A program made the translations under genes and the position numbers. This document shows, in pieces, positions 1 to 64,000 of a stretch of DNA of 64,000 nucleotides (within the stretch, counting starts at the first letter, position 1; each line of letters opens with the position of its first letter). This DNA comes from Candidatus Bathyarchaeota archaeon (lineage in GTDB: Archaea; Thermoproteota; Bathyarchaeia; Bathyarchaeales; Bathycorpusculaceae): assembly GCA_963806535.1 (NCBI GenBank), contig CAWDYC010000007.1:256001-320000 (forward strand), in the 5' to 3' direction. The notes under the pieces are model-generated. The model was not told the DNA's origin, did no database searches, and was given only the letters and a program-made list of their open reading frames with translations.

Positions 1-777
1 AAAAAGCACAGGATATTTCTCTTTGAGTTCGGCGGCGATTGACATCCACTCGTCAATTTCCTTGTTTGCCTTAACCAAATCGTCTGTTGACTGGACGACG
101 ATAGCGAGGTCACGAGCTTTTTTTAACCGATTAATTTCAACAAGGCAGCTTGTTACTGTGTAGATTTTGCCTACATAAAGGTCTGGTTTTTCCGTTGGCT
201 TTGGTCTACCAAGTTTTTCGTAGCCGTAAGCCACTACAGATGATTGTCTACCAACATCGTCAATGTAATAGTGAGTTGAAACTTCATGTCCTCTGCACTC
301 TAAGATGCGTGCTAAAGCATCACCCAACATTGGGTTTCTAGCTTGTCCAATATGAATTGGATGAAGAGGATTAACGCTTGTGTGCTCCACAATAAATTTG
401 GTCGGGTTAGCCGCTTTAACAAAGCCATACTCAAATTTTAATTCCTTAATCGACTTGAGGGTTAAAGCTGAAAATTTGGCGAAGTTTACATGAAAATTTA
501 TGTATCCTGCACCCGCGCAGGAAACTTTTTCAATAAGATTAAAGCCGGACTTGTCGATTGCCTCAACCAAAAGCTGGGCAACACTTAGCGGCTTCTGGTT
601 CAGTTTTTTTGCGAGTTCAAAACAGAGCGACGAAGCTAATTGACCATACTCTATGTTTGGTGTTTTACTCAGCGTTATCGCGGGCATTTTTATTTCCGGC
701 AAAGTTTTCTTCAACGCGTTCCCTAATGCGGTTTGACATTCTTGGCGGAATTGATCGAATGGATTTTCTGAAATCAT
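1..777 (-). CDS. argS: Arginine--tRNA ligase, N-terminal part (runs off the window start)
   Basis: Not in the ORF track. Manual translation from ATG 777 gives MISENPFDQFRQECQ...YGQLASSLCFELAK...AGAGYINF...VEHTSVNPLHPIHIGQARN...YYIDDVGRQ, the ArgRS N-domain with a HIGH-like motif. Confidence 0.93.
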   Translation of the reverse strand, partial: MISENPFDQFRQECQTALGNALKKTLPEIKMPAITLSKTPNIEYGQLASSLCFELAKKLNQKPLSVAQLLVEAIDKSGFNLIEKVSCAGAGYINFHVNFAKFSALTLKSIKELKFEYGFVKAANPTKFIVEHTSVNPLHPIHIGQARNPMLGDALARILECRGHEVSTHYYIDDVGRQSSVVAYGYEKLGRPKPTEKPDLYVGKIYTVTSCLVEINRLKKARDLAIVVQSTDDLVKANKEIDEWMSIAAELKEKYPVLF

Positions 778-873
778 ATGATGTTTACCTTTTCCTTGTT
801 GACACTAAGTTTGTTTGGGTTATGTTTTTTAAATGTGTAAGCATATTTATCTGTCTAATGGATGCAGTTTGCG

Positions 874-1722
874 ATGAAAACAAAGATAGTCTATTCAGAA
901 AAATGTTTAGGCTATGGCACTTGGCACATTGAAGGACCACAAAGAGTTAAAACCGCACACGAAATTTTGAAGGCAAAGGGCTACGAATTTGTGCTTCCAA
1001 CGCCTGCAAGTGAAGATGACTTGTTTACTGTTCATGATCCAGAATACATTTGGAAAGTTAAAAAAGGCTTAGTGGAAGATTCAGACACTCCAGCTTATGA
1101 CAACATCTACGAGTTCGCAAGACTTTCCGCAGGCGGCGCAATTTTATCAAGCAAAATCAATGGATTTTCCCTTATGCGTCCACCAGGACATCATGTGGGC
1201 AAATATGGAGCTGCGTTGGGCGTTTATACCCGTGGGTTCTGTTACTTCAATAATATTTCAGTAGCAGTTAAGCAATTATGCAAAAAGACTTTGATTTTAG
1301 ATATTGATGGTCATCATGGAAATGGAACTCAAGAGGTTTTTCAAGGTGACGAAAAAGTAACTTATCTTTCCGTGCATCAATCACCAAACTACCCAGGAAC
1401 TGGCGCTTTTACAGAGGGAAATTGCATCAATTTAGCTTTGCCGCCAGACTGCGGAGGAAAACGGTATTTGGAAACGCTTGACAAAGCACTCAGCATGATT
1501 GATTTAAGTAAGATTGAGCAAGTTGCAGTTTCTTGTGGTTTTGACACTCACCATGGAGATTTAGCATCTTTAGGCCTAGTCGATAAAGATTACCTTGAAA
1601 TTGGCAAAAGAATTGGATGCTTCAAAAAATCGACATTTTTTGTTTTGGAAGGTGGCTACGTGGGCGAAAATGTTGGTTTTGACATTGATAATTTATTGAA
1701 AGGTTACGAAGAAAATAGATGA
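874..1722 (+). CDS. Histone deacetylase / acetoin utilization family deacetylase
   Basis: RPPGHH, GFCYFNN, LDIDGHHGNGTQ, GFD and LEGGY motifs. Confidence 0.9.
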   Translation: MKTKIVYSEKCLGYGTWHIEGPQRVKTAHEILKAKGYEFVLPTPASEDDLFTVHDPEYIWKVKKGLVEDSDTPAYDNIYEFARLSAGGAILSSKINGFSLMRPPGHHVGKYGAALGVYTRGFCYFNNISVAVKQLCKKTLILDIDGHHGNGTQEVFQGDEKVTYLSVHQSPNYPGTGAFTEGNCINLALPPDCGGKRYLETLDKALSMIDLSKIEQVAVSCGFDTHHGDLASLGLVDKDYLEIGKRIGCFKKSTFFVLEGGYVGENVGFDIDNLLKGYEENR

Positions 1723-2358
1723 TTTAGAAAAAGAAGTTATTTTTGTTCTTTGTGAAAGTGCCTTCTTGTTTAACGCTTGCAGTTTTTCTGTGACTTTTTC
1801 AGATCTTTTCTCAGCTTTTGCCAACAGTGGTTTCCAATCTTTATTTTTGACTATAGTGGTTAATACCTCAGTTTGCGCAGGCAACTTTTCTAGTGCATCA
1901 TTAAAGCGTTTATCTGCTGCTTCATCAGATTCAACTATTTCTAAAGCTTCCTCTGGACATGCGTCAACACATTTTGGTTCGCCTTCGCAGAGGTCACAAG
2001 CAATTGCTTTTCCAGTATCAGCATGTATGGTTATTCCGCCGTGATCGCAAGCTTGAACGCACCAATCGCATCCTTTACATTTTGTTTGATCAATAATTAG
2101 CAAACTTGTATTCTCTGACTGTGAAATTGCTCGTTCAGGACATGCTTTGACACATTTAGCGTCTTTACATGCTCGGCATGACAACGCAAAATTGAAAACA
2201 GGCGCCATTCGCACTACTCGGATTCTAGATCTGATTGGATTCCAGACGCCTTCGCCCTTTTCTACTGTGCAAGCATACTCGCAGATCCCGCAGCCAATGC
2301 ATTTTCCAGGATCTACGGAAACGAATTTTCTTTTCTGTTCGGTTTTAGCAGATTGCAT
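1693..2358 (-). CDS. 4Fe-4S dicluster domain protein (DmsB/CooF-like)
   Basis: CxxCxxCxxxC, CxxCxxxxCxxxCP, CxxCxxCxxxC and CDLC...CxxxCP ferredoxin motifs. Confidence 0.88.
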   Translation of the reverse strand: MQSAKTEQKRKFVSVDPGKCIGCGICEYACTVEKGEGVWNPIRSRIRVVRMAPVFNFALSCRACKDAKCVKACPERAISQSENTSLLIIDQTKCKGCDWCVQACDHGGITIHADTGKAIACDLCEGEPKCVDACPEEALEIVESDEAADKRFNDALEKLPAQTEVLTTIVKNKDWKPLLAKAEKRSEKVTEKLQALNKKALSQRTKITSFSKSSIFFVTFQ

Positions 2359-2412
2359 TTTTAACCAAACCTTTGGGTTTTAGATATTGTGTACATAATA
2401 GGCTTTTAACCA

Positions 2413-2975
2413 TTACTTAAGATAAACGGTTTTTTGATGGAAATCCACTGGATCAAACAGGGTAATAAAACTGCCTATAACATCCTTAGTTCTGCATTGA
2501 TCCTCTGTTTCAAGAGGGGTCATCACTATTTTGTTCATCTGCCATCGCTTTTGCCAATAGCTTCCAGGCAGCCGCATCTTCTTTGCATAATCGATGGGCA
2601 AGTAGCTTATCATCTTCTTTTTCGTCATACTCTATGTGAGCAGCGGAAGTTTAATGCCGAGGCATCTTTGCCCTGAGGAATAATCTTGTAAAGAAATTGG
2701 GAGTATTTGTTTGGACCTGTTAAATGTGTAGAAGTCCACGAAAGTTCCTTAGGATAAACTTGTACAAGCTTTTGCTTCTCTGAAGTTTCTCCTCTTAAAT
2801 GGAAAGTATCTTTAAGGATGAATGTGCCTGATGTGATTTGGATAATTTTTCGCTCAGCATTCTCAACGCCCATCAATACATGATCTTTCGGGTCAAAGTC
2901 AATGCACCAATCGAACGCCTTCTGGGCAGAGACAGCAAAACGCTGACTAAAATGATACCCAACATTCAAAGCCAT
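2413..2975 (-). CDS. Hypothetical protein, possibly SRPBCC/START-like fold; frameshift near 2630-2645
   Basis: Two overlapping same-strand ORFs (2625-2975, 2413-2628) that read as one protein. Confidence 0.5.
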
Positions 2976-3047
2976 TTGTATCGCTAGTTATCTGTGTAAA
3001 AATAGTTTATATTAAATTTTTGCTGTCGTAAATCTCTAATATTAATT

Positions 3048-3135
3048 TGGTGCGGAGGGTGGGATTTGAACCCACGAACCCCTGCGGGATAGGAGCCTCA
3101 GTCCTACGCCTTTGGCCATGCTGGGCGACCTCCGC
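3048..3135 (-). tRNA. tRNA-Leu(GAG) with encoded CCA
   Basis: GCGGAGG acceptor stem, anticodon arm TAGGA-CT-GAG-GC-TCCTA, long variable arm, GGTTCAAATCC T-loop, ends CCTCCGC-A-CCA. Confidence 0.97.
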
Positions 3136-3319
3136 ATGATGTTTTTTGTTTTTTGAGGTTGGTGCGAAATATAGAATTAGTCTTGGCATTTAAAGGCTTT
3201 ACTTTAAGTTGGCGTGCGGTGGGTTGTTAGATTTGTTTATTACTTTGATTTTGATGATTGTTTTTTGGGGATAGTAAAGTTTATTTCCTCAAGTATTATA
3301 ACAGTGTTATAATTGGTGA

Positions 3320-4276
3320 TTGAACATGACAAAAATCTACTCCAACGTTCTCGAAACCATAGGAAAAACACCACTCGTAAAACTAAACAAATTAACCCAA
3401 GACACAAACGCCATTGTATTAGTAAAACTTGAGGCGCGCAACCCCGGAGGAAGTGTCAAAGACCGCATCTGCTTAAGCATGGTAGCGGAAGCAGAAAAAC
3501 AAGGCATAATCAAACCCGGCGCAACCCTCATCGAACCCACAAGCGGCAACACAGGCATCGGCTTAGCAATGGTTGCGGCAGTCAAAGGATATAAACTTAC
3601 ACTCACCATGCCAGAAACCATGAGTATAGAACGCAGAAACCTACTCAAAGCATATGGTGCACAACTCGTCCTCACCCCCGGACCAGACGGCATGGGCGGT
3701 GCCATCAAAAAAGCCGAAGAACTCGTGACGAACACACCCAACAGCTTCATGCCACAGCAATTCAAAAACTTAGCAAACCCGAAAGTTCACAGAGAAACTA
3801 CAGGCCCTGAAATCTGGGAAGACACAGATGGAAAAGTAGACATTGTGGTTGCAGGAGTTGGAACAGGCGGGACAATAACGGGCATTGCTCAGTACATTAA
3901 GCCGCTGAAACCAGGGTTCAAAGCAGTGGCTGTTGAACCGGCAGCTTCGCCAGTCTTAAGCGGTGGACAAAAAGGACCGCACAAAATTCAGGGAATAGGT
4001 GCAGGCTTCAAACCAGACGTGCTTAAACTAGATTTAGTGGATGAAATCTTTAAGGTAAAAGATGACGATGCCCTTCAGACTGCTAGGCAACTCGCTCAAA
4101 TAGAAGGGTTGCTCGTAGGCATATCGTCAGGTGCAGCAGCTTACGCAGCCATAGAAATAGCGAAAAGACCAGAAAACAATGGCAAACTTGTAGTTGCAAT
4201 CTTACCGGATACAGGCGAACGCTATCTCAGTACAGTACTATTCCAAGAACCGCCAAATACAAATTCAAACATCTGA
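3320..4276 (+). CDS. cysK: Cysteine synthase A (O-acetylserine sulfhydrylase)
   Basis: NPGGSVKDR (PLP lysine), [32 protein letters not shown]. Confidence 0.95.
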
Positions 4277-4344
4277 GCCCGTTTTTTTAAGACGCTTCTC
4301 TTATATCCTTCTTTTTTACAATAATGTGAGGAAGGAAAGCTAAA

Positions 4345-5406
4345 ATGTCAGCAAAAGCTAGCCAGCCTCGACCAAAAAACTGCGAAGAATGTGCAGAGCA
4401 GAATCGGGATATTGATTGCTGGAACCCAGATCGCATGCTAGATGCACTTATGCGTAACCATGATAAAGTGGAGAAAGACTGGGTCGAAAAAGGTTTGCCG
4501 AAATTAGTTGACGAGATGATGGCTAACTATGAAGCTTTCGGCGGCATGGATCATCTCGAAGGAAAAGATTTACCGTCAAAAAAAGTGGTTATTGAAGTTT
4601 TAGAGGATTTATTTACTGTATTATTTCCTGGGTATCTCGGAAAGGAAGAGATGACGAAAGCTAACATAAAATATCGGTTAGGCTCCACGTTAACTTCAGT
4701 TTATACCCGCCTCACAGGCGAAATCGAGAAAAGTCTAAAATATATTTGCAGAAAAATAAGTGATTGCCCGCAAGATGTTTGTCAAAAACGAGCTCACGTA
4801 GTGGTCAAAGAACTTTTAGAGAGGCTTCCGCAAATAAGGGCGACATTAAGCGGTGACATCCAAGCAGCTTACGCAGGTGACCCAGCAGCAGTAAGTACAG
4901 ACGAAGTTATCCTGAGCTATCCATGTGTACTTGCCATTACAACCTACAGGATAGCACATGAACTTTATCTTGAGGGCATCCCGTTGATTCCGCGAATAAT
5001 GAGTGAACATGTCCACTCTTTGACTGGAATCGATATTCATCCAGGCGCAAGAATCGGAAAGAACTTCTTCATAGATCATGGCACTGGCGTTGTTATAGGA
5101 GAGACGGCAGAAATAGGCGATAACGTGAAACTTTATCAAGGAGTAACATTGGGTGCTCTTAGCTTTCCAAAAGATGAGAAGGGAAATATCATTAAAGGCA
5201 GAAAACGTCATCCCACAGTTGGAAATAACGTGGTTATCTATTCAGGTGCAACTTTGCTTGGAGCGGAAGCAGTAATAGGAGACAATGTAGTGATTGGCGG
5301 AAATGTCTGGGTAACCTCATCGGTTGCTTCAGGAACAAAAATAACTATTTCTGCCCCAGAACTAAGATACAAAAAAGAAAACCATACTCCTAAACCTGAA
5401 ACTTAG
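4345..5406 (+). CDS. cysE: Serine O-acetyltransferase
   Basis: [32 protein letters not shown] hexapeptide region; adjacent to cysK. Confidence 0.93.
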
Positions 5407-5485
5407 CTTACCTGCAACTAATGTTTTGAATAGCACCGTCTAAGAAAGCAAAGCTTACTCGCTTACGAGGGCAATTGAATGTAGT

Positions 5486-5929
5486 TTACAACAGGCGGAA
5501 ATTTTCCTTAACTGTTGTCAAAACCACATGTGTATTTGTCCGTTCGATATAGGGCAAAGATAACAGTTTCTTGGTAAACGCGCCTAGGTCTTCTCGACTC
5601 TTAAATTTAGCAACAATAATTGCATCAGTTAAGCCTGTTACGTCGTAAACACTGCACACATTGGATATTTTGGCTATTTCATTTTCAGTTTCTACAAGTC
5701 TCCCCTTTGAAACAGTAATTTCAGTCACAACCGTCAATTGGAAACCAAGTTTCTCATGATCCAAAAGAACTGAATAACCTTTAATGAGACCTTCTTCTTC
5801 CATCCTTTTTATTCTAGACAGAACGGTTCCAACTGATACACCCACGTTCTTCGCGATTTGCCTGCTTGAAAACCTCGCATCTTCTAAAAGGGCTTTGAGA
5901 ATTTTTAAGTCTGTTTCGTTTAGATCCAT
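5486..5929 (-). CDS. Lrp/AsnC family transcriptional regulator
   Basis: D..IL..L..DAR.S...IA..VGVS..TV..RI..MEEEGLIKGY HTH plus RAM domain (YDVTG..D). Confidence 0.93.
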   Translation of the reverse strand: MDLNETDLKILKALLEDARFSSRQIAKNVGVSVGTVLSRIKRMEEEGLIKGYSVLLDHEKLGFQLTVVTEITVSKGRLVETENEIAKISNVCSVYDVTGLTDAIIVAKFKSREDLGAFTKKLLSLPYIERTNTHVVLTTVKENFRLL

Positions 5930-6154
5930 AACACAACTTCCTAAACATTCTTTCAATTAAACTGGCTTTTTTGAAACATTAGTTTTAACTATCATAGGAT
6001 TATGTTAATAAAAGTTTAGCTTTTACCTCTAGCCAATAAATGTGAAAGCAATGCAAAAAAACATTTCTTCCATTTAAAGATAGCTTTGACTTTAACAAGA
6101 AATAGAGAGCAATCTTAAATTACTAGCTCAAACCCCAATAAATGGTGCCTGAAA

Positions 6155-7705
6155 ATGCAAGTAAAATATGACACGATATTGGTTCTTGACTTTGGGGGAC
6201 AATACTGCCATCTTATAGGCAGAAGAATTAGAGAAAACGGCGTCTACTCAGAAATTGTGCCACACGACATATCACCTGAAGAAGTCAAAGCACTAAACGA
6301 AAAATTCAATATTAAAGGCTTAATTTTCTCCGGCGGACCCTCGAGCGTGTATGAACCAAACGCGCCTAAACTTAACCCATGCATTTTAGAAGTTAATCTG
6401 CCCATCTTAGGCTTATGCTATGGCCACCAGCTGTTAGCACAATTGACCAATGGCAAAGTTAAGCCGGCAGCCTGCAAAGAATATGGAATCGCGCAGGTAG
6501 AAGTCGACAAGCCTGTGGGTGTGCTTGAAGGTTTGAGCAAAGAAGAAAAAGTTTGGATGAGCCATGGCGATACAGTTTACGCATTGCCACAAGACTTTGA
6601 AGTTTTAGCGCACACAGATAACTGTCCAGTTGCCGCATTCAGACACAAACAAAAACCGATCTATGGGCTACAATGGCACCCTGAAGTAATCCATACCGAA
6701 AAAGGAGCCCGCATGCTTTACAATTTCATTTTTGAGGTCTGCAAATGCAAAGCCAACTGGAAAGTAGAAGATATAATTGAAAAAATGGTCAAAGAAATAA
6801 AAACTGACGTCGGTTCAGCCACAGCAATAATCGGTTTAAGCGGAGGCATAGACTCAAGCGTTGCCACTGCATTAGCAGCAAAAGCTTTAGGCGACAAACT
6901 TACGGCAGTCTTCGTTGACCACGGATTTATGCGGGAAGGCGAACCCGAAGCCATCAAAGCCACATTCGAGAAATATCCAATAAATTTTGTAGTAGCAAAT
7001 GTTCAAGACCGCTTCATGGAAAAACTCAAGGGAGTGGTTGACCCTGAGAAAAAACGTAAAGTGATCGGGGAAGAGTTCATTAGAGTGTTTGAGGAATTCG
7101 CTAAAAAATCGGGTGCCCAATACCTGCTTCAAGGGACAATTTACCCAGATCGAATTGAGTCGGGTATCCGAAAAAATTCAGATGTGATAAAATCTCATCA
7201 TAACGTTGCAGGATTACCAAAAAATATAGCTTTCAAGAAAATTGTTGAGCCACTCAGGGATCTCTACAAAGATGAAGTGCGTAAAGTTGCAACTATGCTC
7301 AATTTACCCAAAGAACTTGTTAATCGACAGCCTTTTCCAGGACCAGGTTTGGCAGTCCGTATAATAGGCGAGTTAACCCCAGAGAAAGTGAACGTTGCCA
7401 AAAAAGCTGACGCTATTGTTCGCCAAGAAATCGAGAGAAACCACTTAGAAGAAAAACTATGGCAATATTTTGCTGTATTAACCGATACAAAAGCTACAGG
7501 AGTTAAAGGTGACTCAAGGGCTTATGGATATGTAGTAGCTGTTCGCGCGGCAGAAAGCCGAGAAGCCATGACCGCCAACTTTGCGCAAATTCCTTATCCT
7601 GTGCTTGAAAAAATCTCCACAAGAATCACAAATGAAGTTCCACAAGTCACCCGTGTAGTTTATGACATAACTCATAAGCCGCCCGCAACAATTGAGTGGG
7701 AGTAA
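6155..7705 (+). CDS. guaA: GMP synthase (glutamine-hydrolyzing), fused GATase and ATPPase
   Basis: LDFGGQY, GLCYGHQ, QWHPEV, SGGIDSS, IKSHHNV, KPPATIEWE. Confidence 0.97.
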   Translation: MQVKYDTILVLDFGGQYCHLIGRRIRENGVYSEIVPHDISPEEVKALNEKFNIKGLIFSGGPSSVYEPNAPKLNPCILEVNLPILGLCYGHQLLAQLTNGKVKPAACKEYGIAQVEVDKPVGVLEGLSKEEKVWMSHGDTVYALPQDFEVLAHTDNCPVAAFRHKQKPIYGLQWHPEVIHTEKGARMLYNFIFEVCKCKANWKVEDIIEKMVKEIKTDVGSATAIIGLSGGIDSSVATALAAKALGDKLTAVFVDHGFMREGEPEAIKATFEKYPINFVVANVQDRFMEKLKGVVDPEKKRKVIGEEFIRVFEEFAKKSGAQYLLQGTIYPDRIESGIRKNSDVIKSHHNVAGLPKNIAFKKIVEPLRDLYKDEVRKVATMLNLPKELVNRQPFPGPGLAVRIIGELTPEKVNVAKKADAIVRQEIERNHLEEKLWQYFAVLTDTKATGVKGDSRAYGYVVAVRAAESREAMTANFAQIPYPVLEKISTRITNEVPQVTRVVYDITHKPPATIEWE

Positions 7706-7759
7706 ATATTCCATAATTCTTTAAATAAAAAGAGCGTCAATACACTACCTTACTGTAAG

Positions 7760-8851
7760 GTGACATCTCTGAAAGCGGTTATCTTAGCTGGCGGCTTCGC
7801 AACAAGACTCAGGCCACTTAGTTGCGCTAGACCTAAAACGCTTTTTCCAATAGTTAACAAACCCTTGCTTGAATGGATTTTTGAAGGATTGGCTGAAAAT
7901 GGTGTTAGCGAAGCAATTTTGGCAGTAAACGCTTTAACGCAATTTCATATAAAACAGCAGAGACCGCGCAAACATGGTTTGAAAATAAGGTTTTCAATTG
8001 ATCCGCATAAAACACCACTAGGAACTGCAGGACCCGTAAAAAAAGCCGAAAAACTGATTGGCCATGATGAACCATTCATTGTTTTGAATGGCGATATTTT
8101 TGCACATTTAAGTTACAAAGAATTGGTTGACACCCATTTAAAATCTAATGCGTTGGCAACTATTGCACTCTGTAAAGTTGATGACCCATCCAGATATGGC
8201 GTGGCCGAAATGGGAAATGACAACCATATCAAGAGATTTATTGAAAAACCACACAGAGACAAAGCTCCTAGCAGCCTCATCAATGCAGGCGTTTACGTTT
8301 TAAGTCCTAAGGTCTTCGATTATGTTCCAGCTGGAAGATCAGTCTCTATGGAGCGAGAAATCTTCCCGAAACTAGCGGAGGAAGGAAAACTTTGTGGTCA
8401 CTTTGTTAATGGATTTTGGATGGATATAGGCAGACCAGAAGAGTATTTGGAAGCAAACAGAATAATTCTTGATTCCATTAGCAAAAAAACTAAACAGAAA
8501 AAAGCAAAAAACTTTGAATTAAGAAATCCTGTAGCCTTTGATAAAGGCGTTTCTATCGGTGAAAACTCACTTATTGGACCGTACGCAATTTTGGGAAAAA
8601 ATGTGATTGTCGGCAAAAATGTACGAATCAACAACTCAGTAATTTTTGCAGACGTAATAATAGGCGATTGCGCCTCAATCGATGGAGCAATAATTGGCGA
8701 AGCAGCAAAAATTGGAAAAAATGTCAAAATTTGCAATGAATGCATAATCGCCGACCATGCAAAGGTAAGAGATAATCTTGAACTCTCAGGGAAAGTATGC
8801 CCAGGTAAAGAAGTGGCTGAAAACGTTTTAAAACCCAAGGTTCATTGTTAG
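7760..8851 (+). CDS. NDP-sugar pyrophosphorylase (mannose-1-phosphate guanylyltransferase-like) with hexapeptide repeats
   Basis: AVILAGG..TRLRPL...PK, LGTAG, NGD, FIEKP, INAGVY, WMDIG.P. Confidence 0.9.
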   Translation: MTSLKAVILAGGFATRLRPLSCARPKTLFPIVNKPLLEWIFEGLAENGVSEAILAVNALTQFHIKQQRPRKHGLKIRFSIDPHKTPLGTAGPVKKAEKLIGHDEPFIVLNGDIFAHLSYKELVDTHLKSNALATIALCKVDDPSRYGVAEMGNDNHIKRFIEKPHRDKAPSSLINAGVYVLSPKVFDYVPAGRSVSMEREIFPKLAEEGKLCGHFVNGFWMDIGRPEEYLEANRIILDSISKKTKQKKAKNFELRNPVAFDKGVSIGENSLIGPYAILGKNVIVGKNVRINNSVIFADVIIGDCASIDGAIIGEAAKIGKNVKICNECIIADHAKVRDNLELSGKVCPGKEVAENVLKPKVHC

Positions 8852-8873
8852 ATAACCAAGAGATGCAAAATTT

Positions 8874-10241
8874 ATGAACGAAAGAAAACTTTTCGGAACA
8901 AACGGGATTCGAGGACTAGTTAACATAGAATTAACACCTGAAATGGCAATAAAAGTTGGCTGTGCAATTGGAACTTTTTTTGGAAGAAAAAATTTGCTCT
9001 TAGGATATGATGCAAGAACCAGCGGAACCATGCTTGCAGAAGCTGTTATTTCAGGTTTAACATCTACAGGCTGCAATGTTTTCTTTTCAGGAATGGCACC
9101 CACGCCATCTTTACAATTTGCTGTTAAAAATCACAAATTGGATGGCGGTGTAATAATCACTGCTTCTCATAATCCGCCTGAATATAATGGCATTAAAGTA
9201 ATTTGGAGCGACGGAATTGAAACCTCGCATGAACAAGAAGTTGAAATAGAGAATATTTATTTTGATAATAAAATAGTCTTTGCAGATTGGAATAAACTTG
9301 GAGTCAAACGCGAACTTTCAGGAATCAACGATGAATACGTTCAAGCCATAAAAAAACATGTTAACTCCAAAAAAATAGCTGAAAAACACTTTCATGTCGT
9401 CGTAGATGCAGCAAACAGCGTTGGCGGACTCACAGCGCCACCTTTGCTAAGGGAACTTGGCTGCAAAATAACCACCATCAACGCAAACATTGATGGCACT
9501 TTCCCAGGAAGATTACCTGAACCTAGGCCGGAAAGCCTAACAGATTTATCTTCAACTGTGAAAGCAATCGGCGCAGATATGGGAGTGGCCTTTGACGGTG
9601 ACGCAGACCGTTCAATCTTCACCGATGAAAACGGCACCATCTATTGGGGAGATAAAACCTTTGCAGTTGTCATTAAACAGTTTCTTATCAAAAACCCAGG
9701 CTCAAAAATAGTAACGCCTGTAAGCTCTTCAACGCTTATAAAAGACACTGTTCAAGCCTACAAAGGCGATTTGATTTGGACTAAAGTTGGAAGCGTCACG
9801 GTCTCACAAAAAATGAAAGAGGTAAACGCCAAGTTGGGCGGTGAAGAAAACGGTGGTATCTTCTATGGGCCGCATCAAGCCGTTCGTGATGGCGCAATGA
9901 CAACTGCTCTGCTGCTTAACATAATGGCTGAAACTGGGCAAAAGCTTTCAAAACTTGTTGCTGAACAGCCTCAATACTTTATTGAAAAAGGAAAAATTGA
10001 ATGCCCAGACGAGAAAAAGGAACCACTACTTAAGAAACTCTTAGAACAAGTCAAGGGCGAAAACATTAACACGCTTGATGGAGTAAAAATTTGGTTCAGC
10101 GATAATAGCGCCATTTTGATTAGACCTAGCGGGACGGAAAAAGTGTTCAGGCTCTACGCCGAGGCAAAAAACCAAGCCAAAGCATTAAAGCTAGTCAAAG
10201 ACTATAGTTCGAAACTTGAAAAGATCCTTGAAACCCTTTAA
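8874..10241 (+). CDS. glmM: Phosphoglucosamine mutase / phosphomannomutase
   Basis: FGTNGIRG, ITASHNP (phosphoserine), DGDADR, GGEENGG, RPSGTE. Confidence 0.88.
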   Translation: MNERKLFGTNGIRGLVNIELTPEMAIKVGCAIGTFFGRKNLLLGYDARTSGTMLAEAVISGLTSTGCNVFFSGMAPTPSLQFAVKNHKLDGGVIITASHNPPEYNGIKVIWSDGIETSHEQEVEIENIYFDNKIVFADWNKLGVKRELSGINDEYVQAIKKHVNSKKIAEKHFHVVVDAANSVGGLTAPPLLRELGCKITTINANIDGTFPGRLPEPRPESLTDLSSTVKAIGADMGVAFDGDADRSIFTDENGTIYWGDKTFAVVIKQFLIKNPGSKIVTPVSSSTLIKDTVQAYKGDLIWTKVGSVTVSQKMKEVNAKLGGEENGGIFYGPHQAVRDGAMTTALLLNIMAETGQKLSKLVAEQPQYFIEKGKIECPDEKKEPLLKKLLEQVKGENINTLDGVKIWFSDNSAILIRPSGTEKVFRLYAEAKNQAKALKLVKDYSSKLEKILETL

Positions 10242-10268
10242 CAAGCCAGCAATTCGGAGAATCATCTA

Positions 10269-11600
10269 ATGCCCGCAGTTCTAAACTTAAAACCCGAAGA
10301 CATTGACACCGTAGAAAAACGCCACAAATATTCTGTAAGCGTAGTAGGATGTGGGCAGAATGGAATCCTCCTCGCCACCGCCTTTGCAGATGCAGGATTC
10401 AAAGTAATTTGCACAGATACCAACCTAAGCATTATAAAAAAAGTCACAAGAGGAAAAACCACCTTTGTTGGACCTGAAATTGAAGGAAAACTAAGAGGCT
10501 TAATCAATTCTGGGCAACTGAACGTTACCAGTGAATTAACAAAAGCAGTGACACAAAGCGATATCATAATCATTACAGTGGCAGCAAAAGTGGATGATAA
10601 GAAGAAAATTGATTATTCAGATGCCTTAGCAATATGTAAGCAAGTTGCCGCAGCAATCCATGCAGGCAGTCTGGTTATTTACTGCAATATAGCTGCTTTC
10701 GGTTTCAATGAAGGAATAATGAAGGAAACATTTGAGAATACTTCAGGTCTCAAAGTGGGTCACGATTTTGGTTTGGCATACATTCCGCTGCAGACCTCAG
10801 ACGCCAAATATACGATTCAGCTATCCAATTTGGAGTTGAAAGTTGCAGTAACTGGAAAAACAAATTTAGATTCAGTGACTAACATTCTGAAGAAAATAAC
10901 TAAAAACGTCAAGCAAATAAATGACATAAAAAAGGCTGAGATAGCAACTCTTTTCACAGTTGCAAAGAAAGATGCAAGTGCGGCTTTAGCAAACGAGTTG
11001 GCTGTTTTCTGTGAAAGTGCAAACATAGACTTCTTTGAAGTTTTGAAATTGTTAGATGTCAATGATCCAAGTTTTTGGCCTACAACAGTTGAAGAAGAAA
11101 ATAAGAACGAAGCATATCTTTTGCTCGAAAGTGCAGAAAACATCAATGCAAAGCTTAGGCTTCCAGTATTGTCTAGGCAAATAAACGAAGATATGGTCAA
11201 ACACGCGGTTAATTTAACGCAAGATGCCTTACGAGCTTGCAATAAAACGCTAAGGCGAGCACGAGTTGCGGTTTTAGGGACCGTGAACCAACCAACAGGC
11301 ATTTTTGTCAAAATGCTGGAATTAAAAGGTGCAAAAGTAAGTCTCTATGATCCACTAGCGAAGAGAGAGTCAATAGATTTGGGAGTGGTTAAGAGCAGCA
11401 GCTTAAATGAGAGCGTTGAAGGGACAGATTGCATAGTATTTCTCACAGGCGAAGACCAGTTTAAAAATTTAAACTTCAAGAAACTGAAGGCGTTAACCAA
11501 AACACCTGCTGTAATTGTAGATTTAGCGGGTGCCTTTGAACCTAAAAAAGTAGAAACAGAAGGTTTCATATACCGAGGGTTAGGTAGAGGTACTGAATAA
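10269..11600 (+). CDS. Nucleotide-sugar (UDP-GlcNAc/ManNAc) dehydrogenase homolog with degenerate catalytic motifs
   Basis: Three-domain layout retained (Rossmann VVGCG..G, SGLKVG.DFGLAY.P, ALANELA..CE...ID, SRQINE.M, V.LYDP, YRGLGRG), but canonical active-site motifs are altered. Confidence 0.8.
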   Translation: MPAVLNLKPEDIDTVEKRHKYSVSVVGCGQNGILLATAFADAGFKVICTDTNLSIIKKVTRGKTTFVGPEIEGKLRGLINSGQLNVTSELTKAVTQSDIIIITVAAKVDDKKKIDYSDALAICKQVAAAIHAGSLVIYCNIAAFGFNEGIMKETFENTSGLKVGHDFGLAYIPLQTSDAKYTIQLSNLELKVAVTGKTNLDSVTNILKKITKNVKQINDIKKAEIATLFTVAKKDASAALANELAVFCESANIDFFEVLKLLDVNDPSFWPTTVEEENKNEAYLLLESAENINAKLRLPVLSRQINEDMVKHAVNLTQDALRACNKTLRRARVAVLGTVNQPTGIFVKMLELKGAKVSLYDPLAKRESIDLGVVKSSSLNESVEGTDCIVFLTGEDQFKNLNFKKLKALTKTPAVIVDLAGAFEPKKVETEGFIYRGLGRGTE

Positions 11601-11603
11601 ATT

Positions 11604-12554
11604 ATGAAAAAACTTGGAGTAGCAGTAATCGGAACGGGTTTTTGGGGAAAAAACCACGCAAGAGTCTACAAAGAATTAGCCTCAACAGAATTAATCGCTA
11701 TTTGCGATGTTAATCCTGAAAGAGCTAAAGCTATTGCTGACCAATTCGGCGTGAAAGCATACACTAATAGCGCACGAATGCTGAAAAACAAAGAAATAGA
11801 AGCCATAAGCGTGTGCACATGGTCAACAGTTCTTGCAAAAGAAGCACTCAAAGGACTCAAAGCAGGAAAACATGTTCTCGTTGAGAAACCCATGGCCACC
11901 AACACAAAACAAGCACAAAAATTATGTCAAACCGCACAAGAAAACGGCCTTCATTTAACTGTGGGCTTTCTGATGAGATTTATTCCTGGATTACAAAGTA
12001 TCCGCGATGCAGTTGAAACCAAGAAAATTGGTCAACTAGTATGTGTTAACGCAAAACGCGTTTCTCAATGGCCTGAAAGAATAGGCGACGTTGGAGTAGT
12101 AAAAGACACGGCGATACATGACATAGATGTCATGCGTTTCATATCCAAGCAAGATCCAGTTACTGTTTATGCAAAAATGGGAAGCATGAAATACCGAAAA
12201 TTTGAAGATTACGCTCATATAATGCTCACTTACAAAAGTGGAGAAAGCGCTTTCATAGAATCTAACTGGCTAACACCCTATAAAACTCGAACTTTAACTG
12301 TAACTGGCTCCGATGCCATTATGAGATTAGATTACATAACTCAAGACTTATGGATTGAAAAGCAGAAAGAAAGTGTGCAGCCGAGATATCCGTTTCAAGA
12401 ACCGCTAAAAGCTGAGCTTGAACACTTTGCCGAATGTATACTTGAAAAGAAGAAGCCAGTGATAACCGGTGAAGACGGCGTTAAAGCATTAGGGATTGCT
12501 CAAGCTGCAATGAAATCTTCAGCTAAAAACAGAGCAATAAAGTTAGAAATATAA
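11604..12554 (+). CDS. Gfo/Idh/MocA oxidoreductase (possible UDP-GlcNAc 3-dehydrogenase)
   Basis: VAVIGTGFWG, HVLVEKP, VG..RF.P, D..IHDID. Confidence 0.88.
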   Translation: MKKLGVAVIGTGFWGKNHARVYKELASTELIAICDVNPERAKAIADQFGVKAYTNSARMLKNKEIEAISVCTWSTVLAKEALKGLKAGKHVLVEKPMATNTKQAQKLCQTAQENGLHLTVGFLMRFIPGLQSIRDAVETKKIGQLVCVNAKRVSQWPERIGDVGVVKDTAIHDIDVMRFISKQDPVTVYAKMGSMKYRKFEDYAHIMLTYKSGESAFIESNWLTPYKTRTLTVTGSDAIMRLDYITQDLWIEKQKESVQPRYPFQEPLKAELEHFAECILEKKKPVITGEDGVKALGIAQAAMKSSAKNRAIKLEI

Positions 12555-12558
12555 AATA

Positions 12559-12828
12559 TTATGTTAGGTTGAAGGGTTTTCCTTCAGCCACAATTTTTTC
12601 TGGAATCTTGGCCTTCCATTTCTTAAAAAACGGCAAGTCATCAGCTGACTTTCGTAGCTCATCAGGTAACATTTCTGGAATTTCATCTCTTATAGGATAC
12701 CAGCGTAAACATTTTGGGCAAACGATTAAGCCTTCAACGATTTCATCTTTTTCTTCAAAAACATGCAGTTCCAGAGGATGATATTTGTCGATGGGGCAAG
12801 CTAAAATTTCCATCAGTTTACGCTTCAT
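12559..12828 (-). CDS. trm112: Trm112 family methyltransferase activator
   Basis: LMEILACPIDK.HPL...G.IVCPKC.RWYPIRDEIP.ML. Confidence 0.9.
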   Translation of the reverse strand: MKRKLMEILACPIDKYHPLELHVFEEKDEIVEGLIVCPKCLRWYPIRDEIPEMLPDELRKSADDLPFFKKWKAKIPEKIVAEGKPFNLT

Positions 12829-12861
12829 TGTTCATCACGAATTAAATAGTTAACGACCTAG

Positions 12862-13737
12862 CTATAAAAACTTGCTTGGCAACGAAACAACATGTACGTC
12901 TAGAACCGTCTGGTACCAGTTGGGACCAGTGCGTCGAACTTCACGGGAAAAGTTAAAAGTACAGTTTATGCCGAGGCTATCAAGTTTTTCAGCTACCTTC
13001 AATCTGGTTTTTTCAGCTGGATTTTCTTTTCCAACTGCATGCTGGAAATCGTAGTAATGAATCCAACCGCCTTGTTTCTTAAGCGAGCAAAGCGCATGAG
13101 GTAAGTATTCGAGGGCTTTTTCAGGTAGAGGCATCAGAACTCTATCTGCCTTGCCATGCAGGTCTGCTTTGATTATCTCCTTTGAATCACCTAGCAAAGG
13201 TACTACTTTGCCAAAAACTCTGTTAAGTCTAATATTCTCCGTCATATACTGAACCGCCACAGGATTAACATCGATAGAAAAAACCTTCGATTGACCGACT
13301 GTTTTGGCAATTATTATGCTAAAACAGCCAACACCCGCAAACATGTTAACAACAGTTTCATCAGGCTTAACCAAAGATGCAATCCGTGATCGCTCGTGCA
13401 AAAGTCGAGGAGAAAAATAGCAGTTCTCGACATCAACCGAAAACACGCATCCAGATTCCCTATATCTGGTAATTGTTTTGTTCTCTCCCGCTACCAACTT
13501 TAACGTTCTAACCCTAAAATCACCAAAAATGGGACCATTTTGGACAAAAACTGATTTCACACCTTTATGGATGGACATTATTTTGTTTGCGACTGCTTCA
13601 GCGTTAACGTCGTTGTCTTTACGGATTTTAATAATTACAATATCGCCTATTACGTCAAATGAATTGTAAATTTGATCCAAGTCTTGCAACGAGAGATCAT
13701 TTGAAAGTTTTGCTCGGAGCCGTTTCCTCACCTTCAT
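12862..13737 (-). CDS. Trm5/Taw2 (Met-10) family tRNA-modifying SAM transferase
   Basis: FDVIGDI, G.FRVR, YFSPRL..ER, MFAGVG.F, RVLMPLP, GWIHYY. Confidence 0.88.
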   Translation of the reverse strand: MKVRKRLRAKLSNDLSLQDLDQIYNSFDVIGDIVIIKIRKDNDVNAEAVANKIMSIHKGVKSVFVQNGPIFGDFRVRTLKLVAGENKTITRYRESGCVFSVDVENCYFSPRLLHERSRIASLVKPDETVVNMFAGVGCFSIIIAKTVGQSKVFSIDVNPVAVQYMTENIRLNRVFGKVVPLLGDSKEIIKADLHGKADRVLMPLPEKALEYLPHALCSLKKQGGWIHYYDFQHAVGKENPAEKTRLKVAEKLDSLGINCTFNFSREVRRTGPNWYQTVLDVHVVSLPSKFL

Positions 13738-13810
13738 ATCGCCATTACTCTCGTGCTATTGGAAATGTTTAAAAGCAAAATACTTTTCTTTGTAGGAAGA
13801 GGCGTTTCTA

Positions 13811-13972
13811 ATGGAAAAGTCAGGAATTGTATATGAATGCATGAGATGTGGGGCGAGAGTGCCGTCTGAAGAGCTTGAACTACGCGGCGGAGAAACAAAG
13901 TGCATCATTTGCGGCTACAGAATTCTGAAGAAGGTTAAACCGCCAGTAGTAAAACGTGTTCAATCAAAATAG
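13811..13972 (+). CDS. rpoP: DNA-directed RNA polymerase subunit P (Rpo12)
   Basis: Not in the ORF track. 53 aa MEKSGIVYECMRCG...KCIICGYRILKKVKPPVVKRVQSK. Confidence 0.93.
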   Translation: MEKSGIVYECMRCGARVPSEELELRGGETKCIICGYRILKKVKPPVVKRVQSK

Positions 13973-13980
13973 GAAGGGAA

Positions 13981-14000
13981 TACTCGTTTTTTTACGAGTA
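13981..14000. terminator. Short hairpin between convergent genes, possible terminator
   Basis: TACTCGT-TTTTTT-ACGAGTA inverted repeat between the rpoP stop and a convergent ORF. Confidence 0.35.
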
Positions 14001-14024
14001 GTTTAATTTTTTCAAATAAAATAT

Positions 14025-14336
14025 TTAATAGATTTCCTTGTCTCCAAGTTTGCGTAACGCTTTTCCTTTGAGTCTTATTGAGTCGGTTAAGAAGCCATCT
14101 TCAAAGTCTTTTTCAACGGTTTTGCGTTTGACCATTTCACCGCAAACTCCTCCCGGCAGCAAGCGTCTTTTCATGCACATTGAATATGTGCAGTTTGCTA
14201 TGTCGCACTTTTCTTCTGTCAATCTACATCCAACGGAGTCTCGGCGGAAGAAGACGTTATTTTGTGCGCACTTAAAAGAGTTGCATGTTGGAGAACAAGT
14301 CTTTGATTGAGCCAATAGATACACCTCAATTGTCAA
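14025..14336 (-). CDS. Cys-rich hypothetical protein
   Basis: 103-aa ORF with 8 Cys; GAGGTG lies just before an internal TTG, so the true start may be slightly later. Confidence 0.65.
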   Translation of the reverse strand: MTIEVYLLAQSKTCSPTCNSFKCAQNNVFFRRDSVGCRLTEEKCDIANCTYSMCMKRRLLPGGVCGEMVKRKTVEKDFEDGFLTDSIRLKGKALRKLGDKEIY

Positions 14337-14426
14337 ATCAAAATTTTAGTTTGTTTGTCTTTGTATTTGCTTATGTTCATTGGAGGCAATATAAACTTTT
14401 TTCCAAATAAGGGGATAATTACTCAT

Positions 14427-16553
14427 TTAGGGGGTTTGGGTATGTTTGACTCTTTTTCGTCGATAGATTTCCACAATTGCCAACAAGACTACGGCTATTA
14501 ATATTACAATTAGCGCGATCAATGAACTTACAGGAATCAATAGTGACCCGAGTGCAACATACCTTTCAATTTTTACCTGAATGGAAGTAGGTTGATTAAC
14601 GCTGACAGCCATAGCCTGATAATCATTTTGTGCTCCGGAAGCAAAAGTTATTACCTGCATATCGCCTCCAACGACGTTGTCGAAAATTGCAGTTCCATCA
14701 CCTTTAGTCACAGCTGAAAAACGTTCAGTTGCTGGACCATTCAAAGTGACATTAGCATTTGAGATTGGGCTGCCGAAAAAGTCAACAACCTTTACTGATA
14801 CTTGGATGCCATAGAGAGTACATTGTATTTGTTTTTGAGTAGCACCAAAAATCTCGAGGCTTGTTTGATTTATGAGTATATTATCTTTGTAGAATCTTGC
14901 TCGGTACAATCCAAAGCTAACCTGAGTTGTGACTGACCCTGAATTATCAGTTGTTGCCGCATAGAATATTCCTGTTGTTTGTTCAACGAGCTCTAGTCGC
15001 GTGTTTGGAATTGCTGCGTGGTTATTGCCAACAATATTAATGGTTAATGTTTCGCTTGGGCAAATAATAACTAAGTTTGTCATGGCTTGCGCCGGGATGT
15101 TATTAAAAGTACTATTGCCGGAATTGAAAACTGTGTTGTATAATGAAGCTTCCACAGTATAACTTATCCCGGTTAGGGTGGAGTTCAGCTTGAAAGTTCC
15201 TGAGTAATCTGTTTGACCAGTAACATTTCCTGTTTTGATAGAACCGCCGCTCGCCGGTTGATATTGATAAGTAATGGATAAATTAACATATGGCAAAGAG
15301 ACACCATTTTGGTTTTGAACCACAATTTTAAGATCTGTTAATTGACATGCAAAGTTGAAAGCCCCGTTACCAACAACGGTTATGTCTGTTGAGCCAACAT
15401 TAACGCCATTCAAAAGCCCTGTCAAAGTATAGGTTCCAGCTTCAAGATTCAGATACAGTAGCCCATCGGATCCACTTATGTTACTGTATTGATTATTGGT
15501 TACTTTATCTGTAGCTTGAACTGTTATTTGAGGAACAATCTCACTAGCTAAGTTTAGAGTTTTAATCTGAACAGAATACCCATTTATCGAAAATGTCTGC
15601 GAATCTTGAATTGCTTTTGCGGCGCCTGAAGGAGTTATTGTCACCTTATAGACCCCAATTGCGGCATTTGACGGAACTGTCCACGTTTTTGTCATAATAC
15701 CGTCGGCTGACGCCGTAATTGGCACAGAATCCAGAGAGGTACCACTTGAATTGTCAACAACACTTAATGTACCAGCCTGATTAGGTTGATAACCAACTGC
15801 GCGTATTGAAACTGGTTGACTTCTATGATAAGTGGTTGAATCAAGAATATCAACTGAAAAATCAGTTTTTGCCAAACTGTCAGTCTTATTAAAATAGGCT
15901 GTATAGGAACCAGAGTAATCTGTGAGTGAACCACTCGGCTGGAAACTGCTATCAGGATAAGTAATTTGTACACTTGCAGTTCCTTTTTGATTGGCGGTTC
16001 CAAGTGTAACTATTTTTGAGTATTCTGTGCTGAGTGGGCTTGGAAGTACTACAGAAACATCAGCTATGTAGGAAGCGCCTACATTTCCTCCTGTTACCGC
16101 CACATTAAGCACTTCAGTGCTGCCTTCTTGGATTTGAGAGGAACCCGCGGATATGGTATAATTAGTTTGAACTTGGAAAGTGTTTTCAGTTGAATTAATA
16201 TTAGCACTATAATCTCTAAGTCTTAAAGCATAAGAGCCACTTGCAACTTCAGGTATAGAAAAATTTGCATTCACATAATATCCTTGAGATTGACCACTTG
16301 CAACGACTTGGCTAGCAAATATTACTTGGTAGCTACCGTTGCTCGTATAAATCGTTCCTTGAAGATTCAAGGCGTCACCAACCGATCCGGACGTCGTGCT
16401 TTGTCCCTGTGAAACCGTTGATCCTGCCGGAGCAACCTGAAGAATACTTACGCCTAGATTTTGGTTCTGACCCAGAACTAGCCCGAGGGGGGCTACTGCA
16501 ACAGCAATGCACATTAAAACTAATAGGTTAACTGCAACAATTTTTTTATTCAA
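14427..16553 (-). CDS. Secreted, C-terminally anchored surface protein with Ig/carboxypeptidase-regulatory-like repeats
   Basis: Signal peptide, S/T/N-rich beta repeats (V.NQNGVSLP.V...T...G), C-terminal TM helix followed by RRKR. Confidence 0.8.
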   Translation of the reverse strand: MNKKIVAVNLLVLMCIAVAVAPLGLVLGQNQNLGVSILQVAPAGSTVSQGQSTTSGSVGDALNLQGTIYTSNGSYQVIFASQVVASGQSQGYYVNANFSIPEVASGSYALRLRDYSANINSTENTFQVQTNYTISAGSSQIQEGSTEVLNVAVTGGNVGASYIADVSVVLPSPLSTEYSKIVTLGTANQKGTASVQITYPDSSFQPSGSLTDYSGSYTAYFNKTDSLAKTDFSVDILDSTTYHRSQPVSIRAVGYQPNQAGTLSVVDNSSGTSLDSVPITASADGIMTKTWTVPSNAAIGVYKVTITPSGAAKAIQDSQTFSINGYSVQIKTLNLASEIVPQITVQATDKVTNNQYSNISGSDGLLYLNLEAGTYTLTGLLNGVNVGSTDITVVGNGAFNFACQLTDLKIVVQNQNGVSLPYVNLSITYQYQPASGGSIKTGNVTGQTDYSGTFKLNSTLTGISYTVEASLYNTVFNSGNSTFNNIPAQAMTNLVIICPSETLTINIVGNNHAAIPNTRLELVEQTTGIFYAATTDNSGSVTTQVSFGLYRARFYKDNILINQTSLEIFGATQKQIQCTLYGIQVSVKVVDFFGSPISNANVTLNGPATERFSAVTKGDGTAIFDNVVGGDMQVITFASGAQNDYQAMAVSVNQPTSIQVKIERYVALGSLLIPVSSLIALIVILIAVVLLAIVEIYRRKRVKHTQTP

Positions 16554-16765
16554 ACCACTCTGCTCTCCCGATTAACAGCTGTCTATTTTTGTAATGACTC
16601 ATGATTTAACTAAAGATGATTTTAAACTTTGCCGTTTAAATGCTTCATACGAGGCTTGAACATATTAACACAAATTGGAATTAATCAGATTGATAGGAAA
16701 AATTCATTTTAACAGCGGGATTTTAATAGACTGAGTTCCTTAGGTTAAACAAATTCGGTGAAAAT

Positions 16766-17725
16766 TTGGAGAAAAACCCGGCTGCCACTCTTTCTGGAGC
16801 TCTAAAAAAACAAAAATATCACTTAGTTGGCAACCATTCGGCCGTTAAGAGGTGCAAATGGCTCTATGAGTCTATTGTAAATGATAGACCTTGTTATAAA
16901 CAGAGGTTTTACGGGATAAAATCGCACAGATGCATCCAGATGTCGCCTTCTCTCTACTATTGCACTCAAGAATGTTTGTTTTGCTGGAGAGCTCAAAGTG
17001 GAGATTTGCACACAACTTGGGATGAGATGAAAATTCCAAAAGTAGATTCACCCGAAGAAATAGTTGAAGGTTGCTTCAAAGCTCAAGAAAAAATATTAAC
17101 AGGATACAAAGGAAACCCGAAGACGAACTGGCGCAAATTCCAAGAAGCTCTAATGCCAAAGCAGGTTGCCATAAGTTTAACGGGCGAACCAACACTTTAT
17201 GACCTTTTAGGAGATTTAATCCAAACATTTTCCCGAAAAGGCTTAACAACCTTTCTTGTTTCAAACGGCACTTTACCGGCTAAACTCTCCAAGCTAAACA
17301 AAGAACCCACCCAACTCTATATTTCCGTATGCGCGCCCAACGAACAGGTGTACAAACAAATTTGCCGTCCCCAATTTCCAAACGCTTGGGCTAAATTAAA
17401 TGAAACCCTCGGTTTATTACAGAGTTTCAGCTGCCCAACAGTTGTTCGAACAACTCTTGTTAAAGAGCACAATATGAACCATGTGGATCAATATGCTAAA
17501 CTTGTTGAGGCAGCCAATCCCACATATGTTGAAGCTAAGGCATACATGCACATTGGTTTTTCAAACCTCCGATTAAGTTTTGAACGCATGCCTACGCATA
17601 AAGAAGTAAGAGATTTTGCTTGCCAATTATCAGATAAAACGGGGTATAAGATTATTGATGAAGCTCCAGAAAGCAGAGTAGTCTTGTTAAGTAGGTTGGA
17701 AAAGCCAATACAGATTAGAAACTAA
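16766..17725 (+). CDS. taw1: 4-demethylwyosine synthase Taw1/TYW1 (radical SAM)
   Basis: HSAVKRCKW, CYKQRFYGI.SHRC, CTQECLFCWR, ISLTGEPTLY, VEAKAYM, SRVVLL. Confidence 0.95.
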   Translation: MEKNPAATLSGALKKQKYHLVGNHSAVKRCKWLYESIVNDRPCYKQRFYGIKSHRCIQMSPSLYYCTQECLFCWRAQSGDLHTTWDEMKIPKVDSPEEIVEGCFKAQEKILTGYKGNPKTNWRKFQEALMPKQVAISLTGEPTLYDLLGDLIQTFSRKGLTTFLVSNGTLPAKLSKLNKEPTQLYISVCAPNEQVYKQICRPQFPNAWAKLNETLGLLQSFSCPTVVRTTLVKEHNMNHVDQYAKLVEAANPTYVEAKAYMHIGFSNLRLSFERMPTHKEVRDFACQLSDKTGYKIIDEAPESRVVLLSRLEKPIQIRN

Positions 17726-17811
17726 ACCGAATTTTAGCCGCTCGGATTGCAGAAAGATTTTTGGGAAATTGAAATAAGCAACTTTGGCTTCTTTTTGTTT
17801 AAGGTGCTACT

Positions 17812-18468
17812 TTGTCGGCTTTAGAAGCTGTTTTACAAAAAATAAAAAATGATCTTATGCAGAAAAACGAAGTTCGTGAACAAGCGCATGAAAGCATGCG
17901 AAAAACAACAAGTCAATCAAAGCAAGCAATACTTCTGATTCACCAAAAAAAATATGATGATGCTCAAAAACTTATTGAAAGCGCCAAAGAAAAAATTAGA
18001 AACCTTCAAGATTTAGCTAAACAGTACCCCGAAATTGTTTATGGTGGGATGTTTAGTGCAGCTCTTCAGGAATATTCCGAAGCACGCATATTTTTAACAC
18101 TTATTCAAGAATCACGTTTTATAACGCCGGCTGAAGTAAACGTGCCATCGGTTGACTATGTTTTGGGTTTAGCAGATGTCATAGGAGAGTATAGGCGATT
18201 AGCCCTTGACAACTTGCGTGAAGGAGAAGTAAAAAAGGGCGAAGAATGTTTAGAAATCATGGATCAAGTGTTTATTCAACTTTTAGCTCTTGATGAGGCT
18301 TACATGCTTGTTCCAGGACTGCGGCATAAATCTGATGCAGCAAGAAGAATAATTGAAGCCACACGTGGAGACGTTACTTTGGAAATTCGCCGAAAATCAC
18401 TTGAGAATTACATGAAAAAGTTTGAACCCACTAAACGTAGGTCTAAACGCGTAATGAAGAAAGATTAA
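17812..18468 (+). CDS. Translin/TRAX (C3PO-like) family protein
   Basis: ALQEYSEA, DYVLGLADVIGEYRR, GLRHK.D.AR. Confidence 0.88.
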   Translation: MSALEAVLQKIKNDLMQKNEVREQAHESMRKTTSQSKQAILLIHQKKYDDAQKLIESAKEKIRNLQDLAKQYPEIVYGGMFSAALQEYSEARIFLTLIQESRFITPAEVNVPSVDYVLGLADVIGEYRRLALDNLREGEVKKGEECLEIMDQVFIQLLALDEAYMLVPGLRHKSDAARRIIEATRGDVTLEIRRKSLENYMKKFEPTKRRSKRVMKKD

Positions 18469-18472
18469 CTTT

Positions 18473-19144
18473 TTGAGCAGACATATCAATGTAATGAAGA
18501 ATTTTTCTTTAAAGAGAGCACGCAAAATCCAGTTATGTTTATCGAAGAAAATTATTTTAGAAGACAAGTTGACGCCAAAAATTAGAACAGTTGCAGGTGT
18601 TGATGTATCATATGTTGGGCAATTGGGCATCGGCGCGGTGGCGGTCTTAGATTATGAGACCTTGGAAGTTTTGGAAACCAAAGTTGCAAGCTGCCAAGTT
18701 AAGATTCCATATATTCCAACTTTGCTTTCCTTCAGGGAAATTCTTCCTGCCGTTGCTGCAATCAGACAGCTGAAAATTCGACCTGACGTCTTCCTCGTTG
18801 ATGCACAGGGTTTCGCTCATCCACTTAGATGTGGATTTGCCAGCCATTTGGGGCTCATCTTAAACATGCCGACCATTGGAGCGGCAAAAAGCAGGTTAAT
18901 TGGCACGCCAACGGAAGCACATGGCGAAACTTTTTTAGTTGATAAAGACGAAATCGTTGGCGCTATAGTAACTACAAAACGAAAAAGTAAGCCTGTTTTT
19001 GTGAGTGTAGGGCATATGGTGTCTCTTGGAACTGCCATTAGAATTGTTAAGCACTGTGCCAAAACCCGAATTCCAGAGCCGCTACTCCAAGCACACAAGT
19101 TAGCGACTAAAGAAAGAATCAGACTTGAACAGGAAGCAAAGTAA
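18473..19144 (+). CDS. nfi: Endonuclease V
   Basis: VAGVDVSY, PYIPTLLSFRE, VDAQG.AHP, IGAAKSRL, PVFVSVGH, RIPEPL. Confidence 0.94.
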   Translation: MSRHINVMKNFSLKRARKIQLCLSKKIILEDKLTPKIRTVAGVDVSYVGQLGIGAVAVLDYETLEVLETKVASCQVKIPYIPTLLSFREILPAVAAIRQLKIRPDVFLVDAQGFAHPLRCGFASHLGLILNMPTIGAAKSRLIGTPTEAHGETFLVDKDEIVGAIVTTKRKSKPVFVSVGHMVSLGTAIRIVKHCAKTRIPEPLLQAHKLATKERIRLEQEAK

Positions 19145-19175
19145 ATATCACTGAAAACTAAACTATCGATAGAGT

Positions 19176-19517
19176 GTGAATCCTTTGGCTGAAGAAATAT
19201 CGTTTGATGAGTTCCAAAAACTAGATTTACGAATTGGAAAAATAATCGAAGCAACTCAGATACCAGATTCAAAGAAATTAATCAAAATTATCGTTGATTT
19301 TGGCTCGGAAAAAAGGCAAGCTGTTGCAGGTCTACTCAAATATTATCAGCCTGAAATGTTGGTTGGAAAAAAATGCGTTTTTTTGTTGAACCTTCAAAGG
19401 CGCTTGTTGGCGGGCGTGGAATCACAATGTATGATTTTGGCTGCTGAAGATGCTGAAGGAAACGTTTCCGTGCTCATGCCTGAGAAGGACATCGCTGAGG
19501 GAAGCAAAATCGGCTAA
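19176..19517 (+). CDS. tRNA-binding protein (MetRS C-terminal / Trbp111-like OB fold)
   Basis: ISFDEFQKLDLRIGKI, KL...VDFG.EKRQ..AG, G.ESQ.MILAA. Confidence 0.9.
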   Translation: MNPLAEEISFDEFQKLDLRIGKIIEATQIPDSKKLIKIIVDFGSEKRQAVAGLLKYYQPEMLVGKKCVFLLNLQRRLLAGVESQCMILAAEDAEGNVSVLMPEKDIAEGSKIG

Positions 19518-19624
19518 TTAAGCACACTCATGATTCTGCAGAACTAAAGTTAATTTGCTAGGGAAAAGTTAAATTATTAATTTAAACCACTTTACTGTAT
19601 TATTTATTGTGAAAGGTTATCTCT

Positions 19625-20623
19625 ATGGCAATTAATGAAGAAGCACTCATGTGGGTCGAGAAATACCGACCAAAAAACTTAGACGAAGTTGTAGACTTAC
19701 GTGATATAGTTACAAGCCTAAAGGCTTTCATGAAAAACCCAAAAATAATGCCTCACTTGATGTTCGCTGGCATACCTGGTACTGGAAAAACCACTCTTGC
19801 ATTATGCATCGCGCATGAACTTTTTGGTCCAAACTGGAAGAACTTCACGCTTGAGCTAAACGCTTCAGACGAACGAGGAATCGATACTGTTCGTGAGAGA
19901 GTTAAAGATTTTTCGCGTTATAGTCGATCAGGCTTTGGCAACGTACCTTTTGCGCTCATTATCCTTGATGAATGCGACCAGATGACAGGTCCTGCCCAAA
20001 CAGCTTTGAGAAGAATAATGGAAACCAGTTCCCGCACATCCAGGTTTATTCTCATATGTAACCAATCAAGCAAGATTATCGAACCAATACAAAGCCGCTG
20101 CGCAATATTCCGATTTTCAAGATTGGATAAGCAAGCGATGAAAGAGCAACTGCAGTGCATAGCCAAAAAAGAAAACGTCAAACTGGTACCTGAAGCGGCT
20201 GAAAGAATAGTAGATTTTTCTGAAGGTGACCTCAGGCATGCTATAAACGCTTTGCAGACAGCTTCAGCGTACAAGCAAGGAGAAGTAGATGAAAAAACCG
20301 TTTCATTGGTCATCGGGGAGGCTAGCCCAATGCAAGTCCAAAAAATGATTAGAAAAGCATTATTCGGCGACTTCATTGAAGCCAGGAAAACAATGTACGA
20401 AATAATGGGGTCTTACGGATTTTCAGGGACGGAAATAATACGCCAGGTCCAACGGGAAATCTTTAAAATGTCTGATCTGACGCCTGAACAAAAAGCAGAG
20501 TTATCAAGCACAATCGGTGAATATGATTTTCGTTTAACTCAAGGCGCTAACAGCGACATTCAGCTAAGCGCATTGCTTGCCCAATTTGGAAAATTCGGTA
20601 AAGTCATAGGGGAAACCTATTGA
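19625..20623 (+). CDS. rfcS: Replication factor C small subunit
   Basis: WVEKYRP, GIPGTGKT, ELNASDERGID, DECD, SRC. Confidence 0.96.
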   Translation: MAINEEALMWVEKYRPKNLDEVVDLRDIVTSLKAFMKNPKIMPHLMFAGIPGTGKTTLALCIAHELFGPNWKNFTLELNASDERGIDTVRERVKDFSRYSRSGFGNVPFALIILDECDQMTGPAQTALRRIMETSSRTSRFILICNQSSKIIEPIQSRCAIFRFSRLDKQAMKEQLQCIAKKENVKLVPEAAERIVDFSEGDLRHAINALQTASAYKQGEVDEKTVSLVIGEASPMQVQKMIRKALFGDFIEARKTMYEIMGSYGFSGTEIIRQVQREIFKMSDLTPEQKAELSSTIGEYDFRLTQGANSDIQLSALLAQFGKFGKVIGETY

Positions 20624-21849
20624 AAAATGATCTTTTGTGGGTTGAAAAGTACCGCCCAAAAAAGATAGAAGATATAATCGGCAATGAAGAAGCGAAAGCT
20701 ACTTTTATCGAATGGCTAAAGAGCAAACGCAAAAACAAGAAAGCCGTCTTGCTTTATGGTCCGCCCGGCGTAGGTAAAACTGCGCTAGTTAATGCTGCCT
20801 CAAAAGAATTTGGCTATACAATCATCGAAATGAATGCGAGTGACACCAGATCAGAAAAAGCCGTCAACGAAATTGCTAAACCGGCCACATCATATCTTGC
20901 CTTGGACACTTTCACAGCCGAAAGCAAAGGTAACCTGCTTTTTCTCGACGAAGTCGACGGCATTGCAGGCAACGAGGACAGAGGCGGAGTTAGTGCAATA
21001 ATAGAAATCGTTGAAAAAGCTCGAGTGCCAGTTATAATGGCTGCAAACGATCCAACAATTGACAAGTTAAGGCCTCTGAAGAAAGTTTGTTTGCTGATTC
21101 GTTTTCACCAAATTCGATTGCCGCTTATCATTTCTTTGTTGCAAAAGATTTGTTTGCTAGAACATGTAAAAGCGGATTTTGAGGCGCTGGAGCACATTGC
21201 CCAAAACAGCAAAGGCGATGTTCGTTCAGCTATAAATGACCTTCAAAGTGTCGGTGAAGAAAACCATGTTTTAACACTTCAAGACACAATGGCACTTACC
21301 TCCAGAAACAAAGACATCAGTATGGATGAAACGCTCAGAGGCTATTTCTCGGCAAAATCAGTTGAGGAGGCATCGTCCTTGCTTTTCCGATCAAGTGTTG
21401 ACTATGACGAATTTATAATGTCAGTAAGTGATAATCTCCCCAGACGATACACAAACCCGGGCGAGCTTGCTGCTGCATACGATTTTGTTTCCAAAGCGGA
21501 CCTCTTTCGAGGAAGAATTGGGACAGAACATTGGCACCTTTTGAAGTATTTCTTTAATGCATTGTCCGAAGCAGCGGCAGTTGGACCGGAATCATATAAG
21601 CCCTTTGAATTTATTTCGCCTCCCATTAGAATTATCACTTTGTTTTGGACTAAGGGCAAAAGAACCATGCTTGACAATATCTGCGGAAAAATTGGAGCTC
21701 AATGCCACGTTTCTCATTCAATTGCTAAGCATAATTTCATTCCATACCTTAAGATCATACTGGAAAAACAAAAAACAAGCCCATTGATTTCCTCTCTTGA
21801 ACTTACACCAGAAGAGGTCGATTTTCTAATCAAAATGAATAGGTATTGA
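20620..21849 (+). CDS. rfcL: Replication factor C large subunit
   Basis: WVEKYRP, GPPGVGKT, EMNASD.R, DEVDG, GDVRSAINDLQ; overlaps the rfcS stop. Confidence 0.93.
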   Translation: MKNDLLWVEKYRPKKIEDIIGNEEAKATFIEWLKSKRKNKKAVLLYGPPGVGKTALVNAASKEFGYTIIEMNASDTRSEKAVNEIAKPATSYLALDTFTAESKGNLLFLDEVDGIAGNEDRGGVSAIIEIVEKARVPVIMAANDPTIDKLRPLKKVCLLIRFHQIRLPLIISLLQKICLLEHVKADFEALEHIAQNSKGDVRSAINDLQSVGEENHVLTLQDTMALTSRNKDISMDETLRGYFSAKSVEEASSLLFRSSVDYDEFIMSVSDNLPRRYTNPGELAAAYDFVSKADLFRGRIGTEHWHLLKYFFNALSEAAAVGPESYKPFEFISPPIRIITLFWTKGKRTMLDNICGKIGAQCHVSHSIAKHNFIPYLKIILEKQKTSPLISSLELTPEEVDFLIKMNRY

Positions 21850-21859
21850 GGGAAAGGAA

Positions 21860-22198
21860 TTGGTGGTTGTTTTAAATCCGAAGGGATTCAAGCTTCCGAG
21901 GGTTGAAAAAGAAAAATTTGTTCTTTTGATACGTTTGGGCTTGGACTATAATCGGGAGCAATGCTTGTATTCAATCAAGAATTATAATAACATCGAAAAA
22001 CTTTTAGAAACAATTAGCGCTATCCTAAACACTGAAGTTATTTTCCTCCAAACTTGTACCCGCTGTGGAAAAGATTTTCCATGCTCTGATTGCAGTTACA
22101 ACGAGTTATGCACAACAAAAGACCTTCCGTTTAGTTGTGTTTGCACTCACTGTTTGAGAGATAGAAAACACTTCGAACAGTATCTAGAGAAATTCTAG
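21860..22198 (+). CDS. Hypothetical protein with Cys-rich C-terminus (putative Zn-binding)
   Basis: CTRCG...CSDC....C.......CVCTHC; 10 bp after rfcL. Confidence 0.7.
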   Translation: MVVVLNPKGFKLPRVEKEKFVLLIRLGLDYNREQCLYSIKNYNNIEKLLETISAILNTEVIFLQTCTRCGKDFPCSDCSYNELCTTKDLPFSCVCTHCLRDRKHFEQYLEKF

Positions 22199-22413
22199 TC
22201 GGTTTTTCATACACTTCCACCTAAGGCCTGCTTATATCTCAATTTTGTTAAGGAAATTTACCTGCTAAATAGCCTGCTTCTCCCTCCTTACCTTTGAGAC
22301 GAAATCTCTCGTTTTTTATTTTTAGTAACTTAATGTGAGCTCTTTCCGTGCTTACTAACTGTGAACTGACTATTTATTGAAATTCATTGGTTTACCTCAA
22401 AGAAGTGAATCAA

Positions 22414-23154
22414 ATGAAAAACAAAATAATTGAGGCTGAAAACCTCACCAAGATATATAAAAAATCAGTCAAAGCTGTAGACGACATTTCATTTCTCTGT
22501 GGATGAAGGAGAACTGTTCGGATTTCTTGGCCCTAACGGCGCTGGAAAAACGACAACCATAAAAATGCTAACCACCATAGCAGCCATATCTTCAGGAAGA
22601 GCAACCGTTGCAAGCAATGAAGTTGGCAAAAACCCAGCAGCGGTACGTAAAGTCATAGGTGTAGTCCCTCAGGAACTCACAGCAGACGACGAGCTAAAAG
22701 GAATAGAAAACCTACTTCTTGCAGCTAAGCTTCACCATGTCCCAAACAATTCAGCTCGCAAGAAAGCGAATGACTTACTGAAACTCTTGGAGCTTGAAAG
22801 TGCTGCCCAAAGACAAGTTAAAACATACTCGGGAGGCATGCGCAGGCGACTGCAATTAGCGATAGGACTTATTCATAACCCGAAAATCCTGTTTTTAGAT
22901 GAGCCAACCTTGGGATTGGATGTTCAAACGAGGCAGAACATGTGGTCCACAAAATCAAGCTTGCAAGGACTGAAACAGCTTTACCCACAATAATTGAAAC
23001 ATTAACTAAGAAAGGCCTCAAAATCAACGACATCGCTTTAGTTAAACCGACGCTCGACCAGGTCTTTTTGCAAGTCACAGGCAACGCGATGCGTGACAGA
23101 GCAGCAAACGGCGATTCCTATGGTCAAAGGGTTTTGATTGAGAGGATGAAGTAA
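22414..23154 (+). pseudogene. ABC-2 (DrrA-type) transporter ATPase, frameshifted and internally deleted
   Basis: ATG 22414 MKNKIIEAENLTK...AVDDISF, frameshift near 22495, then GPNGAGKT, YSGGMRRR, LDEPT. After QTRQNMW it jumps straight to the C-terminal PTLDQVFL region with no H-loop. Confidence 0.75.
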
Positions 23155-23155
23155 A

Positions 23156-24016
23156 ATGTTCGGCGACACAATAGCATTAACTGGACGTTCCCTCAAAAAG
23201 TGGATACGAAACCCAGCCGCCATAATGCCTGGCTTGTTTATGGCAGTCTTTTGGCTGGCACTTTTCGGCAGCTCATTTAACCCAGTCAACCTTGTCCCCA
23301 CACAAATCGGAGGCACACCTTTGTCTCCGGTTCTAATTGCGCAGATTAAAGATGCGATGACTTCAGTATTCGGCGGTGCAGCAAACTACATAACGTTCCT
23401 TACGGCAGGCGTAATCGCCTTTATCGTCATAGTAAACATGGCCTATGGCGGCATCGACATAATCCTTGATAGACAACTAGGCTATCTTAACTCGTTGCTG
23501 AGCGCACCAATATCGAGAGCATCAATATTCTTCGCTGGAACACTGCAGAACTTTGTGAAAGCTATGTTTATAGCTTTATTAACATTCATAGTCGCGGTCG
23601 TTCTTCCAAACGGGTTACAAGTTGGAGCAGGCTTTGGCGTGCTTAACTTCCTTGGCATCTTCGTTGCTTTTGGGCTTGTAACATTCGGGTTCGGTTGTCT
23701 CTTTACGGCAGTTGCCTTCTCTGTGAAACAAGTTGATTCATTGGTTGCAATCATCAATTTTTTGGCTTTTCCCTTAGTGTTCATGAGTAGCGCGATGTTT
23801 CCGCTTGGAACATTTCCGTCATGGCTCAAAAATATAGCAGAGGTTAACCCAATCACGAAAACTGTGGAGACCGCCAGACTGCTTATAGTAAACGGCAATC
23901 TCTCTGCAGGGCAACTGCCAACGTTAGCTGGAAACATACTGTATCTAATCGTCTTCGCTGTGGTGCTTGCAGTTATTGGATACTTGATTGCACGTAAAGC
24001 GTTGAAGGCTGAATAA
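23156..24016 (+). CDS. ABC-2 type transporter permease
   Basis: Six hydrophobic segments, DR..G.L..LL.APISR, F.S..FP...P.WL..IA.VNP.T. Confidence 0.92.
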   Translation: MFGDTIALTGRSLKKWIRNPAAIMPGLFMAVFWLALFGSSFNPVNLVPTQIGGTPLSPVLIAQIKDAMTSVFGGAANYITFLTAGVIAFIVIVNMAYGGIDIILDRQLGYLNSLLSAPISRASIFFAGTLQNFVKAMFIALLTFIVAVVLPNGLQVGAGFGVLNFLGIFVAFGLVTFGFGCLFTAVAFSVKQVDSLVAIINFLAFPLVFMSSAMFPLGTFPSWLKNIAEVNPITKTVETARLLIVNGNLSAGQLPTLAGNILYLIVFAVVLAVIGYLIARKALKAE

Positions 24017-24091
24017 AATGAGGAAACACAGAATGAACGTAGTAACACAAAGTGAATTACCCTTAAAAGCGCAGGAGGTAAACTAGAAACC

Positions 24092-25399
24092 ATGTCAGAT
24101 TTACGTATTCCACGCGGACAAACCGTTGCACTCGACGTAGTAGATGGCGACCTCAAAGTTGGCAACAACGTAACAATCCAAGCCACAAATGGCAAAAAAG
24201 TCACCGTTACCAAAGGCGTCTATCTTGAAGGCAAAGCATACGTTAATTGTGACCTTGAATGTGAGTCAATAGGATCCGAGGTTTTTCTCTCCAAATTACG
24301 AGAAATCCGTTCGAGTTCTAACAGAGCAAGGCTAGAATTAACCGGTCGATATGTCGTAAAACTGGAAGTAAATGGCAACTTGATAGTTCATAATCAACTT
24401 AACGTAAGCCACTCTGTGCTTGTCAAGGGTTTAATTAACGCAGCAAACATTGATGTCGGCGGAAAAATTCAAGCAGACTCTATCAAATGCGACCAAATGC
24501 GGGTTGGGGGACGCGTGGACATCCAAAACACTTTCGAAGCATTAGGAGTTGACATAGGCGGTAAAGTGCTTGCTCTCGGTACAGTAAAAATAGGAGACCT
24601 GCACGTAGGGGGCGAAGCCGAAGTAGGGGGAGGAACTATAACAGGTAACATTCGAGTTGGTGGAAAATTCATCAGCAAATCACCTCTTGAGTTTGGCGAA
24701 CTATTGGTTTACGGCAGAGGAATGCTTCCTGCAGGCTGCAAAGGCCACAAAATTTCAACTTTCGGCAAACTTTCTATTGATGGAAACATCACCTGCGATT
24801 TCTTTGAAGTCGGCGGTTTCATCGAAATCAACGGCGATTGCCATGCTAAACAGGTAGAAATAGGTGGAAAACTTCAGGTGACAGGTTCCCTGTTTGTTTC
24901 AGATAAAATCGAAGGCTATGGAGCAACAGAGATCGCAGGTAACTTCGAGAGCACACAACTTCGAGTCAGTGGCAAATTCACAGCAAACAGGATATTTGTA
25001 AAAGAACAAGCCGATATCAGCGGTAAAGTTGAAACTAAAGAAGGGCTGAAAACCAAGCTTTTGATTGTTCGCAGTGGCAGTCGATGTATAGGTGTTTTAA
25101 TTGGTGAACGAGTGGAAGTTGGAAAAAGCTCGGATTTAAGCTATGGAGGCTGGGGAATTAACTGGGCAACTAAATGGGGAGTGGCTGGAGCGATGGCTAG
25201 AGCTGACGATATTTATGCGAACGAAGTTGTAATCGGACCAATGTGCAGAATAGGACGCATATTTGCCGATACAGTAAAGTTAGAACAGGGTTCAACTGCC
25301 GAGCAAGTAACGTACACTATTGAGCTTAAGACAGATTTCGGCGCGGTCATAAGCCAGCAACCTCAAAAAGTAACCTCTCTACCAAAGAAACCATTCTAG
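24092..25399 (+). CDS. Polymer-forming cytoskeletal (bactofilin-like) beta-helix repeat protein
   Basis: Tandem repeats of about 16-17 aa with (I/V)xVGG/xVxG cores throughout 435 aa. Confidence 0.7.
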   Translation: MSDLRIPRGQTVALDVVDGDLKVGNNVTIQATNGKKVTVTKGVYLEGKAYVNCDLECESIGSEVFLSKLREIRSSSNRARLELTGRYVVKLEVNGNLIVHNQLNVSHSVLVKGLINAANIDVGGKIQADSIKCDQMRVGGRVDIQNTFEALGVDIGGKVLALGTVKIGDLHVGGEAEVGGGTITGNIRVGGKFISKSPLEFGELLVYGRGMLPAGCKGHKISTFGKLSIDGNITCDFFEVGGFIEINGDCHAKQVEIGGKLQVTGSLFVSDKIEGYGATEIAGNFESTQLRVSGKFTANRIFVKEQADISGKVETKEGLKTKLLIVRSGSRCIGVLIGERVEVGKSSDLSYGGWGINWATKWGVAGAMARADDIYANEVVIGPMCRIGRIFADTVKLEQGSTAEQVTYTIELKTDFGAVISQQPQKVTSLPKKPF

Positions 25400-25421
25400 G
25401 CAATTGCGAGATGCATATAAA

Positions 25422-25745
25422 ATGAGGGATCATGAAACAAAGCGTTCCAAAACTGACTTGTACGCCCAAGTCCTCGAAGTTCTTATACGTTATCCTGAGG
25501 GTGGAAAAATCACCCGCATCTCTTATGGTGTAGGAGTCCCCGTTGATCGCCTCAGAAATATTATAGAAACACTAAGCAATTATGGGCTAACAAGAAAATT
25601 CACCACAGAATCACAAAACCTTTACTTTGCCACGCCCCGCGGCTTAGAATTTTTGGACACTTACTGGAAAATGAAAGGTTTCTTAGAAATCTTCAATAAC
25701 ACTCAATCATTAAATAGCCAAAAAAAGAAAACAAATATTTCATAA
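25422..25745 (+). CDS. Winged-helix transcriptional regulator (archaeal HTH_45-like)
   Basis: KRSKTDLY..VL.......KITRISY.......L...I..L...GL......Y..T.RGLEFL. Confidence 0.85.
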   Translation: MRDHETKRSKTDLYAQVLEVLIRYPEGGKITRISYGVGVPVDRLRNIIETLSNYGLTRKFTTESQNLYFATPRGLEFLDTYWKMKGFLEIFNNTQSLNSQKKKTNIS

Positions 25746-25763
25746 CCAATTGAACTCTCTTTT

Positions 25764-26605
25764 TTATTTTGATAGATCGCAAACAAACATAGATTCAGAT
25801 AGTTGAAACATTTTTAAAGACGAGGAATATGCTCGAATCTTTCGTTTTCTGATAAGAAGAGCTAAAGAGGCTACTACCATTGCAACGGCTGCCCCAAGCC
25901 CTATTCCATATACAAATTCGACTGGAGAGACTTCGCTCTTAGATTTTGATTCTTGCTGCACCGCTGCTTTTTGGGTGGGCTGAGTGGGTTGAGTGATATT
26001 TGTCGGGGTTGTCGTTGGCTCGGTTATTGTCTCGTTTTTCAAAGAAGTATTCTGTGCTTGAACGGGAGGGCGGAGATTGCCAACTTGAGATGTTGGGCAC
26101 GTTCCAATTCGTTTCCCGAAGATGTTTGAACTGAGGACTCACTCATTGTTATTGAAGTAATCAGTGATATCCACATGTTGCCGTTATATCCAGGCATTAC
26201 CAAACGTAATGTCTCAGGTAAAGATGCACCATTTAATTGATAAGCGATTATTGTACTTGACCCCAAGGCATCATCCAACGAAAGACTCACTTTGTATCCA
26301 TCTGAAGCGACAAAATCGATGGAACTAATGGTTTGGTCCAAACCTGATTGCTCAAGCAAATAGCTAAGGCTAACTCCACTCCAATCGCCATTGGCAACCG
26401 GAGCGCCGTAACAAGCAAGATTAGCGTTTTCAGTAGTTACAGGCATTGCCAAGAGCTGGTCCAAACTATAGTTAAGAGAGGTGTTTGGACTATTTACTTG
26501 TAAGTTCCAATCTGTGCTAGCTGAGACTTTGCTTAAAGGCATTATTGAAAGCAGTCCGAATATTGTTAGGAAAAGGCAAGTTTGAAGAAGTTTCTTTTTA
26601 TTCAT
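25764..26605 (-). CDS. Secreted molybdopterin-binding oxidoreductase domain protein with C-terminal TM anchor; frameshift(s) near 26040-26110
   Basis: Signal peptide, SL.QL.AMP, L.C, W.GV.L..LL, F.ASDGY, IAY.LNG.L, LRLV.PG..G..W. Second ORF is a T/P/Q linker, TM helix and RKRK. Confidence 0.75.
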
Positions 26606-26790
26606 GTTTTTCACCCGTGTTATTACAACATATGACAATCGTCATATTTTAAACATTCTTAATTTTAGGAGAAATTGAATCAGACGTCCATTCCCTGTAT
26701 ACAAAAGCATCAACCAAACACACAAAAACCCAGCGAAGGCAAATCTTATCTAGTTATTCCTAATTAACTTTCAATGCAGAAGGCTTGTTT

Positions 26791-28041
26791 ATGGCAGAAG
26801 AACATACACCATTAACCGTTGCACTTTCCCAACTTAAACTTGCTTGCAAAAAACTCCAGTTAGATACTGGAATGCATAAGATGCTAAGTTCGCCCAAACG
26901 CTCAATCAGTGTAAGCATCGATATTCGAATGGATAATGGTGCTGTCGGTGTTTTCAACGGTGTCCGAGTTCAACATTGGGATGCGCGAGGACCATTCAAA
27001 GGCGGAATCCGCTTTAGCCCAAATGTTACCCAAGACGATGTTACAGCTTTGGCAATGTTGATGACTTGGAAATGCGCTATTGCAGACATTCCATTTGGAG
27101 GAGCAAAAGGCGGAGTATGCGTTGATTCTAAAAAAATGAGCAAACATGAACTTGAACGCTTAACTCGCAGATACGTTAGCTTAATTTTTGAGTATTTAGG
27201 TCCACACCGCGACATTCCTGCACCAGACATGTACACTGACGCCCAAACCATGGCTTGGATCATGGATACTTACAGCCAACTTAAAGGCTACAGCATCCCT
27301 GAAAGCGCCACAGGCAAACCAGTAGAAATCGGAGGTTCATGGGGACGAACGGAAGCCACAGGCAGGGGCGTAATTCACTGCGTAAAACAAGCTGCTGAAA
27401 ACAATGGACTCAAACTCAAAAACTCAGCCATAGTCATTCAGGGCTTTGGTAATGTTGGCTACAACGCTGCGGTTGCTGCACAAGAAATCGGCGCGAAAGT
27501 AATAGCGGTTAGCGATTCCACAGGCGGAATCTACTGCCAAGAGGGCTTAAACATACCAGACGTTTTAGCTCATAAAGAAGAAACCAGTTCAGTTCAGAAT
27601 TATAAAAGCTGTAAAAACATAACTAACGAGGAACTGCTTGAATTGCCCTGTGACGTACTGATTCCTGCAGCGCTTGAAAACCAAATCACTTGCCAAAACG
27701 TGGATAAAATCAAAGCCAAGATGGTTGCTGAAGCGGCAAACGGACCCACAAATCCTGATGCCGATAAGGTATTGTATGAAAAAGGAATCTGTCTAATACC
27801 AGACATTCTTGCTAACTGCGGCGGAGTAACCGTTAGCTACTTTGAATGGGTACAAAACCTCACCCGCGAGCAGTGGCCGCTGGAGAAAGTTAACAGAAAA
27901 CTAGAAGAAAAAATGACTAAAGCATTCAATGATGTGGTCGCAATTTCGGAGAAGGAGGAAAGTGACATGCGTACAGGCGCGCTTATGCTTGGCGTGGGAA
28001 GAGTAGCCAATGCAATAAAAACATTGGGACTTTGGCCATAA
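26791..28041 (+). CDS. gdhA: Glu/Leu/Phe/Val dehydrogenase (glutamate dehydrogenase)
   Basis: RGPFKGGIRF, MTWK, GGAKGG, DIPAPD, IQGFGNVG, EAANGP, GGVTVSYFEW. Confidence 0.93.
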   Translation: MAEEHTPLTVALSQLKLACKKLQLDTGMHKMLSSPKRSISVSIDIRMDNGAVGVFNGVRVQHWDARGPFKGGIRFSPNVTQDDVTALAMLMTWKCAIADIPFGGAKGGVCVDSKKMSKHELERLTRRYVSLIFEYLGPHRDIPAPDMYTDAQTMAWIMDTYSQLKGYSIPESATGKPVEIGGSWGRTEATGRGVIHCVKQAAENNGLKLKNSAIVIQGFGNVGYNAAVAAQEIGAKVIAVSDSTGGIYCQEGLNIPDVLAHKEETSSVQNYKSCKNITNEELLELPCDVLIPAALENQITCQNVDKIKAKMVAEAANGPTNPDADKVLYEKGICLIPDILANCGGVTVSYFEWVQNLTREQWPLEKVNRKLEEKMTKAFNDVVAISEKEESDMRTGALMLGVGRVANAIKTLGLWP

Positions 28042-28174
28042 ACACGTAAAAATCAACAAATTTGCATAATACCTTTTGCATTTTTCCCTAGTGCAAACGC
28101 TTAAAACCTCTCTCGTCATATCCTTTGAACCCCACAAAAAGAAAAACAATGGGACTTGAGAGGGAAAAAGGAAG

Positions 28175-28726
28175 TTGGCAGCCAAAATTTGTACCTTAGA
28201 CTTCAGTTATGAGAACTCACTGGTCAAGATTGTTGCTAACAGAAATTGTCCTGAAATTAAGCTTGCAGGATTAACAGTCGGTCCTTTTGATGAAGGAAAT
28301 GAGTATGAAGTTTATTTTTGGGTTGCAAAAGAGTTAGCCAGTTCGGGAATGGTTCATTTCCGGGAAGACGACGTTTTAGACGCAACAAAATTGTTTAAGG
28401 TGCAATGGAAAGAGGGCGTGCAAATTCCAGGGCAAATTTCAGAGTTGCCAGACGATTTTTATCCTAAACTTCGCAGGTTCATTTCCGACTTGAAAGATCA
28501 AGCCTCAAGACCCGAAAAATATCAAGAACACTTCAAAGCAAAACAATTAGCTCGAGACATTGTGAATTCTCGCTTAAAGAAAATTGTTGCATTATCTTCT
28601 GCTCCTTCACAGACTGAGCAGGTTCTAAAAAAACTCTCAAGTGAAGAAAAAATCCTTTTTGAACAACTTGTCAAAATAATCTCACGATGGAAAGCAGAAA
28701 TTTTAGAGACTGAAGGAGAAAAGTAA
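28175..28726 (+). CDS. gins23: GINS complex subunit Gins23
   Basis: B-domain first (GPF..G.E.EV..WVA..L), LP.DFY, R.KKI..L, L..EE; immediately upstream of MCM. Confidence 0.85.
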   Translation: MAAKICTLDFSYENSLVKIVANRNCPEIKLAGLTVGPFDEGNEYEVYFWVAKELASSGMVHFREDDVLDATKLFKVQWKEGVQIPGQISELPDDFYPKLRRFISDLKDQASRPEKYQEHFKAKQLARDIVNSRLKKIVALSSAPSQTEQVLKKLSSEEKILFEQLVKIISRWKAEILETEGEK

Positions 28727-28727
28727 G

Positions 28728-30764
28728 ATGGCTAACACTCAATTAACTGTAGATCCACAGCAGCTTTTTCAAGAGTTCTTTAAAAAAGAAAAGTATCGAC
28801 AACGAATCGCTCAACTAGCCATCACTGGAAGAAACTCGGTAATAATTGATTTTGAAGAGCTCTACGCGTTTGATCAATCGCTCGCTGAGCAATTACTCAA
28901 TAGGCCAGAAGAGTACTTGCAGCATGCTGGAAAAGGAGCTTATGAGCAACTCCGTATTGAAGATTCTGAGTACGCTGAGAAAATTGAAAAAATAATCATA
29001 AGAGTTGTAGAACTTCTTGGCAAGGAACAGCTTAGAAAGCTTGGCTCAAGACAAATGGCGAAGCTAATCATGGTTGAGGGAATAGTGGTTAGAGCCACCC
29101 CAGTCCGTCCAATGGTGTTGCAAGGAGCTTTCAAATGCAAACGCTGCGGAACAATGAATCAAGTTGAACAAACTGGACAGTTCTTAAAAGCACCAGCAAT
29201 ATGCCAAGCACCAGACTGCGGCAGAGATGGACCTTTCGAATTTACCCAAGAAGAATCCACTTTTATAGATTCCCAAGACCTTCGATTGCAGGAAAAACCT
29301 GAAGATCTACCGCCCGGCCAGTTGCCGCGTACATTAGCAGTGAAACTGGTAGGCGACGACATAGTTGACGTTGCAAGGCCAGGAGACCATGTTGGAGTTG
29401 TTGGAATTGTCCGTGCTTTTGCGCCTTCACTTATGGGAATGGGAAAACTCAGAACATTCATTTTACAACTTGACGCTAACTCAATCGGCGTACTTGGCAA
29501 AGAACCAGAAACATCACCGCCAACACCTGAAGAAGAAGAAAAAATCCGTACACTCTCTCAAGACCCTAATGTTCATAAAAAAATTATGCAGTCAATAGCG
29601 CCGTCCATTTTCGGTTACGAGCACATTAAAGAAGCAATAATGTACCTGCTTTTCGGCGGAGTGTCAAAAAGTCTTCCAGACGTAAACATAAGAGGGGAAA
29701 TGAACGCACTTTTAATCGGTGACCCTGGTACCGCAAAGTCACAGTTACTCCAATATGTTGCACGAATAGCTCCGAGGGGACTCTATACTTCGGGTAGGGG
29801 AACAACCGCGGCAGGCTTAACCGCCGCTGTAGTTAGGGAAAAAGGTGGTAGCATGAGTCTTGAAGCAGGCGCACTTGTTTTAGCCGATAAAGGCATTGCA
29901 TGCATTGACGAAATGGATAAAATGCGCCCTGAAGACAGAGTTGCCATCCACGAAGCTATGGAGCAGCATACGGTTTCAGTTGCAAAAGGTGGAATTGTTG
30001 CAACCTTAAACGCTAGAACAGCAGTGCTTGCAGCCGCTAACCCATCCTTGGGCAGATATGAACCAAACAGAACGGTCGCCGAAAACGTACCGCTACCAGT
30101 AACTATCCTTTCTCGTTTCGATTTAATTTTCGTTTTGCGAGATGTACCTAATAAAGAATCAGATAGTAAAATGTCGCAGCATATTTTGGAAATTCATCGC
30201 AGAGGAGTCAGCCCTGTAGAAGCTCAAGTGGATGCAGAATTGCTTCGAAAATACGTAAGCTTCGCGAAAGGAATAAAACCAGCACTTAGTGTGGAAGCGG
30301 CAAAGCAGCTTAGCGATTTCTATTTAGCTATGCGTGCGGCAAGCGAAACGGAAGGTTCACCTGTAGCAATTACGGCAAGGCAGTTAGAGTCTCTTGTTCG
30401 AATTTCTGAAGCCCGTGCTCGTGTAGCTTTGCGTAAAGAAGTAACTTCTGAAGATGCAGCAGCTGCTATAACTCTAATGAAGAGATCACTTGAGGAAGTG
30501 GGAATCGACTTGTCCTCATACAAAGTCGATATTGACTTGATCATGACTGGCAGACCAAAAAGCATGCGAGATAGATTACACATCATCCTGTCAACACTAA
30601 TGGACATGGAGAAAATAACAGGCATAGTTGAGAAAGACGCACTTGTCACCGAATTGGAAACAAAACATAAGATACCCAGAGGAGAAATTGAACGCATGAT
30701 AAGCCAGATGCTGCGCGAAGGCACAATCTATGAACCACGCGAAGGATGCCTAAAGAAAACCTAA
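28728..30764 (+). CDS. mcm: MCM replicative helicase (no intein)
   Basis: Zn finger, GDPGTAKSQ, AAGLTAAV, IDEMDKM, ILSRFDL, ITARQLE. Confidence 0.97.
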   Translation: MANTQLTVDPQQLFQEFFKKEKYRQRIAQLAITGRNSVIIDFEELYAFDQSLAEQLLNRPEEYLQHAGKGAYEQLRIEDSEYAEKIEKIIIRVVELLGKEQLRKLGSRQMAKLIMVEGIVVRATPVRPMVLQGAFKCKRCGTMNQVEQTGQFLKAPAICQAPDCGRDGPFEFTQEESTFIDSQDLRLQEKPEDLPPGQLPRTLAVKLVGDDIVDVARPGDHVGVVGIVRAFAPSLMGMGKLRTFILQLDANSIGVLGKEPETSPPTPEEEEKIRTLSQDPNVHKKIMQSIAPSIFGYEHIKEAIMYLLFGGVSKSLPDVNIRGEMNALLIGDPGTAKSQLLQYVARIAPRGLYTSGRGTTAAGLTAAVVREKGGSMSLEAGALVLADKGIACIDEMDKMRPEDRVAIHEAMEQHTVSVAKGGIVATLNARTAVLAAANPSLGRYEPNRTVAENVPLPVTILSRFDLIFVLRDVPNKESDSKMSQHILEIHRRGVSPVEAQVDAELLRKYVSFAKGIKPALSVEAAKQLSDFYLAMRAASETEGSPVAITARQLESLVRISEARARVALRKEVTSEDAAAAITLMKRSLEEVGIDLSSYKVDIDLIMTGRPKSMRDRLHIILSTLMDMEKITGIVEKDALVTELETKHKIPRGEIERMISQMLREGTIYEPREGCLKKT

Positions 30765-30834
30765 GACAGATAAAAAGTGAGAATCCGCAGCAACACAAAA
30801 AAACATTTGATATAATAAAGAAAAACTTTACCAC

Positions 30835-31608
30835 TTAAGAGATGTAAGTGGTTTTTTTATCTTCTTCTTTACGGGTTTCTTCAGCTTGCAAAGCCCGTTT
30901 TTCCTCGATTTGTTGCAGACGAGTCACCATAGTCTCTGCCCGTGTAATTTCTTCATTTAATCCTGTCAAATCTAGCTCAAAGTTGAAAGTAGATTTTAAA
31001 ACTTCCAAAATGCTTTTGGCTGCAAGCGGATCTGGCAAATAGCCACGTGTTTCACCAAGTAGGCAAAGCGCACTTATTTTTTTGAATTTGGCTAATCCAA
31101 GAATTAAGCCTGCCGTTCCGACAATAGGGCTACCTGAAGTGCTTAAGATTGCACCTGCTTGAAGGGCTTTGTCCAAGATTTCCTGTGAAGTTGCGGCTAT
31201 GAATACTTTGGGTTTTTCTTTTGGTTCCATTCTGTAGCCGCCGATTGTTGCAATAGTTTTTACGCCGTGTTTCTCTGAGAAATTAAGGATTTGATCAGCG
31301 ATTTCATATTGCCCTTCTATTGTTTGTGATTGGCTGTCGCCAGTGAATAAAACTAGGTCATTTTGGCCGTTTGGATTTTTGTAGTAGTAAAATGCGCCTC
31401 TTAAAAGGCGAACATTGCCTTTTTTGTTAACTAAGACAAAATATGGGAAATGTGGAGAGTATAGATAGGCGACTTTTTTGGCTTTTAGCTGTTTAATTAA
31501 GTAACGAAGAGCGATTTTGCCGACAAGTCCCAACCCTGGGAGACCTTCGATTAGAATAGGATTGTTTGGTTCAATTTCCGTAAATTCTTTAATGTAGGTT
31601 TCTTTCAT
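30835..31608 (-). CDS. PAC2 family proteasome assembly chaperone
   Basis: IEGLPGLGLVGKIA, YSPHFP, GDSQ, T.GGY, IVG.AG, LLGET.GY..DP. Confidence 0.92.
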   Translation of the reverse strand: MKETYIKEFTEIEPNNPILIEGLPGLGLVGKIALRYLIKQLKAKKVAYLYSPHFPYFVLVNKKGNVRLLRGAFYYYKNPNGQNDLVLFTGDSQSQTIEGQYEIADQILNFSEKHGVKTIATIGGYRMEPKEKPKVFIAATSQEILDKALQAGAILSTSGSPIVGTAGLILGLAKFKKISALCLLGETRGYLPDPLAAKSILEVLKSTFNFELDLTGLNEEITRAETMVTRLQQIEEKRALQAEETRKEEDKKTTYIS

Positions 31609-31772
31609 TTAGTACAGCTCCTTTTCATTTCCATCCGATACTTTAAGTATTTATCGTCAGGCGAAAACTTAGGCGGATGCGGAATCCTAACAGGGCCACC
31701 ACAGTAAGGGCACTTATCCTTTTGCAGAGTATATTTTTCACAGTTCACACATTTGCGAAGTTGCCAGACCAA
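31605..31772 (-). CDS. nop10: H/ACA RNP protein Nop10
   Basis: Not in the ORF track. MVWQLRKCVNCEKYTLQKDKCPYCGGPVRIPHPPKFSPDDKYLKYR...; its stop overlaps the PAC2 start. Confidence 0.95.
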   Translation of the reverse strand: MVWQLRKCVNCEKYTLQKDKCPYCGGPVRIPHPPKFSPDDKYLKYRMEMKRSCTK

Positions 31773-31877
31773 TTATTTTTCCCTTCCAAAAGGGTAAGCT
31801 TCAAAATCTGTAAGAGTTTTTATGGAAGCAATTACTAAGTCGCCAGTTTCTGGCCACTCGGGCTTACGCTCAGCCAT
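31773..31877 (-). pseudogene. eif2a: Remnant of translation initiation factor aIF-2 alpha (34 aa; N-terminus fused to C-terminus)
   Basis: MAERKPEWPETGDLVIASIKTLTDFEAY|PFGREK*. S1-domain start of aIF2alpha, in its canonical slot between S27e and Nop10. Confidence 0.8.
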
Positions 31878-31892
31878 TAATTACTTCATCCC

Positions 31893-32105
31893 TTATTCAA
31901 GAACCGCTTGTACGTCGCCCTTGATTTTTGCTCTTCCGCCAGAGGGTTCTGCTAATGTTTCTCCACATACGTTGCAGGTTATTTTGTTAACTGCGTTGCT
32001 GTAAACTAGTTGTTCGTTGCCACATTTTGGACATTTAACTCTAAGGAAGACACTACTTGGTTTTGGAATAAGTTTGCTCCATTCAGACATGACTTTTTTC
32101 TCCAT
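31893..32105 (-). CDS. rps27e: 30S ribosomal protein S27e
   Basis: IPKPSSVFLRVKCPKCGNEQ...CNVCG..LAEPSGGRAKI. Confidence 0.96.
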   Translation of the reverse strand: MEKKVMSEWSKLIPKPSSVFLRVKCPKCGNEQLVYSNAVNKITCNVCGETLAEPSGGRAKIKGDVQAVLE

Positions 32106-32108
32106 TAA

Positions 32109-32393
32109 TTATTGTATAACTAATTTTCTTAGACGAATACCGTCCTTGTGCCTCATGAAATTGCAAACTTTGCATTTAAGGCGCAAGGTTTGTTTTTTTG
32201 TTGTTTTGGCGAATTCTCTTTGAAGTGGATATTTTTGTCCACCGTACCCTTCTTTTTCTCTTGCGTGGGCACGCTCACCGTGGGCTAACGCTCTTCGCTT
32301 TCCCGGCTTGTAGAGGGTTACACTGTGAATTTGATGAGCTTTGCATTTAGGACAATATGTCTTTACTTCTTTAGGAACGTTCACGTTCTTCAC
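32109..32393 (-). CDS. rpl44e: 50S ribosomal protein L44e (eL42)
   Basis: PK...TYCPKC..H..H, GYGGQ..P, AKTTKK..L.LKC..C. Confidence 0.96.
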   Translation of the reverse strand: MKNVNVPKEVKTYCPKCKAHQIHSVTLYKPGKRRALAHGERAHAREKEGYGGQKYPLQREFAKTTKKQTLRLKCKVCNFMRHKDGIRLRKLVIQ

Positions 32394-32622
32394 TACCAGC
32401 TTTGCATAAAAGAAACATACGCATTCTTATACTTTTTCGCCTATCTGCTAAAAACTTAGTCCTCCAGCCCATTGGAGATAAGCGCTTAGCGTAATGTATA
32501 ATCTTCATTGCCAATGTTATTTTGATCGGCAAGTCTCAGTATGCTTTCAGGGGCAAAGAAGCACAGTGTTTTTTAAACCGAAACAATCTTTACATTATAC
32601 TCAGTTTGCAGGTTTGAAATCG

Positions 32623-33705
32623 TTGACGTCACAACTTTTTTTGAAAATCAAAAGCCACTCAGATTTAATCATAAAATTGTTACCGTTATTCGCGTTTGTC
32701 GTTCCGTTAGCTATTCTGTATTTTCTGAATTTGCCCGGTCCCAATCTTGCGCCTAGTTCCCAGTATTCATTTCAGTTAATGTGGAAAGGCAGGACGTTTC
32801 AGTTGTTTTTTGTTTGGTTGATAGCATTGGAATTTATCCTTAGCTGGGAAACTATTAAAACAAAAATTACCAAACATAATAAGGCTGGACTGATTGCTGT
32901 TGCTATAGCCTTGTTGCTTCCTACGTTTTACGTGATTTCAGAGTATTCTTTCGGATTAAACTCAGCTATTTCAAGTACTTCTTTCCAAAGTGGAATTACC
33001 TTTTATTATCTAATGCCTTTAGCTGTTGAATACCTTGTTTTTTCGGTTCTTTTTGGCTTGATTACTTTCCTTTGTTTTGGCAAAAAGGGTTTACGTGGCT
33101 TCGCTCTACCTGCGTTATTTGCTGCAATAGTCGGCATTATTTACACAATCGATAACGTTTTTCCTTATGGCAAATTTACGCCTTTTCAACTTTTGGTTCC
33201 AACAACCGCTGGCTTAGCCGGTTTTGTTCTTCGCTTAATGGGGTATGCTGTTTTGCCTGGAACAGAAAATGGCATGCCGACTTTGCAGGTTACTGGGTCG
33301 GTGGGAACAACGACCACTTTCGCTATCGCTTGGCCGTGCGCTGGTATTGAAAGTCTTTTAATTTACACAGCCGTTGCCGCGCTATTTTTGCAACGTATAC
33401 CTTTGTCTTGGAAAGCGAAAATCGGACTGTTCACGATTGGAGCAGCCGTCACTTACTGCATAAACGTTTTGCGAATAGCGAGCCTCTTCATAATTGGAAC
33501 ACAGAATTTTGGAAACATAAACGCGCCAGCAGTACAAGATTTTCACTTCTATTATGGACCATTGTTTTCGCTTGTGTGGATAGTTTCTTACCCATTAATT
33601 ATAATGGTCAGCCTAGGTTTAATGCGGAAGAATAAGAAAGAAAAGGTTGATTCAAACAAAGAAAAAACTATGAAACCTCAACCGAAACAGCTAAGCCCTG
33701 TTTAA
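32623..33705 (+). CDS. Exosortase/archaeosortase family membrane transpeptidase
   Basis: Multi-TM protein with IAWPCAGIESL (catalytic Cys), NVLRI (Arg) and DFH (His). TTG start at 32623 is inferred; the ORF is open from 32494. Confidence 0.85.
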   Translation: MTSQLFLKIKSHSDLIIKLLPLFAFVVPLAILYFLNLPGPNLAPSSQYSFQLMWKGRTFQLFFVWLIALEFILSWETIKTKITKHNKAGLIAVAIALLLPTFYVISEYSFGLNSAISSTSFQSGITFYYLMPLAVEYLVFSVLFGLITFLCFGKKGLRGFALPALFAAIVGIIYTIDNVFPYGKFTPFQLLVPTTAGLAGFVLRLMGYAVLPGTENGMPTLQVTGSVGTTTTFAIAWPCAGIESLLIYTAVAALFLQRIPLSWKAKIGLFTIGAAVTYCINVLRIASLFIIGTQNFGNINAPAVQDFHFYYGPLFSLVWIVSYPLIIMVSLGLMRKNKKEKVDSNKEKTMKPQPKQLSPV

Positions 33706-34228
33706 CCAACATTTTAGCGTTCTCAACAGGTAGAGAGGCAACATCTTCAGCAACGTAGGGGCCGTAAGTTTTCATATCTGCGCCAATGATTGTTGGAATA
33801 TTTTTTATGAATCTTAAAGCCACGCGTTTATGACTGGCCTGAGCTTCGACTTTAACGTCTATTTTAGGAGCTTGGCCTTGCATGAGGCTTCTTGCGAACT
33901 TTTGATATGCATCGCTAAAAGCGATAAAACTTTTACTCATCTCTGCTTCTTCAACAGTTAGCAAGTCAGATGGCATTTTTTGGCTTTGAGTGATTGTTCG
34001 AACGAGTTTCTTGTACCTAACTCGAAGAAGTTCCTTAAGCATCAGATTTACGTTCTTTGATTCATGTTCAAGCAAATTTACTTTAATTGATTTTTTGTCA
34101 AGAATTTTGTTTTCTTCTTTTAGTCGCCGCAGGTAATCTGCTATTCTATTGTAAAAATCAGGAGGTAAACCTCCAAGCGAAGCTTCTTCAATTTCTCTTC
34201 GCCAAGCTGCATAAAGCTCATTGTACAT
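33668..34228 (-). CDS. gins15: GINS complex subunit Gins15
   Basis: E....L..LPPDFY, R..KL, LT.EE, C-terminal B-domain RF...IP.IIG.D.KTYGP...EDVASLP.ENA..LV.QG.A. Confidence 0.88.
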   Translation of the reverse strand: MYNELYAAWRREIEEASLGGLPPDFYNRIADYLRRLKEENKILDKKSIKVNLLEHESKNVNLMLKELLRVRYKKLVRTITQSQKMPSDLLTVEEAEMSKSFIAFSDAYQKFARSLMQGQAPKIDVKVEAQASHKRVALRFIKNIPTIIGADMKTYGPYVAEDVASLPVENAKMLVKQGLAVSVEVS

Positions 34229-35455
34229 TTAGTTTGCCACCTTAGCCCTTCCCTTGCAAATAAGCATTACTGCCGCTGCCACAGGCAACTCAACCGTTTG
34301 ATTCTTGTATGGACCCAACGTTACTCCCCCCAACTTAAACTCTGGCGCGTCAGAGACCAACACTTTTGCCGCGCCCTTTTTAAAAGCTACCGCTCCAGTG
34401 AAAGGGTCAAAATCCTCAAGGTTTTTAGCGGGAAATTCAACTTTTTTTAATCCTGTTTTACCATGTAAAGTACCGTTCATCCTGATTAATCGGTGAACGT
34501 CAGTTGTGACAACAGTATCGATATTTGCCGATTGCAACTCTAGCACATGGTCAGCAAGCTTTAGCCAAGTTTGGATGCTGACATCATTAATGCTTTCCCA
34601 TCTGCCTTCATTTATGCAACGTTTAATGATAGTTTCTTTGTTTTTTAAAACAGCATTATTTTTTATTCCAATCTTTTTCAAATCTTCTTTTGTTGCAGTA
34701 CCCAAAAAATTTTGCATTCCTAATTTTAGTCGTTTGTTCCACCCAAAATTATGCAAATTGAATCTTTTAGCCGGATTTTTCTTTTTTGGTTTTTCCGTCG
34801 CATCTTTATCTAATATTGCTAAACCTAATCCTGTAACATAATCTACAATTTCTTTCCTTCCCAGGGCATCTAAGGACCGTACCGATTCGTCCTCTACATG
34901 TACGTGGTACCCTCGATGACCAGAAAAAAACACATGTAACTCATCTAATGAAAAACCAAAATCGTTTTCCAACATATCAATCAGCTTTGCAGTTTCATCC
35001 CGAGCGGATTTTATGCAAAGTTCGCAGGGCCAAGTTTTTGTCTCGAATTTTGTTGCTTCACAAGCAGGACAAATTTCTGGAATCAAGCCTTTGCCGCTGA
35101 ACCCGCATTTGACACATATGAATTCATCATGGATTTTATCACAGGTTGTTGGAATATGATCAGCATCTATATCAAAGACCAAATCAGCACCTAACCACCC
35201 TTTCTTATCCATATCGAAATCAGGGTTTTCATAATAAGCACATGAATGATAAACATCTGAGGGAACAATTTCATTTAGCGCTGATCGCAGCGTTCTAATT
35301 CCTTCGAATCTTTTATGCCTAACCATGAACCGTTCTTTGAAAAGAAGATAAGCAAATTCTCTTTGGCTGGGTGAAATTGGGGCAGGAATAACTGTTGCGG
35401 GATCTCGGTAGTATTCGCAGAATTTTTGATAAACGAAGTCTCGAGAAGCTTCCAC
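34229..35455 (-). CDS. priS: DNA primase small (catalytic) subunit
   Basis: REF, DVYHS.AYY, DLVFDIDAD, FSG.RGYHVHV, ID.VVT.D.HRLIR..G.LHGKTG. Confidence 0.95.
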   Translation of the reverse strand: MEASRDFVYQKFCEYYRDPATVIPAPISPSQREFAYLLFKERFMVRHKRFEGIRTLRSALNEIVPSDVYHSCAYYENPDFDMDKKGWLGADLVFDIDADHIPTTCDKIHDEFICVKCGFSGKGLIPEICPACEATKFETKTWPCELCIKSARDETAKLIDMLENDFGFSLDELHVFFSGHRGYHVHVEDESVRSLDALGRKEIVDYVTGLGLAILDKDATEKPKKKNPAKRFNLHNFGWNKRLKLGMQNFLGTATKEDLKKIGIKNNAVLKNKETIIKRCINEGRWESINDVSIQTWLKLADHVLELQSANIDTVVTTDVHRLIRMNGTLHGKTGLKKVEFPAKNLEDFDPFTGAVAFKKGAAKVLVSDAPEFKLGGVTLGPYKNQTVELPVAAAVMLICKGRAKVAN

Positions 35456-35655
35456 TTTCCCTTTGCCCCTTGTTGTATAGTGATTATGCCTCCTAAATTT
35501 ATCTATATATCGTGCGATTGAAAAATTACGAACGGTAAGAAGTCAATCAAACGTGCAAGTTGTCACTAACCTGAAGAGGATTATGCAGGTGAGGATTCAA
35601 ATACCCAACGAACGGATAATAATTTCCCAAGAAAATGAGAGCACTTAACCAAGCG

Positions 35656-36429
35656 CTATGAACGTGAGATTGCTTTCAAGGTATAAGTCATGTAGCTTCG
35701 GATTTCCGTCCATGAAAGCTTGGATTTCCCAATTTTTCGATTAACAAATAAGACAGGGGTTTCTTTCAAACAAAAATTTCTCAAAGTGGCTTGTCTTATG
35801 GTTTCTATTTGGATTTCGTAAGTGTGACTGTGAAGGCTAGAGATTGCTGCTTTTAGGAACTTGGTAGAATAGCAGCGGAAACCGCTTGTACAATCGTGAA
35901 GCTTTAAGCCGAGCGAAAAACGGGCAATTGAGTTCGCAGTTCGACTAATTATTTTCCTCGTGAAAGGCCAACCTTCAATTTTGCCGCCTTTAACATATCG
36001 ACTACCGATCACAATGGCACATTCAGATTCAAGCATTTTTGATAAAAGCTGCGGGATATCTTTCGGATTATGTGAATAATCCGCATCCATTGTAATGACA
36101 TATTTTGGCGGTTGTTTTAGGGACAAAAAATATTTGAATCCATCAGTTATGGCTGTTCCTAAACCACTTTTTTTAGGTCTAACACACAATAAAATATTCT
36201 TGTATTTGATTTGTTTCTCTTGCACGATTTCAGCTGTTTTATCTGGGCTTGAATCGTCAATAACAAGAATTGAGGCGTCTAATTTTAGGCCTTCAATCGC
36301 ATCAATTAATTTGGAAATATTATCTTCTTCTCGATAGGTCGGTAGAATTACACCGATCTGAGAGGTAACCATACTGTTACCGATTAATTGATAATTCATA
36401 TGACTCCAACCTAATTTACAGCCAGTCAA
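35656..36429 (-). CDS. Polyprenol/dolichol-phosphate mannose synthase (GT2)
   Basis: ILPTY.E..N, IDDSSPD.T, GLG.A...G, MDAD.SH.P, GSRY, D.TSGFR, R..GKSKL. Confidence 0.9.
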   Translation of the reverse strand: MTGCKLGWSHMNYQLIGNSMVTSQIGVILPTYREEDNISKLIDAIEGLKLDASILVIDDSSPDKTAEIVQEKQIKYKNILLCVRPKKSGLGTAITDGFKYFLSLKQPPKYVITMDADYSHNPKDIPQLLSKMLESECAIVIGSRYVKGGKIEGWPFTRKIISRTANSIARFSLGLKLHDCTSGFRCYSTKFLKAAISSLHSHTYEIQIETIRQATLRNFCLKETPVLFVNRKIGKSKLSWTEIRSYMTYTLKAISRS

Positions 36430-36447
36430 TTAATAAATCTATACCAA

Positions 36448-37500
36448 TTATTTGGACTGATTTAACGCGATTTGTTGTTTAATTTTATAATATTTCAATG
36501 GATGATAGATGCGGCGGCATAAATCATCTCTGTTTTTGCATACTCCATGCGTTTGCAATATGGAGCATTGTGGAGGAGTATAGCGGGTTCCAGAGCCTCT
36601 TTCTCCGGCTATATGCTCGATTTGGTAGCGAGTTAATCTTTCATTATAGTCAGAAAAACTTTTGTAAATTTCGCTCACTATTTCGGTGGACATTCCAATG
36701 TTTAGTAGAAAAGCTGTTAACGTGAATCTCTCCATCTGCGATAGATGATGAGTTGATGATGCTGCCTCGTAAATTGCGTTTATGCATGGGGGAAAAGCGG
36801 TTTGAACAATAGTTTTAGGAAACTCCTCGACATTTTCTTCAATATTTTCAGCAGCCAATTTCTTTAGTTTTTCAGCGATCATAATTAACTCAGGCGGAAA
36901 TTTTTGAGATTTTACATCTAACCGTTTTTCAATTCGCCTACGCACTTCCTCTTCAAGCAATCTTGTTACATCTTTTTTGTTTAGGTAAACGTTTCCATTG
37001 AGTAAAATGCTGTTAGTTAACTTCCATTTTTTGTCATGCAAATGCGCTGCGTTCCTCAAGTAATCTGTGAAGTGAATGGTAAAATCAAGGGGTGAGTCGG
37101 GATTTGATGAAAGTTTTATTTTCCAATCAAAATCTTCAGCTATTTTGAGTATCTTTTCTTTAGGTTCGTTAACTAAATCACATGATGCTTGTTTCGCTTC
37201 TGCCAGAGCGTATCTTTTTTTAATAAACGAATTTTCTGTGGCTATTACAAGCAGGAGTGCGATCGGAAAAGAGAGGATTTCGATATCTATTTGTTTACTA
37301 TCCCTGCTGACACTTCTTGTTATAATCGCTTCATTAACTCTTTCTTCCGCACGTTTAAGAGCCTGGTCCATGCCCATGCTTGCTAAATCGTCGATTTGCA
37401 AGTCCAATGGTTTGATGTATTCAGCGGTTTCTTTTAAGAAAGGATACTTTGCCAAATCATTTTTTGTGAATCCCGCCGATGCCATCTGCAAGGTTGTCAC
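36448..37500 (-). CDS. priL: DNA primase large subunit
   Basis: AKYPFL, FPPCI, RF.LTAFL, T.YQIEHI.G, Y.PP.C, C...C..I.HPL.YY (4Fe-4S domain). Confidence 0.93.
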   Translation of the reverse strand: MTTLQMASAGFTKNDLAKYPFLKETAEYIKPLDLQIDDLASMGMDQALKRAEERVNEAIITRSVSRDSKQIDIEILSFPIALLLVIATENSFIKKRYALAEAKQASCDLVNEPKEKILKIAEDFDWKIKLSSNPDSPLDFTIHFTDYLRNAAHLHDKKWKLTNSILLNGNVYLNKKDVTRLLEEEVRRRIEKRLDVKSQKFPPELIMIAEKLKKLAAENIEENVEEFPKTIVQTAFPPCINAIYEAASSTHHLSQMERFTLTAFLLNIGMSTEIVSEIYKSFSDYNERLTRYQIEHIAGERGSGTRYTPPQCSILQTHGVCKNRDDLCRRIYHPLKYYKIKQQIALNQSK

Positions 37501-37501
37501 G

Positions 37502-38257
37502 TTATTCTGTTTCGATTCGCGGCGCCAAGAAGAAAGTTAACTTTCCCTCTTTTGTCTGTTGGAAGTCAATTTTCACAGGCATGTCACTGGAAAATTCAAG
37601 TGTTGCGATATCTGAAGTAGCTGAAGCAGCTTTAATGATTTCAGACAAATAACTAAGGCTGAATGTGGCTTTAGCGTTTTCTTTCACTTCTAAATCAAGA
37701 AGAGCGTCATTGCCTTTCTGCAGAGTTATAATTGCGCCCATCAAGTCGCCTGAAGCGCTTAAGGTCAATTTTTCTGGTTCAGCTTCGATGCGCACATGGT
37801 CACTTACCAACTGTGCATCTTCGATTGCTTGACTTAACCCTTGAGTTGTTGTTTTCGCTTTTACATTGAAGGTTATTTTTGGGGTCGGAACTTCTTCTTC
37901 TGATGCTTCAAGGGTCGGCATCGTGAAGTTACGGCTGTATTTGCCGGTTATTGTTATTTGTAAGCGTCCAGTTTTTTCGTCAAGAGACAACTCGACAGCT
38001 TCGTCTCTTCCAGCACGTTTGAGAAGTTTTAGCAGTTCACTGATGTTAATGCACATTTTTGAAGGTTCAGTAGCCATGTATTCCTGGAAAATAGATTTTG
38101 GCCATTCAAAATCAATCATGGCAACACGTGAGGGATCCATCGCCCGCAGTTTCAAACCTTCAGGGTCAATCTTGAATGTGGCTTCATCTACAAGGATGGA
38201 TATGGCTGTAGCCATGTCTCTTAATAGTTTAGCGTCAGACACTTTAAGTTTGAACAT
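37502..38257 (-). CDS. pcn: PCNA sliding clamp
   Basis: LVDEATF, LRAMDPSRVAM, F...YL, DMP, FFLAPRIE. Confidence 0.97.
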   Translation of the reverse strand: MFKLKVSDAKLLRDMATAISILVDEATFKIDPEGLKLRAMDPSRVAMIDFEWPKSIFQEYMATEPSKMCINISELLKLLKRAGRDEAVELSLDEKTGRLQITITGKYSRNFTMPTLEASEEEVPTPKITFNVKAKTTTQGLSQAIEDAQLVSDHVRIEAEPEKLTLSASGDLMGAIITLQKGNDALLDLEVKENAKATFSLSYLSEIIKAASATSDIATLEFSSDMPVKIDFQQTKEGKLTFFLAPRIETE

Positions 38258-38423
38258 GTTACTTCTCTTCCTCGCTATTGCATATTATTGTAAAGTTATA
38301 TAGCTTATGATTACACCTTGAGCTAATAAATAAATTGTTCTAGCAAAATCTAAAAAATATTCTATTAGCAAACTGTCACTAAAATATAGCAAAAGATAAA
38401 AAGAAATAAAGATTGAAGTGATT

Positions 38424-38780
38424 TTAGCTATATTCTCTAAATGTGTAACTGCATTTGGTGCAACGGAGAAACTGCGTTGAAGATTCGTCAGCTCCGCGAG
38501 TCTGAACTTGCCAAACATACGCTGTGTTGTTTCCACATCTTGGACATTCAATACGCACTGTTGGTAAGGTGCTTAGTTTCTGCTCTTCTTTTCCAATAAC
38601 AGCAACTAGTTGCTGGGGACTATGTTGGATTACTTTCGGCGCTACTTTTGTTTCTGCATTTTCGCCGCCTTCCGGTTTTTTATATCCGCATTTGGGGCAG
38701 ACGAGAACTAAAGAAGCATCTTTTCCGCTCTTGGATTTCTTTGGTTCAAGACGAGATCCACATTTAGGGCAGAATTCCAT
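38424..38780 (-). CDS. tfs: Transcription factor S (TFS)
   Basis: MEFCPKCG...CPKCG...CPRCG...QTRGADE...C.KC. Confidence 0.95.
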   Translation of the reverse strand: MEFCPKCGSRLEPKKSKSGKDASLVLVCPKCGYKKPEGGENAETKVAPKVIQHSPQQLVAVIGKEEQKLSTLPTVRIECPRCGNNTAYVWQVQTRGADESSTQFLRCTKCSYTFREYS

Positions 38781-38851
38781 ATCATCACTCTCTATACGTT
38801 TCGGATTCCCTTAGCATGGTACCTTTTAAACTTTGTCTAAATTCGGTTTTA

Positions 38852-39460
38852 TCAGAGGGTAATTCCGGATGCAATGATATGTGCTACCCGCAAAGGTTCA
38901 GGAAAACTGCTTCTTGTCGCGGTCAAATTAATAATTTTTTCTGCATCAGCTAATGAAATTCCAGATAAAACGATGTAAAGTCTCTTTCCACGACTGATAA
39001 TTTCATGAATTTCACCAGCTTCAAGAACAGTTTTCCAACGCTCATCAGTTTTAGACAAGTTGATGAGTGCGTCGCGAATGGAATCTAAATCCGGCTTGTC
39101 TCCGGTTAAAGCAATGACCGGAAGGTTCGTGACAAAATTTAATTTCTTTATATCAACCACGTTAAATCCAGCGAACGTTATTCCATTTAACATTATCAAA
39201 CGCAGCTGTTTACAATGTGATGAACCATTAATCATAGAAGCTATCTTTTCTGTAGCATCAAAACCGTCTATTGCAATGTGTGTATGCATTGCTCCGTCAA
39301 GCCAGCAGCCGCCTCTGAAAACAACGCCAACCACTATAACACTACCCTCGGTGTGTGGAGTGAATTTGCCATCATCGACTCCAAGAACTCGTATTTCAGA
39401 TTTTATTGTTCGAAAATCTCTAACTGCCAAAATCTTACCTTGAAAAAGTATAAGGAACAC
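38852..39460 (-). CDS. DUF99 (UPF0215) endonuclease V-like protein
   Basis: RVLGVDD..F, DG.DAT, L.GITFAGFNVVD, PEPLRVAH.IA. Confidence 0.9.
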   Translation of the reverse strand: MFLILFQGKILAVRDFRTIKSEIRVLGVDDGKFTPHTEGSVIVVGVVFRGGCWLDGAMHTHIAIDGFDATEKIASMINGSSHCKQLRLIMLNGITFAGFNVVDIKKLNFVTNLPVIALTGDKPDLDSIRDALINLSKTDERWKTVLEAGEIHEIISRGKRLYIVLSGISLADAEKIINLTATRSSFPEPLRVAHIIASGITL

Positions 39461-39527
39461 TTTAGCTTTTAAAATTTAATATCAAAAGTCAAAGCAAAAA
39501 AGAAAAACTCTTGAAGAAAGGAAGAGA

Positions 39528-39833
39528 TTACGCTTTCAGAACGCGATCTAGCTCTACGCCAAAAGCGTCATTGGCTTCTCGAACTTTTTCAACAGCTTTA
39601 ATCAATGCTGCTTCAGGCTTAACTGTCCCTTTCATTCTAACGTAGATTATTGGGTTTGAAGCTAAAGGATGAGGCACATCATAGCCTGCAAATTCCACGG
39701 TTTTATCCTCTAGAAGCCGCTTTGCCAAAAGGTTGCAAATACCGTGAGTGCCACCTTCGATTTCAATCTTAAGCTCTTTCTCTGATCTGGTAAGTACTTT
39801 TATTTTCAATTTTTTTTCCTCTTTTTTAAACAA
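39528..39833 (-). CDS. rpoL: DNA-directed RNA polymerase subunit L (Rpo11)
   Basis: IEIEG..H...NLL...L....V.FAGY.VPHPL. Confidence 0.93.
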   Translation of the reverse strand: MFKKEEKKLKIKVLTRSEKELKIEIEGGTHGICNLLAKRLLEDKTVEFAGYDVPHPLASNPIIYVRMKGTVKPEAALIKAVEKVREANDAFGVELDRVLKA

Positions 39834-40413
39834 TTGGTTCTTTTCCGTAATCTGGTGCTACTCTACGCTTTTCTATATTGCCGCATCTTGGACACTTTAA
39901 TTCATCATATCGTAATGATTCAAGGGAACCGCCACAGCGAGAGCAGAAAGCATATAGTACGCCCAGATTCTTGTCGTTGGTTGATAGGTGGAAAATGCGG
40001 TTTTTTGAGCTGATGACTTTGGCTCTGATAATATCGCCCGGCTTGCATACATCATTCATCGAATCGATATACCGATCGGAAACATCAGAAATATGCAGTA
40101 TGCCGCCGAATTCGCCTGATTGTTTATTGTTTGTTGTTTTGAAGATTTTAACTAAAACGTTATCAGATTGGGGGTTACCAATTTGCCCTACAATCACAGT
40201 CCCAACTTTTGGGATTAATTCACTTTTAACCAGTGGGTAAACGGAAACACGTTTGTTAAGCAGGTCGATCAATGCGCGACCAACAGTTTTGGAGTAGATA
40301 ACTCCGTCTTTAACGTATGTTCCCGCGTCTGGAATAAACTCTTCAATTACACCTAAGCGTTCTCCAGGCACTACTAAACGACCAGTTTTTTGTTCAGGTG
40401 ATTTTAGACTCAT
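39826..40413 (-). CDS. csl4: Exosome RNA-binding protein Csl4
   Basis: V.PGE.LG.IEEF.P..GTY, S1 domain LHISD, GDIIRAKV, LGV..A.CS.CG...C.RCG..EKR. Confidence 0.93.
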   Translation of the reverse strand: MSLKSPEQKTGRLVVPGERLGVIEEFIPDAGTYVKDGVIYSKTVGRALIDLLNKRVSVYPLVKSELIPKVGTVIVGQIGNPQSDNVLVKIFKTTNNKQSGEFGGILHISDVSDRYIDSMNDVCKPGDIIRAKVISSKNRIFHLSTNDKNLGVLYAFCSRCGGSLESLRYDELKCPRCGNIEKRRVAPDYGKEPIV

Positions 40414-40541
40414 GATATTTACCTTTTATTTTAAATAAGCTAAACAAGCGTATTAGATGAATGCATATGGTTAGTTTCTATTCGCATCAATAAACCTTTT
40501 GATTAATAAACGGAATCCGCTCAGCCCCTTAATTCAAAAAC

Positions 40542-41246
40542 TTATTCAGCGTCTAACTTCTTGATAACGTATAAGTCAACCACAAAGTCATGTTTGAGCT
40601 TTGTATGAAAATCAAACATCTTTGGAATAGTCATGAGCATAGCGTAAACACATTTAACAATTCCATTATGCCGAGACACAAACGTTTCTAAAAAGGGCGA
40701 AGGAGTGACTTCCAAAAAACCATTACTTGCTTTGAGCTGCTTGATTAACTGCCTATCGGTTATGGGGTGGTTATGTAAAGAGTAAACTGAATCGCCTACT
40801 TCCAAAGCCTTCGCGAGAAACGCTCTATCAGCTTCTCGGGTTTGCACTCCAAAAGGCGGATTCTGCAAAACAGTATCAAATTTTCCGACAATGGAATTGA
40901 TATCGCCCACAATCCAGTGGACTTTCTTGCCATGATCGGTTTTCAAAGTGTTATCAACAGCGGTTTTAACGGCTAAATTGTCGATGTCTATTCCTACAAC
41001 GGTCTTAGCGCCAAGATAAGAGGCACCCAAAGCCAACCTACCTGTTCCGCAGCCTAAATCTAATACCGTTTTACCCGTAATATCACTATTTGAATAAGCC
41101 GCGATATACAAAATGTTTGATGCAATCGATGGGGAAATGGTATATTGTTCAAGATGCGCTTGAGGAGTAGGTTGAGAAGCAATTTTCGAGAGAAATAGCT
41201 CAAGATCTAGTTTTCGAATAATCCTTTTTTGAGCATATCCTCCCAT
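40542..41246 (-). CDS. METTL5 family N6-adenine methyltransferase
   Basis: P..HLEQY, DLGCGTG.L, NPPFG, AD..FL, P..FDFH. Confidence 0.88.
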
Positions 41247-42226
41247 GAAGCTTCGCCCACAGCCACAATAAACTCATTAATAGTTAATACAGGCTTTGAA
41301 AACTTTTGCGGCGCCTCAAGAGAAATTCTGGGGCATGCTGTATTAACATAAGCATCAATGGACGGAAATTCCAAGAGCGTTTCAGGAACAATTTCTTTAA
41401 CCATTAACAGATAAACTGTTTTCCCATGTTTCTCGGCCAACTCCTTAGTCCTCAAGGCTTGATCAAAGTGTTTTTGGCCCGGTTTGGAACCGATAAAGAC
41501 TCCGAGAGTCTTGGCATTTACCGCTTCTTGAACGCAAGCCCAGCGTTGCTTGAGAGTTTTTTGGGCATAATCATTAATTGAGAAAGCACGATTATCGTAT
41601 GGGTCCGCAACAAATGTTGGTTTAGAAGTACTCAAAGCTATGCCTAATGCATGAAACAGCCCACCGCCAATAAAAAGGAAGGCGCCAACTTCATCGGCTA
41701 TTGATTTTACATTGCCATAGTTGCAGCCTATCACTTGACCAGGATAATTTACCTGCCCACAATTACCCACAATTACTGTTTTTCCAGCTTTACTCAAAAT
41801 GGTTGTTACCTGTTTCAGTGATTCTAAGTGTTGCACTGTAGTAGCTAAACCGATTTCGCGGTAATCACTAAGGAGCGGTAAAGCTTTCTCAACGGCTTCA
41901 CGAACCACCGCCGCTGATCTTGCTTCAACGTATAATGTCGGAATCTTGGACATTACAAGTTTCGCATGTCCAAAATGCACTATCAAATCTATACCTAAAT
42001 TTTCAGCATCATTTGTCGCAAGGTCACATGAACCGTAACATGGATCAGCAGAAATTATTGGAAGCGCTCCACTCGCTTCAACGATTTTTGCTAAACGTGG
42101 ACCTTCAGGTTTCAAACCTTCTGGAAGCTGCAGCAGAACACGTTTGGCGCCAAGTTTAGTTACCTCTTGTTTGATATGCTCTTCTTCAAAATCGAAACCT
42201 ATCATATCTTGTCCATCCTCTATCAT
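41207..42226 (-). CDS. dph2: Diphthamide biosynthesis enzyme Dph2
   Basis: [41 protein letters not shown]. Confidence 0.94.
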
Positions 42227-42285
42227 CTAACAAAAGGTTGAAAATAAGAAAAGAAGAACTCAACGATTGCAAAAGAGCTTTTATG

Positions 42286-44715
42286 CTAACGTGGCCATTC
42301 CCAATCTTGGATCGGTTTTTTAAGTGGTTGTCCGCGGGCTAAAGCTGCTTGTTCAGCTAAGCGTTCAAGAATTATTTTTTGCTCAATGCTGGCAACGTTC
42401 TTTCTTGTAGTTACCACGGCATCGTTGTTAACGGAAATGCTATCGATACCAACGCGGACTAGGAATTCTGCAAAGTCAGGATAGTTTGATGGTCCTTCGC
42501 CGCAAATCGAGACTGTACATCCATTTTCGTGAGCGGCCTTGATTAGATGTGCAATAATTCTTTTGACTGCTGGATCTCTCTCGTCGAAATAGCCCATTTG
42601 TCCTAACCGTTCAGAATCGCGATCTATCATTAATACACCTTGGGTCATGTCATTTGAGCCTATTGAGAATCCATCCACCAACTTTGAAAATTCGTCAGCC
42701 ATTATACCTATAGAAGGTGTTTCAGCCATGAACCAAACCTTGAAGTCTCGACCGCGCTCTAAACCTTCTTCCTTCATTATTGCAAGAACTTGTTTAGCTT
42801 CCCAAAGAGTGCGAACCATTGGAAGCATAACGTAAACGTTTTTGAGAGACCATTCAGTTCGGCATTTCTTTATAGCTTGACATTCTAGTCGGAATGCTTG
42901 GATGTACCATTTGCTTATGTAGCGGCTGCAACCTCTCCAACCTAGCATTGGGTTTTCTTCAATAATTTCGTATTTTTCTCCGCCCTTTAAGCCTCGGTAC
43001 TCATTAGTTTTGAAGTCGCTTAAGCGTACAACGACTGGTTTGGGTTGAATTGCCCTTGCAACTGTCGCTATGCCGTCTGCGAGTTTGTCAACAAATTGTT
43101 GGCTTTGCCCTGCGTCAACAAACGCCATCGGATGTTGTCCTATAGCGCTGGCTAAAATGAATTCAGTTCGCATTAGACCGATGCCTTCAAACGGTAGGTT
43201 CTTGTATTGTTCGATCATCTCTGGCGTGCCTAAATTCATGTAAATTTTTGTGGCCGTTACTGGAGCTGAATCTGCTACTTGCATAACAATGCCGGATCCG
43301 TTTGATGCTGCTACGGGTTGAACAGCTTGCTCCATTATGCCTTCATAAATTACACCGTTTCTTGAGTCAACAGTGTAATCTTGACCCGTTTTCATTACTT
43401 GTGTAGCTATTTCTGTTCCAACCACGCACGGTATGTTAAGTTCTCGGCTAACGATTGCCGCGTGAGAAGTGATTCCGCCTTTGTCCGTGACAATGGCACT
43501 TGCCATTTTCATGAATGGCACAAAGTCAGGGTCAGTCATGCCTGTAACAAGAATATCGCCTTTTTTCATATCTCTGTTTGCATCGTCAGGGTTTAGGACA
43601 ATTGTTGCTTTTCCTATTCCATACCCTCTTCTTCCTGCTGAAATACCTCTAACCACTACTTTTAATTGTTCATGTTTTGATTCTTCCATTTTCGGCGCTT
43701 CCTGTGTTTTTGTGCCAAAAACTGTTTCTGGCCTCGCTTGAACTATAAATATGTCTTGTGGATATTCCAAATCTTGGTCAATTGCCCATTCAATATCCAT
43801 TGGTTTGCCATAATGCTTCTCAATACGCTTCGCCAGCTCAGCCAATGCCAAGATTTCTCTGTCGTCTATGCAAGTTATTTTCTGCTTGTCTGCTGGCACT
43901 TCTAAGTGCACTGTTTTGCCTGTTTGAGGATCACGAATGTATTCTACAGTTTTGCGAGAAATCCTCCGCTCCTTAATCGTAGAGGTTGCTTTGTCTATGA
44001 CAAAGTCGTCAGGGTTAACGGCGCCTGACACAACAGTTTCTCCTAAGCCGTAGTTGCCTTCGATAACAATTTCGTCACGGTTTCCAGTGACAGGATTTAT
44101 TGTGAACATGACTCCGGCGCATCCAGAATTAACCATTTTTTGGACGCCGACGCTGATGAAGACTTTTTCATGTGGAAACCCTTTTTCATTTCTGTAAAAG
44201 ATTGCTCGTGGCGTAAATAGGCTTGACCAGCATTTTACGACTTTGTCAACTAGGTCATCAGCACCTTTTACGTTTAGGTAAGTTTCTTGTTGACCTGCAA
44301 ATGATGCATCAGGTAAATCTTCGGCTGTAGCACTTGATCGTACAGCAACAAAAGTATCTTTTAACCCAAGCCGTTTGTTGAGTTCTTTGTAAGCCGTCCT
44401 TATCGCAGTTTCAATTTCTTTAGGCATTGGAGTTTTTTCGATAAGTTCACGAATCTTCTTGGACGCTACATCATATTGTTTTGGGTCATTTAGGTCCGTG
44501 ACTGTTTCTTTTATTATTTCATAAATTTTCGCGGCTATATTTTTTTCTTGAATATATTTTTCATAAGAATAAGCTGTTACGGCAAAACCTGGTGGAACAG
44601 GCAAGCCGGCATTAATCATTTCACCGAGGCTGGCGTTTTTCCCGCCAACCAAAATAACATCAGTATTTCTTACATCATTAAACCATAAAACCAGTTGCTT
44701 CTCTTTGTCGCTCAA
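42286..44715 (-). CDS. ppsA: Phosphoenolpyruvate synthase
   Basis: VGGKNASLGE, VAVRSSATAEDLPDASFAGQQET, QARPET, GG.TSHAAIVSRE, ENPMLGWRG, SIGSND, ICG. Confidence 0.96.
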   Translation of the reverse strand: MSDKEKQLVLWFNDVRNTDVILVGGKNASLGEMINAGLPVPPGFAVTAYSYEKYIQEKNIAAKIYEIIKETVTDLNDPKQYDVASKKIRELIEKTPMPKEIETAIRTAYKELNKRLGLKDTFVAVRSSATAEDLPDASFAGQQETYLNVKGADDLVDKVVKCWSSLFTPRAIFYRNEKGFPHEKVFISVGVQKMVNSGCAGVMFTINPVTGNRDEIVIEGNYGLGETVVSGAVNPDDFVIDKATSTIKERRISRKTVEYIRDPQTGKTVHLEVPADKQKITCIDDREILALAELAKRIEKHYGKPMDIEWAIDQDLEYPQDIFIVQARPETVFGTKTQEAPKMEESKHEQLKVVVRGISAGRRGYGIGKATIVLNPDDANRDMKKGDILVTGMTDPDFVPFMKMASAIVTDKGGITSHAAIVSRELNIPCVVGTEIATQVMKTGQDYTVDSRNGVIYEGIMEQAVQPVAASNGSGIVMQVADSAPVTATKIYMNLGTPEMIEQYKNLPFEGIGLMRTEFILASAIGQHPMAFVDAGQSQQFVDKLADGIATVARAIQPKPVVVRLSDFKTNEYRGLKGGEKYEIIEENPMLGWRGCSRYISKWYIQAFRLECQAIKKCRTEWSLKNVYVMLPMVRTLWEAKQVLAIMKEEGLERGRDFKVWFMAETPSIGIMADEFSKLVDGFSIGSNDMTQGVLMIDRDSERLGQMGYFDERDPAVKRIIAHLIKAAHENGCTVSICGEGPSNYPDFAEFLVRVGIDSISVNNDAVVTTRKNVASIEQKIILERLAEQAALARGQPLKKPIQDWEWPR

Positions 44716-45269
44716 GCCGTCTCCGTCTCCGGTTCTGCGTTCTCAGCTTCGTCAGCTAAGTCTACTTCTGGAGGTGCTTCAATTTTGGAGATAACTATTT
44801 TGCATGGTATTGGAAGTTTTGCGCTTCCTCTTTTAAGGGATTCTTTGGCTGTTTCCTCAAATCCGGCTTTTACTTTGACTGTCATGAGTGGTTGGCCTAC
44901 TTCAACTTTCGCTGCAGTGCCAATTGCAGTTCCGAAGGAACGTCTCATTCCTTGTTGAAGTCGGTCAGCGTGAGCGCCAAAGATCATTTTGTTTTCTCTT
45001 AGAATAATGTGAGGGTATGGATGAACAACCATAAGATAATCATTAATAACTTTGTCCATTAAAACACGGTTTGTAGCCACACGCATTGCTTCGAGTGCAC
45101 TGTGACGTATTTGGGCTCGTTCCAAAGCGATAAGTTGACCTTGAACTGCAAAAGTGCCCTTAGTGTCACCCATTGTAAACTTTACAATTTTTGGCGGTGG
45201 AAAACCTCTAGCGTATTCTTTTCTTGTGTACGCTCGATTTTTAACGTGCCTGTAATTTTTTGCGTGCAT
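44712..45269 (-). CDS. rpl10e: 50S ribosomal protein L10e (uL16)
   Basis: AYTR.EY, QIRH.ALEA.R, YPH.ILRENKM...A.ADR...GMR.SFG, KLP. Confidence 0.96.
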   Translation of the reverse strand: MHAKNYRHVKNRAYTRKEYARGFPPPKIVKFTMGDTKGTFAVQGQLIALERAQIRHSALEAMRVATNRVLMDKVINDYLMVVHPYPHIILRENKMIFGAHADRLQQGMRRSFGTAIGTAAKVEVGQPLMTVKVKAGFEETAKESLKRGSAKLPIPCKIVISKIEAPPEVDLADEAENAEPETETA

Positions 45270-45436
45270 GCTACGTCCCTTTTTAGCATACTCATCCAGC
45301 GGTATTTAAACGATTTGTAACATTTCACTTAAGCTTGTGTATATTTTCAATGTATATTTGTAAAGTCTGCAAGAGACGATTCTAGTCATAACGGGGCGTC
45401 AGTTCTTATATACTTAGGTAACTCTTCATCTTCCAG

Positions 45437-46743
45437 ATGCCGACAATGTTATTTATTTCAGGAAAAAACTGGAGACTTTCCTTAGCGGAGCTTGCTGCTT
45501 ACCTGAAAGCGAGAGCAATGAAATTTGAAATAAAATTTTTTTCCAAAGATTTCTTCGTTATTGAATTTACAGAAAACTTTGATGCTTCTGCCATTGAGGC
45601 ATTAGGCGGAACAATAAAAATTGGCGAGGAGCAAAGCACAATTTCCAACCCACGTTATTAAGGGAAGCTTTTGTTGATAAAAACAAGCAAGCCCAATCAC
45701 AAATAACCGAAACTTTAGCATCAAGCGGTTTAGTTGATGAGATAGATAAGTCCGCTGAGAAAGCTGTTTTTTGGAGTAAGCGTATACTGCGCTGAAAATC
45801 CATTGCGCCCTCTGTCAGGGACCATTCAACGGTTTGTCGGAAGCGCCAGTAAAAGACGAGTTGAAGGGGTACGGCAAGAAATCAAAGTTTATGGGTTTTT
45901 CCAAAGATAGACATTCAGCTCAGCTAAGCCACGTGGAAGTATTAAAGAAAAATTTAGTTGAAAACAAAGCAGAAATATTGTTTTGTATTGGCAAGGAAGA
46001 AACATGGGTAGCTCAAACTGTAGCCGTTCATAATCCCTTTGAGTTTCAAAAAAGAGACGTTTACAAGCCTGTTCAACGAAAAATTTTTGGAATGCCCCCA
46101 AGGTTAGCTAGGATAATGGTTAACTTATCGGCTTGTACGCCTGGAAAGGTTTTGCTTGACCCGTTTTGCGGTGTTGGCACTGTTCTTCAAGAAGCACTGC
46201 TGGAGAGGGCAAACGTTGTTGGTGTAGATGTTAATCCTTGGTGTGTTAAGGCTGCAAATGAAAACTTGACAGTGGATAAAAAGAGAGTATGGCCTTGAAA
46301 ATGCGGAGTTCAGGGTTGTGCAAGGTGATGTGGGAAGGCTTGCTGAGAAGGTGGGACAGGAAACGGTTGATTGTATTGTAACTGAGCCTGATTTGGGTCC
46401 AGCTTTGCGTCAAGTACCTACTGGACCATATGCCCAGAAAATTATCGAGAAACTGGAACCTTTATTCTTTGGTTTGGTTGACCAAGCATCTAAGGTTCTG
46501 AAAAAGGATGGTCGATTAGTTCTTGTGACGCCCTTACATCGTTACTCGTTCGGGGCAATCCGTAACTATGCCTATTGCTGGAGAAACTTGAAAATAAAGG
46601 ATTCAAGCTAGTGCAGCCTTTTTCTGAAGACATGTTCTCCCAGAATGCCCGAGAACATGAAGAACTGGTTGAGCATGCGTTCCTTAGTAGAGGTTGATGA
46701 ACGGCATAAAATTGGCAGACAAATCCATGTCTACCAAAAATAA
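45437..46743 (+). CDS. Trm11/TrmG10-like tRNA methyltransferase; several frameshifts
   Basis: Fragments G.N..LS.AEL, LGGTIKIG, RD..KP......MPPRLARIMVNL, LLDPFCG.GT, D.IVTEP.LG in successive frames. Confidence 0.75.
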
Positions 46744-46780
46744 ACAGCTGCTTGCAGAGATAATTTATTAATTTCTTCTG

Positions 46781-47302
46781 ATGAACTATGTGTCTAAAGA
46801 TTTGAGGCAGCAGACAATGGAAAATCATTCAAGACCTAATTGGGACAGATATTTCTTAGATTTATGTGAAGCAGTCGCTAAACGCGCCACGTGTGACCGA
46901 GGAAGAAGCGGCTGTGTCATCGTTAAGGATAAGCGAATAATGACTACCGGGTACGTTGGCGCCCCCATGGGTTTGCCACATTGCGATGAAGCCGGGCATG
47001 ACATGCGAAAAGTGTTTGACACCAACGGCAATGTTACTCAGCATTGCGTGCGCACTCTTCATGCGGAACAAAACGCGATCATTCAAGCAGCTAGATTTGG
47101 GATATCACTTGAAGGAGCAACACTTTTTTGCAAAATGACTCCATGCAGAACCTGTGCCATGATGATAATCAACGCTGGCATAAAACGGGTTGTCTGCGAA
47201 AAACGTTACCATGCTGACGCTGACACAATAGACATGTTCAAACAAGCATGCGTAGAACTAACGATAGTGAATAATGAATTCGAAAAATACGACAAACAAT
47301 AA
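46781..47302 (+). CDS. dCMP/cytidine deaminase (ComEB-like)
   Basis: RP.WD.YF, R.TC.R...G, LHAEQNAI, PCRTC. Confidence 0.92.
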   Translation: MNYVSKDLRQQTMENHSRPNWDRYFLDLCEAVAKRATCDRGRSGCVIVKDKRIMTTGYVGAPMGLPHCDEAGHDMRKVFDTNGNVTQHCVRTLHAEQNAIIQAARFGISLEGATLFCKMTPCRTCAMMIINAGIKRVVCEKRYHADADTIDMFKQACVELTIVNNEFEKYDKQ

Positions 47303-47368
47303 TGTTAAGTCTGCAATCATCAAAAAATATTCATGAGAAGATCATAATTTACTACACAATATACATGA

Positions 47369-47506
47369 TTATAATGATTGATTAATTGTGACTTTGAAGT
47401 TATGGTGACATTTTCCACAATTATACGCTTCAATAGTAAAGCATTGATTCTTCAGTACACTTGAAGGTTTGCTAACTTCATTTCCACAACTAGGACAATG
47501 AACCAT
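47369..47506 (-). CDS. Small Zn-ribbon protein (45 aa)
   Basis: Not in the ORF track. MVHCPSCGNEVSKPSSVLKNQCFTIEAYNCGKCHHNFKVTINQSL. Confidence 0.65.
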   Translation of the reverse strand: MVHCPSCGNEVSKPSSVLKNQCFTIEAYNCGKCHHNFKVTINQSL

Positions 47507-47632
47507 ATGAATCAATCAATCTGTTTTGACACATTAAGAATATGAACATTATGAACTCAGAATCAGCAAAAACATGCAATTCAGTATTCAAAAGATAACA
47601 TAAAAAAAAATAATCGCCATTTTGAGCGATTT

Positions 47633-47962
47633 TTATTTCATTTTTTGAACAACAATCCACTTAACGTTGTCAAATCCATACTTTGTTATTAATGGATCAA
47701 GAAAGTCTGGAGCTAAGTCATCATCAATTTCTGACAAAACCACTGTGTCACCTATTCTGTAAACGATACCTATTTCAGTGAGGTCTTTTAACCCGGCATA
47801 TTTACCTTTAATTTCCCAATAGCCAGGCTCATCTTTCCCAACTTCCATAATCCAAGAGTACTTGTCTCCAGGATGTATGCCTTCTGTAAAATTGAAAGCA
47901 CAAACAATGTCTCCAACCGTTTTGGGGTCATCGCTTGTTTTAACATAAAACCAAATCGTCAT
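47633..47962 (-). CDS. Hypothetical protein
   Basis: Clean ORF with protein-like composition and GTGGTGA RBS. Confidence 0.65.
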   Translation of the reverse strand: MTIWFYVKTSDDPKTVGDIVCAFNFTEGIHPGDKYSWIMEVGKDEPGYWEIKGKYAGLKDLTEIGIVYRIGDTVVLSEIDDDLAPDFLDPLITKYGFDNVKWIVVQKMK

Positions 47963-48032
47963 TTTAGTCACCACAATAACCAATACAACATTCCTTTATT
48001 TGCTTTTCAGAAGGCAAGAATAACACGCCGAC

Positions 48033-48657
48033 TTACTTCAGTTTATTTTTGGCTTCTATTAGTGTTAGAGTTTCAAAGAAAGGTAATTTACGTTCGGCTT
48101 TAATGCTTGCTTTTAGATTGATTTCTTCAAATTTCCGAATCGTTTCTTCAGGATTTGCAAGCGTAGACTGCATTAAGAGAATTCGCCCGTTGGCTTTCAA
48201 GTGTGGTGGGGCTTGGGAAATAAATTGGTCGATAACTTGCCTACCATTAATGCCACCTGCCCAAGAACGCACCATCCAAGAATCTTCTTCACACTCTGTC
48301 TGAAGGAAGGTAGGGCGCATTAAAGAGAATTAAATCAAATTTTGCATTTTCATTAAAAGCGGTTAATAGACCAGCTTGAATGAAAGCCATTTTACCGTTA
48401 CATTGTTAAGCGCTGAATTCTTTTTTGCGCAACGAATAGCATACGGATTTAAATCAACCGCAACTACATTAGGCAGCTTTTTCCGCGGCTAATATGCCAA
48501 GTATACCACAGCCCGTGCCAACATCTAAAACCTCTGCGTCTTTTTCTATGTCAAGATTTTCGGCGAAAAGAAAAGAGTCTTCGGCAGGCTCGTAAACTTC
48601 CTCAGAAACATCAAAAATGTATTTCCCAAAGGTTGCTCTCTTAACTGAGAATGGCAT
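48033..48657 (-). CDS. HemK2/Mtq2 (release factor glutamine) methyltransferase; frameshifts
   Basis: VYEPAEDSFL, VLDVGTGCG, then V.VDLNP.A, F..PYL and W.GG.NGR.VI..F in other frames. Confidence 0.8.
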
Positions 48658-49459
48658 TTGCTAATTCTCCAAAATTTTTAGGCGACAACTCTCTTGCACG
48701 CTTATCATGAAAAGGCAAGGTAAGACTAAGTTTCTCCGCTTCTTCCTTGCTTAACTTTAAAGTGGTTTTAAGGAATGGCGCAAGTGCTTTGCCTAATTTT
48801 TTGTTGCGTTGGGTAAAAAGCCACTTAACCATTTGCTTGAAAAATGTTGCATCTTTTACTTCAAATGGTTTTTTGCTCCAAGGTTTTAAGCTAAGAATTA
48901 TTGAATCTACTTCAGGTTGAGGATAAAACATCTCTTTTGGAACTGAATCTAAAAGTTGAACTTCTGCTTGCTGATTGGTCACAACCGTTAACCAGCCGTA
49001 ATCTTCGCTACCTACTGAGGCAACAAGACGAGCGGCAAATTCTTTCTGTAAAATCAGCACTGCACAGTCGATTTTGCGTTCAAGAAGCCAAGTTATAAGA
49101 TGAGAAGATAGGTAGTATGGAGGGATTGCTATGACTTTGTTAAAGTTAGGCAATGTTGCTTTCAACACGTCGCCTTCTATAACAGTCACGTTGCCGATTC
49201 CTTTGGTTTGTTCACGAAGCACTTCTGCAACTTGCCGGTCCTTCTCAACTGCAATTACTGATTTGCATTTTTCAGCCAAGAAACGGGCAAGAAAACCGAA
49301 ACCTGCACCAGCATCTAACACCACATCTGAACTTTCAAGTGCTGCATAACTGCACAACTTTTCGTAGAGTGATGTCTCAACCATGAAATTTTGGCCCAAA
49401 AGCTTGTTCGGGGATATTCGGTAGGTTCGAAGCAGTTGCTTCGTTTCCTCAAGACTCAT
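48641..49459 (-). CDS. ksgA: 16S rRNA dimethyladenosine transferase KsgA/Dim1
   Basis: K.LGQNF, G.G.G, VEKD, GD.L, PYYLSS, QKEFA.RL, F.PQP.VDS, F.QR.K. Confidence 0.93.
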   Translation of the reverse strand: MSLEETKQLLRTYRISPNKLLGQNFMVETSLYEKLCSYAALESSDVVLDAGAGFGFLARFLAEKCKSVIAVEKDRQVAEVLREQTKGIGNVTVIEGDVLKATLPNFNKVIAIPPYYLSSHLITWLLERKIDCAVLILQKEFAARLVASVGSEDYGWLTVVTNQQAEVQLLDSVPKEMFYPQPEVDSIILSLKPWSKKPFEVKDATFFKQMVKWLFTQRNKKLGKALAPFLKTTLKLSKEEAEKLSLTLPFHDKRARELSPKNFGELANAILS

Positions 49460-49469
49460 CGCTTGTGCC

Positions 49470-50036
49470 TTACTGCGCGCGGGTGAATAATCGGTATTTG
49501 CTGTCGCCTTCAAGTTCTTCCATAACACGCTTAGTTATTAGCTTTACAGGATTAGGCAACTCGGTACGTTTTTGCAAATCTTCAAAGCTTTCAAAGGGCT
49601 TACGATCTCGCTCATTAATAACTTGCCACATGTATTTTTTGCCGATGCCTGGAACCAACTCTAAGGCATGCATGCGAGGGGTAATTGCACGTGTTGTATT
49701 GAAAAAGTTTACAAACCATTTTTCCCGATTTACAACTATTTTACCTATGACGCTTGGAAGCTCTGCTTTGGCTGATGCAGTTAATTCTTCAAAGCCTATT
49801 CGCCCTATAATATATGTGACTTCTTGGCGAGAATCCTTGCCTACGTAGACACGGTCTCCTGGCTTGAGCATTAAACCTTCTTTCACCAAAGCTTCTAAAA
49901 GCGTGAAAAATTCTTCGCCGATACACTGAATCAAAGCTCCCGCTCGATAACCTGCCCGTCCAGTCGGGCGGAATCCAGGCTTACCGTGTGTCAAGAAATC
50001 TAACACGTAAGCGTATTCTTCGTACCGCTTTTCCAT
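49470..50036 (-). CDS. DUF655 putative RNA-binding protein
   Basis: YEEYAYVLDFL, Q.IGE.FFTLLE, FV.FFN....IT.RMH.LEL.PGIGKK, PF.SF.D. Confidence 0.92.
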   Translation of the reverse strand: MEKRYEEYAYVLDFLTHGKPGFRPTGRAGYRAGALIQCIGEEFFTLLEALVKEGLMLKPGDRVYVGKDSRQEVTYIIGRIGFEELTASAKAELPSVIGKIVVNREKWFVNFFNTTRAITPRMHALELVPGIGKKYMWQVINERDRKPFESFEDLQKRTELPNPVKLITKRVMEELEGDSKYRLFTRAQ

Positions 50037-50100
50037 AATAGTCACTAAGCTCTCCTAGTGTATTGCGCTTACTGCTTAAAAATACTTAGTCACTTAGCGA

Positions 50101-50439
50101 CTACTTCAAAGTCCTATTCTCATTCAAAAGCTCAACAATAGCTTGCAATTTTGAGGTTTCTATGATTTTGCGACCGCCAGCTAAGAAAATTCTCAATTCG
50201 TCAACAGTTTCAGGCAGACAATTTATGATTTGAATTGCTTCAGCTTCATCAATTTCGTATTCTTTAACAAGTGTTTGAAGAAGTTCTTCTGCTTTTTCAG
50301 GATCCACTTTGGAGAATTTGTTTACGTAATCTAGAGTTCTTCGTTGTAATTGGTCTAGATTTTCCTCGCCAACTGACTCTAATACTTTCTTAACTTGCGG
50401 TAGGGTCAAGCGGCTTTCGCTTATTTCTCTCTTGCTCAT
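50101..50439 (-). CDS. rpoF: RNA polymerase subunit F (Rpo4)
   Basis: Q.R.LDY..KFSK, A.QI.N..P.T..ELR; between rpl21e and DUF655 as is usual. Confidence 0.9.
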   Translation of the reverse strand: MSKREISESRLTLPQVKKVLESVGEENLDQLQRRTLDYVNKFSKVDPEKAEELLQTLVKEYEIDEAEAIQIINCLPETVDELRIFLAGGRKIIETSKLQAIVELLNENRTLK

Positions 50440-50444
50440 TTTCC

Positions 50445-50744
50445 TCACTTACCTGTGTAAGGCTCTAAATGTTCTGCACGAGTGATGATTTCTTTGAATG
50501 CTGTTGCCTTGAGGAACAGTAATTACGTATCCGCGTCCTCGCTTCTCTTTTATTACACCTATTTTACCGTGGAATCTTTTATGAGGCATACTCTTCTGTA
50601 CGCTAGAATCCATCTTTATTATCACTTGAGAACCAGGATGGATACTCTTGAAGTATTTTGCCAATGTTTAGCTTACCTTTTTCTCTGAGTTGGCTTTTTC
50701 AGTAAACTGCGAGTGCCCGTGTAATATCCTTTTGAACCTTTCAT
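50445..50744 (-). CDS. rpl21e: 50S ribosomal protein L21e; frameshifts
   Basis: MKGSKGY...TRSLL, V.I..D.SV.K.MPHKRFHGK.G, ...EHL.P. Confidence 0.88.
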
Positions 50745-50760
50745 TCAATTTTCACCTTTT

Positions 50761-52098
50761 TTAATCATCCATTATTACTTTTAAAACGTCAAGCTTAAGC
50801 GTCTTCGCTCTGTTTTTGAGCAAATCCGAAACGTTTGGTATTGTTCGACCTTCATCTCCAGACACCAATTCTTTAACATAGAGCCCGCCTTGGCAACGAA
50901 TTTCCAGTAGAGCCCTCTTAAGCGACACCTTCTTAACTTTAAGCTTATATATGTACCTTTCTCGGATTAAATCCGCCCTTCTATGCATAACACGTAAAGG
51001 CGTCTGCTGCTTAATTGTGGCTCCAGTGAGCTTCTCTTCCAACATTCTCAGATCCTCATCAGAAACTGGGTTCTCAAATTCAGCAAGCAACCGATATTCC
51101 TTCTGAGCGCCTTCACCCTTCTTGAGGTGCCTAACCACATCCTTGGTGGCAAAGCGTAATCTTGAAACCTCAACTTTACCAACTGCTCCTGCATTAATTT
51201 TGGCTTCAATTTCTTTCAAATCAACAGACCGTTTCTTAGGTTCAGAAACCTCAATAACAAAAGGGCGCCCAGTTCCAAGCATTCGAGCATCTATGTCTTC
51301 GCGTCCAGAAGCATGAAATAGATGTTTTTTGCCCTTCAGTTGCTTCTAGCAGTGGCTTTGAAGTTAGCTCTTCAACTGATTCAGGATACATTTTGCCTGT
51401 TCCACCGCATTTCTCGCAGCCTCTTCCATGGCAGCTTGAACAGAACCATTTTGACTGTGGAATATCCCGCACTAGCTTGCGGTATCTGCCGCCGACAAAA
51501 AGCGGGTTAACCTGAAGACGCACGCTTTCTCGAAAAGGATTGATTACTACAACTAGGTCAGGAATTAAGTAATCTGCCTCTTTACCCGTGCGTTTAGCAA
51601 GGGCTTTGCCAAATAATCGGCCAAATTCATGCTTAATACTTTCGCTGTAGCCAAGGTTGAAGACAGCCTTGAACTCATCTTCCCGTTCCTCAACCTTAAT
51701 GGGTACTTCAATGCCTACAAGAAAAGTAGTAAACTCATAGCTCTCGATGGCAGCCTAAAGATTTCTCAGTTAAATTGTTCAGAAGCTCAAATTTGCCTTC
51801 ACAAAGATAGCACTTCTCTTCCAAGGCTTGTTTTGGAATCCTTTTTTTGAGATGCTTTAGGGTTTCTTGGGCTTCTCTTGAAAAACCATTCGTTGCCAAA
51901 ACTTTTAGCCGTTTTACGCCTTCAACATTTTTTTCTTTGGCCAAGTCGTTAGCTTGTAAGTGTTAAACTGATTTTTAATGCTGAGCCACGCACGTTGTTT
52001 TCCATGCTGTAGCCAAGCAACGCAAATTGTCTTCCAAGGCAGTGGTCACAGAGAGGATATTTGCTAAGAAGTTCAAACGCTTTTTCTAAAACATCCAT
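50761..52098 (-). CDS. pus10: tRNA pseudouridine(54/55) synthase Pus10; several frameshifts
   Basis: LCDHCLGRQFA, C.LC.G, GRYRKL.RDIPQSKW, FH.SGREDIDARMLG.GRPF, QQTP.RV.HRRAD..R, QGGLYVKEL.SGD.GRT.P. Confidence 0.9.
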
Positions 52099-52103
52099 GT
52101 CAT

Positions 52104-53450
52104 TTAGCCTACTGGAAAATTCGCGGGCATTCCTTTTCCGCCAAGCCCGAAGGGCAGTTTCTTTTTGCGTTTAAACGTCTTTAGCATTTTACGCATCATG
52201 AAATACTGTTTGACAAGTTCTTTAACGTCTTTTTCTGTTGTTCCGGAGCCTCGTGCTATTCGTCTTGCTCTGGAGGAGTTCAATATCTTCGGGTTTTCTT
52301 TTTCTTTAGGTGTCATGGACTGAATTATTACTTGCCATTTTTCCAAGCGACCCTCAGCAGTATTCAACATTTCGTCTGGCACGTTAGAAGACATACCTGG
52401 CAACATCTGGAGCACTTTCTTAAATGGACCCATACCTTTGACAGCTGCAAACTGCTCGTACATGTCTGTGAGGGTAAAGTTGCCACTCATTATTTCTTTA
52501 GCTTTCTTTGGCGGAACCTTAATTTCAGCCTCATGCACCTTTTCCAAAAGCGTTTCCAAATCGCCCATGCCTAAGAGCCGACCAACAAAGCGTGATGGAA
52601 TAAACGCTTCTACATCTTCGATTTTTTCGCCTGTGCCAATAAACTTTATTGGTGCACCTGTTGCTGCAACGGCTGATAGTGCGCCTCCTCCACGAGAAGT
52701 ACCATCAAGTTTTGTAACTATTATCGCTCCAATTGGTGTTGCCTCATGGAATGTTTTTGCTTGGATAAGGGCTTGCTGACCAATGGTGCCGTCAATAACC
52801 ATTATGACTTCGTCAGGCTTGATGTTCTTTTCAAGATCTTTCATTTCTTTGATTAGATCTTTCTCTTCCTTGTGCCTGCCTGATGTGTCAACGATTAATA
52901 GGTCCTTGTCGCTGAATTGTTTTAACCCTTCTTTGACGACTTTAATTGGATTTTTCTCTTTCACGTCGCCGTAAATAGGAACGTTTATTCTGGCTGCCAA
53001 TTGCTGAAGCTGAGCATATGCCCCCGGGCGAAAAGTGTCAGCGCAAATTAAAGCTGGCTTTAAACCTCTTTTCTGGAAGTATCGTGCCAGTTTGGCTGCG
53101 TGAGTGGTTTTGCCTGAGCCTTGGATTCCGACAAGCATTATGATTTTTCTTTTGCCAGGCTCCACCTTGAGTGGAACAGGCTTGTCACCTACAAAACGAG
53201 TTAGTTCTTCATAAACGACTTTTATCACGTGTTCGCGTCTGGAAATGCCAGGAGGAACTTTTTCTTTTAATGCTCGCTCCTCAATTCGCTTAGAAATTTC
53301 AAGAACAAGTTGAACGTTAACGTCAGATTGAAGCAAGGCTCTCTGTATATCGCGGACAAGTTCTTTCACTGCAGCTTCGTCCACTACGCCAGCTTTAAAC
53401 AGCTTTTTTATAGCGTCAGTTAAAGAAGAACCTAACTTTTCTAATGCCAT
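52104..53450 (-). CDS. srp54: Signal recognition particle protein SRP54
   Basis: GIQGSGKTT, DTFRPGA, DTSGRH, TKLDG...GGG, RLLGMGD, M-domain SMT..E, RIARGSG. Confidence 0.97.
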   Translation of the reverse strand: MALEKLGSSLTDAIKKLFKAGVVDEAAVKELVRDIQRALLQSDVNVQLVLEISKRIEERALKEKVPPGISRREHVIKVVYEELTRFVGDKPVPLKVEPGKRKIIMLVGIQGSGKTTHAAKLARYFQKRGLKPALICADTFRPGAYAQLQQLAARINVPIYGDVKEKNPIKVVKEGLKQFSDKDLLIVDTSGRHKEEKDLIKEMKDLEKNIKPDEVIMVIDGTIGQQALIQAKTFHEATPIGAIIVTKLDGTSRGGGALSAVAATGAPIKFIGTGEKIEDVEAFIPSRFVGRLLGMGDLETLLEKVHEAEIKVPPKKAKEIMSGNFTLTDMYEQFAAVKGMGPFKKVLQMLPGMSSNVPDEMLNTAEGRLEKWQVIIQSMTPKEKENPKILNSSRARRIARGSGTTEKDVKELVKQYFMMRKMLKTFKRKKKLPFGLGGKGMPANFPVG

Positions 53451-53554
53451 CGGAGTCTCTCAGCCATAATCATTCTACAGTTCCTTTAAATAAATATTAC
53501 AGCACTAAAACCAAAGAAACACCTAAAATAGGATCTCTAAGCGCCGCCGCATCT

Positions 53555-53624
53555 TTGAAGCCTCAGTTCCCCATTATAATATTCTTCACAATTCAGACGG
53601 CTCTTCATGCATCATTGGCTTCAA
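53555..53624 (-). ncRNA. Box C/D methylation guide sRNA candidate
   Basis: TTGAAGCC-A-ATGATGC(C)-ATGAAGAGCCGT-CTGA(D')-ATT-GTGAAGA(C')-ATATTATAATGGGGAA-CTGA(D)-GGCTTCAA, with an 8-bp terminal stem. Confidence 0.78.
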
Positions 53625-53709
53625 CCAAAAAAGCTCCAACTAGAAAATAAACGTTAACAGAAAATCTTTTAACAATACAGGGAAATAATGGTACAACTTG
53701 GGTGTATAG

Positions 53710-53910
53710 ATGACAGCTGAACGGGCAATTCACGCAGGCATTTTTGTTTTATTACTTGTAGGTTTAACAATCTTAACTGGTTGGGCAAGCTACACTTACT
53801 TGCAAAGCAACCTGATACTTGTAATTGGAAGTATCCCGCTTGGATGGGGAATAATTCTGTTAGCGATGTATTTGAGCTTCAAGCGGTTGGGCTGGAAATG
53901 GTGGAGCTAG
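53710..53910 (+). CDS. Small two-TM membrane protein
   Basis: 66-aa ORF with two hydrophobic helices and a GGGTG RBS. Confidence 0.65.
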   Translation: MTAERAIHAGIFVLLLVGLTILTGWASYTYLQSNLILVIGSIPLGWGIILLAMYLSFKRLGWKWWS

Positions 53911-54053
53911 AACATTTTTGTTCTGATTTCTGTCGGCAATCTAGCTGAAGCCGTTAGATCGTCATTGCCAAGCAAGTTACATTTCGACGACTGAAAAAGA
54001 AAAGTTTAATCGAATCGTGAACAATAAAAGCCTAAGTTAATCAGGTGAATATT

Positions 54054-54206
54054 ATGGTTACTAAAAAATTGGAACTTGTGTTCATTGACAAGGAAGGAAA
54101 ATGTTATCCTTTAGACGAAGTTGATCGAGACGAATTGGCTCAAGGTTTAGAGAAAATCTCCAAAGAAGTCGCTAAGAGATTGCAATTGTTAAAAGAACAA
54201 AGATAG
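54054..54206 (+). CDS. Small hypothetical protein (50 aa)
   Basis: Not in the ORF track. AGGTGA RBS and upstream AAAGTTTAAT BRE/TATA; MVTKKLELVFIDKEGKCYPLDEVDRDELAQGLEKISKEVAKRLQLLKEQR. Confidence 0.6.
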   Translation: MVTKKLELVFIDKEGKCYPLDEVDRDELAQGLEKISKEVAKRLQLLKEQR

Positions 54207-54290
54207 ACATATCATTACCAGAGCGTAAATTCCCGCGTGTTTTGAAGCTTAAAATATAACTTGACAATAAAAGATATTGGAGATTATTTT

Positions 54291-54599
54291 ATGGGTAGTT
54301 TTTCTGTATCTTTACCTGCAAATTGGGAAGAGTATTTGAAACAGTTAGCGGACGACCACGAAATTGACATTAGCAAAGTGATTAGTGGATTATGTGAATG
54401 GGCTTTTTCTGTCTCTGATAGCAAGAGGCAGTTTGAAGTTTGGTTAGATAAGGCTTATCCGCCAAAAGGTGAAGCTGAAGATAAAGCAGCGGCTGAAGGC
54501 GAAGAAGCAAGCGAGGCTGAAGAAGAAACCGAAGACGAAGAAGAAGAGGAAGTCCATGAGGACAGAGACTACACTGAAGACAGAGAAGTAAAGTCTTAA
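54291..54599 (+). CDS. Ribbon-helix-helix-like protein with a long acidic tail
   Basis: SFSVSLP....YL..LA......ISKVI N-terminus; E/D-rich C-terminal 45 aa. Confidence 0.6.
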   Translation: MGSFSVSLPANWEEYLKQLADDHEIDISKVISGLCEWAFSVSDSKRQFEVWLDKAYPPKGEAEDKAAAEGEEASEAEEETEDEEEEEVHEDRDYTEDREVKS

Positions 54600-54666
54600 C
54601 TGCAGTAATTTCAGTAACTACTTTTTTAAAAGAAAAATAAAACTGATAAGCTGAGGTGAAAACAGA

Positions 54667-54861
54667 ATGAGTGAAAAAGAAAATATTAAACCAGTTGAAC
54701 AAGAAACAAAGCAACCAACCTCGCACAAAAAAGAAGTAAAACGATACACTGGCGAGAACAAAAAAGAAAGTACGAAGCAAAATGAATCGCAAACAGGGCC
54801 ACATGCTCCTCGCGGAAAAAAACAAAGACGCAATTTCAAACTTTACCCCAACAGAGGGTAA
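54667..54861 (+). CDS. Small hydrophilic, basic, probably disordered protein
   Basis: GAGGTGA RBS; K/E/Q/R-rich 64 aa. Confidence 0.55.
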   Translation: MSEKENIKPVEQETKQPTSHKKEVKRYTGENKKESTKQNESQTGPHAPRGKKQRRNFKLYPNRG

Positions 54862-54992
54862 GACGGCCTTTGCCCTAATTCTATACTGAGGATTGAACTG
54901 TCTGTTTGCTGGAGACGCGAAATGAGTTGTTAGAACTATCGCTGAAATGGATATATAGCTATTTTGTCTTTTAGCTTGATAGGTGGAAAGCT

Positions 54993-55217
54993 ATGCCTAA
55001 ATGTCCAAATTGCACAGCCCATATGAAAGAACCTGATAAGGAATGGGATTTTGGGCGATTCCGAGTTAAGATGTATAAGTGTACTAAATGCGGAAATCAA
55101 TTTAGAGAATTTTTCAAAGAAAATACGTTGCAATTTGTTTTGAGCGCACACAACGGCGGTTTAGGAAAAACCAGGGTAAATAAAGAAACGTTGGACAGGC
55201 ATAAAAGCTATCAATAA
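54993..55217 (+). CDS. Small Zn-ribbon protein
   Basis: MPKCPNC...P.KEW....RVKMYKCTKCG..FRE; AGGTGG RBS. Confidence 0.72.
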   Translation: MPKCPNCTAHMKEPDKEWDFGRFRVKMYKCTKCGNQFREFFKENTLQFVLSAHNGGLGKTRVNKETLDRHKSYQ

Positions 55218-55254
55218 CCGTTTCACTCTATAGCTTCTGCACTATACTCTTTGA

Positions 55255-55585
55255 TTAAATGGTTACAACTAGCAATATGTTTTTTAGTATTCGCAATGAG
55301 TCCGATAGTCCTCCGAGGATAACCAACAATCCACCGAGTCCACCGCCAATGATTCCGACGATTATGAGTACGATTGCCCAAACAAGAGTAGTCACGCTTT
55401 TTGCGCCAATTATTGCTATGATGCCGCAGATGATAGTAACAATTCCGAAGTAAGCAAAGCCAAATGATATAAATGATCCAATGATATGCGAAAGCATATC
55501 CGATGAGTGATAGCAACCCGAAGATTACTAGCAGTATTCCTCCTATAAGCGCTAAGTAGTATGCTATTCGTGAAATTTCTGACAT
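55255..55585 (-). CDS. Small multi-TM membrane protein; frameshifts, 3' end uncertain
   Basis: GGAGGTGA RBS. MSEISRIAYYLALIGGILL... continues in another frame as GIVTIICGIIAIIGA...GGGLGGLLVILGG. Confidence 0.65.
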
Positions 55586-55797
55586 ATTCAAATTCACCTC
55601 CCAAATTACTAAACAGGGGCTTGAGATTTGTTTGAGTGCAGCACATTCCTAATTTTTAATGCAGAGCAGTTTTCAATTTAGTTTGGCTTAAGACGAGTTG
55701 TGCAAATCAATAGTTTCGTCGTCCGCATGTTTCCAAAAAAACTGAGCATCGAATTGTATGTCACTTGCTGAATTTTTTATTGCTATTTGGACTTATG

Positions 55798-55956
55798 TTA
55801 TATTCTTCGTCCAGAAATCAATCGCACAAGTATTATGATTATGGCTATGACAAGCAGAACCCATATTATGGTGCCAAGGTTGAATAAGACAAAGCCAAGG
55901 AGCCACAGTATGATAAGTATGGCAGCAACTACGAAAAGCACATCAAGCAATCCCAT
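55798..55956 (-). CDS. lmo0937/DUF5670-like small membrane protein (52 aa)
   Basis: Not in the ORF track. MGLLDVLFVVAAILIILWLLGFVLFNLGTIIWVLLVIAIIIILVRLISGRRI; L.ILWLLG...IHxLLV.A...L..GR family pattern. Confidence 0.8.
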   Translation of the reverse strand: MGLLDVLFVVAAILIILWLLGFVLFNLGTIIWVLLVIAIIIILVRLISGRRI

Positions 55957-56004
55957 TTTCAAAGCCTCTACTCACCCTTAACTTGAAAGCTCTTCTTTAA
56001 CATG

Positions 56005-56028
56005 TGTGACTGTGAACAAACAGCTACA
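56005..56028. promoter_or_regulatory. Palindromic operator TGT-N3-TGT-N6-ACA-N3-ACA, copy 1 (upstream of the lmo0937-like gene)
   Basis: tgtGACtgtGAACAAacaGCTaca; 4 nt from a minus-strand TTAAAG. Confidence 0.8.
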
Positions 56029-56182
56029 GCAATCAAGCAAATGGCGGTGCTGTTGGGGACAAGCCGAAGCAGAATTCGGGTTGGATATCCTGAAAAACGA
56101 TGATTCTAGATTTAATTATCTTTATATTCTTAAAATTTGTTCATATTCTAATTACCCAGTCACCAGACGAGGGGTTGTTCTC

Positions 56183-57097
56183 ATGAATCTTTCCACCCAC
56201 ATAATGTTTGGCATACTTGTTGGAGCCTTATTGTTTGGCAAACCAGAAATAGCGCTAATGGTTGGTGTGGGTGCGGCAATTAATGATCTAGACAGAGAAT
56301 ACGGCTTTTTTAGCAAGGAGTCCTTTCGACTCAGACAGATCCATCGTGCATTATTCCACAATTTCTTATTTATCGGCGTAGTGTATCTGATAAACCCGTT
56401 TTTTGGCATCGGAGCTTTTCTTCACTCATTCTTAGATTCTTTCACGACAACAAGGGACAGAGGTGTCGAATGGCTATACCCTTTTTCAAGAATTGTCACC
56501 AAAGCGGTGTATGATTCAGATGGCAAGAAATTGCCGCTTGATCCAAAACATAAGATCTATTTTCTTTCGAACGATTTTCCTGGCTTGACACGAAGAACTA
56601 CAAAAGACATCAAACCTGGAGAGATACCTGTGCCAAATAGAAGAACTTACGGCCCAGCTCTTATCAGGGAAATATCTTGACAGGTGTATCTTTTTTGGAT
56701 CCGTAGCTATTTTTCTTCTTTTGACTCTCTTTTCTGTTTCAGGCTTGCGGCAGTTCATTGATTTCAGTCTGCATAATGAAACTCTTTCTATTACAATTCC
56801 ATTGTTAATTGGCTTCAATAGGCATCTTCTTGAATTTTCTTGTGGGCGAACTTGACAGAAAGAAACTAGTTAAGACCAAGACCGATAGGCCATACAAGTT
56901 TTCATTTATCCTATCCATTGGAATAATAATCTTTGCGATAATTCTTGGTGGAATTCTTAATCCGAAAGCTGTATTCACCACGCTCAGCATGATGCCGTAC
57001 ATTGCTCCAGGTGTAGTTTTTGTTGCGTTAGGTCTATTGTTCTTTTATTCCAGGAGAATTTTCAGCAGACAGCAAAAAAGATCCACTTATTGTGTAA
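56183..57097 (+). CDS. YdjM-like membrane metal-dependent hydrolase; frameshifts
   Basis: THIMFG, GA...DLD, HR.LFHN, LHSFLD.FT, GV.WLYPF; TM-rich continuation in other frames. Confidence 0.75.
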
Positions 57098-57386
57098 TAA
57101 ATACGTATCTCCGAAGAACATTTAATGTTATGGATTGCGGAAAGCGCGAGATTAAAAAACCAAACAATAACGCACTGCGAAATTATCTTTTGCCAGGCTC
57201 TCTTGTCTGTAGGTTCACTAACAGATTAATTTGCACAATGATTTTGATCATCAGAAAGTCTCATTCACTATATCCTCTTTTAATTGGCATTCAAAGTTTC
57301 AAAAATTAGTCGAAATAGCCTAATATTAAACGTATGAAAAGAAATAACCGTGGGATTTGTTGAAAATGTTGGAAAGAAACATCCAA

Positions 57387-57677
57387 CTATGTCTTAACTG
57401 CTGGTGATAGGTACATGTGAAGCTTGTCTTTTGCAACTTTTAAGTGCAATCCATTGTCTGTCCAGACGCCAGTCCCTTTCTCTAAAGCTGAAACATTTAG
57501 CTTATTTCGCACTCCGCCTTTCTTTGCGCCAAGCACCGATTCAGCTACGTTCTTATCCAATTCGACTTCAAGATGAGTTACTTTCCATTCATCAGCATCT
57601 ACTTCTACCTCTTTGATTTTGCCGATTTTTTCATCTAACGCAAACACATCTTTATCTATAAACTCTTTACTTTTCAT
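57387..57677 (-). CDS. PRC-barrel domain protein
   Basis: KEFIDKDV......IGKIKEVEVD..EWKVTHLEV; GGAGG RBS. Confidence 0.8.
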   Translation of the reverse strand: MKSKEFIDKDVFALDEKIGKIKEVEVDADEWKVTHLEVELDKNVAESVLGAKKGGVRNKLNVSALEKGTGVWTDNGLHLKVAKDKLHMYLSPAVKT

Positions 57678-57748
57678 TCTTATCTAACCTCCCTTTACGC
57701 TCATAATTTTGTATACATTATATATGGTCATTGAGAGAGTTAAGCACA

Positions 57749-57772
57749 TGTGAATGTGAGCACACACCGACA
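57749..57772. promoter_or_regulatory. Palindromic operator, copy 2 (upstream of the PRC-barrel gene)
   Basis: tgtGAAtgtGAGCACacaCCGaca; 5 nt from a minus-strand TTAA. Confidence 0.78.
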
Positions 57773-57855
57773 AACTGGCGGTTGCGTCTGCGCTAATCGG
57801 TCATATGCCATAAGAAATTTGGAACGCGAAACCGCACAAAAAATGAATTTTGAGG

Positions 57856-58642
57856 CTATTCTTCAGCTCTTTTCCAGTCCGATTCAAAACCTGTTCTGAG
57901 TACACCAATGAGGTTGCTGTTGTTTGTCCATAAAGAAGGGCTTTCGCCTAAGCCACTTTCCTTAGAGGTGGTAATCAATGCCTCTTTGTCATCAGACATT
58001 ATAAAGTGATTCAAAGGTTCAGGATGAAACTTGACATTGAACCGAAGTGCTACCCATCAGTTTTTTCACTTTTTCTTTAAGCAAATGGTCCGGGCTTTCT
58101 CCTTCAAAAATTATTCGAATCTGAGCGCTATTCTTTATCGCCAGTTTGTATTCGTCCGAAAATTGAAATAAAACGGGCATAATCCTTCCTTTGTCCGCAA
58201 TTAATGCAACTTCTTTTTTTGAGTTACTAATTAGATCTGCAGTTTTAGCAAAAATTGATTTCTTTTCCGCTATCAGTATGTAGATGCTTTCTTCTTTGGG
58301 AAGTTGTTGCTTCCAGTCTTTAAGCGTCAGTTTTTGAACTATACCTCTCATACCCACAAGCCGCTCATCAGATTTGCCTTTTTCTTCGGCTACTAAGAGG
58401 CTTAAAGCATCCGAAATGCGAGTGGCCCTAATTTCAGTTGGTTTGCCAAGCAATCTTTCAATCAGGCCCATTTTTTCAAGTGACGGCAGAATTCTGTAGA
58501 CATCTTCTCTGCGCACTTTCGAAAAGTTCGCTACCTGTCCCACGGTAGTTTTTTCCAGTTTAAGTATTGCTAAGTAAACCTTTGCCTGGTTAAGAGTCAA
58601 ACCCAAACCAAGCAGCAATTCAGTGTTTTCATCGTTAGACAT
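57856..58642 (-). CDS. TrmB-family transcriptional regulator; frameshift near 58020-58045
   Basis: LGLT.NQAKVYLA.L.....V...SKV.REDVYR.L..LE..GL.E....P wHTH. PLD-like C-terminal part F...DDKEALI...LWTNN..L..GFE..W follows in another frame. Confidence 0.85.
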
Positions 58643-58762
58643 TGAAACCTTGAAGTATTCTTACACAATTTGTATATTTAAGATTTGATGGTCTTCTTTT
58701 GAAAATGTACGAAACTGTTTTTTGGAGTTATTTATGTTTAGGAAGTAACTTTGTTTTTGTTC

Positions 58763-59494
58763 TTAGTTCTGAAAAGTCGTCTCTAGTAATATTCTTTTCA
58801 GGATTGTGAAACCGTGACTTACTTTAAGTTTCTTTTCGCCTAACCTTGTCCTATAAGCAATTGGTACTTCCTTGATTGTGTAACCGCGCCGCTCAACCAA
58901 GTGGTTTAGCTCAACTTCGATGTCAAAGCCTTTAGATTTCACAAGCCACCCTTGCAAAATCTCAGCACGTATTGCCCGCAGCCCAGTCAACGGGTCCTGA
59001 AGCGGCACACCATTAAGCATGTTATGTACAAAAGCTAACATCTTGTTTCCAATGTGAAAAATGCTATGTAAAGCTTCCTTGTCAACTTGCCCGTTTAACC
59101 TGTTTCCACAAACCATTCCAACAAGCGGGTTTTCTTCGAGGACTTTTATCATTGCGGGGACGTATTCAGCAGGGTAAGTGTAGTCTGCATCAGTAAGAAT
59201 AATGTAATCCACATTTAGGTCGATGTGCTCAAGAGCTTTAGCTAAGGCGTCGCCCTTGCCAATGCCGTTTTGGCAAACAACTTTTGCTCCCAAGTTTTTG
59301 GCTATCTCAACTGTTCGGTCACTGCTTTTTCCGTCCACCACGAGAACCGGGATTTCACCAAGAGTGTCTTTCATCTCGGCTATTGTAAGCCCTATTCCTG
59401 GCGCTTCATTTAGTGCTGCAATTATTAGCTGCGCTGAGTAGCAGATTTCATTGTCTTGAACTAAAATAGTCAAATCCTTCATCGGTCCTTTCAT
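58763..59494 (-). CDS. Glycosyltransferase family 2 (DPM1-like)
   Basis: LNE...I, VVDG.S.D.T, GKG.A, DAD.TYP, G.R, D..TG.R, GF.IE.E, Y..R.GEKKL. Confidence 0.9.
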   Translation of the reverse strand: MKGPMKDLTILVQDNEICYSAQLIIAALNEAPGIGLTIAEMKDTLGEIPVLVVDGKSSDRTVEIAKNLGAKVVCQNGIGKGDALAKALEHIDLNVDYIILTDADYTYPAEYVPAMIKVLEENPLVGMVCGNRLNGQVDKEALHSIFHIGNKMLAFVHNMLNGVPLQDPLTGLRAIRAEILQGWLVKSKGFDIEVELNHLVERRGYTIKEVPIAYRTRLGEKKLKVSHGFTILKRILLETTFQN

Positions 59495-59688
59495 GTGATT
59501 TTCAATATATCTTAAATACCACTATACACTACATAAGGCACGTTTCCAAGAAGGAAACATGTCAAAAACCGGAGTATCCGAAGACCTAAGGGGCAACGAC
59601 AAGAGAACGCAGGAATATTCATCATTTCCATTTGATTTTCTAAGAGAAAATTATCCTTCCAAAAAACTCTAAATTGACCGGTAATAAG

Positions 59689-60114
59689 TTATTTGGGAGG
59701 GTTGGGTGTGTTGGGAGTTGTAGCGTATCCAGTTGAAAAGGGCGATTGGAATTTGCCAATATTTTCTCTGATGATGCCATAGCCTTTTTCTGCAAGGTCA
59801 TTTGGCAAGTTATCCAAATCCAATTGCTCTCCTTCTTGCTGTTTACCTTGATTTTCCTCCCCATGCCTGAGCGTGAGTTTGATAGTTGAACGGACTATTC
59901 CTTTGTCCAACTTTACGTTCGATACATCTCTGTAACTGTAATCGGTGTAATCTTTCTTTAGACCAAGCGCGTGGGGATGCCGAAAAATTATCCGTTCATT
60001 AGTTATAATTACAGATTCAATGTTAATTCGAGGATGATAGATTTTTTCCTCAATGTACAGCTCAACTTTTTCGTTTGAGCCAAGTATGTTCTTTATGTCA
60101 TCTGGAGTTGCCAT
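59689..60114 (-). CDS. Bacterial-type PH domain protein
   Basis: L..NEKV......S.IITNERII......L....TD.SY.DV.NV....G.....I.L; true start probably ATG 60114. Confidence 0.8.
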   Translation of the reverse strand: MATPDDIKNILGSNEKVELYIEEKIYHPRINIESVIITNERIIFRHPHALGLKKDYTDYSYRDVSNVKLDKGIVRSTIKLTLRHGEENQGKQQEGEQLDLDNLPNDLAEKGYGIIRENIGKFQSPFSTGYATTPNTPNPPK

Positions 60115-60164
60115 TATTATCAACCAATTATACTTAATATATCGCTTGTTTGGATAAATAGCTG

Positions 60165-60188
60165 TGTGACTGTGGAGCCACATATACA
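60165..60188. promoter_or_regulatory. Palindromic operator, copy 3 (upstream of the PH-domain gene)
   Basis: tgtGACtgtGGAGCCacaTATaca; followed on the minus strand by CAGC-TATTTAT. Confidence 0.8.
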
Positions 60189-60276
60189 AAGAGAGGTAAT
60201 TCTTGCTTTGGAGCCTACTGAGACCCCAGAAACAACCGCAAAGTCGGAAATTGTTAGATAGAGGGGATATTTAATT

Positions 60277-60603
60277 TTATGCGAATACGAAGCCGATGAT
60301 TATACCTATTATGAATCCGATGCTTAGCGGTAGTATGCCAATGATGAGTGCTCCGTATTGATACACGATTGACCCGTATTGGGTGGCGTAATTTTTCAAC
60401 GTACTAAGGCTTAAGCCGAAAAAGCCAAAGTAGGCAACGACGAAGAGTACAATTGCCGCTATGATGGCAATCTTTAGGAACATATGGACCAAATATCCTA
60501 CTATCAATCCGACTACGAACATTATTACGATCAAAACAATAGGTGGCAAACCGCCTATGCTTCCAGAAGTAATAAAATGAAATACTTGATCTATCGCTCC
60601 CAT
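60277..60603 (-). CDS. Small membrane protein (FUN14-like)
   Basis: F.VG.IVGY.V...LKI.......LF...Y.G......L...GF..G..IG pattern. Confidence 0.7.
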   Translation of the reverse strand: MGAIDQVFHFITSGSIGGLPPIVLIVIMFVVGLIVGYLVHMFLKIAIIAAIVLFVVAYFGFFGLSLSTLKNYATQYGSIVYQYGALIIGILPLSIGFIIGIIIGFVFA

Positions 60604-60654
60604 AATCTACAACTCCGCAATTAAGTAATTATTGTATTATTCCTTTTAAGCTTG

Positions 60655-60678
60655 TGTGTCAGGGAGGCTACATCAACA
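60655..60678. promoter_or_regulatory. Palindromic operator, copy 4 (one inner triplet degenerate; upstream of the FUN14-like gene)
   Basis: tgtGTCaggGAGGCTacaTCAaca; same position relative to a minus-strand CTTAAAA; flanks shared with copy 5 (TTTGTTGATGT...ACACAAG). Confidence 0.7.
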
Positions 60679-60858
60679 AATCGTCTGCTGGTATAATCAA
60701 ACACACTGTGGAAAAAACAGACCTTTGAGATTGCGAGAGAAAAATAGAATCTAAGCAACACAAATGATGCCAATAGTATAGAAATAAGATGACTCTTCTG
60801 TTTTAGCTTTCTCCGTTTGTGTGCATAGTGCTGGGTCAACCCAATGTATGATGTGATT

Positions 60859-61281
60859 TTAAATGTGGGGGAAGAATGTTCCAGGAACAACTATGCCAAA
60901 GAGGGCTCCGAATATTATGCTCACAACTACGAAGATTATCCATGCTAATATTGCTATCGCGATGGCTCCCAGCCAGCCAGTTTTGAAACTTGCTTTGTAA
61001 ACCCATATCCAAGTTATAAGCGCTAAAATTAATGCAATTATGTATGCTGTCGAGCCAATTAGCGATCCAAGTACGTAACCCACTATAATTAATGTAATGG
61101 CATAAACTATTGGACCGAACAGCGTAGCAATCATGGCTTCGCCAAACGTGGCTTTTCCGCCAGTAACTGCCTTGCCAGCCAACCACACAGGTATAGAAAC
61201 AATTATCCAAAGAATTATCAAGCCAATTATGGTTACAAGCAGACTTGCTAAAGTCATGTCTCCAAAAATAATATTGGTCAA
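60859..61281 (-). CDS. Four-TM hypothetical membrane protein
   Basis: Hydrophobic 140 aa with WLAGK.V.G..ATFGEA and YK..F.TGWL.A. Confidence 0.8.
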   Translation of the reverse strand: MTNIIFGDMTLASLLVTIIGLIILWIIVSIPVWLAGKAVTGGKATFGEAMIATLFGPIVYAITLIIVGYVLGSLIGSTAYIIALILALITWIWVYKASFKTGWLGAIAIAILAWIIFVVVSIIFGALFGIVVPGTFFPHI

Positions 61282-61330
61282 TAGTTACACCTGTTAAGTT
61301 ACTTAAGCGTGTAAATAACTATTAAACTTG

Positions 61331-61354
61331 TGTAGCTGTTGCCTCACATCAACA
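61331..61354. promoter_or_regulatory. Palindromic operator, copy 5 (upstream of the four-TM gene)
   Basis: tgtAGCtgtTGCCTCacaTCAaca; 4 nt from a minus-strand TTTAATA. Confidence 0.8.
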
Positions 61355-61422
61355 AAGCGATACTTTGTTTGTTAATTTAGTTTAAGACTTTTCTAAAGTA
61401 AAAACCTCGGGTAACCCTCAGA

Positions 61423-61446
61423 TGTTGCTGTGACTTCACAATCACG
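61423..61446. promoter_or_regulatory. Palindromic operator, copy 6 (1 mismatch; upstream of the plus-strand LEA-like ORF)
   Basis: tgtTGCtgtGACTTCacaATCacg followed by CACA-CTTAAT. Confidence 0.75.
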
Positions 61447-61491
61447 CACACTTAATTTTGCCATAAACAACTTTTAGATAGGGGTGATAGA

Positions 61492-61629
61492 ATGTCTAAG
61501 ACGAAGAAAAAAGTTAAGAATGCTGCCGAAGAAACGGGAGAAGCAGTCGGCAAAGGTATTAAGAGAGGAGCTAAAGCCGTGGATGACTTTGGAAAGGGAA
61601 TAAAGAAAGAACTCAAGAAAAAAGAATAA
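61492..61629 (+). CDS. Small Lys/Gly/Ala/Glu-rich hydrophilin (LEA/CsbD-like), 45 aa
   Basis: Not in the ORF track. GGGGTGA RBS; MSKTKKKVKNAAEETGEAVGKGIKRGAKAVDDFGKGIKKELKKKE with repeated GKGIK. Confidence 0.7.
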   Translation: MSKTKKKVKNAAEETGEAVGKGIKRGAKAVDDFGKGIKKELKKKE

Positions 61630-61793
61630 TGACGACAAATTTCCTTTCTCGAAACAAAAAAGAAAAGTACTTCTTACATTATCTAAAGTGAAGTCATAGA
61701 GTTCAAATTGATCTTGGAGGATAGGGCCGAGTTTCTAAATATTCTGGGGAAGAAAAAAACATTCAACATTACGCAGAGAACTTTTGGTTAGGG

Positions 61794-62750
61794 TTGAGAG
61801 TTTATCGTGGCTTCATCTCAAATTTACTTGACGTCAAGGCACCTATTTTTTGCGGACATAAAGTGACCTATAACTGTAATCTTCGCTGCAAGATGTGCCC
61901 GTTTTGGAAAAGAACCAGCCCAGATTCAAGTCTTGAACAGGAAAAAAGAATTCTGAAAAGGGTTTATGATTCAGGAGCTGTCGGAATCGCTTTTGAAGGC
62001 GGAGAACCGCTTCTGAGAAAGGATTTGGTCGAAATTCTTGCTTTTTCCCGTTCTCTGCCTTTGCATACGAGCCTCATAACTAACGGTACTCTGCTTGAGT
62101 CCAGAATTGACGAGATAGCACCGTACATTAACGGTGTGGTTTATGTTTCGTTGGATGGCTTAGAGAAAACTCATGATGCTATCAGAGGTGTTGGCGGAAG
62201 CTTTAGAAAAGCAGTAAGAGGAATAACTGCCGCAAAAGAAAAAGTTTCTGTAACCATCAATACGACGATAATGGCTGAGAATATTGATGAAACAGAAAGT
62301 TTAGTTAAGCTGGCAAAAGAGTTAGGAACAAAAATATCGGTAGCTGTGGCTCACGAATACTGCAACGTCAATGCATCTTCAGCTGCCACGGGCAAAACAT
62401 CGAAAATAGCCCACAGACTTATTGAAATGAAACAAGAAGGTTACCCTCTCGTCAATTCAATCGGTTACTTCAAAGTGATGGCTAAAGAGAAAAACTGGCA
62501 GTGCAAACCATGGGCGATGGTAAACATTGACCCTAACGGGAACGCAGTTTTGCCTTGCTATGTCCACAATGATTATGCAAGCAGCGTTTCCATCTTTGAA
62601 ACTGGCATTAAAACAGCCGTTTCTGGATTTGACTGGAAAAAAACTAGAAACTGCCAGAAATGTAGTCTTCACTGTTATGTTGAGCCTTCTTTGGCACTTT
62701 CAGGAGATCTTAAATCCTATATGCATTGGGCATTTCGTGTCAACATATAG
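61794..62750 (+). CDS. Radical SAM protein with C-terminal Cys cluster (PTO1314-like)
   Basis: CNLRCKMC, FEGGEPLLR, TNG, VSLDG, C.PW....DP.G..VLPC, C.KC..HC..EPS. Confidence 0.88.
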   Translation: MRVYRGFISNLLDVKAPIFCGHKVTYNCNLRCKMCPFWKRTSPDSSLEQEKRILKRVYDSGAVGIAFEGGEPLLRKDLVEILAFSRSLPLHTSLITNGTLLESRIDEIAPYINGVVYVSLDGLEKTHDAIRGVGGSFRKAVRGITAAKEKVSVTINTTIMAENIDETESLVKLAKELGTKISVAVAHEYCNVNASSAATGKTSKIAHRLIEMKQEGYPLVNSIGYFKVMAKEKNWQCKPWAMVNIDPNGNAVLPCYVHNDYASSVSIFETGIKTAVSGFDWKKTRNCQKCSLHCYVEPSLALSGDLKSYMHWAFRVNI

Positions 62751-62845
62751 TTCATCTATGAAAAATCAAGAAGCATACATCGTTTAAAGAAAATTAAGTT
62801 TAAAATAATGAAGAGAAGGAAAAAATTTAGCAGTTAAATGCTTGA

Positions 62846-63241
62846 TTATTTGGCTCTAACGATCTTTACTCTGCCCAGAATTTTCCAGTATTCGATTTCT
62901 GTGCCAGGAGTAAGTTTGGCTTTAGGAACTTCTTCCTCGTCAGGATATGGAGCATCAAGATACTCGTAAGTTTCCAAGTCCATGATTTGTATTCCGGTTG
63001 GATTGACAGCGAAAACTTGACCTGCTCTCTTGTCAATTATGGGTACTTCAGCGCCAAGATCAACTGGTTTAACGAATTGTCTCTTTTGTTTGTCAAAGAC
63101 ACCTATTGCAACGATTCTTGCTTTTGCTGATCCGTGTTTTCCAGGTTTTGACTTGGCAATGTCGACTATGCGGCATGGTTCGCCTTCAATCATCATGTAG
63201 CCGCCAACGCGTAATTCTCCGACATCGACTGGTTTACTCAT
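62846..63241 (-). CDS. eif5a: Translation initiation/elongation factor 5A
   Basis: GEPCRI...KSKPGKHGSAKAR hypusine motif, Q.MDLETYE. Confidence 0.96.
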   Translation of the reverse strand: MSKPVDVGELRVGGYMMIEGEPCRIVDIAKSKPGKHGSAKARIVAIGVFDKQKRQFVKPVDLGAEVPIIDKRAGQVFAVNPTGIQIMDLETYEYLDAPYPDEEEVPKAKLTPGTEIEYWKILGRVKIVRAK

Positions 63242-63443
63242 ACACTCACCAACAGTACTATTTCTAATCCAAACATTCTGAATAACAGCCATATATAGAT
63301 ATTTATTAATTTTTCAATGACGAAAGTAAATTTTTTAGAATTTCCATATCATTTTTGCTTCTAAAAGGATTATGCGTTCATGACTTTTCGAAATGTGGGT
63401 TGAGGTTACGAGTTAGCCATAGAAACTGAGAAATTAATGACAA

Positions 63444-64000
63444 TCAAGTTTTTAACCAGATAGGTTTTCCACCGACTATTTCCCTAAGTTGTGGTTCAGG
63501 ACATTGCAGACCCAAAGCTGTGAATACGCTTTCTTCTGTCTCGCCAGCCACTGCAACTTCATCTTTCAATAGTCCTTCGCTGTACTTTAGCCTAAAACCT
63601 TTTGATATGAGCATAGCCTGCAAGCCACATGTTGTGGTCTGCCGAACCCGTACGAATAAGCTCTTGAATGCCAAATGTTTGCTCAGTTGCACGATAAAAG
63701 TCAACTTGAAAAAGGATGTTTTCACAAGGATAATTTATTTTTATCACGCTTTTGCCTGCACAAATTACTTTGGCTTTTTTTAGGGCTTGAACAATTTTGC
63801 CCCAGCAACTATCAGTCGCAACCACAACAAAATCTACATCGCCGACAGTCGGCTTCTGCCTTCTGATTGAGCCAACTACCTCAAGTTTATCGCATAATGG
63901 TTTGATGATTAGTTTCAACTTGTTTAGCAAGAATCTGTGCCTTTGCTAACTCAAGCCTCGGTGAAACATCTGGCTCTTCCTCGCCGAACAGTTTAACCTG
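63444..64000 (-). CDS. Minimal DNA polymerase X (pol beta-like nucleotidyltransferase); frameshifts, start beyond the window
   Basis: VVGSIRRQKPTVGDVDFV, QVDF, RTGSADHN, GF.L...GL, ETEE.VF.ALGL...EP.LRE. Confidence 0.82.

Follow-up and report, generated by a model that had tools for sequence, protein, structure and literature searches.

A phase-locked dyad abutting archaeal core promoters marks a putative stress-type regulon in Bathyarchaeia

Introduction

A 64,000-nucleotide stretch of a Candidatus Bathyarchaeota genome (contig CAWDYC010000007.1, positions 256,001 to 320,000; here, the window) contains six small genes, each with a copy of the same palindrome in front of its promoter. The locus raises the question of whether this palindrome is a regulatory element and, if so, which genes it serves, in which direction it acts and which protein reads it.

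Results

A search of the window with the 24-bp pattern TGTNNNTGTNNNNNNACANNNACA (TGT-N3-TGT-N6-ACA-N3-ACA) gave perfect matches at 56005, 57749, 60165 and 61331, and no perfect match in any of 100 dinucleotide-preserving shuffles. Variant copies lie at 60655 (two mismatches) and 61423 (one mismatch). These are the four perfect and two variant copies of the preliminary description, whose chance estimate of about 0.01 perfect copies per 64 kb was of the right order (about 0.007 at the measured composition). Two further two-mismatch matches, at 8602 and 63078, lack the promoter architecture, and 3.4 such matches are expected by chance. All six copies are situated between ORFs and are followed, after a gene-side spacer of 4 to 5 nt, by a TATA-like box, as had been described. 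The distances from motif end to start codon, given earlier as 46 to 52 nt and one of about 72 nt, measured 48, 71, 50, 51, 49 and 45 nt for sites 1 to 6.

Site 1 (56005..56028, minus strand, perfect, PWM score 33.1 bits), whose promoter-proximal half reads ACAGTCACA on the gene strand, is followed after 4 nt by the box TTAAAGAA (55993..56000, minus) and then by a 52-aa membrane peptide of the lmo0937 family, DUF5670 (55798..55956, minus; Pfam PF18919, 31.4 bits; NCBIfam NF033488, 38.8 bits against a cut-off of 30). Site 2 (57749..57772, minus, perfect, 27.5 bits), with TTAACTCT 5 nt further on (57736..57743, minus), serves a 96-aa PRC-barrel protein (57387..57677, minus; PF05239), a paralog of which, at G000:C5:46803-47093, bears the same motif. 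Site 3 (60165..60188, minus, perfect, 33.0 bits) stands 4 nt before TATTTATC (60153..60160, minus) and a 141-aa bacterial PH-domain protein (59689..60114, minus; bPH_3, 41.3 bits). The family 2 glycosyltransferase gene downstream of the latter (58763..59494, minus; PF00535) may be co-transcribed with it; a homolog in another MAG has a dyad 134 nt upstream.

Site 4 (60655..60678, minus, 25.1 bits), a variant with both mismatches in the promoter-proximal half, has TTAAAAGG 5 nt past it (60642..60649, minus) and precedes a 108-aa membrane protein (60277..60603, minus) with homologs behind the motif in three other MAG loci. Site 5 (61331..61354, minus, perfect, 28.1 bits), with TTTAATAG after 4 nt (61319..61326, minus), precedes a 140-aa multi-pass membrane protein (60859..61281, minus); its start codon is TTG, and the first ATG is 73 nt from the motif end. 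Site 6 (61423..61446, plus, one mismatch, 27.5 bits), with TTAATTTT after 5 nt (61452..61459, plus), precedes a 45-aa lysine-rich peptide (61492..61629, plus) with homologs behind the motif in eight other MAG loci. Pfam and NCBIfam bore out the earlier names lmo0937/DUF5670, PRC-barrel and bacterial PH domain, but gave no family match for the targets of sites 4, 5 and 6, which had been called FUN14-like, four-TM and LEA/CsbD-like.

Genome-wide, 16 perfect copies occur in 2.95 Mb, where simple arithmetic at the measured composition predicts about 0.3. A PWM, trained on 17 of the sites that it recovers, finds 49 unique sites of at least 16 bits, compared with 1 to 7 in five Markov shuffles, and the window holds the densest island, six sites within 5.4 kb. 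Only 3 of the 49 sites fall inside ATG-initiated ORFs of at least 150 aa, although such ORFs make up 61% of the genome. T(T)TAA follows 4 to 5 nt past the motif at 23 of the 36 sites scoring at least 20 bits (background, 1.6%), and 34 of 42 curated targets have their start codon 35 to 80 nt past it. Relative to a BRE/TATA model trained on 1,627 upstream regions of the same genome, the motif ends 4 nt before model position 0 at 32 of the 49 sites and 3 nt before it at another 7. The last base of the dyad coincides with the first BRE position, with the TATA box 4 to 5 nt further on, and its final ACA occupies model positions -7 to -5. Conservation is asymmetric: the promoter-proximal half is the better conserved (0.75, 0.78 and 1.35 bits at positions 19 to 21, against 0.11, 0.83 and 0.07 at the mirror positions 4 to 6). 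Placement relative to promoters, which the preliminary description had proposed as a test of its regulon-type cis element, is therefore not random; the element is enriched, lies nearly always outside ORFs and keeps a constant spacing to the TATA box.

Of 24 other genomes sampled from the genus, 21 have the perfect dyad, in up to 18 copies (reversed-pattern control, 0 to 1), as do 27 of 201 genomes of the class, including G113 (6 copies), G219 (7) and G102 (55). A separate proxy, ACAGTCACA-N4-5-TTAA, picks out the same genomes. Outside the window's family its occurrence is patchy, in two other Bathyarchaeia families. The 55 dyads of G102, from a different family, are dispersed and every one is different; among the first 20, a TATA-model score of at least 3 is found at offset 3 to 5 in 16 (background, 11 to 17%) and the offset is exactly 4 in 13. 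When all prokaryote species were scanned, Bathyarchaeota or Bathyarchaeia accounted for 72 of the 80 titles among the matches listed. Orthologous genes keep the motif between species while the surrounding sequence diverges. The conservation upstream of orthologs that had been suggested as a check is accordingly seen between species of the genus and in further Bathyarchaeia, but is lost in one more distant relative, G040 of another family, which has a syntenic PRC/DUF5670/bPH island with no dyad; because of this island we regard the dyad as lineage-restricted rather than class-wide.

Families recurrent behind the motif in other MAGs are a 92-aa family (12 members), DUF5670 (10), the 45-aa peptide (9), a 43-aa TM peptide (8), HTH_45 (5) and PRC (4). 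Downstream genes that recur between species encode lmo0937/DUF5670, PRC-barrel, bPH, KGG, MsrA, SOD, AhpC/TSA, ferritin-like, Hsp20 and DUF1508 proteins, and the Pfam and NCBIfam matches, in which MsrA stands as PMSR, also include a Cpn60 fragment and a flavodoxin-like protein. Overall this is a repertoire of general or oxidative stress genes, in agreement with the gene set first proposed. The regulon would comprise about 50 promoters, mostly of small membrane or soluble proteins together with protective enzymes.

Discussion

The dyad is probably the operator of a sequence-specific oligomeric transcription factor serving about 50 promoters in this genome. The factor would bind the 24 bp as a dimer or a dimer of dimers and, sitting beside the BRE, would recruit or stabilise TFB/TBP, and so act as an activator. 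Site position and fixed phasing favour an activator over a repressor with reasonable, not high, probability. TrmBL1 is described as activating from sites upstream of BRE/TATA and repressing from sites downstream, and the CopR motif as lying directly upstream of the BRE at eight of nine regulated promoters (PMC4706686; PMC7830388).

A repressor using the same operator, held at the BRE edge and silencing competent TATA/BRE promoters until it is released by a stress signal, is possible but distinctly less probable. The final ACA overlaps BRE-model positions -7 to -5, so steric exclusion of TFB is possible. The core promoters behind the motif also appear competent, with a median TATA score of 3.9 bits against 4.5 for ordinary promoters and BRE scores above 2 bits in 16% against 24% of others, a noisy control that reveals no measurable weakening. 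Furthermore, G219 and G216 have a TrmB-MEDS gene whose own core promoter is covered by a dyad, 22 to 24 nt ahead of the gene start, which is a repressing position, and several archaeal stress regulators are repressors. However, the position is nearly invariant (offset 3 to 4 at 39 of 49 sites, offset 4 at 13 of 20 in G102), the site almost never covers the target's TATA box or start region, and the stronger conservation of the promoter-proximal half fits a stereospecific contact. The repressor sites reported for TrmBL1 are, in addition, downstream of the promoter elements (PMC4706686).

The likeliest regulator of this putative activating circuit in the window's lineage is, tentatively, a small Sso10a/HTH_45-family winged-helix protein. 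The candidate gene lies outside the window at G000:C5:46271-46507, as does a paralog at C4:517776-517991 of G000. Pfam HTH_45 scores are 43.5 and 70.3 bits; the candidate, a small winged-helix protein ending in a C-terminal helix, also matches the NCBIfam Sso10a family and has Sso10a (1R7J) as closest solved structure. In all 13 loci examined the HTH_45 gene has the motif immediately upstream, with a score of at least 12 bits in 11; the other two score 8.0 and -1.2 bits, with the proximal half, spacer and TATA box kept on inspection. As the motif stands at the same position in the gene's own promoter, the factor would be autoregulated. Twelve of the loci, those of the window's family, form one clade (support 99/93). 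A point against the candidate is that the G000 copies are only 29 to 37% identical to the other genus orthologs, and the motif is unchanged all the same. Within the class sample, homologs of the G000 gene are found in exactly the nine dyad-bearing genus genomes and in G113, and not in the three dyad-less genus genomes. Targets would show the same pattern as their regulator: the dyad-less genus genomes also lack the PRC, DUF5670 and fasciclin-zinc-finger genes. Outside the window's family the link is weaker: the six G219 and four G216 HTH_45 paralogs tested have no motif upstream, and the two motif-preceded paralogs of G102 are not orthologous to the family clade, in a genome where 34 paralogs and 55 sites make one adjacency near chance expectation.

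The main rival of this candidate is a TrmB-family protein, either the short form of the island or the long TrmB-MEDS, with HTH_45 a mere regulon member; we think this unlikely. A TrmB-family HTH gene (57856..58642, minus; PF01978) does sit within the dyad-rich island, its orthologs adjoin dyad sites in G013, G113 and G213, the TrmB-MEDS genes of G219 and G216, 22 to 24 nt past their dyads, have the classic layout of a regulator with its own operator, and dyad-bearing genomes have many more members of the family (11 to 14 matches versus 0 to 1). Factors of this family are reported to bind palindromes and activate from upstream sites (PMC4706686). Against this, a frameshift breaks the window gene into two ORFs, of 207 and 52 aa (tblastn, two frames, against the intact 261-aa G113 ortholog), and it has no dyad upstream; among 200 other class genomes, only four were found to have an ortholog of at least 68% identity, and seven dyad-bearing genus genomes yielded none; and G102, with 55 dyads at 89% completeness, has no match at 1e-8. 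None of the 18 G000 family genes above the Pfam cut-off has a strong upstream site (best, 13.3 bits), and the dyad departs from the published TGM consensus both in how its half-sites are oriented and in how they are spaced.

It is very improbable that the dyad and BRE/TATA form a composite promoter for a dedicated alternative TFB or TBP paralog. There are three or four TFB genes in G000, G013, G207 and G102 and about two in the dyad-less G006 and G148, but the extra G000 gene is a recent duplicate, 83% identical to the universal one, and two matches are found in the dyad-bearing G017, G143 and G113 and equally in the dyad-less G118 and G148. A dyad of 24 bp that extends to 29 nt upstream of the TATA box also exceeds what the TFB helix-turn-helix reads. 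A dispersed repeat or a duplicated promoter cassette, lacking any factor of its own, can be dismissed almost entirely: three of seven G219 copies are identical and the G000 promoters C3:46151 and C10:31385 are nearly so through the TATA box, but the twelve N positions vary among almost all copies, flanks are unrelated, only the dyad positions and spacing are kept, and orthologs retain the motif in diverged surroundings.

No description of the dyad or regulon was found in the literature searched, and the preliminary description had likewise not recognised the motif. A dyad of this sequence, fixed in phase across a regulon, is not otherwise known to us. Ptr2, TFB-RF1 and EarA resemble it in binding just upstream of BRE/TATA and aiding TFB/TBP recruitment, but each serves one or a few promoters. 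TrmBL1 of the Thermococcales is closer, with a palindrome at tens of promoters, an effect set by position relative to BRE/TATA, and a family member in the Bathyarchaeia island. As described, however, its motif is TATCAC-N5-GTGATA, whereas here four TGT/ACA triplets span 24 bp with half-sites in the opposite orientation; TGM positions vary, whereas this dyad is phase-locked to the TATA box; and its targets are in sugar metabolism, not stress, in a different class of host (PMC4706686). The cop-motif of Pyrococcus furiosus CopR is likewise a semi-palindrome directly upstream of the BRE, and CopR activates while repressing its own promoter; the account given differs in consensus (TTNNCAWWWTGNNAA), in protein (CopR is an octamer of the Lrp type and carries a TRASH domain) and in scale, with a regulon of about 10 copper-response genes where the dyad has about 50 (PMC7830388). 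The candidate regulator shares its family (Pfam HTH_45, PDB 1R7J) with the Sso10a proteins of Sulfolobus, presented as architectural DNA binders (PMC4941522), for which the literature searched gives no defined operator or regulon. We infer that the Bathyarchaeia member is, unlike these, tied to a defined dyad.

The gene content points to bacteria for a functional parallel. GsiB/YciG (KGG), lmo0937, YegP (DUF1508) and Dps are members of the sigma-B (Bacillus/Listeria) or sigma-S (Escherichia coli) regulons, and here too KGG, lmo0937/DUF5670, DUF1508, ferritin/Dps-like, SOD and MsrA proteins would come under one signal, but through an archaeal TATA box and a transcription-factor dyad, with no sigma factor. 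The resemblance is one of function, not of membership. On the strength of this stress-type content we liken the circuit to a general stress response, which in these Bathyarchaeia would be built on the archaeal promoter.

Results

A pattern search recovered the four perfect copies of the dyad TGT-N3-TGT-N6-ACA-N3-ACA that a preliminary description had placed at 56005, 57749, 60165 and 61331 of the window, and a perfect dyad was absent from all of 100 dinucleotide-preserving shuffles of the window. The two variants reported at 60655 (two mismatches) and 61423 (one mismatch) are also real; the mismatch search additionally matches 8602 and 63078, which are unrelated and within the chance expectation of 3.4. 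As had been claimed, all six copies lie between ORFs and are followed, on the strand of the adjacent gene, by a spacer of 4 to 5 nt and a T/A-rich box (TTAAAGAA, TTAACTCT, TATTTATC, TTAAAAGG, TTTAATAG and TTAATTTT). The distance from motif to start codon is 45 to 51 nt, or 71 nt for the PRC-barrel gene, in agreement with the earlier estimates. A gene for a YdjM-family membrane protein (56183-57100, plus strand) adjoins the first site; a similar hydrophobic open frame is found about 130 nt past it, and the gene may be split. A YdjM paralog on another contig (C6:116833-117513) has a 22.6-bit site upstream.

The genome of this organism (G000) is assembled as 2.95 Mb in 12 contigs with a G+C content of about 41%, and the window corresponds to G000:C7:256001-320000. 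It contains 16 perfect dyads, against about 0.3 predicted from base composition. A position weight matrix (PWM) was built from 17 sites oriented by the gene side, and finds 81, 49 and 36 unique sites at thresholds of at least 12, 16 and 20 bits, compared with 14 to 24, 1 to 7 and 0 to 4 sites in five first-order Markov shuffles. The 49 include all 17 training sites. ATG-initiated ORFs of at least 150 aa make up 61% of the genome, yet they contain only 3 of the 49 sites. The densest cluster in the genome is the island of the window (55798-61629), with six of the 49 sites within 5.4 kb.

A core-promoter model for this genome was learned by expectation maximization (EM) from 1627 upstream regions. 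It consists of an A-rich BRE that includes two strongly conserved A's, then three bases and TTAA(A/T), and is a typical archaeal BRE/TATA element. The dyad ends exactly 4 nt before position 0 of this model in 32 of the 49 sites and 3 nt before it in 7, which places the final A of the dyad at the start of the BRE, on its first position. The genome-wide scan thus bore out the proposal that the sites are enriched, mostly outside ORFs and at a fixed distance from the TATA box (39 of 49 at an offset of 3 to 4). Among the 36 sites of at least 20 bits, read on the better-scoring strand, 23 have T(T)TAA 4 to 5 nt after the motif (background, 1.6%). Assuming the usual archaeal distance from TATA box to start site, the dyad would occupy roughly -35 to -58 relative to the inferred start. 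Conservation is asymmetric: the promoter-proximal half reads ACAGTCACA, and its positions 19 to 21 carry 0.75, 0.78 and 1.35 bits in the PWM, while the mirror positions 4 to 6 carry 0.11, 0.83 and 0.07 bits. As a shared motif upstream of genes, depleted in coding sequence and at a defined position directly upstream of the BRE/TATA element, the dyad is a putative archaeal upstream operator or UAS of a promoter-proximal transcription factor.

Gene calls rest on our own ORF heuristics, by which an ORF starts 35 to 80 nt past the motif in 34 of 42 curated cases in G000. The names first given to the window targets stood in part. Pfam and NCBIfam agree with an lmo0937/DUF5670 peptide (55798-55956; NF033488 at 38.8 bits, cut-off 30; PF18919 at 31.4 bits, cut-off 23.5), a PRC barrel and a bacterial PH domain. 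However, the 108-, 140- and 45-aa proteins of the window match no family in either database, which leaves the labels 'FUN14-like' and 'LEA/CsbD-like' unsupported. For 60277-60603, named as FUN14-like, there is no Pfam family at an E value of 0.01 or lower and nothing in NCBIfam; at E values up to 5, Pfam gives only a weak holin match. Elsewhere in G000, the targets include a second PRC-barrel paralog, two KGG-repeat proteins (a family of bacterial stress proteins), MsrA (PMSR), an alcohol dehydrogenase, a weakly matching MazG-like protein and a 149-aa thermosome-type fragment. Also among them are two small GYD/AsnC-type proteins, a DUF5518 membrane protein, a DUF6855 protein, the YdjM paralog, a receiver-domain protein, a flavodoxin-like protein fused to DUF5752, a fasciclin domain fused to two C2H2 zinc fingers, and a 77-aa HTH_45 winged-helix protein.

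In bacteria, KGG proteins, lmo0937, DUF1508/YegP, Dps-type ferritins, SOD and MsrA have been placed under sigma-B or sigma-S. The apparent overlap with the dyad targets is striking, and 'general stress' would be a reasonable label judging by gene content. The protein families are shared with the bacterial regulons but the mechanism differs: the dyad promoters are of the archaeal BRE/TATA type, not those of an alternative sigma factor.

The PWM scan covered G000, and other genomes were searched with fixed patterns; cross-genome counts are descriptive, as kin are not independent. Of 24 other genomes sampled from the genus, 21 have perfect dyads, as many as 18 in one genome (reversed-pattern control, 0 to 1 copies). 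An even sample of 201 class genomes, each at least 80% complete, has one or more perfect dyads in 27, and real enrichment is limited to a few lineages: 9 of 12 genomes of the genus; G113, of another genus in the same family (6 copies); G219 and G216 in a second family (7 and 2); and G102 in a third (55). The G102 copies are dispersed and all different, and constitute the largest version of the regulon seen; G102 also has 34 HTH_45 matches, against 5 to 7 in dyad-less genus members. Scored with the TATA model, 16 of the first 20 G102 sites have a box of score 3 or more at an offset of 3 to 5, mostly 4 (background, 11 to 17%); a strict T(T)TAA regular expression (7 of 20) underestimates these boxes. 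This shared phasing indicates that the architecture, and not just the words, is common to the families.

A second, independent proxy joining the proximal half to the TATA box, ACAGTCACA-N4-5-TTAA, marks the same genomes as the dyad and has no match in three dyad-less genus members (G006, G118 and G148; 96 to 97% complete), though 'not found' in a MAG does not equal absence. A scan for a composite of dyad, spacer and TTAA across one genome per prokaryote species returned at least 119 stretches. Among the 80 matches listed, 72 are titled Bathyarchaeota or Bathyarchaeia, in keeping with the class named in the preliminary description, and the remainder are short contigs in bacterial bins, chance-level matches or two Asgard MAGs. 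In the two Asgard records (L020 and L039) an 81-aa winged-helix-like gene has the composite 54 nt upstream. The sites are near-identical and may have arisen by chance in related genomes, or may belong to a related operator that exists beyond Bathyarchaeia.

Past the motif in the listed loci, the first ORF recurrently encodes a 92-aa family (12 members), DUF5670 (10), the 45-aa peptide of the window (9), a 43-aa TM peptide (8), HTH_45 (5), PRC (4) or the 108-aa membrane protein of the window (4). A joint fasciclin and flavodoxin-type cluster of 11 was discarded as a linkage artefact, the flavodoxin-DUF5752 and fasciclin proteins sharing no similarity. Single Pfam-confirmed targets in relatives are Fe/Mn superoxide dismutase, AhpC/TSA peroxiredoxin, Hsp20, a ferritin-like protein and DUF1508. 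One island of G219 (G219:C5:22000-31500) has six strong dyads (22.7 to 31.4 bits) within 8 kb, three of them identical in sequence. They serve a ferritin/rubrerythrin-like gene, SOD, an ORF of about 61 aa, a GYD-type gene and a secreted protein; a class-II-type photolyase gene and a TrmB-MEDS gene also lie among them.

Conservation upstream of orthologs, which the preliminary description had put forward as a check, holds for recurrent families across the genus and in some other Bathyarchaeia, but not for the syntenic island of G040, which is dyad-less. That island (G040:C1:369300-375000), from a genome of another family, has syntenic PRC, DUF5670, radical SAM, bPH and divergent HTH_45 genes. 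Upstream of the TATA box, its PRC and bPH genes have another element in common, about 45 nt long and containing two short palindromes, which is found only at these two promoters at the stringency tested. The palindrome AAGACANTGTCTT was rejected as a regulon motif, with one copy in G040, one in G213 and none in G216, G175 or G000 at that stringency.

Discussion

A 24-bp dyad of four triplets suggests an oligomeric DNA-binding protein. The location upstream of the BRE, the near-invariant TATA phasing in two families and the better-conserved proximal half point to a factor in contact with the pre-initiation complex, which the bound oligomer would touch from directly upstream of the BRE. Such a factor would be an activator, and on this arrangement of sites we consider activation probable. 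The dyad would work like known archaeal promoter-proximal operators, namely those of TrmBL1 (TGM), CopR, Ptr2, TFB-RF1 and EarA. For TrmBL1, ChIP-seq showed activation from sites upstream of BRE/TATA and repression from downstream sites (PMC4706686); the CopR motif immediately precedes the BRE in 8 of the 9 promoters that CopR regulates, and CopR activates in vitro (PMC7830388). A repressor that excludes TFB is a serious rival, as the final ACA of the dyad overlaps positions -7 to -5 of the BRE model. Nor were BREs at motif promoters measurably weaker than at others (16% against 24% above 2 bits), although the control set of 'best TATA' matches is noisy.

A small winged-helix protein of the Sso10a/HTH_45 type (G000:C5:46271-46507; paralog, C4:517776-517991) is one candidate for the regulator. 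The G000 copy scores 43.5 bits and an ortholog in G189 70.3 bits against Pfam PF14947 (gathering cut-off, 25.5), and 46.6 and 73.3 bits, respectively, against NCBIfam NF053610 'Sso10a family' (cut-off, 60 bits); the nearest solved structure is Sso10a, 1R7J. In 13 of 13 loci fetched, a dyad or recognisable remnant lies directly upstream of the HTH_45 gene, and a 4-nt spacer and TTTAAG or TTTATG come next; the loci represent ten genomes of the genus (G000 contributing two paralogs), G113 and a single paralog of G102. Eleven of these sites reach at least 12 bits; the other two, at 8.0 and -1.2 bits, by our own reading keep the proximal half. In the class sample, homologs of the G000 protein occur in exactly the nine dyad-bearing genus genomes and G113, and none was found in the three dyad-less genus genomes. 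A tree of 48 HTH_45 sequences groups all 12 members from the window's family in a single clade (support, 99/93). Several observations count against this candidate. The dyad targets show the same pattern of presence and absence, and since they co-vary, phylogenetic profiling cannot pick out the regulator. The G000 copies are only 29 to 37% identical to the other genus orthologs, the motif precedes none of the tested HTH_45 paralogs of G219 (0 of 6) and G216 (0 of 4), and the two G102 paralogs that the motif precedes are not orthologous to the window-family clade in the tree. Judged from these sequences, HTH_45 may well be the dyad regulator, but we stop short of calling this probable. A regulator of a kind not yet seen is about as likely.

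The TrmB family is the second DNA-binding family tied to the dyad and appears less likely to supply the regulator. An island gene (58019-58642) encodes a TrmB HTH, and in G219 and G216 a long TrmB-MEDS gene starts 22 to 24 nt past a dyad that it shares with a divergently oriented target gene, an arrangement typical of a factor that occupies its own promoter. However, a frameshift near 58020-58040 breaks the island gene (57856-58642, minus strand) into two ORFs, one of 207 aa and one of 52 aa. Its intact G113 ortholog (261 aa) matches both parts, each in its own frame, at 82% and 77% identity; either the gene has become a pseudogene or the assembly is in error here. Among 200 other class genomes, only 4 have a close ortholog, and none of the 18 TrmB-family genes of G000 has a strong dyad upstream. 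Orthologs of the island gene in three families of the class (G113:C54, G213:C1:161834-162442 and G098:C114:1803-2411) are 68 to 83% identical, compared with about 77% for the universal TFB between two of these families, which hints that the island or parts of it move between lineages.

A dedicated alternative TFB was rejected as unlikely: the extra TFB of G000 is a duplicate 83% identical to the universal one, and dyad-bearing G017, G143 and G113 have two TFB matches, as do dyad-less G118 and G148. A fourth TFB-like locus (G000:C8:40194-41131) is interrupted by internal stops and lies in pieces that are 87% and 79% identical to the C11 copy; it has the appearance of a recent TFB duplicate in decay. 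The fasciclin protein with two C2H2 zinc fingers, whose two fingers per monomer could suit four triplets, is treated as a target because its G207 homolog matches the fasciclin part only and nothing was found in three genus genomes. Its gene (G000:C3:45306-46019), with a cytoplasmic-looking product of unusual archaeal architecture, follows the top-scoring site of the genome (33.4 bits); between the two lies a remnant of about 19 codons resembling the C terminus of a DUF5670 peptide.

The dyad PWM matches neither the TGM consensus of TrmBL1, quoted as TATCAC-N5-GTGATA (PMC4706686), nor the cop-motif of CopR, quoted as TTNNCAWWWTGNNAA (PMC7830388); as these quoted sequences clearly differ from it, the dyad would lie outside both sets. 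Literature on promoters, motifs, regulons and stress in Bathyarchaeota or Bathyarchaeia yielded neither the dyad nor any Bathyarchaeia regulon, and among the matches listed for the half-site string none concerns archaea. What appears new is that an uncultured archaeal class has a regulon of this size, phase-locked and restricted to certain lineages; the Sso10a family may here have its first role in regulation.

The Sso10a/HTH_45 family has so far been treated as chromatin protein. Tentatively, and with more doubt than confidence, an Sso10a/HTH_45 master activator may run a true general stress response in some Bathyarchaeia lineages from the BRE-phase-locked, four-triplet dyad, switching on anywhere from about 50 to over 100 promoters and boosting its own gene. 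These promoters would serve bacterial-type stress peptides and antioxidant enzymes, and sites, targets and regulator would be gained or lost together as one module, possibly being exchanged between families as islands.

In summary, Bathyarchaeia are abundant and essentially uncultured, and we found nothing in print on their gene regulation. With the dyad comes a testable regulon: a defined 24-bp sequence to serve as probe, some 50 target promoters within a single genome, and two concrete candidates for the regulator, both open to synthesis from MAG sequence. It groups many unnamed small proteins with SOD, MsrA, peroxiredoxin, ferritin and Hsp20 under a common control signal, and could be a marker by which stress states are read in metatranscriptomes. 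The fixed BRE phasing offers a clean model for contact of an archaeal activator with TFB/TBP, and, if the Sso10a-family candidate is the true regulator, that family would have a sequence-specific regulatory role.
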